Shown piece after piece: positions 1 through 64,000 of a stretch of DNA of 64,000 nucleotides (the stretch's first letter is position 1; each line of letters begins with the position of its first letter). The notes under the pieces are model-generated. The model did not search any database, was not told the DNA's origin, and saw only the letters and a list, made by a program, of their open reading frames with translations. The stretch covers positions 162,477 through 226,476 of the forward strand of contig QPMI01000168.1 of assembly GCA_004431415.1 (NCBI GenBank), written 5' to 3'. A program made the position numbers and the translations under genes. This DNA comes from Cyanophora paradoxa CCMP329. Taxonomy: Eukaryota > Plantae > Glaucophyta.

Positions 1-521
1 GGTGCAGCGCCGATCCAGCAACAGCATCAGCAACAGGACAATCTCGCTCTCTGGTGCGAGAGGCAGCTGCGGGACCTGAGGTGTGTTCCACTACACACTT
101 CTGCCTTTGCGATTCTTGCCTTAAAGTTCCTCGGAACCAGGCTGGACATTGATACGGAGACTTTGCTATCTATTTTTTCAACTGAGATGTCTGATGGCGA
201 GATGCGAGATTACCTCCGTGACATCCTTGGGGAGTCTTTGGGCACTCGAAATGTCCGCCGCTTTTCGTTATTGTCATCTCCTCCACCAACTCTGTTCCGC
301 AGTTCGCAGAAGAGTTTATCCAGCGTTGGCGATTGACTCCGATTCCGAAGGCTGGCTCTCCTCAAGCTAGCAGCCTGTCAGGCTTCTCAACCCAGGCGAA
401 GGCAAAGGGCAAGAAGGGGAAGACAAAGGCCGTCCCACTCGCTCTCTCTTTTTCGGTCGCGAGTGAAAATAGGCCTAACCGAGGGGAGATCGTAGGCAGC
501 AGTAGCTCCCTGCACCCGTGA
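1..521 (+). CDS. 3' end of GIGYF/EXA1-like (GYF-family) translational repressor; 5' part outside window
   Basis: Spliced reading gives WCERQLRDL...EMRDYLRDILGE...FAEEFIQRW...KGKKGKTKAVPLALSFSVASENRPNRGEI, resembling the conserved GIGYF/EXA1 C-terminus. The GYF domain itself is not in the window. Confidence 0.6.
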
Positions 522-719
522 ATCAGTCCGATTGCATACATTGTGTGCCCACGTGAATCAGTCCGGCGGTCTGTCCATGCATTTTGTTTTGCATGCATTG
601 GTCTGTGCTAACATCTGAGATTGTCGCCGGCTGAGAACTCGGGAAGTGCACGTGACGACTGGGTCATGCACATAGCGCTTGCTTGATGTACGTAGTTGCT
701 TGGCTCAGCGGCTTGTACT

Positions 720-892
720 ACGGCCTGTGATGGTAGGCCCTCCGGATCCATCAGACTTCGGCGGGGGCCCCCCGGGCCCCTAGGCCTTCGGGGGTGCACT
801 TTATCGAATTCATCAGATGGGGTCCCCCGGCCCCTTTGGCACCGGTGCCGGCGCCCAGGTGGGTTACCCTCTTTAAAATTTCCCTCACAGGC
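720..892. repeat. Diverged copy A of a dispersed intergenic repeat family
   Basis: Shares ordered blocks GGCCTGT, CATCAGA-GGGG, GC-rich hairpin, GGGTTAC, TCTTTA, TTTCCC, ACAG with copies at 4972 and 13120; bounded by the inverted pair GCCTGTGA/TCACAGGC. Confidence 0.5.
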
Positions 893-1411
893 GCTGTCCC
901 GCACAACCTCGTACCGTAGTTTTAGAGAAAGTCGTAGGGATCTGGGAGAGCTTTAGGAAATGAAATTGAAAAGGAAATCCAACCAAATTGCCAACATGGG
1001 CCGCCCTGCGCGCCCATAGCTTGAGAAAGAGCAGTAGAGAGTAGCAAGATGGCCCTTGCCGGTTGCCTGCAAGCATGTGTCTACATCATGTGCAGCTGCT
1101 AGCTGCTAGCTGCTGCAAGCATGTGTGCATACAAGCAATGCTGCTAGCTTACATCATGCGTCTACGCTGAACGCATGTACACCCGCCTGAACTCGAACAC
1201 ACGTGTACCCCCCACCCCGCAAAGGCAGTATCTCCTGGTGCCCCAACTCGACGAGATTCAACACACGCTGGCCCAGTTCCACAGGGGGTGCACTACCTCC
1301 TTGGGGCCTCCAGGAATTTCGGCTGGCTCGCATTGCATCCGCACCGGTAGTCCTGGCTGACCCATCGTTGTATCCAGCTTGTCCAGAGCTCCAAAGCAAA
1401 TTGCCCCATCC

Positions 1412-3492
1412 TTACATTCTTGAGAGCCTCTCATGCAGACGCTGGTAGAGCTCCATCTGGAACACGGATGCAGGCGTCGGATAAAACCCCATAACGTCAG
1501 GTCCAGACAAACCTGCTGAGATGCAGGCAACCTCATGATTTTGTTAAGGAGGCTTGTCACATCAATTGTTGAACTCCGAATGAATGTCAGGTGATATACG
1601 TAAGCAAAGAGCCCTGCAATACTGAATTTAAGCGAGCAATGATGCAAGGTGTGACGAAAGGCACCCGTAATGAATTGGCCTGCGAGTCCACGTCAGAATT
1701 TCATAGCAATAAGCCAGCATAAACACGCACAGTCCATCCGATCTGTGATTCCCCCATGGCCTGGAATCGTCCCGGAGAAGTCCTTCAGCTTGAACGCCCG
1801 CTTGAAGCCACTTGCGAAGAACCCCCCAAATGGAGCAACGATGGATGCAAAGAATGCGAAGATCAACGAGTGAAGTTGGATGGGTAGCACGGTAAGCGTT
1901 GCCCTGTGTTGTCCAAGCTACCGAGTTGCTTAGCGCCAGCATCGAACCTGAAGAAAGAAACAGAACAAGCTTTACCACATGAGACATGAATGCAGGAAGA
2001 CGATACTGTTGGGGCGAGAAGATGGAGTCTGGGTCGCAATGGATGGTGTCTGACAGGAAATCCTGGCAAGCGAAGGTGAGACGAGACAATTCAACAAAGC
2101 CAAGGCGTCGAACCGGCCGAGGGCAGATCATCCAGTCAAATTGAGTGAGGAACTTGGCCCAAAAGAACCCAAAAATCAAGGTAGAGATCATTCCACCAAT
2201 GAAGCCCTCCCAGGTCTTCTTAGGAGAAAGCTTTATCAACTGCAATCACATGAGCATCCATTGTTGGAGACAGACGCAGATATTCAGACCGGGTGGCGAC
2301 CCAAGAAGTAGCCGAACAGGTACGCTGCATGCACCATGGGCATGTTTTGAGGTCGAAAAAGAAAGCAGGCGGACCCGTGATATCATTCATGATGACCAGA
2401 CTTGCAGGCAACACAAACCAGATGAGGCCCTCGTACACATTGTTGATCCTGTCATGGGGCCAATGAGCTCATGGTGGAATAGCGCTCGACATGATGCACA
2501 CATGAAGTTCGATTGGACGACAACAATGAGTAGCACCATATGAATCCAAGCAAACTGCTGGAATTGATATCTAACTACGGGTGAGCCAACCAGAGAAAAA
2601 GGCCGAGATAAGAAAACATACTTGTAGGTGTTCTCGTCCCGAAGACTCCAGACGAACGCCATAAACCCTGCAATGGGTACGTTCAAAAACTAAACTTTAC
2701 CATGACTGCACTGCACGCAAACATACCGCACACGTAGAGGGCGAAGGAGATGAAAAAATGGTACCGCACGAGCGGGACAATGGGAATCTTCAGCGACGTG
2801 GACGCAAGTATGTACTTCTCCACGTATCCAAGAGCGCCCTTCCCGTAAACGAAGAAAAGACAGGTAGCTAAGAAGTACCTGGGGAGGGCAATCGTTCGAT
2901 TGAAAGCGCGTAAGAGCGAGAGAAAAAGAACCCGCACCAGTGAATCGTCTTGAAATATGGTATTCTCCTTTCCTGCTTCTTGATCACAGCGCATTTAAGG
3001 CCTATGATTTCCTTGAAGGAGAGGATCTGAATCCCAATGACCAGCGCCGCAACTGGCGACGGTGCGGTGTGGGAACGGAGAGGGAGCCGAATGCGCGACC
3101 GCGAGCCCATACCGTATACGTGACCAGCGTACAAGATGAGGAAGAAAGCGACGATCATGAGGAACGTGCTCGCGGACCGGACTGCGAAGTTCCGGAGCTT
3201 GGAGGGCTGTCTTGCGGACGATGCCGCCATTGGCTGGGCAGCCGAGCCGCCGTATCCGCCATTGGAAGTGCGGACGGGGGAGTTAGCACCAGCGCGCGGA
3301 ACGGCTGCGTCCCGGTCAGACCGATCCCTGTCACCGGCGGGATTCGCCCTCCTCCGAGCGCGCGAACTGCGCGTACGTTATACGCGGCGCAGAGTCTGCG
3401 TGCGGGGACGGCAGCCGGTCGCACCGCTGGGGGCTGGCTGATTGCTCTCTCTCGCTGCTCGCCGTACGACCCGGGTTGCGTCGCCCGGCCAT
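1412..3492 (-). CDS. CDS1: Phosphatidate cytidylyltransferase (CDP-diacylglycerol synthase), multi-exon
   Basis: Exons encode [65 protein letters not shown] and [17 protein letters not shown]. Start (MAGRRNPG) and stop are approximate. Confidence 0.93.
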
Positions 3493-3718
3493 CCCGCGGT
3501 TGCTGCGAGCTCTGTAGGCGCGCCCAGAGCGACGCAGCCGACTCAGGAGGGCACTGCACTTGTACCCCCAACACACCCCTGGGCCCTGTCACTCACTGTC
3601 ACTCAGGCACACTGACGCAGCGTCCACAGCACACGCAGGCACATCGGCACTGCAGTTTAGCTGCACCCGGAGCGAATACGGTACTCTACGTTGCACCGCT
3701 CCGATTCTAGCGGCGACG

Positions 3719-4885
3719 ATGTTTGCGGCGCCGGCGGCCCTCGCCGGCCCCGCGCGCATCATTCCTGGATGCGTTGGGGACCGTATCACCTGTGACGTTG
3801 ATGTCACGCGGCGGCGGCCCTCCGCAACGAAGTCCCCCATGTTGATCGGACATATCTCCTCCCCGTCACAGGCCGCGCTGTCTCGCGCCGGGCCGCCGAT
3901 CTTTATGGCCGCTAGGCGGCAAGCGGACACGGGAGACGGATCCGAAGACCCCAGCCAAGCGCAGCCGGCGCTGCGGACCCGGTCCGGCAAAGGAGAGGGC
4001 CGACAGCTGCCCCTGCGGGTTGAGGAGGGAGGCCGTGCGAGTCCGAGTAAACCTGCGCGGCGCTTAGTCGAAACTCCGCCTCAGCGCGAGGACCTGCTGG
4101 ATTTGGGTCTCACGTTGGAAGATCTCCCGACTCCGCTGCGGCGGGTGGAGCGCTCCAAAGTTGTCTTGGAGAGCGAGGATTTCCTCGAGGAAACAGCCGG
4201 ACTGCTGAACCTGTGAGTTCGATCCTCCGCATGTGCATCACTGTTAATTTCAAACTGGATTGCAGGTCGCCAGACGCGTTCCCGCGCGCGCTGCGCTCGC
4301 GCCTCTTGAGAGTGGAGAAGAACCGGCCGGATGAGCCAATCGTACAGTTCCTGCTTTCGACCGGAATAGACCGACACGATCTGAATGAAATGCTCGAGGC
4401 CTACCCTCGTTTATTGAAAGTCAAAGTCACGGACGCGCTTCAACAGGTGCTTCTGCGAGCTCACTAACACTTGCAACTCGACAAATGCGCTGACCCCCTG
4501 TGCAGAAAGTGGACTTCCTTTTCGTTCAGCTCAAGATGGGCCCTGAAGAGCTTGTGGAGTAAGCCCATCACAAATTCTTGGCGTTGACCCCGTCCTGGCT
4601 TACACGGAATTGCAGATTTCCGCAGTATTTGACATATGATCTGAACACAAGGATCCACCCGAGACACGCTTTCTTGTCTATAACACGCCTACGAGAACGG
4701 TTCTTCAGACCAAGACTTGCAACATGGGTGAGTCCTTCTGTCTTATCATCGCAACGAGTCTGATGCATTTGCAGATTACGCCGAGTGATCCTCGCTTTGC
4801 GCAGCACGTTGCGAAGCGCACAGTCGAGGAGTACTCGCTCTTCCTCTCCGAGTTTCTGGCCAGCATTGAAGGAAAGCAATTCTGA
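3719..4885 (+). CDS. mTERF-family protein, probably organelle-targeted
   Basis: EAYPRLLK...KVDFLFVQLKM...FPQYLTYDLNTRIHPRHAFL...SDPRF resembles plant-type mTERF repeats; Ala/Ser/Arg-rich N-terminus MFAAPAAL; GT-AG introns. Confidence 0.75.
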
Positions 4886-4971
4886 ATTAGGATCCAGTGC
4901 TGATGTGTATTCAAAATTTCACATAATATTTTTTTACGATTACGATTACGTTTCCGCTAGCTGCTATTAGA

Positions 4972-5152
4972 CGTAGAGGCCTGTAGGTGGCCACACCTCC
5001 CTTTTCAGTCGGACGGGGCACCCCTCCCTTCGGGGGCTCCAGCGGGTTACGTTCTTTATTTTCCCGAACAGTACAGGTATCTGTTTCAAGCGCAAGGAGG
5101 ATTCTGCGCGCGGTGGCGCCCGTGGCATGGAAAGAGCAATTCTAAATGTGAT
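4972..5152. repeat. Copy B of dispersed intergenic repeat family
   Basis: Clearly similar to 13120-13306 over ~120 bp (cgtagaggcctgtag.tggcc.cacctccc...gggttacg.tctttattttcccgaacag.ac.ggt.tctgttt.aagcg), weaker beyond. Confidence 0.8.
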
Positions 5153-5524
5153 TTTGGCGCCTCTGAGATGCACTCGAGGCGAGCTCCTGCACGTCCCCGC
5201 CGTGCCCGCCCACCGAACCCCCCCCCCCCCCCCCCCTCCTCCTCAGAAAACACCTGTACCCAGGCTGGACTTGGCAGCGGCCTTGGCAGCCTTGAAGCCG
5301 TGGCGCCCGGCGCTGCCTGGCACGCTGGCAACGTCGAAGCTGCATAGCGTTTGGATTTGAAGTCAGCGCATACGTCGGCATCGTCGGCATTGGCATCTAG
5401 CTCGATATCGACCGCACAATCTGGCATCGCGCGGACGCTGAGCGACATCGAAAACCCTCTCTTGACGCGTTCAATCTCCCGCATACCACGGCGCACATCG
5501 GCAGCGCCGGCCGCGGCGGGCCGG

Positions 5525-6974
5525 ATGGCCGCCGCCACGCTTCCGACATCAAGCTCGCTGTGCAGTGCGTCGGCACCGGCCCGCGTTTCAATACGCGTCC
5601 TTGTAGTCAATGCGCACGCAGACTTGCCCCAGAGGAGGCCCCGTTCGTGCAGATCGAGCGGGTCTGCGCTGTGTGTGCGCGGCAGATCAGCAAGTACGCG
5701 TGTCCTCGCTGCAACATTCGGTATTGCTCCATCCAGTGCTACAAGGTGAATTTATTTCCATACATTCCCAGAACGCGCTCACAAAACGTCAGGGGCACTC
5801 AGGCCGTTGCGTGTCCGAGTTTGCGAACGAACAGGCTAAGGCAAGTCTCCAGGGCCAACGCGCAGATGACGCTTCAGCTCGCGAGGTGCAAATTTCGTGA
5901 GAAACCTCCGTGGTATATCTGATGCGAAGCAGATATTGGAAATTCTGCGTCGAATGCCGCTCGATGACTCGGACGGCTCGGATGCAGAGGATGACGAAGG
6001 CGGCGTCAAAGAAGATGTGCTGAAACGTCTTTCACAGCAGCTTTCAACGGGTGTGCTCGCCGTTCACGCAGCAGGCTGGCGGTTGCAAACTTTTCATGTG
6101 CAGGGGCTTCTGCTGAGGAAGTTCTTGCGGGGATGCCAGAAGAGTTGGTCAAAGAATTCCAGCAGAGTTTAGCAAATGGAGAGCTGTCGGAACACGTCGA
6201 GCTTTGGAAACCCTTCTGGAGCCCTGAGATTGCTGTGAGGGTCTCAGCTTACCTCTGTTGTCTTTTGGCTGCTCACTTCTGCTGAACAGATTCGTGATAT
6301 TCCTCAAGTTGTGGGCGCTCCTCCTGAAATTCAGTCTCTGACCAAGGTTGAGCCCTCGAGCGAGCTCAAGTACCATGCAGTTAATGTCATGTACGTAAAT
6401 TTGAGACCATATGAAACCGCAGTTGTGTAATCTGAAAAGGTGGCCCTCAGTTATGCCTACGCAAGTACATGTCGATATTACAATGGCGCCTGGAGGGATG
6501 ACTCTGTGAATGCCGCTGCAACATTCATGCAAATCGCAAGAGTTGTCAGCGAAAACGCTCAATATCAATCTCTCGTTGATGCCCTGGACGGCTCTGTATC
6601 GCAGGCCATGCAGGTACATTAAAGCTCGTCTTGTTCCTTTTCAGTCCTGCATATCCTCTCTGATGGAAGTTTATTCAACGCCCCAGCCAAGCCCCGGATT
6701 CCCTCGGAAAGCAGCGATTGCGCTCGTCAGGGACGTTTTTGATATACTCTCGTCGAAAGAATTTGTCGATGCTGCTTTCTTCGACTCTTGCGGCATCCTT
6801 GATGCTGGGGTCAACGAAATGAAGAACACCCTATCAAAAGGAGAGTGCCGGCCCCTCAAGCAGGCAAGAGCAAAGCTCATGTTTTTCCGGTCCTGGTTCA
6901 GAGCCAAAGCAGACGATTTATTGCTTCTTAGGACCGATGTAGGACAATACCTGTGTACTTGGAATCATACTTGA
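5525..6974 (+). CDS. ZNHIT2: HIT zinc-finger protein (ZNHIT2-like)
   Basis: CAVC...YACPRCNIRYCSIQCYK-HSGRC zf-HIT motif, then acidic linker, ALSYAY...RYYNG and KLMFFRSW. ATG 5525 joins the zinc-finger frame through intron 5560-5621. 3' end approximate. Confidence 0.8.
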
Positions 6975-7557
6975 AAGTCCAACCCCGTCCGACGATCCAA
7001 CCTGAAATCGGAAGTCCAGCCAAGTCCCCTGGCCCGGTCCCACGTGCACGCGTACGGACATTTCCAGTATGCGCATGCATGTGCATACGGGGGGTGCCAG
7101 GGTGCGGCATCACGGCATCGTGTCTAGATCTCAGAGTCTCGGGGCAGCGCAGCGGGGCCTAGGCGGTCTGCAGCTGGTGCTGCCAGGCTGGTGCCCGCCA
7201 GCTATACGCTAGCGCTAGCGCTGGAGGTGAAGGAGAACGCTCAGCGGCTTCTGCGAACTATCATAGTATCAAGTGTATAATCTACACTAATGCGCAACTT
7301 GGCAACGGCAGCATGGAGACATTTGAGGCAGCATGCGCAACGTTAACGCCCGGGCTACAAGCTAATGTGGATCCGGATTGCATACAGTGCGCCGAACAGT
7401 GGGCTGCAGCTGGCCATGGAGCGAACATTCGACCGCTTGCAATTGTGTACCCCCAGCTCGCGCCCCAGTGGCCCCGCGGCTTTAGAGCGAGAGTAGCGCT
7501 CAAGAGTAGCGCGTTTTGTTAGCTAAAAGCGCTTGGGCGCTCCTTTCGTTAGCTGCC

Positions 7558-10500
7558 ATGGAGAGCGCCGACGCTGATCGGCCACGGCGACCGGTGCTGC
7601 GGACGCACTTCGAGGTCGGAAGCACTCTGTCTATGTTCTACACGGGTGGAAGAGTGCGTCGCTTGCAACTCTTGTCTCGCGCGGGGCGGCTGAGTTTTGC
7701 GGCAGGTTGCTGTGCTTCCCAGCGAAGACGCGCTTGCGTGCCCCTGCGCGGAGAAGATTAAGATCGTCGATCTCGAGACCGGAGACGTTCGCGTATCGCT
7801 AGCTGGGGTGAGACCTGGCACTCTGTTCTCGCGATAGTCAGCGCTAGCTGCCCACGTGCGACTCGCGCCCAGGACTCGGAGGTCATCACGGCACTGGCAA
7901 TTCATCCAAGCGGGTTAATCGCAGCGGGTGCCAGCCGCTCTCTGCAGCTGTACGTGTGGGACCTGGAGACGGGTGCTCAGAAGCGCGTGTTTCGGGTGCG
8001 CTTGCCGTGCTGCGTACGCTGGGTCAGCGCACCTGGGAGAATGCGAGAGGCCGCAGGCTCACGAGGGGAATGTCGTCACTGCAATGGAGTTCGATTCGAC
8101 TGGCCACTACCTTTGCACAGGCGCCGCTGACGGGACAGTACGCGTTTGGGATTCTGAGGGCTGGTATTGCACGCATCAGTTCAAAGGCCACCGTGCGGTG
8201 ATCACGCGCATCTTGTTCCACCCGGATCCGCATCGGTACATGGTCATCACTGGCGCTGAGGATGGGTCTCTGCGTTGCTGGGACATGGTTTCAAAGAAGA
8301 GGTACGAGACTCGGCTTCAGCGAGGCTCTCTTTGTCTAAACTAGCTCGCAGCACGAGTTCTGAGCTTGCTGGACACGATTCCGCAATCACGGGCATTGCC
8401 GTCTCTCCCTGTGGATGGCTCTTGGTTTCTGGATCCAGAGACAAAACTATGAACGTCTGGGATCTCCGAAAGTTCCTGCTATTGACATCAGCACCTGTTT
8501 ACGAGGTGAATTGGGGCCACTTGCATCGTCGGCTTTTGCTCACGCTTAGCCCCAGGCTGTTGAAAGCATCCGAGTACTTCCAAGCGACATGCAGATTCGT
8601 GAAAAAGTGGGCGAGAATCGGAAGCCATCGTTCAAAAGCTCAAAGAAGGGCGCCTCATGTAGGTGTGGGCTCTTGTACCATGCATCGCTTGTCACGGGCT
8701 GCAATTCATGTGTCCTCTCGTGCAGTGCATTCGAAGTATTGGTCGTCGGTGATCGAGGAGAGCTTCGGGTTTTCGATCTCCAGCGACAACCTTCAGATTC
8801 GTGGATGGCCACGTCCTGTTTTGTACAGGCGAATAAGATATCGGGCACAGTGTATAAAGATGTAATGTACGCTTTGAGTTTATTTCCTTGGTTGTTGATC
8901 TGTTCCTGTATTCATTTTTTCTCAGCGTGCTCTCGGCAAAGCACCAGATTATCTCTGTTTCAGCAGAGCACAACATCGAAGTGCTCGATTTCCTGGAGGA
9001 AGACCCTGCTTCACAGCGCTTTTCTCTGCGAAAGGTCTTGCTCGGGAACATGGATGAATTGATTGATGTGTGCTACATCGCCTCAAGCAGTTACGTTGCC
9101 GTTGCAACGAACTCTGAGCACGTGCGTCGCTTGCTCGTTTCTTTTTTGTTACATCTTAGAAGTTCGGCAGGTTAAACTTCTTGACCTGAAAACGAGGAAT
9201 TGTCAAGTTCTGGTTGGACACACTGGAATTGTTCTGTCGCTTGCAGTCGCTGTCGATGGGCAGCTTCTGGCATCGGCCGGAAAAGATAACACTGTGCGGG
9301 TGTGGAGTTTGACCAAGGAAGATGCTACAGGCTCGATGCAATCCTGGTGAGTGCTCGAGTGCTCCTGCTGTTACCCAATTGTGATGATGACATGCAACCG
9401 GCTGCAGCAGTGTAGCAATTGGAAACGGCCACACTGCAAGTATTGGCGCCGTCTCCTTCTCGAAGAAGACGAAAAATTTTGTTGCAAGCGTAGCAGAGGA
9501 TCGAACCCTGAAGGTCTGGGACTTGAGGCCTCTGGGTAAGTGCATTACCTTCGATTTTCGGTCAAAACACTATTTTTTATTTTTTACACCCAGCAGCCAA
9601 GCACAAGATCGATAATGCCCCCAACGAACTCCAGCTCAAAGCAGCTGCCACTGTCATTGCGCACAATGGCGACATCAACTGTGTTGCAGTCTCTCCGAAT
9701 GACAAGTTCATCGCAACTGGATCCCAAGACAAGACTGTCAAGGTCAATCTATGTCTTCCTCGTTTGCTGTTTGAATTCTTACCTGATCATGAACTTCTGA
9801 AGATATGGGCGCTGTCAGAAGGCAAGGCCCAATCACTTACACTTGCTGGCACGTGCACCGGCCACAAGCGAACAATATGGAGTGCTGCGTTTTCGCCTGT
9901 CGATCTCTGCTTGGCTTCATCTTCGGGGGACCAGACCATTAAGGTGCCTGTTAAACGTATTGCTGGTTTGTTTGACTGGCGCCCTCACTCGTTGCAGATC
10001 TGGTCATTGACAGACTTCACATGCTTGAAGGTTATCGAACTCCCTCAATCATATTTGCTTTTTCTCATTCCCGACCTGCTGCAGACACTCGAGGGCCACA
10101 CGAACTCAGTCTTGAGATGCTGTTTCATTTCTAGTGGCATGCAGGTAGGATGACACCAGCACAACTTTCCATCGTTGTGTGGTCATTGACGATTCACAGA
10201 TCCTATCCACGTCATCTGACACGCTTGTGAAGCTCTGGAACGTGAAGACATCCGAGTGTGTCTCGACAATGGATGCTCACTCTGACAAAGTGCATTCTAT
10301 TCCACATGTTCCTGTCTGCGTGCTGATTGCTCTTTTTGAACAGATTTGGGCACTGGCGGTGCATGCCAACGAGGAAGAGTTTATCACAGGGGGGTCTGAT
10401 AGCGTCATGAATATATGGGCCGACAAGACAACAGCAGTCGCCGAGGAGAAGACCCGAAATCTGGAAATGAACATTCTGCAGTATGGTTTTTTTCCCTTGG

Positions 10501-11332
10501 CTCCCTCGATTTTGCTGAATCGCCCGCTCAGGGAGCAGCAGTTGGCGAATTTTATCCGTCAAAAGGAGTTCCTGAAGGCTGCAGAGATTGCGTTCAGGCT
10601 TGATCGGGTGCACATCTTGTCGTGGTGGAATGATTCTATCTCTGCTGATGCACTTGCAGCCTCTGCGTTTGTTAGGAGTGTTGGAAAGCCTTCTAGCACA
10701 GTCGGAAGGTACTTGTGTGTCTAGCAATGGCTTGTCGTGATCCCAACAGTGTGCAGGTTCTCTGACGGAATTTCTAGAGCAGCTGTCTGCTGCTCAAGTG
10801 ACGAAAGTCTGTTTACTTCAAGCATTGGAGCGCTCCATCCACTAACATGCCCAAAACAGTTGTTGCACTACATTCGGGACTGGAACACCAGTGCACGGCA
10901 TGCCACAGTTGCACAGGTCTGCCCTCTATTCCATCCCTCGATCTCCTTGCGATTTCAGCTTTCATACAGATGGTGCTGGCCTCGATTCTCCGCTTGTTCC
11001 CTCCAGAAGAGATACTCAAATCCTCCAATTTCACGGAGGTTCTTTTCAGCAAAATGTATTAGAATGCCCGGTTTACACATCTAACGCTCTCCTGCATTCC
11101 CGTGCAGTTGCTTGCAGGATTGATACCGTACACGGAACGACACTTGGCACGTGCCCTGCGTCTCTACAGATCATCATTTCTGCTTGATGGGACCCTGTCA
11201 TCCATGGCAATCCTTGCACCAGAAAGTACCGTATGCACTACACAGTATGGCTGCGAGTCGCATGTGTACTGATATGCCATGTCACAGGCCGAACAGGCAT
11301 CCAAGAAGAGGAAGGTGAGGAGTGGTGACTGA
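7558..11332 (+). CDS. TBL3: Transducin beta-like 3 / UTP13 WD40 SSU processome subunit
   Basis: N-terminal FYTGG, many WD40 repeats (YCTHQFKGH, SGSRDK, GHKRTIWSAAFSPVD) and Utp13 C-terminal domain (EQQLANFI, LLHYIRDWNTSAR, LIPYTERH). Confidence 0.93.
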
Positions 11333-11443
11333 CCGCGAAAACGGAAGAGCTGGAGGCGAACACGGGAGTGGTGCAAGGGAGGGAGGGAAGGAGGGAAGGG
11401 CGCCAGCCCAGGAGATCTACAAGGCCCTAGAGTCAATCAGTGA

Positions 11444-12226
11444 TTATGACAACGCCCCTAAGTAGTCCTCCTTGATCGAGCCGATAGCAAACTGCGGTGG
11501 ATCAGCAAAAAGAATGTAACGTGCGCGTTCCTGGCACGCACAATCTCTGACACATCAACACGGACACCGACAATCTTCAGTCGCACTTCTGTGTCTTTCT
11601 GAATTTTCACTGTCTGATCACCCGAAACATAGCAGGGTGGCGTGCTATGAGGATCGAAAGTCATATCCGTGGGGATGAGCTGTCCGTCGCCATCAGTTAA
11701 TCAGTGCAGCCGATTCTGGGGCGTGCCGCACGCGATTCGACACGAATATTTGCAGCGGCCCCGCGTCCGCGAAGAATCCCATCTTGTTAACCTGTTCCCC
11801 GACGATGGGCGTGACGACTACTGACGCTCAAACGAGAGACAGCGCACTTGGGAAACGACCGCATCGAGGACCTCGCCCTTGAATGGCTTGAAAACGATGG
11901 CGCTATACTTCACCTGCCGCGAATTCGACCTGGTAGCCACAGCGCGAACGGGTGGCGAGAGCGCACGACGAATACTGCGGCGCCGGTGCCCTCGCGCAGC
12001 TTGCCCTCGAGCTTCTCAGCGTTGCGGATCCCAGTCACTACAACCACGAAGCCATAGCGGCCGGAGCATGTCCCCTCCACCTCCCGTACAAGAGCGCCGA
12101 CAAGCTCCTTTTTGAGCTTAGGACCGAAGAGCTTCGGCTCCAGCGTAATCGTTCGCTCGAGCTCGACCTGCAGGCATGTTCACATTGAGCTGCGGGATCG
12201 CGCTCTCCGCGCACGTGAAAGAACAT
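11444..12226 (-). CDS. RPB7: RNA polymerase II subunit RPB7
   Basis: MFFH start; FGPKLK...EVEGTCSGRYGFVVVVT; VFKPFKGEVLDAVV; MGFFADAGPLQIFVS; VRLKIVG; FAIGSIKEDYLG. Confidence 0.95.
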
Positions 12227-12791
12227 CTTCCTGCTATCCCGTCTGGATCTCGACTAGCACGAGCGCGCCGCCGTGAACTTGCGACCTCGGCGCTGAGCGC
12301 GGTGCTGGAGGCTGTCCGCCGCCTGCAGCGGCGCAAGGATGCCGTGCGCTTCGAGAGCAACGTGCCTGTGCGCCTGCGTCCCTGCTCGAAGTGCTTCTAC
12401 GGGTCGTCGCGCAGCTTGAGTCCCTTGTACCCTGGAGAAACCTGCGAGGCTGCATCCGGCGGGCGCGACAGCCACAGTGACAGCGAAATAGCGAGCGAGG
12501 AGAAGAAAGCGATCTGGTAAAGAGCTCTCGATCTGGTGCGCGACCCGAGCACGAGCAAAGCGGCGCGCAGTCGATAGCATCCGCGCAAGGCCGCTGGCGC
12601 GCTAGGAAGTGCAATCTAGAAGCGACGTGCACGTGCACGGAAGCTCTTAGCTACAGAGAGCTCGCGCGAGCCGCCTCCTGCCTCTCAGCGCGCCGCGAGT
12701 TTCTTCTCCGTTTGACGTCGCCTTCGCCCGAATAGATTTCTCGCGCGCCCTTGAATACATTCAGCCTGAGCGCCAAGCTCGAGGCGCAGGA

Positions 12792-13134
12792 ATGAACCGC
12801 GTCGTGCTCGCCAAGGCGCTCGCGCTCTTTGAGGACGTGCTGACCCGCAAGGTGAGCTGCAGTTCGTCAAGAATGCGATCTAGCTTACAGCGTTTGCAGC
12901 TTGTGGAGAGCCCAGCCTTCAGAAGCCTCGTTCATAAATCCAGCGCCAAGATGGAGGAGATAGCGGCTAAATCCGTGAAGGCACCACTGGAGGCACCTGG
13001 AGCCGCGCGGGTGGTGGATGCAGTTAAACAGGTTCGTTTAGCTCGATTGCCTGATCGCTTCATGGCTTCCACTGACACGCACCTTTTCCGTGAAACAGGA
13101 GTTAGAAAGGACGTTCAAGCGTAGAGGCCTGTAG
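12792..13134 (+). CDS. Small three-exon protein, possibly MRX7/NCBP2AS2-like
   Basis: Two GT-AG introns give MNRVVLAK...LTRK-LVESPAFRSLVHKSS...VKQ-ELERTFKRRGL*. The family guess rests only on the L..SP.F...V motif. Confidence 0.55.
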
Positions 13135-13306
13135 CTGGCCGCACCTCCCTTTCCCATCAGACGGGGCGCCCCTCCCCTCGGGGGCCCGCGCGGGTTACGC
13201 TCTTTATTTTCCCGAACAGCACGGGTGTCTGTTTTAAGCGAGGTGGAGTCCTGCTTGAGGCGTAGAAAGAGCAGGTTCGGTGGAAAGAGCGATTTTCCCT
13301 GTAACA
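13120..13306. repeat. Copy C of dispersed intergenic repeat family, overlapping the last codons of the upstream small gene
   Basis: Direct similarity to 4972-5152. Confidence 0.8.
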
Positions 13307-13671
13307 TTACTGTACAATCAAGACTGCAGAAGGCCTGCAGCTAGCGCTAGCGCGCTGTGAATCCAGATCTTCGGAAGGCCAACTTGGCAAATTGAATTAA
13401 ACAAGTTCAACCGTTGCCAAACTTGAAAGTTGCATTTGTGAGAGCTTACATTTGCTGAGTTGAGAGCAGTGGGCACCTAGAGTCACAGTCATGCTCTGTG
13501 ACGACAACCGGGGCCTGCATGCGCCGCCCAGGGCAGATCTCAATTGCAAAAAACGAAGTTCACTGCGTCAAGCTCCGCTTGAGCTTCCCCATGCATTGAC
13601 CACACCAACAAGTGTTCCGAATCCTAAAGTACCACTATACATATTCCTCAACAAGATGATTGGAAACATGG

Positions 13672-15778
13672 CTACGGGGACTGCAGAATGTGCTCCGTAG
13701 AGCGGCTAGGGGTGTCGAGGCCGAGAGCAGATAGAGAGAGCTGTGCAGCAAGTGCACGGGGGGCAGGAGATGCGCTGATGTCAGAGATGGAGGAGCTTTC
13801 CGATGGGGACAAAGGAGCATCCAGGGCGGAAGATGCATTTAGTGCTACCTGCCCGTTAAGTGGACCTGCTGCTGCAGCAAAAAGGATGCGGTGGTACGAT
13901 GCAACACGAGACTCTGCTTGAGCAATCTTTGCTCGAACAGCAGCAACCTCGGCCTCGTGACCCTCCTGCATCGCACCAAGCTGCAAAAATCTGGCTTAGA
14001 ATGGCCTAATGCTCAAGAGAAGCAGCAAGATCACCTCAGATTCCAGTTTTTGTGCCATGCGCTGGTTTGATTCAACTGCTGCAGCAAGTGCTAATCCACG
14101 CTCCTCTGCTGCCCGGAGCTCCATCTGAAAAGACATCATGCATGGGAGGGGAAAACATTCCCGAGACATTGAATGTCACCTGGGCCGAAGCCAGAGCTGC
14201 CTGAGCTGCTCGCAGTCGCTCCCCATGCTTCTCCTTTAGAGCAGTCGAGTTTCCCTGTCACAAGTGTTACAATGGCCAAATAGGCATCACTTGATTTCTA
14301 TATTGGACCTGGGCAGTCTTCAATCGGCGCTGGAGAAGTGCCTCTTCCGTTGACATTTCTGTCAAAGACCGCTCTTTCTGCAGAACAGCATCCTGTGCTT
14401 CTTTGACCTGTTTACCAACAGTTAGGCGAATCAAACAGTACTGTGATGTATAAGCACCTCTGCTGCAACACGTCGCCATTTCCCCATTTCTTCTTCACTT
14501 GTGCCAAGGAGCTTCATGCACTTCGCAACATCCTTTCGAGAGAAGAGTAAGCTAAAGCCACGAACCGGCAAGAGCTTAAGCATTCTTTGAACCTTCTCTA
14601 TCTTGGCCAGGGCCTCCAGGCGTGCTTGCAGGTCTCTGGCACGCTTGTCTGCCTCAGCTGTTGCTGTCCGCTCGGAATCCAGTGTGTTTGTCATGTCCTC
14701 CAGCGTCTGTTACCCCCTGTCAACTGACGTGCAACTGAATTGCCGGGAACACGAGGCACCTTTTTGAAGCGCTGTGGGCTTTGGACTATTTGAGAGCGCA
14801 TCTTGGAGGTTTCCTGCTTGGTGTTGACGATGGCGAATTTGCTGTTGCTCTGGAAAGAAACGCCGGATAAATCAGTCAAGTGCGAAGAACATGAATACTC
14901 TGAGACAGAAGGGCGCACGATCTTTTCGGCAAGCTCAGCAGTGGCCTGCTTCAATGTTTTGAGCTCCCCATTGAGGACTGCCTGCTCCCTGTTTGGATAC
15001 TTAGTATGCTTGTCAAGCCTCGTGAGAGGATGTGAGTGTTACCTATTCAGAGAATGAATTTCTGTCTCCATCGCTTGTGTTTCCTTCCGCAGACCGTCAA
15101 TTTGAGGCTCCTCTGCAGCCCTTGCTGCCCTGCCAGCAGGCGTCAGGCAAGTCACTCGAGATGACGTCGATCGCGAACTTTATTTTACTTATTTGAGTTT
15201 CGAGATCATTATTCTCCTGATCAAGACGCTGCCGGCGCGCAAACAAGTCGTCCTGAGCAAAGTGTCAGCTGTGAAACCCCGTCCAGGGAAGGCACGTACG
15301 GTTCTCTCGGTGAGCTCCTTGTACTTCTGCATGCGCTCTTCACGGAACTTTACGAAATTGATAATGGCGCTGAAGTTCCGCTGCGTGCGTGCGGGCTCCG
15401 GTTTGTGTATATCTCGAATGCTGAAGTCCCCGACCCCAACAACGGCCATAAGCTTCGCCCTGCGCCGCGCATCAGCCCGCAAACATGCGATGTGCACGGA
15501 GAAGCGGGTTCTCACAGCGCTCTCCAGAAGCCGATTTCGCCGACAGACTCCTCGTGCAGCTCGGGAAACTCGAAGCAATCAAGGCCCGCGAACTGGGCCT
15601 GCTGATACTCATCCCTTCTAGATCCAGTGAGGTACTCGATAAAATACTCGTACAGCGGCTTGACGCTCTCTGGCGTCGGTTTCTGGATGAGGTCGTCGGG
15701 CACGCCCTCGAAGTTCAGCTCCCGGAAGCACTGGATCAGCTCAACCGGCCTAAGAATCGGAAAGCTGTAGTGCGTCAT
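13672..15778 (-). CDS. NUF2: Kinetochore protein NUF2
   Basis: MTHYSFPILRPVELIQCF...LIQKPTPE; VGDFSIRDIHKPEPARTQRNFSAIINFVKFREE; IVQSPQRFK; long coiled coil. Confidence 0.92.
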
Positions 15779-16087
15779 CGTGCGCCTAGCTACAGCTACG
15801 GTGTCCGCGCCAGGTCGCGCTGCGGTTGACGGAGCTGCGGTCCCTGAAGCGCGTGCTCTCTCTTGGAAAGGGAATCGAGTGCCGGGAACGGATCTCTACG
15901 CAGCGCCGTTCTTCGCGCTACCGCCGGCTACGCTTCGAGGAGCAGACCGTTTTTTGAACGCTTGCCCCCCTCCTGACTGCTGGGTACGCTCAGTCGGCAG
16001 GGGTACGCCGAGAGGTCGGCGCAACCGGCGCGCTCACAGAGCAGAGCCGCTAGTGCACGTTGGAGCCCTCAGAGAGAGTCTGTCACA

Positions 16088-18246
16088 ATGCCTCCCAAAG
16101 ATGAGAAGAAGAAGCAGAAGGTCATCGAGGACAAGGTGCGCCGTGCGATGGAGAGCTGCGAGCGTCTGCTGGTTGCGAGTGGCAGCGCGCCGTCGCGCGG
16201 CGCACGCGCCGAGCGCTCCCTCCGCCGCGCATGACCGTCGCCGCGCAGACGTTCGGTATGAAGAACAAGAACAAAAGCAGCAAGGTCCAGAAGTTCATTC
16301 AAAACCTTCAGCAGCAAGCGAAGCCGGTGAGTCGCGGTGCAAGATCACGGGACCGCCGCCCAGAGCGCGCGGCGCAGCCCACTGACGCCTATCGTCGAGC
16401 GCAGCCTGTGCGCCGTGATCCGAATGCCCAGCCGTCGGTGAAGGACAAGAAGGAGGAGGAGAAGAAGCGTCAGCAGGAGCTCCTGATGCTCTTCAAGCCC
16501 GTCGTTGAGAAGCAGAAGATTCCTGCGCCAGGCTCGCACGGCGCTTTCGGGCGGCATGGCTTCGACCAATACGCGATCCGCTGACGGCGCCCCAGGCGAG
16601 GATCCGAAGGGTATCATCTGCCAGTTCTTCAAGCAGGGCCAGTGTCAGAAAGGCAGCAAGTGCAAGTTCAGCCACGATCTCGCGGTCGAACGCAAGGGCG
16701 CCAAGATCGACGTATATACCGATAGGCGTGATGCGAAGGGTTTGCCCGCTTCATTATCGCCTTGCGAAGCGCCTCTCGCTAAACGGGGTCTGAAGATGAG
16801 ACGATGGAGCAGTGGACGGACGAGAAACTCCGGGAAGTCGTCGATTCCAAGCAGGGTTCCGAGAACAAGAACCTGCCGACCGCGATTGTTCGTACCGTCC
16901 CGCGCAGCTTGCGCGAAATGCCAGGCTGATCAATTTCCTTCCCTGCGCAGATCTGCAAGTTCTTCCTTCAGGCCATCGAGGACAAGAAGTATGGCTGGTT
17001 CTGGGAGTGTCCAAATGGGCCGAAGTGCCAGTACAGGTCAGGGAGATTCCATTCTCGTCCCTCCCGGTTTGTTTTTTGACAACTTTTCATGCAGGCATGC
17101 ACTGCCGCCTGGGTATGTGCTGAAGTCAAAGGATGCCGCAAAGGAGGACGACGAGGATGATGGCTTGACCCTTGATGAGCTGATCGAGGAGGAGGTGCCT
17201 CTTGTACTGGCTGTGCGCCATTATTCTACTCACCTCCATGTTTGTCCGCGTAGAGGAAGAAGGTTGTTGGCAAAACGTGCGACTCCTTCGAATCTAGACC
17301 GCTTTAAGATTGCCTAACGAGTCGTGCAGGCCTGTGACGTGGGAGACTTTCAAGAAGTGGAAAGAGGAGAAGGAGGCACGCAAGAAGGAGACAGCCGAGA
17401 AGGAGGCGCAGGAGAAGAAGGAGGGCAAGCGCCAGGTACGCTTTCGCATGAAGACATCGACACATGCCTCCAACACTCTGCCAGATGACTGGGCGCGATC
17501 TGTTCGTCTTTAATCCCGAAATGTTCGTTGATGACGACGAGGCCGCCGAGGACGTAAGTAGTTCAACATTAAAGGCGCTTATGTGTTTTACTAATGGTCA
17601 CTTTGCAGTATGAGCGCGATGAGGATGCTGATGCAAGGAACTACGCAAGTGTTCCGGACATCTCGGCGGTGTGGCAGGTCCTGTGTGCTGCATCTGGATT
17701 CTCGCGACTCAATTCCGCACCCCAGAGACCCACGGACTACGGCCGTGAAGATGCAGAGCCGGAGCAGGAGGCAGGACCGAGTACTTCTAGTGGTGCTGGG
17801 CCATCCAGGAGCAAAGGGAAAGGCCCCTTGGACCCGGTTCTGGCTGTGGACGAGTCGCTGTTTGAGGTGTGTGCCTTCGAAGGGGTGTGAAGGGCGATAA
17901 TGCTTTCGGAATTGGCAACATGATGATACCTCTTTTACATTCAAGTAAATCGGCATCGTCTGATTTACCATGCTGTGAAATGGTTTCTGATCTTGCCAAT
18001 TACATCTCAACTGTCAAGCGATGTGATGATGAATTATTTAAAACCTGTAAATCGGCATCGTCTGAGTTTTCTGCTGAGATTTGGTTTCTGATACGCTTGA
18101 CATTTTCGCCCCTATTCTACAGTGTGATTTCTGCTGCTTTTTCCGCCCTCGTGCTCACATCAATTCTCGTCGAGCAGGGAGCAGACGAGGGTGATCTGGA
18201 AGCCGAGGATGTGGATGACGACGGGGGAGAGGGGGATCCTGGGTGA
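16088..18246 (+). CDS. ZC3H15: CCCH zinc-finger protein ZC3H15/TMA46 (DFRP1)
   Basis: MPPK...[21 protein letters not shown]; [20 protein letters not shown]; [22 protein letters not shown]; [10 protein letters not shown]; [11 protein letters not shown]. Confidence 0.93.
17911..18000 (+). ncRNA. Intronic box C/D snoRNA, copy 1
   Basis: Terminal stem ATTGGCAA/TTGCCAAT; box C ATGATGA (17920-17926); D' CTGA (17960-17963); D CTGA (17987-17990); D' guide TCGGCATCGT is complementary to the SSU rRNA segment ACGAUGCCGA (recalled from conserved eukaryotic 18S). Confidence 0.8.
18012..18102 (+). ncRNA. Intronic box C/D snoRNA, paralogous copy 2
   Basis: Terminal stem TGTCAAGCG/CGCTTGACA; box C GTGATGA (18023-18029); D' CTGA (18062-18065); D CTGA (18088-18091); same guide GTAAATCGGCATCGT as copy 1. 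Confidence 0.8.
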
Positions 18247-18907
18247 GAGCACCCTCTTTTTGTTTCTATGTGCTGCTGAGTTTCCACCGTGGCACTAGGG
18301 ACGGTGAGGAAGAGGACGATTGAGTCTTGTGTGTCGATGATTCTCTCAGGTAGTAATTCTGTAGTTGTTTCAAGTCCAATCTCACTCCAGCTCGTTGCAT
18401 CTTTGCTCAATCAAAGAACTTGAAGAGCTCAGCGGAAGAGCTTTCACCGACCCCCCCCCCCCCCCCCCCCCCCAAAAAAAAACCCATAACCCAACCCACA
18501 CGTGCTAGCGACATAACCCACAGTGCCCATATGCATACCCGATGGCGCAAGCGCTATCGTTGGCTTCGAAATTTCGTCACTGAGTCAGAGAGAGCTCGAG
18601 AGAAAGCATCATGGAGGGGAAGAACTGCGAGGGGGGTACGCGCCCGAAGTCTAGAGACGCCCCGCAGTTAGTCGCGGGCGAGCTAGAACAGCGCCAGAGA
18701 AGTTCGCGGTGTTGATACGAAGCAAGCGAAGACCGGAAATCGACGGCGGATCCGGGAGACGCGCCGCTGACCTTTCGGGCCGGAGGGGTTTCTGGGACGC
18801 ATCGCCCAGAAAGCGCTCGGGCGGCCGGCCGACCTGAGCCACGAGATTGATAGCGCTCTGGTGCATGCTTTAGCCTCGTCGGGGCCGGCCCGCACGTTCT
18901 GTCCGCG

Positions 18908-20472
18908 ATGTTCAAGGCGCTCTTCAGTAAGCCGTGATCTCAGACGCCGCACCGCTCCAGCTGACACCGTGCGCTCGCTACAGAATCTTCGGCAAAGCCG
19001 CAAGGGGTTCGGGGGCCTCAAAAGCACCTGGAGCATGCAGTCGTGGCGCTGCAGGGACCTGTGCGTCCCTTCGCGCGGCCCGGCTAAACCGGCATTGACT
19101 CCCGCGCAGCGCCCGACAATGGAGGACAGGCACACGATCATGCTAAATGTGAACGCTGGTGCATACGGGGGCGACTGCGGCTTCTTTGGCGTTTTCGACG
19201 GGCACGGAGGCGTAGAGGTGCTCAGAATTGATCTTGCGCGCGTTGAGGGGGGCGGGGCGCAAGCCTTGCGACAACACTCATTCATACGGCGCATGTCTAA
19301 ACCGCGTATTGCTTCGCAGGCGGCAGACTACTGCGCGAAGTCACTGTGCACGGCGATTGTCAGCAACAAAAACTTCCCGGCAAACATCTCCGAGGCTATG
19401 AAGGAGGGGTTCCGGCAGCTCGACGACGACCTCCTCAAGCAGTCGGAAACGATCAACGGGGCGTCCGGCTCGACCGCGACGATCGCGCTTATCACAGACG
19501 GCATTATCTACGTGGTGCGTGCGCGGTTGCGCTCGCACCTCTGCGCGCAGCATATCGCTTAATTCAGTTTTTTCCTCAACAGGGCAACGTAGGAGATAGC
19601 CGCTGCGTGCTTTCGCGCGGAGGGCGCGCCGTTGAGCTGTCGACAGACCACACACCTTTTCGGCCGGACGAGTACACGCGCATCAAGAAAGCAGGTGCGG
19701 GGCCGTGTGCTATACAAGAAATTTGTTTTTTGATCGTTGTTCCAGGCGGCTGGGTCGACGAGTCCGGATACCTGAACGGCTATATTTCCATGTCGCGTGC
19801 GATGGGCGACGCGGATTTTAAACAGTGCTTCCGGTTGCTGTTCCCGGGGCACACCTTCACAGGCCCCCTCCTCATCTCGGAACCCGAGGTCGGCCTTCTG
19901 CTTGCCGCTACGTACACGGAAGTCGCGGGACTCACCTCCGGGTCGCAGATCCACGAGGAGCGCCTCACAGACGAGGACGATTTCCTGATCCTCGCGTGCG
20001 ACGGTCTGTGGAAGCGCTTGACCAGCAAAAAGGCGGTCAAGGTCGTGCGGAAGGCGCTTCTGGAGAGCCCCGACGTGCAGCGCGCGGCGGACAAGCTCGT
20101 GCAGGAGGCGATCGATTTGCGCACGACGGACAACGTGACGGCGATCGTCATCATGCTGCAGCGGCCGCAGTGGATGAAGAGCGACGCAAGCATCTCTGGC
20201 GGCAGTGCGCTTGCAGCCGCCCGCGCTGCTTCGTCCGCCGGTGCCCTCCGTCAAATTCCCCGCTCCCCGTTTCCTTTCGAAAACTGATCACGGTTGCCCT
20301 GCCACGTCCAGGCGACCGGGACGGCGACTCGTCCGCAGAAAATTCTAGACATGGTTCCATGGGGTCTCAGTTTGGGCAGCTATCCATATCAACGCCTACG
20401 CAAGGACACAACTCTGCAGATCCGTCGCCCAAGCCGGCCAAAAAGGGCTTCTTCTCATTCGGCTCAGGATAG
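18908..20472 (+). CDS. Protein phosphatase 2C (PPM family)
   Basis: RPTMEDRH, FFGVFDGHGG, SGSTA, GNVGDSRCVL, LSTDH, MSRAMGD, FLILACDGLW, TTDNVTAIVI. Start uncertain. Confidence 0.93.
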
Positions 20473-21399
20473 AGTTTGATATTTTGATAGCATTTGGACC
20501 CGAATTCGAATTCAGCAGTAGGCGGTACGATGACAGCGTTAGCCTATAGCTAGCTTAATATGATAGCAGTTGTTTCATGTAGCTCCCAGCCCCGCGCATG
20601 CTAGCGCTGCGGCTGCATTGCTTTCATCCTTTCGAATTTTGTTTTTCGCAGATCTAGAAGCGTTTTTCCCATGCATTGTTCTTGGTTCTCATGTGAACCA
20701 TCGAATGTGATGCAGCCGCTGAGCACTGCGGCATTTTCCAGTCTTCCGAGTCTGGCATATGCCACTGCAAGTATGTCAAAGTGTTGTCATCGCCAAGTCG
20801 ATGCCAACGGAAGGTGACCGGTCCCGGGAAACCAGTCTTGAACTTTTTTCCACTGCGCCACATGCTCTAGATCTCCGGATCCGGTCCACCCTCCTCCGGT
20901 CCGCCCAATTGCAAGCCTTTGAAGAGATTCGAAATCCCGGGCTCGCCGGGGGGGGCGCGCCCTTCCGATCCGAAGTTCGTGCATGGCCATCATGGCATCG
21001 CCATGGGCGCACTGCGGCATCCCGGGCCTCTCCTGCGCTCCGGCCCGGCGGTCCCGCCGCCCGGCGGCCGATACCGCCGCCGATGCATATGCATATGCCG
21101 ACGCCCATCTGCCGCAGTGCAGAGCCTCGTGCACTGGGCCACCCGCTGTACCTGCTGCCGCCGGCGCGGGTGCGCTGCAGCTGGGAGACGCTACCCGCTG
21201 ACGTCCGGGGTCTTACCGAGGCCCTCCTGCGGAGGCAGCTGGCCCCTTCCTCTCGCAGGCTGATACGGCCCCGGAATACAATGAACCCTGACAAGACCAG
21301 AAAATATATTACGAACTAATTCAGCTAATGGGAAAACCATGTGCAAGCGATCATTACCTACGATTACATAATTCAAGACACTACAGTGAAGGAGCACTC

Positions 21400-22957
21400 T
21401 TAGTAGCTTTCTTCGCCGATCTTGACGTCGGTGATGGCGGGCGGCGGCGGCATGGACATGGACATGCTGGTCGCCGACTCGAGGTTCTTGCCCTGGCTCT
21501 TCGCAGTCCAGCCGAGGACGGCAGCGTAGATGAAGCAGAAGATCCACTGGAGGATCGTGATGACCGCCATGCCGTACTCGAGGGGAGCGAGGCGCACTTC
21601 GCTGTCGCCCTTCTCGATGGTGCCCACTTCCTCAACGTACTTTGTGTATACGTCAGAGAACTGAGCGAGGATGGCTGGGTCGTTCAGATAAGAAGTTTGA
21701 GAGGGAAAGACTTCAGTCCAGACTGCAGCGCCAAGGATTTGCGCATTGCGCGTGTTGAACTGGATCATGTCCTCCTTCGTGACTCGGACGTTGACCTTGC
21801 GGGCGTACTGCAGGAGCCGGCACGCGAATCCGAACTGGATGGTGTTGAGGGCGAAGACGATGCAGGTGAAGACGAGGAAGACGTTCCAGCTAGCCCTCAG
21901 CGCCCGCGACTTGACGCTGAAGTACACGGCAAAGAGCGCGTAAACCATGGTCACCGGGCCTGGGCAGGGTTCAGTCGAGGACGACAACGGAGGGACAAAA
22001 CAAACAGTTCACCAGCGGGGAAGGCGGCCAGGAAGAGGGTGAAAGTCTGGAGCATGGGCCCCGCAGAAAGGAGCGTGCTGACGATGTACGAGCGCGGGTT
22101 CGGGATCTTGATGTCCTTGTAGCCCGCAGTCAGGAAAGGGGCGTTTTCGAATGAGGCGGACGTCAAGCCCAGCTTGCTTCCGACGTCCAGCACTCTGGCT
22201 AGCATGACCTGCCAAGAGGGCGATAAGGAAATAGGAAAGAGGAAAGAACTCTGGGCTGCTCGCAAGTGGGGCTTGAAGGTTTCTAGAACAGATCTGAAAT
22301 AGGATCTAGAAGTCGCTCACCCGGCCCAGGACATCGTCCTCGTCGTCACGGGGGAACATCTGGGAGACGGTGCCCTGCCGAGAGACTGTGAGCGAGGCGA
22401 CGCGAGGTGACGGAAAGGACGCACTGGCCCTGCGCCGTTGTACATCGCAGCGATACGAAGCTGGTCATCTTGATTCACTCCAGACAGGTACGTGGCTGCG
22501 CGAGAGCAGAACATGCTAAGAAAAAGGACTGTAACAGCAGGGGGGAAGCGAGCGACGGGGCGCAGGCCGGAAGCCACACCGTAGTCAAAGCCGCCCTCTG
22601 TGTCGAATGTCAGGCCGAGGGGACGATAGCAAAAGGACGCAGTGCTCACCCCAGTAATCGATATAGCGGTAGGTACAGATGAGGTGCACTGCGAACGATG
22701 GACTGGGATGAGACCGACCCAGACCTGACATGCGAGCCGGAGCGCACCGATGGTGCACATCAGCAGAAACACCGCCGGGACTGCGAGGAGCACGGGCATT
22801 AGCTTTGCCCTAGCTCAAACGAGCGGGCACGTCGATAGAGCGTACTCATAAGCCTGCAGTATTCAAGACAGAAATAAGGTCAGCCGGGCACACGCTGCAC
22901 GAAATCCGGGCTGCCAACAACTTCGCACCAGAAAGAACGCTTGTTCCCGTTCGCCAT
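21400..22957 (-). CDS. Uncharacterised multi-pass membrane protein
   Basis: Multi-exon gene with several hydrophobic segments (LLAVPAVFLLMCTIG, VYALFAVYF, FLVFTCIVFALNTIQFGF, MAVITILQWIFCFIYAAVL); no family recognised. Confidence 0.65.
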
Positions 22958-23374
22958 GGCTGCAGCGCCCTGCGGAGCGTTCGTTCTGTCAGCCGGGCTG
23001 TCCTATACTTGAGATCGTCCATATGGGCCGTCGGCGGCGGGCAACGAGCAGCCGGCCTCTATGGACTCGCTGGCCGTATAACGCTGTCTGGAAACCCACT
23101 TCATTGGTGGCTAATGACATTGATCGAGGTCGGTAAAGGCAGCCGAGCCGACCGACCGACTGTTCTTCGGAGGGTAATGCGGCTAGGAGTCCTTAACGGC
23201 GGCGGGAGTCCGCCGGTGATGGGGGCTCCGGCGAAGAGAACTAGCTAGATTCGAGAGCTGCCCTGAGGCGTCGGCGCACAGGGGCGGCACGAACCGGGAG
23301 AGACTACTAGTCTACTACCGGCTGGGGGGTACAGCCGATCTTCAGCTTGCCAGCCTCCGGCCTCCGTCTCCGCC

Positions 23375-24973
23375 ATGTCGTCGGACGTAGTCGCCCCTCC
23401 CACACCCACGGCGCCCGTCGCGCCGATTCCGCTGCCGGAGAAAGCCGCACCCGCCGCCCCCATCCCCGCCTCGGAAGAAGCGCCCGCTCCCGTCGTCAAG
23501 AAACGTGCGCCATATCTTCGTCGCGGCGGTTTCGGCCTGTGCGGCGGTCGTCGTTTGCCTGACTGGTGGGCATTTCTGCAGCAGCGGCCGCGGCCGCGAC
23601 GGGGAGCCCTGTCAGCAAGGAGGCGCAAGACAAGGAGGCGAAAGGTCTTATGGCCGCCAACAAAATTGAGGTAAACTGCGCCGATGCCGCGTCGAGTGAG
23701 CGGGCACGTCCCGCGTACGCGGCGCATTCAGATGACGGCGATACTGCCCGGACGTGCTAGTCTGTGCAGATGTTGCATTTGCTGTGTATGACACGCCCGT
23801 AGCTCGATCCGCAGAGCATCATCCGCTGGAAAAACCCTGCAGTCTCGGGGACCTTCTTCGCCCTCATCAACGTGCGTGGCCGCTCCTTGTGGTGCCCACG
23901 AGCGGCTCCAGTAACGCCGCTGTCTTGCAGGTTGCATGGTATCTGCTCGCCATCCGCGGTGCGCGTCTTGGCCTCGTTGCCTTCGGACGCAGGCCAATCT
24001 GCGGTGACAGGCTGGACGCTGATTTCGCTCGTCTCGTGGATCCTGTTCGCCGAGGTCGCCGTGTGCTTTCTGTGTGAGTGCCGACGCGCGCACTGGCGCC
24101 CATCGTTCGCGGCTCCCCGCGCGCCTCTAGAGACAATAAAATCGGCTGCTGCAGTCGCGTCTGTGATTCGAGCCGCGCGCAGATGTGAACCTCTTCACTG
24201 TGATCTCGGAGGTCATTCTGAAGAAAAGCGTGAAGCGCCCGGTGTCCGGCCGGCAGGTTTTCGTCTCCCCGGATGTCATCCGCAGGTGGGCCTCCCAGGG
24301 CTTCCCGGCCCTCCACCGCCGTGCGCGTGCCCCTGGTATTGCCCAACGGCGCCGCGCGTCCTCCGCAGCCACCTGGACGCCCTCGTGCCCGTCCTGGAGA
24401 CGGTCGAGAACACTTTCAGTGCGCCCCGTGCAGTGCGCCCGCCGCCTCTGCCGCTCCGATCTTGAATCCGCGGCAGTGAACCTGCTGCTCGGCACGGACA
24501 ACCGCCTTGCCCTCCAGGTGCGCCGCTCTGTCGCCCAGCTCATCCCACCACCTCTCAATTGCTCTCCCCTCGGTTGCAGGGCATGGGCATCCTCCTCGTC
24601 ACTGCGGGTCAGCCCTCTGCTTTCATCACCGCCCCCTCGTCGCAGCGCCAGCCGCCGAGCTGAATTCGATCGTGCTCCCGCGCAGTCCTCGGCCAGTTCT
24701 TCTCGATCCTCAACCTCCTCTACTTCGCGTTCCTCGCCGCTTTCACCCTCCCGAAGCTCTACGAGTCCAAGAAGACCGAGGCGAGTCTACCGTCGTATCC
24801 CCTCGATAAATTCTGAGTTACCCGCGTAGATCGACCGCGCCTTCGACAACGGCATGAAGAAGGCGAGCGAGCTGAGGGCCAAGGCCGTCGAGAAGGCGGG
24901 CGACCTCAAGAAGCAGCTCAACGACCGCATCCCCCGGGGCGCCAACGTTGCGATTGAGAAGAAGAAGCAGTGA
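23375..24973 (+). CDS. Reticulon-family ER-shaping protein
   Basis: Pro-rich N-terminus; WKNPAVSG...; two long hydrophobic hairpins; YFAFLAAFTLPKLYESKKTE-ID; KKKQ* ER-retrieval-like end. Confidence 0.85.
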
Positions 24974-25392
24974 GGCAGCGACTCCGAGACTCGCAGCGGC
25001 TCGTCGGAGGCAGGCATCTCAAAAGCACGGCACTGCCGCAGCCACTTGTCGGAGTGCGACGCCGAATTCCGAGTTCTTACATATAGTATGCAGCTTTCAG
25101 TACTAGTGTTCCCATGCGGCGCCAGCCCTCTCGGCAACGTCTGTAAAGTATACGTATTCGTTGTCCAGCGGCGCAGGCAGCTGGGCGCTCGCATGTTGTA
25201 CAGCTTCATGGATGCTTTGTCATTGCAATCGCGGTACCTTCGTGTGCGACTACTTGGCCCAGTGGCAAGGTTAGGCGCGCCCCAGCGGCATGCCGCAGTA
25301 GCGCCCGCAGTGCTCGGCTGCGTCGCGAGCGCACGGTATGACTATAAGATTTGTACACGGGATTCGGGAGATTCATGGAGGGAGAGGGGAAA

Positions 25393-47572: not shown

Positions 47573-47875
47573 TCCTTTTTGTTATTGGTATAGATCTTTT
47601 ACAGAACATTGTCATTTTTGTTGCATCGTTAATAAGAAGATGCCCGGAAAAATAAGCCGAAGGTCTTCGCCTCCTCGATTCTACGAATGAACCCCGTAGA
47701 ACAGGTGATGAAAAAGCGTGATACATGGATATCACTACTTATCTACAACGCCGCTTAAAAAAAATTAAGCAAAACGTGAGCGCTAAAATTCGGAGATGGA
47801 TGTTTAACGCTATTCTTTGTAAAGAAAATTTTATCGTTAGAATGATGCTTAACGCTGGGCTTCGCAAATGTCGGG

Positions 47876-48625
47876 CTATGCCCTCATGTATCCCGGACGG
47901 ATGCGCAATTTAGCGAATCCTGAAAGCATCGGCGCACCATTTGGAATCGAGTTAATCGGGTCAGATTGTGATGTAGCAACCCTTAGTATATTCTTGTTAA
48001 GCACCGGCAAATCCGTTTTATTGGATTCTTGGTAATCAATCGTTTTAGCGATTAATTCATTTGTTGCGGTCTTTTCTTCTTTGATTGGATCCGGTAGGAC
48101 ATCGAACGTAACATCGGGTTTCTTTGCTACCTTCTTTTTGGTTATCGGTTCCTCCGTTATCTTCTTCTCTTTCTCTACCTCTTCTGCGATACCATCAACG
48201 AGACTTTTAGCATGTCTGTATGGTACTGTTCTTAGATTACCTTTTGTTGATCTAATAAAGTAGCGGTTCCGGCGGTCTTTTTCTGAATAAGTTGAATATA
48301 GACGCTCACCACCATCGAGAAGTTTAAGAAGAGTCGATTTTTTCGCTACTTTATCAAGCGTTGCGCTTTTGAATTGCCCCTTTTTGATACCACGCTTAGC
48401 GCCCGGCATCTTGTTTAGCGGGACTTGATCAATAAGAGCGTTAGAATCGTTAGTATCATCTACCGGCGCCACAGCATGGGAATTAATTGTATTATCGATA
48501 GTCTTATCAATATCACCGCTTTCGTATGCTGCGGTTCCTTTCGATTTCTTGTATTGCTTCCGTTGTGGTTCTGCCTGTTCAACGGGTTTTTCTAAGAAAT
48601 TCTTCGGTTGAGTCTTACGAGCCAT
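47876..48625 (-). CDS. Lys-rich viral protein of unknown function (candidate core/genome-binding protein)
   Basis: 249-aa ATG-initiated ORF, tightly packed, viral base composition; no family recognised. Confidence 0.75.
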   Translation of the reverse strand: MARKTQPKNFLEKPVEQAEPQRKQYKKSKGTAAYESGDIDKTIDNTINSHAVAPVDDTNDSNALIDQVPLNKMPGAKRGIKKGQFKSATLDKVAKKSTLLKLLDGGERLYSTYSEKDRRNRYFIRSTKGNLRTVPYRHAKSLVDGIAEEVEKEKKITEEPITKKKVAKKPDVTFDVLPDPIKEEKTATNELIAKTIDYQESNKTDLPVLNKNILRVATSQSDPINSIPNGAPMLSGFAKLRIRPGYMRA

Positions 48626-48686
48626 TTGTAATACTGAAACAAAAATAATTAGCGATATATCATATCACATTTAGCGGATAATTGGC

Positions 48687-49589
48687 TTAATAGTTTCGAC
48701 CAAACGGTAGATAAACAGCCTCTAAATCTCTTATGATACTCTTTAATGATGCTTTTGTTAGTTCTTGTTCATCTTCGGTGAAAAGTTCTAATGTCATTGA
48801 CCAATCCGTGGTAATATCAGTTTCTACACCATTCCAATACGTTAAACGCACTTTTAGCGTCTCAACTTCCACTAATCCGTTTTGTTCATGAATGATCATA
48901 GAGTTATTGGTAGAATCATATTTTAGAAGATGTCCTACCTCTTGGTCAATCTCAATTTTAGCGAGCGCTTTATCGTCGCTGGTATTCTTGCTTACATAAT
49001 TGCCTTTGAGTGGATCCACATGTAAAAGGATGTACGAATTAAACAGTAGATCGACCGCTATGACGCTGTCAATGTAATTGGTATATGTGTAAGCACCAAC
49101 CGTTACCGGTAAATCGAACAGAACCGATGGGTAACCTTCCGCTGACTCTTGCGGTACCGTTTCTGGGAATCCAAGGAAATTGGCTAAAATAAGACTATCA
49201 AACTTAATATTGAATTCACTTTCACACATAAATCTCAATGTCATTGTGATTGGATTATATGATACATTGAAGTGACGGGTATAAGTTGTTCCCGCTGTAC
49301 TATATACCTGTGTTGATATCGTAGCATTTAGAAGATTTACTAAACTATCTATGGTATATGATCCTTTCGCAATGAGATTATTTTTATTTTTAATAACACC
49401 TCCTGCGTCATATGTTGATGTTGTGAGTACTCCATCTTGGCTTAGATTGTAAATGTTATTGAACATTTCGAAATTAGTAACGCGACATGCTTTAACATTT
49501 TGGATTGCATGGGGAAGTTTATAAGAATAGTTTGTGGGGGTTCCTTCGTCCCGGTCTCGGGAATCAATATTTAGATAATAACGCGTCAT
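48687..49589 (-). CDS. Minor capsid protein (penton, single jelly-roll)
   Basis: LNIDSRDRD...Y.YKL...IQNV...NNIYN at the N-terminus and LKVRLTYWNG...DWSMTLEL at the C-terminus, a pattern recalled from NCLDV/PLV pentons. Confidence 0.85.
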   Translation of the reverse strand: MTRYYLNIDSRDRDEGTPTNYSYKLPHAIQNVKACRVTNFEMFNNIYNLSQDGVLTTSTYDAGGVIKNKNNLIAKGSYTIDSLVNLLNATISTQVYSTAGTTYTRHFNVSYNPITMTLRFMCESEFNIKFDSLILANFLGFPETVPQESAEGYPSVLFDLPVTVGAYTYTNYIDSVIAVDLLFNSYILLHVDPLKGNYVSKNTSDDKALAKIEIDQEVGHLLKYDSTNNSMIIHEQNGLVEVETLKVRLTYWNGVETDITTDWSMTLELFTEDEQELTKASLKSIIRDLEAVYLPFGRNY

Positions 49590-49642
49590 TCTGTTTAATA
49601 AAGTAAATTAAAATTTTCTTTTCGTATTTTAAACATAAGATC
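49590..49642. promoter_or_regulatory. Probable bidirectional promoter between penton and MCP
   Basis: Only 53 very AT-rich bp separate two divergent ATGs. Confidence 0.55.
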
Positions 49643-50869
49643 ATGTCGATTTCAGGCACAACGCTTAAGGACCTCCTTGTTACTCCCGGATCGGATCAAA
49701 TTTATCTATCACCCGGTCTTCAAATCGGAACCAACCCCAAATATAAGCCGTTCCTTGAACAGGTTCGCCCACGCGGTAACACTTTCGGATTCAAAACGAC
49801 CGCTTATTTTGATCTACCACGCAAGCAACTACTAAGTGGCGTTTCGCTTTACTTTAAGGTTACTACCGCTGGTGGTGTGGAATGCACACTACCCAATGGT
49901 GGCGCTTCTTTCATTAAAGAAGTTCGCTTTACCCATGGTGGGTTTAAGTATATGATTCCTGGTGATTGGATTACTGTAAACACTCTGATCGATAATGATT
50001 ACGCCACGCTGAGTAGCATGTATCTTTCGCTTGGACTTGATACCGAGACAAACCGCGCATCTACCAATTATTCATCTGAGTACGTAGTGAAAATTCCCGC
50101 TGCTTTCTGGGATGATAGTTACTTCCCCCTCTGTTGCCTGGCGGAAATGCCCGCTATTGAGGTAGACTTCCGCGAACCTTCGGTTGTAGAAGTTCCCGCT
50201 GGTGGATCTGTCGCCATGACTGATTGCGGGCTAATCTGTCAATTCGTTAATATCGCTTCTGCGGAGGCGGAGACTCTCATTAAAATGGCGAATGAACAGG
50301 GAGGTATTCGTATTCCGATTACGGAAGTCATCCACAAAAAGACGCGATCGCTGAAAACCGCCGATTCTGGTGAGGCGGTCGAGGTTTCACTCGCTAACGT
50401 TTCCGGTCTGGTTCATTCCATTATTATGACTGTTCGCGATGTCAACAAACTGGAGAAATACACTCATTCTGATTTCCGCGGTTACACTTCTGCGGTTAAA
50501 ATCGATGAATTCCAAATTTTCCATAATAACCGATCGCTTGAAATCTCTAATAAACCCATTTCTGGTTTCCTCTCCGCTGCTAATCATATTCCTACACATT
50601 ACAAGGGTTGCACTGTTGGAAACAATGACTTTGGCTTCGAAAATGCTTGTATCTACGGTGTTGTTCTCTCTAAATCTGGGAAGGATTCGCTCCATAATTC
50701 AGTCATGGGTTATCAAGATTTCTTCAACTCTGCAAGTTCGTACATGGATCTGACCGTTTCCGGTTGCACAGATGCTGCACCGGTTCAGGTTGACATTTAC
50801 GCGCTCCGTCACAATGTCATGATACTCAATGGCTACAACATTTCGACTCTGAAAGTCTCCAACTTTTAA
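49643..50869 (+). CDS. Major capsid protein (double jelly-roll), NCLDV-like motifs
   Basis: 408 aa, beta-rich: FG...FDLPRKQLL...G.SFIKEVRFTHGG...GDWI; VKIPAAFW...FPLCCL...IEVDF; VDIYALRHNVMILNG. Lies between penton and ATPase. Confidence 0.87.
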   Translation: MSISGTTLKDLLVTPGSDQIYLSPGLQIGTNPKYKPFLEQVRPRGNTFGFKTTAYFDLPRKQLLSGVSLYFKVTTAGGVECTLPNGGASFIKEVRFTHGGFKYMIPGDWITVNTLIDNDYATLSSMYLSLGLDTETNRASTNYSSEYVVKIPAAFWDDSYFPLCCLAEMPAIEVDFREPSVVEVPAGGSVAMTDCGLICQFVNIASAEAETLIKMANEQGGIRIPITEVIHKKTRSLKTADSGEAVEVSLANVSGLVHSIIMTVRDVNKLEKYTHSDFRGYTSAVKIDEFQIFHNNRSLEISNKPISGFLSAANHIPTHYKGCTVGNNDFGFENACIYGVVLSKSGKDSLHNSVMGYQDFFNSASSYMDLTVSGCTDAAPVQVDIYALRHNVMILNGYNISTLKVSNF

Positions 50870-50968
50870 AAGTTCTTTTCTTTCCTAAGAATAAGAACCC
50901 CCGAAAGTTGCGTATTGGTTAGCGCATTATTTTGTTTTTTATCTTATTACTGTAACGGACACACTGTA

Positions 50969-51721
50969 ATGGATATAGATTTAAATGATATTCCCGAATT
51001 CGAGCCGGCAAAAACAGCTAAATTACCGTCGCGTTTCTTACTGGCTGGTAGGTCTAATTCTGGAAAAACGACATATTGCAAATATCTACTTTATGAACTG
51101 CGTGATAAGATCGATCAAATCGTAGTGTTTAGTTCCACTGCATTTACGGGTCAATTCAAAGATATAACGCATCCTGGAAATATCTACGAGGAATGGGACG
51201 ATAATGTGGTGATAAAACTAATTAGTATGCAAAAGAAACGAATCGAAAACAATGAGAAACATAATAGTTTGGTAATAATTTTAGATGACATGATCGGTTC
51301 CACACTGAATATGGAAACAAATATGACCTTAAAAAAACTTGTTACAAGTGGAAGACATTATAATATTACCGTAATTTTCAATGTTCAGCGTTTATGTTCT
51401 ATTTCTACTACCATTCGTCGTAATGTGGAATTCGTGGTTTTCTTCAATATTTTAGGGAATGAGAAAGAGTTTCAATGTGCTTATGATGAATATAACGCTG
51501 GAATGGATAGGAAGACCTACAAAGAACTACATAGACTTTGGGGTTACAATTATCAGACCGTCATAACTGGATTGCAAGGATATGATATAAAGACCTATAC
51601 CGATCGCGCAATATTGACAGATGATGACATGAAAGCGTTTCGCAAGTTTGTTAAGAAACGAGCGATAAAAAAGAGAGAATCGTTAAGAATTAGTAATGAA
51701 CCCACGACTATTATGGTTTAG
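50969..51721 (+). CDS. A32/FtsK-HerA-family genome packaging ATPase
   Basis: Walker A GRSNSGKT, Walker B IILDD, SGRHYNITVIFNVQ, IRRN. ATG at 50969 preferred over the TTG at 50915. Confidence 0.95.
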   Translation: MDIDLNDIPEFEPAKTAKLPSRFLLAGRSNSGKTTYCKYLLYELRDKIDQIVVFSSTAFTGQFKDITHPGNIYEEWDDNVVIKLISMQKKRIENNEKHNSLVIILDDMIGSTLNMETNMTLKKLVTSGRHYNITVIFNVQRLCSISTTIRRNVEFVVFFNILGNEKEFQCAYDEYNAGMDRKTYKELHRLWGYNYQTVITGLQGYDIKTYTDRAILTDDDMKAFRKFVKKRAIKKRESLRISNEPTTIMV

Positions 51722-51732
51722 GTTTGTTTACA

Positions 51733-52239
51733 GAGCATGAATTATTTTTATTAAACTTTTGGTTAAAAGTTACAGTGAATCGTGCGGAATCTTTGTAGAA
51801 GAGTCGCGAAAAAAGTCTTACTGTTTATCGTGCGGAATCTTGTGGAATTGTGCGGAATTATAGGGTTATCGTGCGGAATCGATTGTACAATGATCTCCTT
51901 ACTGTCTATCGTGCGGAGTCCTCGGAGACACTGCCCAGAAAAAGGTTTTATCGATTGAATTATCGATCTTGACACTGAGCCTTACGGCGATTTTCGAAAA
52001 GATTCGATGCTGTTACGGTGGATCGTGCGGTGATTCGATGAAGTGGTATTTTATCGATTGAATTATCGATCGTGAAACTAAAATTATCGATCGTGAAACT
52101 AAAATTATCGATCGTGAAACTAAAATTATCGATCGTGACACTGAGCCTTACGGCGATTTTCGAAAAGACTCGATGCTGTTACGGTGGATCGTGCGGTCGC
52201 GCGAGGTTATTGTTTGGAGACACTGCGCCAAGCTGAGCT
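51733..52239 (-). repeat. Right terminal inverted repeat (507 bp)
   Basis: Reverse complement of 41433-41939. Confidence 0.97.
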
Positions 52240-52244
52240 GCATG

Positions 52245-52560
52245 TACCTGATGTTGATAACAGTGGTATGCTTTGCGAGATACCATGTATGCTGCTCTCC
52301 AAACATTCGGTCCAGGGGTTGTCATTTTCCACTCCAACTTCGAGCCTGGCGAAATCGTTGCGATGAAAGCCGTTCTTCAGCGAGGGGTACGAGAATGTCT
52401 GGCGATTCGGAAGCAGTGCTGAAATCTCTTTGCAGAGTCACATATACACGGAAGTGCTGCGCAATGGTGGGGCACGCGAATGGTATCCAGGATCGCTATA
52501 AAAATCACATCGACCCTTTCGTCCCATGTAGATGGTCACCAGAGTTCTCCAAGCCTGCCC
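52245..52560 (+). pseudogene. 3' remainder of the interrupted host gene
   Basis: Removing the element and one TSD restores LYHQLCKH-VPDVDNS-(intron)-GVVIFHSNFEPGEIVAMKAVLQRG. End approximate. Confidence 0.65.
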
Positions 52561-52664
52561 CTTCAAACCGAAGTCAGCTGGAAGTTGTTTGCCCTGTTCC
52601 CTCTAGATCTGTCCGGACTGGGCCCCCTCTGTCCGACGGTCCGGGCTGGGCCCGCCAGTCGCTT

Positions 52665-52857
52665 CCGGAGCGGGTGCGACCCTTCCTCTTGGAGTGGGCG
52701 ACGGCGGTGCCCTACATCCGCGCCCCCGAGGCCTTCCGGCAGCTCGCCCTCGGCGCGGTGCCGGGCGCCCTGGCCTCGACCGCGCCCTCTCGCGGCACCG
52801 GTACCCGGGCCCCAGGGAGGCCAGCGATGCCGACCTGGCAAGCCTGGGCCCCGGCCC
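52665..52857 (+). pseudogene. Decayed inverted copy of the last TIR exon of the LRR-TIR gene
   Basis: PERVRPFLLEWATAVPYIRAPEAFRQLALGAV is nearly identical to the reverse complement of ~34930-35160, followed by deletions. Confidence 0.88.
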
Positions 52858-53786
52858 TCGAGCTCCCACGGGCCTGGCCCCGGAGCTCGAGGGGGAGTCC
52901 TAGGCCTCCTGCGCGGTCGCCTAGGCCCATAGTTAGGTCCGGATTGCAGCCTAGGCTCATATTTAGATCCGGTTTAATTTGCAGCCTTTTGGGTATTTGG
53001 AATTCAGCCTGGCAGCTTGCAGCCTTCGAGATTTCAGTCTCCAATGCCATGATCATGATGCATATGCGCCCTTAAGCTTAGCTTTCCCGGGTCCAGAGCG
53101 TCTGATCATACAATTAGCCACGACTCGGCGATTCATTGGGTATACGTATCGCATATGCCGCGGGCCATGATGCATGCATCATGGCATCATGATCATGGTC
53201 TAAGCTTATGTACACGCCCCGCGGCCAAAGCCGGAGCCTCCGCCGCGCGAGATCTAGACTCGGAAATGTACATCATGGCATGACTCATGATCAGTGACAG
53301 CTCCGATGCATCATGACACTGCGACATCATGGCACAAGAGACGCGGAGATACTCTTGATCCGATGATCATGATCTAAGATCTATAAGATCCGATCATCGG
53401 ATGATCTAAGGCTTGAATTAACTTTTAGTAAGATAGAGCTTCGAATTCAGCCTTGAAGACCCAAGAGGTCACATGGATCTCAGAGTCTCTCTGCGCCCGC
53501 CCCCGGCCCGGCGGCGTCATGGCGCGGGCCGGGTAGATATCTTGATCATGAGGCTTCAAATCAAAGTTAACGTTTAATATGTTTCCATTGACTCGGCGAA
53601 TTTACTGAATTGACCATGAAGGTATGACCAAAATTTAAACACATGCCATGATGCGATGAATAAAATAAAGGGAAGAGAAGAGCTCCAGAATAAACGTACA
53701 AGCTGCTTTGAAGGCGCATGTACATACGGCGCTTAAAAGAGTCACGCGACTCAATAAAATGCTTGCTGAGCTAATCACGATCAAGA

Positions 53787-56700
53787 TCAGCGGGCCGACG
53801 AGGAGGCGGATCGGGCGCTGGGGGAGGGCGGGCGCGGCGTGACAGTGCTGAGGCGGCGCCGCCCCGTCGCCCCCGTCTCGCCGGCCGCCGCCCGCGCCGC
53901 CGCCACCTCCGCGCGCAGCGCCCGCGCCTCCTCCGCGCGCCCCGCCGCCTCGTACGCGTCGGCGAGCCACTCGCCCGTCTCCCGCGTGTCCTCGTGGGCC
54001 CTGCCCAGCGACGCCTCGCCCGCCCTGAGGGCCGCCTCCAGCGGGGCCACGGCCTCCCCGGCCCGCCCCGTCTTCACCAGCAGCGCGCCCAGGTTCGCCA
54101 GCGCCCCCGCCACGTTCGCGTGCAGCTCGCCCAGCTCCGCCCGGTTCGTCTCCACGCACCGCTGCGCCGAAAAAGATCGGACGGCGGGTGCGCGGGGGTT
54201 ACAGAATCAAAGGTGGAGGGGGGGTACGCACGCGGAGGAGCGCCTCCCCTTCGGCGAACTCGCCCCTCTCGAGGCAGACGATCGCGAGCCCGTTCAGCGT
54301 CGGCGCCAGCGCCGAGCTCTGCGGGGCGCCGCTCAGGGGCGGGGTACAGGAAAAAGACGGGGTACGGTGCACTGACATCGGAGCCGAACGCGGCCTCGTG
54401 TACCCGCAGGGCTTTCCTGTACGCGGCCTCCGCCTCCACCGCCCGCCCCTGCGCGCCGCTCGGAGGGGTGTACGGGGTTTCGCGATGGGGGTACGCGGAC
54501 CTGCTCGTGGTACAGGCCGGCGAGCGCCAGGAGCGTCTCGCCCACGTCCTGCGGGGGGTTCGACCCTGTACCCCCTGAAGGGAAGGGGGGAAGTGGGGGG
54601 GTACCTGGTGGTCGGCCCCAAGCATCTTCTCCCGGATCGCGAGAGCGCGCTGTGCGCGAGGGCGGGGGCGGGGAAGGACGGTGAGGGGTACAGTGCAGGA
54701 ACGCTCCGGTGGGGTACGGCGCACGTCAAAGAGGGGCTCGGCGTGGTTGAGCTTGCGCTGCGCGGGCGCGGGGGTACAAGGCGTCAGCCCGCTCCTCGCG
54801 CCCGGCGAGCAGCGGACGCGAAGACCGCGCTCCCCTCACGCTTTACCACGCGCCCTCCTGTACCCCCGCCCTCCTGTACCCGCCTGCCCTCCTGTACGGA
54901 CCTGGGCGAGGAAGAGTGCGGCGAGGTTGTGGGCGGTGGCGGCGCTCTCGGGGCTCTCGGTCCCCAGCTCCGCGTCCGACACCGCCAGCGCCCGCTGGCC
55001 CCAGAGGCGAGTGAGTGAGGCGGCGGGCCCGGGACACGATAAACTAGATCGCTGCTTCTAGACTGCTCCTAGCAAGCTTCCTTGCTTGCTTGCTTGCTTG
55101 CGCAGAGCACGTTTGAAGGCAAGGAGGGCGGCGGCGGGGAAGGGGCGGGGCCCGGGGGCGGGGGGCGGACGCGGTGGTAGAGGCGGGCCTCGGCGATCAT
55201 GCCCCGCGCCTCGTACACCCGCGCGATGTTCGTGCACGCCTGCCCGCACAGCCCCGCCCCGCCCCGCCCCCGGTGAGCACCCTGTCGCTAAACGCAGCAC
55301 AGCGATGGCGAGCGGCGGGCGATCTATGATGTAGCGTTTAAATCTATGAAAGACCGGCACCTTGGCGACGTCGGGGTGCTTCTCCCCGAGGACCGCCTGC
55401 CGCGCCCGCAGGCACGCCTGCCGGCCCGGCCGGAGCCGAGGCTCAGGGGGGCGCCGGGGGGCAAGGTGGGGCGGGGGCGGGGTGGGGGGTACGCGCCCTG
55501 TAGAGGCCCTCCGCCTCCTCGTACCGCTGCCGGCGGGGCGGGGCGGGGCGGGGGTACCGCTGTCAGCGCTCGCCGGGGCGCTGGACCGAGGAGCTACGGG
55601 CCGCCCTCCGTCTATCCCGAGCGGGCGGGCGCTTGGGCTCCCCTGCGGATCTGGGGCGGACCTGCATGACGAAGTGGAGGCCGGCGGCGTTGCTGAGGGA
55701 GCTCGCCGTCTCGGGGTGCGAGGCGCCCAGCGCCGCCTCCCGAACCTCCCGCGACCGCTGCGGGGGCGTGAGGGCGCGCGCGCGTGAGGGGGAGCCCGTG
55801 AGGAGGCGCCGGGCGCCGCCGTCATCGGAGGCCACGAGGCTGGATGGAAGGCGCGCCCCCGGGCATGGGCTCTAAGAGCGCAGGGGCTCGGGGCTCGGGG
55901 CGGCAGGGGAAGCAGGGGCCCGGGGCTCGGGTCACGTGCCCGCCCTCGGGGCCCGGTGCAGTGGGGGCCGGCGGGGCGGGGCGGGGCGGGGCGGGCACGT
56001 CGTAGAGGGTGGAAGCCTCGTGGAAGCGCCTCTGCGTGCCCCGCGGTCACGATCAGCCGGCCGGGCGCCTCCAGGGCGCACACAGCGGCCCCGCTCCGCG
56101 CGCCTCGCCCCCGCGCTAATCCTGGAAGAGTCTAGCCAGCTTTGGGGTCGCCCCGCGCGTTCTGCGCGCCCAGCGCCGCCCGCCGCCCCCCGCGCCTCCT
56201 AAGCTCCTTAGCACCCAAGTCTAAGCTTTAACCTCGGCCCCGGCCTCGGAGACGGACCTGGGCGAAGCGGAGCTCGCCGAGGGCGTTCACCGAGGCCGCC
56301 GTGTCCGGGTGGCCCGCCCTGCGGGGCGCGCGCGGTTAGGCCGGCCGAGCGGGGCGGGGCCGCGCGGGGCCTTCTCCTTCTGGGCGGGGCGGGGCGGGGC
56401 GCGCGGACCCGAAGACGGCCTCCCTGATCTCGATGGCCCGCTGCGCCCCCGGGCTCAGAAAGAGAAGGGGCGAGGGGCCTAAAAATAGCTGGGGGAAGAG
56501 AGGGGGGTAGAGGTGCCTGCAGGAGCGCCTCGGCCTCCTCGTAGCGCGCCTGCCGCCGCCTCAGAGGGGCGGGGGGAGGGGCAAGGGAAAAGAGGGGGGG
56601 GCGCCTGGGCGGTGCGGAGGCGGCCCATCGCTGTGAGCGTGCTCGCCACGTCGGGGTGCGAGGGCCTGCGAGCGAGCCGGGGCCGGTCGGCTCAGAAGGA

Positions 56701-59700
56701 GGGGGAGGACGGGGGGGAGGGGAGCGGGGAGGGGTACCCGAGGGCCGCCTCGCGCAGCCGCAGCGCTTTCTGCGCGGCGCAGAGCTCAGAAAAAGGATTG
56801 AGGGGGGTGAAGACGGGGGTACCGCGTAGAGGGGCTCGGCGTCGGCGTAGCGCCCCTCGAGGAAGCGGAGGAGGCCACTGCGGGGCGCGCCTCAGAGAGA
56901 AGCTCAAGAGTCTAACTAAGGTTTAGGTCAAGGTTTTATATTATTGCAGTTTATCTTATTATCGTATACTATGATAAGGAAGCGGAGGAGACCGCTGCGG
57001 GGCGCCCCTAGAGTCTAAGAGGGGAGGGAGGGAGGGGCGTGGCGGGCCTGTGGGCGGCGGCGTCGGCGAGGGCGGGGGCGCCGGGGTCCAGCGCCGCCTC
57101 CCGGACCCCCATCGCCCGCTGCGGAAGAGGAGAGGCGGGCGCCGTTAGGCAAGGCGCCGCGAGGCGAGAGGTGAGAGGTGAGAGATGAGACGAAAGCAGA
57201 TTTGCGGGTCGTCGTCTCTAACATCGCTTTCATCTACCAAAGTTCTCTCTCTCTTTGGTTTGCATCGTTGAAGGTCAGGAGGGCCGAAGCTAGACGATCT
57301 CGAGCACCATGGGGATCTCTAGATCTATGATCGTGATACAAAGCGCCTGGCTCGCTTGTGCGGGGCCGGGGAAGGGCACCTGGTAGAGGTGGTCCGCCTC
57401 GTCGTACTTGCCCATCTGCGCGCGCGCGCCGCGCGTCAGCTGCAGCCGGGCCCGGCCCCAGCGAGCCTGAGCGAGCAAACGCAAGCCACTGGGCCAAGTC
57501 CTCGCCCCCCGCCGCTCCTCCCCGCCCTCTCGCCGCACCTGGAGGCGGACCCAGGCGCGGGTGTCGAGGGCGGCCGCCACGCCGGGGTGGCCCTTCGGCA
57601 GATTCGCCTCCCGCAGCGCCAGCGCCCGCTGCGGGGCCGGCGCGAGGCGGTTGGATCGGAGCCGGCGGGCCGGGGCGGGGCGCGGGGCTCGAGGACGGAC
57701 GGCGGAGAGCTGGTCGGCCTCGGGGTACCGCGCCCAGAGCACGCTGCGGGGCGCCTCAGGCCGGCGCGGCGCGTCGAAGCGGCTCTTAGGGGCCCATCTC
57801 GTGGCACTAGATCCAGAGGCTCGAGCCCCGCGGGCTCAAGCCCCTAGCTCTAGATCCAAGCTCGAAGGCTCGCTCGGGCGCGGGCGCGGGGCGGGGCTGG
57901 CGCACTAGAGGCGGGCGAGGGCGTCAGCGGGCTGGGCGACGGCCTCGTGGCCCTCCCCGAAGACCGCCTCCCGCACCGTCACCGCCCGCTGCAGGAGAAG
58001 CGGAGGGGGGGGCGGGTTAGAGTGAGGGGCGGGCGCGAGGGGCGCGCGCGGGAGTCTGAACGGCACCTTGTAGAGATCCTAGACTAGATCCTAGATTAAA
58101 CGAAACTAAAACTTCATCCTAGATCAGGAGTGGGCGGCACCTTGTAGAGGCCCTCGGCGTCGGCGGGGCGCCAGAGGGCGACGCGGAGGGCGGCCAGCGC
58201 GCAGAGCGTCGCCGCCACGTCCGTGTGCACCACCTGCCCCGGGGGCGTGGGTGGGGAGGCTAGGCGGGCGGGATGCGCGGCTTCTATCGGGTCTGTCGGA
58301 CGAGGAGGAGGAGAAGGAGAGGAGGCGGGCGTGTGCACCACCTGCCCCGGGGGGCGTGGGGCGAGGAGGAGGCGCGTAGGAGGAGGAGGAGGGGAGGGGG
58401 AGGAGAAGGAGAGGAGGCGGGCGGGGGCCATGGAGGGCCGATGGAGGCCCCGCGGATCGGGCATCGGGTCCGTCGAAGGAGGAGGAGGAGGGGAGGGGGA
58501 GGGGGCGTGGGCGGGGGGCGAGAGGGCGGGGAGGGTCGAGGGCGGGGCGGGCGCACGCCGATGGAGGCCTCGCGGAGGGAGAGGGCGCGCAGCAGCAGCT
58601 CGTCCGCCTCCCGGTACGACCCCTGCGCACGCGCGCACACCCGCTCAGCCCCGCCGCCCCGCAGCCAGCCCCGTGCCTGAGGGGGGCCGGGCGGCCGCGC
58701 GAGGGCTTGCTCCCTCGCTTGGTCCCTCCCTCGTTCTTCGCCATCCGCTGTCTTCGCCATCCCTCTCCCCCGCCCCGCCCCGCCCCGCCCCATGCGGACC
58801 TGGGCGAGGCGGAGCTCGCCGGCGGCGTGGAGGGCGTCGGCGAGCTCCTCCACGGCCGTCTCCGCACGCGTCTCCCGCAGCGCCCGCGCCCGCTGCAAGG
58901 CGAGGCCGTGGGCGAGGCGTTGGGCGGGAAGGCGGGTGGCTAGAAGCGGGCCGCGGGGCGAGGCGGGGGGCGAGGCGGTGGGCGGGGGCTAGAAGCGGGC
59001 CGCGGGGGAGGGGGGGGGATGCGGGGTGGCGTCCTCGAAGCCGGCGTCCTCGAAGTGTCGAAGCCGGCGTCCTCCTATCTTTGCGGGGCGGGGCGGGGCG
59101 GCCGGCTTCGCACCGGGATCAACGAGGCGGCGGCGGGGAGGTCGCCGCGGGCGAGGGCGACGAGGCCGTCCGCCAGCACCTCCCGCGCCATCGCCAGCTG
59201 GGGAAGGGGGGGGGGGGGGGGGGGGTAAGGGGTCAGCACTGGGAGACGAGGCGCTCGGGACCCTTGAAGGCTCTGACTTAGGCAAGGCGGGTGAGGGGGG
59301 GGGCACGAGGAGACGCCCCGCACACTCTACGCCCGCTCGGATCGGGCTCTCTAGCACCCCCGGAGCCGGGGGTACTGGCAAGCCCGGAGGCTAGGCGATG
59401 CGGAGGGCGGCGGAGGCGTGCACGGCGTAGGAAGGAAGGAAACGAGGGAACCAGATCCCCAGCTAAGAGCGGGCGGCCGGGGCGTGGCGGAGGCGCTAGG
59501 CGAGCTCCCGTTCCAGAAGCGGCGGCGTCCCCCGTTCTCTCGCTTACGCATGAGTGCGCGCACCTCGTTGGATGCGATGTGGAGGTCGGAGGCGTCGCGC
59601 GCGGCGGCCCGCGCCTCCCGCGCCCGCCGCAGGAGCGGCTCCGCGGCCGCGAACTCGCCCCGCTGCAGCCGGAGCGACGCCAGCTCCTCCACGTCTGCAA

Positions 59701-62700
59701 ACGAAGGGGCTGCTCGAAAGGGAGGTAGGGGAGGGGGAAGGGAGGGGGGTACCGGACAGGAGCGCGCGCTCGTCGGCGCCGAGGCGCCTGGAGAGCTCGA
59801 GGGCGCGCGTGAGGAGGTTCGCGGCCTCGCCGGTGCAGGCCGGGCCGCCGGTGAGCCGCAGGACGCCGGCCGCGAGGCGGAAGCACGCGGCCGCCTCCTC
59901 CGCCGAGAGCTTCGAGATGGCGGCCTGTGAGCGGTCTCTTAGACCTTTCTCGAGATCTTTCTTAAGATCTTTCTCGAGATCTTTCTTAAGATCTTTCTTG
60001 GGATCCCTCTCTTAAGATCTTTCTCTCAAGGGCAGACCTCGTAGCGGGCGGCGGCGTCGGCGGGGCGGCCGGTGGCGCGCCAGTGCGACGCGAGCTCGCG
60101 GCGGTGGCGGGGGCCCCCCAGGCGCCTCAGGACGTCCAGCTCGGCCACCAGGCCGTACAGCCGTCCCGCGTCGCTGCGCGCGGTTCGGTCAGCTCAGCCC
60201 GGCGTTGTCTTTGGCGCGGTCTGCCCGCGCACCTGGCGGCGCGGGCGTGGTGGCAGGCGGCGAGGGCCCGCCGCTCGCTCGAGGGCATCATCGCGAAGAA
60301 CTGAGAGCGGATTCAGAAGGGCGGGGCGTCGGAGACAGCCTGGTACAGCCTCGGGTAGGACCTGGGCGAGGTAGGCCTCCCAGCGGCGGGTGCCGGCCGG
60401 CTGGGCGAGCTGGAAGGCTTCCTCGATCGCCCGCAGCGCCGCCCCCTGGTCCACCGACCACAGGCCCCCTGCGAGGAGGGGGTAGGAGGGCGAGGCGGAG
60501 GCGGGGGAGGAGGGCGGGGCGGGGGGTACCGCGGTCGACGACGAAGCCAAGGGCGCGGGCCGTGTGCCAGAAGTCGACGAAGCGCATGAAGGAGGGCGGC
60601 GCCGCCCGCTCCGGCGCCGCCGCCGCCGCCACCTGCCCGAGGAGGACCTCGGACCTCGGAAGGGGGGGGAGGGAGGCTGGGGGGGGGGTACCTCGCCCAC
60701 GCCGACGCCGCAGAGGATGTGCAGCTCCGACTCGCTGCCGTTCAGATCTTTAGAAGAGGACAGACGAGGAGGAGCGCTCGAGGGGGCGGGGCGGGCGGCT
60801 CGCCTGATGCCGTCGCGCGCGCGGGCGGCGGCGCAGAGCGCGACGCGGACCGTCGCGTCGCCCAGCGACGCCGTCCACCCCCGGATCTGATCGATCCGGC
60901 GATTCGACAGTTATTTAGTTAGTAAATTATTTAGTTAGTTAGTTAGCTTGTTGAAAAGAAGGGCGCGCCACGGCGGCGTAGACGGACTGGGCGTCCGGGA
61001 GGCGGAGGACCTCCCGCACGGCGGCCTCGGCGGCGGCGGGGTCGGCGGCGAAGCGGGCCGTCTCGAGGGCGAGGAGGAGGAACAGCGGGCTCCCGCACTG
61101 CGGCGCGGAGAGGAGGAGCTCGCGGGCCGCGGGGGGCGGGCCCCCGTTGGCCCGCTCCGCGTGCGCCGCGATGAGCGCCTCCCGCTGGGCCCGGCCCAGC
61201 GGGGGTACGTGGTACACGACCGCCGACCCAGCCCCCGCCCCGCCGCCGCCCTCGCCCTCCCCCGGCCCTGCAGAAGAAGTTGGCGGCCGGGGCGCGCGCC
61301 GAACGGGCGGGCGGGCGGGCGGCGCACCGGCGGTGGAGGAGAGGACGATGCGGAGGGCGGCGGTGCACTTGGGGACCCAGAAGGCGCGCAGGTGGGCGGG
61401 CTGGAAGGCCTCGGCCCCGTCGACGACGAGGAGGAGCGGGGCGGGGAGGCGCCCCGCGGCGGCGCCGAGCCAGTTGCGGAAGCGGGTGGCCGCCTCGGGC
61501 TCCCCGGGGGCCCCCTCGAGGTCGGCCTCCGGGCCCGCCGGGAAGCGGATGCGCACCTCCTCGTAGACGCGCTGGAAGAAGGGGCGCAGGCCCGTCGCCC
61601 CCGGCGCGCGCCCCACGTGGTGCACCACCACCTGCGCCCGCCCGCAAAGAAGTCAAGCGGCGCCCGGCGCGCAGTCCCCTCCGGGGCGAGCGCGCCTGCG
61701 TGCCGGGGCGCCGGTCCGCCCACGAGGCGGCCCAGTTCGCGAGCAGCGCTGCGGGGCCGTCGGACAGGCCCGAGCAATCCGAGAGGCGGGGCGCGGGGGC
61801 GCGCACCGCTCTTGCCGGCGCCCGACTCGCCGACGACGTAGAGCGGCTCCGGGGAGCGCCCCTCCGCGTACCCGTCCAGCTCCTTCCCGCCCCGCCCCGC
61901 CCCGCTCAGCCCGGGGCGGCGGGGCGGCGGGCGGCGGGCGGGGCGGGGCAGCTCGGGCACCTTGTAGGAGTCCGGGGCGCGGACGAAGGCAAGGCGGCGG
62001 GTCTCCCCGTAGGCCCCGTGCTGCGCCCGCTGCCGCTCCAGCCAGGGCGCCGCCTCGCCCCCCTGGGGGTAGTCCCGGGCAACCATCTGGAGACGGGGCG
62101 GCGTGAGCGGGGCAGGGGGGCGCCCGACCCTGGACGAACAACCTTCCCCCCCCCCCGCGCCCCTGTACCCCCCGCGCACGGCGAGGACGTCCTCGTGGAG
62201 CATCGCGGCGAGCTCCTCCGCGCTCCCGTACTCCCGCACCCGCATCCGCTGGCCCCTGCCCGGCGCGCGTCAGGCCCCGAGCGGGCGGAGGGGGGCGGGG
62301 CGCCGGCGCGCTCCGCTCGCACCGAATCTCGGACTTGAGGGCGGTGAGGCGGGCGGCGGCGTGCGCGTCCTCGTCCCCGCCGCTCGCGTGGCGGTCCGCC
62401 GCGACCAGCGCCCCCGTCGCGAAGTAGAAGGCGCTCGCCGCCCGCCGCGCCTGCTCGGAGCGCTCGGAGCTGGGGGGGGTACGGGGCGGGGAGGGGCGTA
62501 CCCCCGGGTCGTTGAGGGCGCCGAATCGGACCTCGACCTCGCTGAACGCCTGCTTGGAGCACGCCCGCGCCCCCGGGAACTCCCCGTACGCCCTCCCGAA
62601 CGACCTGGGGGGGTTAGGGGTTATGAGGCGGGGGGGTACGGGGTGGTTCGGGGGGGGGGGGGAATCGCACAGGGCGAGGAGCTCGTCCTTGGCCCGGCCG

Positions 62701-63924
62701 GGGGTCTGCTGCCACCTGGGGGGGGGCAAGGGGGAGGGTAAGGGATTGCAGTTGGCGAGGCGGGAGGGGTACGGGGCCGCACCCGTAGCGCCCCTTGAGG
62801 ATGCCCACGAAGTAATCGCTCTTGGACACCTCGCGGAGGGAGAGGAGAAGCAGCTGACGGGTACCGCATTAGACTGCGGGGAGGAGGGCGGGGTGGGGGG
62901 GGGGGGGGGGGGGGAGGTAGCGCGCCTTCCCCGCGCGGGCGTCCGCCTCATCGAGCCCCTGGAGGCCCCACCTGGACGGAGGGGTATGAAAACTACGGAA
63001 AAGGGTCGCGGGGGTACCCGGCGCCACCTGAGGTCCACGGGTACGAAGAAAAGGTCCTTCTCGTAGAGCGTGCGCCAGAGGCGGGGTACCGCGTGTCGGA
63101 AGACCTGCGGGCGGCGGCGCTGAGGGCGGCGCGGCGCGGACGGGAGCGCGGCGCGCACGGCCTCCCGTTCGGCCATCATGTAAAGGTCGCCTGCGGGGCG
63201 GGCCGGGCGTGAGATGTTGATGTACGAACGGGCGGGGCGGGCGGGCGGGCGGGCAGGTGGGCGGGCGGGCGCACGGGAGCGGAAGGTGCTCGTGCTCGAG
63301 AAGAAGACTTTGACGGTGCGCCCGTCCGGGACGCGCTCCCGGGGCGCGTAGCGGTCGAGCGCGAGGCCCAGGCGCAGCGCGACCGACGCCGCGCTCTCCG
63401 CCGACGGCGAGCCGCTGCGATCCATCGACGCCGTCGATCCGAACGCCGCCGCGGCCCCCTCGAGCTTGTCGCTCCCCGACTTCTTCAGCGCGCCGCGCAT
63501 CTCGGCGAGCTGGTGCCGGGGGGAAGCGTGTGCGCTGCCGGGACGCGCAAGCCGCTGCGCTTGTGAGGACTCGACGGGCTGCTGCGCCGCCGCGCTGTGC
63601 TGCGCCGAGCTGCGCTGTTGCTGTGCTGCAGAGCTCACGGTGTGGTCAGTTCGGGCGCTTGAGCGGCTGTGCTGTAAGCGAAGAGGCGGCGGTCGATGAC
63701 GAGAGAGGGAAAGTGCGCTGAACCCAGCGGACGCGCCCCTCAGCTTGATGCAGCGCGCGCGGCGTACCGATCGACGACGATGCGCCGCTCGCCACCGCCA
63801 GGCCAGGCAATAGACGCCTCCTCGATCGCTCGGGACCTTTCCTAGGCTCCGGCGTGGCTAGCTGGAAGAGGTTGAAGTCGACAGGGGGATACACGTTCTT
63901 CGTCGCCCAGCTTGCTCGAGCCAC
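53787..63924 (-). CDS. DUF4062-like/NACHT/TPR protein (nephrocystin-3/TEP1-like STAND NTPase); 5' end uncertain
   Basis: VKVFFSST...AERE...VDLRW...YFVGILKGRYG; Walker A VVGESGAGKS; Walker B LLVVDG; GSPLFL; many KLC-type TPRs (LGEKHPDVAK, LGASHPETASSLSN, LGRAHEDT). Confidence 0.85.
59936..60025. repeat. Intronic 12-bp tandem repeat (AGATCTTTCTyr)
   Basis: gagatctttctt aagatctttctc gagatctttctt aagatctttctt plus degenerate copies on both sides. Confidence 0.75.
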
Positions 63925-64000
63925 GGTGGGCGGGGGCCCCAGCCGGCTCGCAAATCGCGAGGGAGTCGTCGCGAGCGTGGCAGCCGCGTGACTCGCAGCC

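Follow-up and report, generated by a model that had tools for sequence, protein, structure and literature searches.

An integrated element in a host gene

The DNA analysed here is a 64,000-nt stretch of the Cyanophora paradoxa CCMP329 genome (GCA_004431415.1, contig QPMI01000168.1, 162,477-226,476, forward strand), referred to as the window, and all coordinates are positions in it. The window carries a virus-like element of 10,807 bp (~10.8 kb), bounded by 507-bp inverted repeats, which forms an AT-rich island (40% GC, against 68-69% in the 5 kb of either flank) among GC-rich, intron-rich eukaryotic genes. Seven intact, intron-free ORFs cover 83% of its length; the integrase, the replicase, two ORFs without a family and the penton are encoded on the minus strand, and the major capsid protein (MCP) and the packaging ATPase on the plus strand:

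41428-41432: left copy of the 5-bp target-site duplication, identical 5 bases at both ends
41433-41939 (+): left terminal inverted repeat (TIR), 507 bp, 100% complementary to the right arm
41932-42990 (-): retroviral-type DDE integrase of 352 aa (Pfam rve at E 6e-4, short of the curated cut-off)
42990-47048 (-): replicase, 1352 aa, likely a PolB palm and SF1 helicase with a Cys/His tail (Pfam, and motifs by eye)
47279-47533 (-): basic ORF, 84 aa, no confident family (ORF list, profile searches)
47876-48625 (-): Lys-rich ORF, 249 aa, no confident family (ORF list, profile searches)
48687-49589 (-): penton (minor capsid protein) of the IDSRDRD type, 300 aa (HMM scores, family profile)
49643-50869 (+): MCP, 408 aa (AlphaFold2 model, structure searches, profile comparisons)
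50969-51721 (+): A32-like DNA-packaging ATPase, 250 aa (Pfam Pox_A32, E 5e-15)
51733-52239 (-): right TIR, 507 bp, complementary to the left arm
52240-52244: right copy of the 5-bp target-site duplication, matching the left copy

The insertion is real and recent. The left junction is crossed by a contig that is spliced at a GT-AG intron (41311-41365) in all four of the four likely-RNA runs, with 67 and 101 matching bases on its two sides, and the host reading frame resumes in frame beyond the element once one copy of the duplication is discounted. The element interrupts one of the coding exons in a spliced host gene (40200-41432 and 52240-52300), the N-terminal part of which is coiled-coil; an in-frame stop lies upstream, at about position 40,935. 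Within the TIR (41433-41939) lie three tandem units of 21 bp, a 74-bp duplication with its copies 166 bp apart, and a repeated motif of 15 bp, which occurs 12 times across the element; these repeats are candidate origin or protein-binding sites.

In the integrase, candidate D/D/E motifs could be read near residues 61, 120 and 160. Its start is overlapped at 42990 by the stop of the replicase, the C-terminal Cys/His-rich tail of which (42990-43200) gave no profile match and presumably resembles an HNH or endonuclease VII-type domain. The replicase matched SF1/AAA helicase families of Pfam at residues 912-1057 and 1204-1249, and candidate palm motifs A, B and C were picked out by eye near residues 578, 710 and 825; in the candidate motif C, another residue stands in place of the first Asp. 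The same replacement is reported for Tlr1-like pPolB-S1H proteins (PMC11161782), and the replicase likely joins a family-B polymerase palm to an SF1 helicase in the manner of these proteins. The 249-aa Lys-rich ORF is possibly a DNA-binding or core protein. No protease family was matched in Pfam by the seven ORFs, including the two small ones without a family, and no RNA polymerase or late transcription factor was recognisable among them. VLTF2, VLTF3, RuvC and HUH likewise had no Pfam match among the seven ORFs, five of which are assigned other functions; Mriya48 and HUH had no match in general Pfam and PHROGs searches, run without a dedicated Mriya48 profile and leaving the 249-aa ORF without a family.

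Capsid proteins and packaging ATPase

The original prediction, made from the letters of the DNA, held that a set of capsid motifs parallels the pattern of NCLDV MCPs. All of the motifs quoted were located in the 408-aa ORF at 49643-50869 (+), starting at residues 48 (FG..FDLPRKQLL), 91 (IKEVRFTHGG), 107 (GDWI), 151 (IPAAFW), 161 (FPLCCL), 172 (IEVDF) and 385 (IYALRHNVMILNG). The AlphaFold2 model of the protein (mean pLDDT 64.8) is a double jelly-roll, the fold that the prediction required. As a single sequence, the MCP matched no Pfam family at E<=1 and no PDB sequence at E<=10, and an HMM built from 12 NCLDV MCPs gave it -0.7 bits, the highest of 1000 shuffles (700 reported) reaching 7.7 bits; because the lone score falls inside the shuffle range, the motifs in one sequence are not separable from chance. 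The NCLDV set consisted of 15 ORFs from viral contigs selected by their ATPases, less two duplicates and one fragment; Pfam confirmed two of its members, and the 12 belong mostly to one clade.

The MCP was aligned with five relatives, those found among 1.84 billion representatives, one of which is labelled Cyanophora paradoxa in EukProt. HHalign gave this alignment a probability of 97.4% (E 1.3e-11) with the 12 NCLDV MCPs, as opposed to 0.15% with the insect Polinton MCPs, both control sets being narrow: the latter came from insect loci in which 11 of the 77 matching ORFs were intact, and the 10 that were aligned are 71-92% identical. Each motif fell in register with its NCLDV counterpart in the HHalign alignment. 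The parallel, and the greater closeness to NCLDV than to the animal Polinton MCPs tested, were upheld at the level of the family profile. The signal with NCLDV was 94% when the most distant relative (P0006, E 3e-4 to the window MCP) was left out, and 69% (E 4e-5) once the family was cut to its three nearest members. P0006 itself scored 23.6 bits against the NCLDV HMM and bridges the MCP family to NCLDV. Conversely, the family HMM placed all 15 NCLDV MCPs on top among 851 ORFs (20.6-47.6 bits, the next scoring 3.8), and gave the Polinton MCPs 0.7 bits or less. In Pfam, the MCP matched neither Capsid_N nor Capsid_NCLDV, to which control NCLDV MCPs scored 153-207 bits; nor did any of the six family members match the Polinton-type PF21738 at E<=1, to which a control Polinton MCP scored 571 bits. 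The nearest clusters in the ESM Atlas (0.97-0.99) were viral proteins of 394-433 aa, 10-18% of them with Capsid_N, ahead of Polinton double jelly-roll and Sputnik clusters (0.95), although these values have low recognition value. They suggest, as a lead, that the nearest kin of the MCP are divergent NCLDV-like capsids and not canonical ones. Environmental relatives of the MCP and ATPase (P0004, P0005, P0006 and P0007) lie on contigs of 3-16 kb.

One could envisage that the element is an ordinary, isolated Polinton-like virus (PLV) whose likeness to NCLDV reflects an ancestral, unadorned double jelly-roll and reference sets dominated by NCLDV, in which case similar scores would be expected of other non-animal PLVs. 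Most Polinton and PLV MCP models are reported to match NCLDV capsids best (PMC10120064), and a best structural match of this kind is generic for most Polinton-like viruses; the HHpred values to NCLDV capsids in Table S2 of that paper are unexceptional for Cyanophora (92-98.5%) beside other protist EVE MCPs (96.5-98.6%), among the rows listed. Moreover, the MCP controls used here were confined to insect Polintons and NCLDV. On the other hand, the insect Polinton profile, at similar depth, reached 0.05% with the same NCLDV profile to which the MCP family reached 97%. Together with the penton results described below, this leads us to regard an ordinary PLV as unlikely.

The adjacent penton had been said to begin with the NCLDV-type IDSRDRD, and the motif does lie at residue 8 of the divergent ORF at 48687-49589 (-), the homology holding even with the motif removed. 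A scan for IDSRDRD yielded 23 viral contigs, of which 14 have giant-virus MAG labels and 21 have the motif in an ORF, and 17 unique segments with the motif removed were built into a giant-virus penton HMM. This HMM gave the window penton 24.1 bits (best of 1000 shuffles, 13.3); a second HMM, from 11 Polinton pentons, none of which carries IDSRDRD, gave it 5.9 bits (shuffle maximum, 10.7). Its residues 8-269 are 25% identical to a giant-virus MAG protein. Pfam gave no match for the penton, and its own family profile, with eight of nine rows from outside the window, matched PBCV-1 P1v1 (E 4e-30) and P1 (E 1e-14); judged by these profiles, it is a member of the IDSRDRD family that includes PBCV-1 P1. 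An independent check comes from Bulzu et al. 2025 (PMC12220804), whose Table S6 lists 5,817 elements from 19 host groups: the NCLDV penton profile matches 15 of the 156 glaucophyte elements and 0 of the 5,661 others, a restriction to glaucophytes that argues against an ordinary PLV; Polinton or PLV MCP profiles match only two of the 156.

The evidence from the packaging ATPase was weaker. It scored 25-51 bits with 21 NCLDV ATPases and 6-10 bits with four Polinton ATPases, but the NCLDV set had been picked by patterns taken partly from the window ATPase, so that its higher scores are biased. In an ATPase tree the window protein had a very long branch and no supported placement, and in the same Table S6 a PLV profile accounts for 107 glaucophyte ATPases and the NCLDV profile for one (PMC12220804), which would fit an ordinary PLV. 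The broader proposal, that the structural module is a small-genome relative of the giant-virus one, is partly supported, through the family profiles of the MCP and penton; the MCP taken alone stayed at shuffle level.

The long ATPase branch would also be expected if a Tlr1-type element had captured its MCP, penton and ATPase from a giant virus or mriyavirus sharing its host, followed by fast divergence; the element would then be a chimera that says little about giant-virus origins. Swapping of replication and capsid modules is reported to be common (10.64898/2026.10.13.758929; 10.64898/2026.06.19.733378), and giant-virus insertions have been reported in C. paradoxa (PMC12344493). Against such a capture, the environmental MCP relatives on their 3-16 kb contigs grade stepwise towards NCLDV MCPs by HMM score, which fits an old lineage of small viruses, and the MCP is without the N-terminal signature and the insertions of the NCLDV MCPs aligned; both observations are still compatible with capture, to which we nevertheless assign a low probability.

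Relation to known elements and viruses

We consider it probable that the locus is an intact 10.8-kb Polinton-like element in a GC-rich, intron-rich protist nuclear genome, with an MCP and a penton closer to giant-virus proteins than to the animal Polinton proteins tested, and with replication and integration genes likely of the Tlr1 type. As a small dsDNA element that encodes a double jelly-roll MCP, a penton and an A32 ATPase, it agrees with a PLV in the broad sense, and its 507-bp TIRs, 5-bp target-site duplication and rve match (below the cut-off) agree with the integrated form. Of the features of the Tlr1 type, the rve and helicase domains were matched in Pfam, and the palm was read by eye as candidate motifs. 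Tlr1-type PLVs (PMC11161782) share with it the rve integrase, the fusion of palm (putative here) and SF1 helicase with an altered motif C, the TIRs and the absence of a capsid protease, but differ in that the capsid module of the window element is NCLDV-like by profile; the palm, TP and vOTU domains of such PLVs could be traced in it at most as motifs.

Since the coat proteins are nearer to those of giant viruses than to the animal Polinton ones tested, the element likely belongs among the small giant-virus relatives known from water samples. In Bellas and Sommaruga 2026 (10.64898/2026.06.19.733378), PLVs of 15-30 kb whose capsid modules are NCLDV-like form a continuum, comprising the Zephyrvirus cluster, VC40, Zoravirus (VC102), VC134, VC218 and GKS2/Alpenseevirus. 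Such NCLDV-like PLVs have an MCP profile related to Nucleocytoviricota MCPs, as was found here (97%; 69-94% with members removed), and resemble the element in PLV-sized genome, penton and ATPase; Zephyr members can have PolB-SF1 helicase fusions comparable to the window replicase, and Zora and VC218 often have rve. Unlike them, the element is 10.8 kb long, is integrated with a target-site duplication, and has no recognisable gene for Mriya48, HUH, VLTF3, a methyltransferase or a lipase (10.64898/2026.06.19.733378). It most likely lies in or beside this assemblage (Zephyr, Zora, VC40), the capsid sequences compared being those of insect Polintons and NCLDV. The main text of the preprint, figures and supplements aside, does not mention Cyanophora or glaucophytes, although its seeds included the 2023 MCP set, and it states that no endogenous Zephyrvirus was found.

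Other assignments were considered. Mriyaviruses (10.1101/2024.02.29.582850) and NDDVs (10.1101/2022.07.28.501842) are described as 35-45 kb NCLDV relatives with VLTF2, VLTF3 and RuvC and without a polymerase. Mriyaviricetes (Yaraviridae, Gamadviridae/NDDV) are alike in their small genome and their NCLDV-related MCP and packaging ATPase, and some are endogenous in algae, but they also carry HUH, and the window element is a quarter of their size and has an integrase and a likely polymerase (10.1101/2024.02.29.582850). We rejected membership on these grounds, namely the 10.8-kb length, the integrase, the likely polymerase and the lack of Pfam matches to VLTF2, VLTF3, RuvC and HUH. Animal Maverick/Polintons (Polintoviricetes) have in common with the element TIRs, a short target-site duplication, an rve integrase, an A32 ATPase, a double jelly-roll MCP and a penton; in contrast to them, the element has no PF21738 match, no profile link to the insect Polinton MCP or penton, no cysteine protease, and a helicase-fused replicase. 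It was excluded from Polintoviricetes because its MCP does not match PF21738 (HHalign 0.15% with the insect Polinton MCPs) and because no ORF matched a protease family, where an Ulp1/adenain-type gene would be expected. Nucleocytoviricota (Megaviricetes, Pokkesviricetes) were rejected because no Capsid_N/Capsid_NCLDV, VLTF3, D5 primase-helicase or RNA-primed PolB was found, and Virophaviricetes because the element shows no virophage-type MCP and protease.

Elements of this kind in C. paradoxa have been catalogued before. Six C. paradoxa MCPs appear in Table S2 of Bellas et al. 2023 (PMC10120064); in one of them, 240 of the first 299 residues are identical to the window MCP (~80%, counted by hand), and the HHpred match given for it is an ascovirus MCP (97%). 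Table S4 gives 366 MCP hits in the C. paradoxa genome and two clusters marked 'new', which by column count have no group name. The C. paradoxa EVEs of that paper and of PMC12220804 are of the same MCP family as the window element, and the catalogued glaucophyte elements, like it, often have rve, an SF1 helicase and an A32 ATPase. The kind (NCLDV-like PLVs) is thus known and the MCP family catalogued (Bellas et al. 2023; 10.64898/2026.06.19.733378). The main texts of PMC10120064 and PMC12220804, figures aside, contain no statement that we could find placing the Cyanophora elements near NCLDV capsids, and we found no placement of glaucophyte elements in the NCLDV-like PLV group in print, figures and preprint supplements aside.

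Such a placement would add to the group a very small, integrated, host-linked member. The case for a giant-virus origin from Polinton-like ancestors comes mostly from metagenomic contigs without a host; if the Cyanophora family belongs in the group, it would provide a host, deep alignments from its many long-read copies, the smallest group genome among the reports that we found, and a culturable system for studying virion formation and dependence on giant viruses. A polymerase and integrase combined with an NCLDV-type capsid, penton and ATPase are the gene set expected of a Polinton-to-NCLDV intermediate. It is conceivable, though we hold it as a tentative reading with the odds against it, that the Cyanophora elements represent a host-anchored, integrating branch of small viruses at the base of the giant-virus capsid lineage, in which a 10.8-kb, seven-gene genome joins a Polinton-derived, protein-primed polymerase and integrase to the NCLDV-type capsid, penton and ATPase. 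If so, an intact intermediate would be at hand in an alga that serves as a culturable model, for induction and for structure determination of its capsid; if the element is a chimera or an ordinary PLV, it is merely another copy of a catalogued family.

Mode of life, copies and transcripts

The gene content and the related viruses allow a life cycle to be proposed. The rve integrase would have inserted the linear genome and produced the 5-bp duplication, the polymerase-helicase would replicate the linear DNA by protein priming, starting at the inverted ends, and the A32 ATPase would pack it into a predicted small, protease-free icosahedral shell of MCP trimers with penton vertices. As the element has no transcription genes, transcription must come from outside. 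Dependence on a giant virus is described for several PLVs, and another PLV is reported to be a nuclear lytic virus (10.64898/2026.06.19.733378). By analogy with other PLVs, the element most likely lies dormant as a provirus until a co-infecting giant virus activates it, a course to which we give about an even chance; autonomous nuclear replication seems appreciably less likely, and spread mainly as a transposon less likely again.

In two DNA runs, single-copy flank contigs had depths of 69-125 and near-identical element contigs 246-324, and many variants of the element were present at 85-99% identity; depths and variants suggest a multi-copy family, contig depth not being a copy number. More than half of the element's words were present in 14 of the 24 runs listed, all with one organism label. 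The perfect TIRs and the many variant copies would be accounted for if virions are no longer made and the element spreads within the genome as a transposon only, its capsid genes being intact because the copy is young. Consistent with this, several of the listed C. paradoxa MCP gene calls, in a genome with so many hits, are incomplete (PMC10120064), and viral genes in C. paradoxa are reported to be methylated (PMC12344493). Yet all seven ORFs are open in this copy, relatives of 55-85% identity retain the capsid gene (PMC10120064 Table S2), and distant relatives come from environmental assemblies, and we think it improbable that the element is a transposon and nothing else.

In four likely-RNA runs the host transcript extends into the left TIR. 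RNA contigs also span the integrase and the 3' end of the replicase (41673-44300); they drop in depth away from the left end, and one run contained a GT-AG splice of a 55-nt cryptic intron on the plus strand (43989-44043); given the fall in depth and the plus-strand splice, antisense read-through out of the host gene explains this RNA better than viral expression does. Such antisense RNA could feed silencing of the element family. Outside the element, a pair of 107-bp inverted repeats (97%; 35054-35160 and 52665-52771) is possibly a small host repeat or the end of a non-autonomous transposon, and three adjacent leucine-rich-repeat genes with 69-bp repeat units lie to the left of the insertion (36200-39850). 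At positions 1-23000 of the window the DNA is mostly 49-61% GC, compared with 65-80% in the remaining host sequence, and holds housekeeping-like host genes with numerous short introns.
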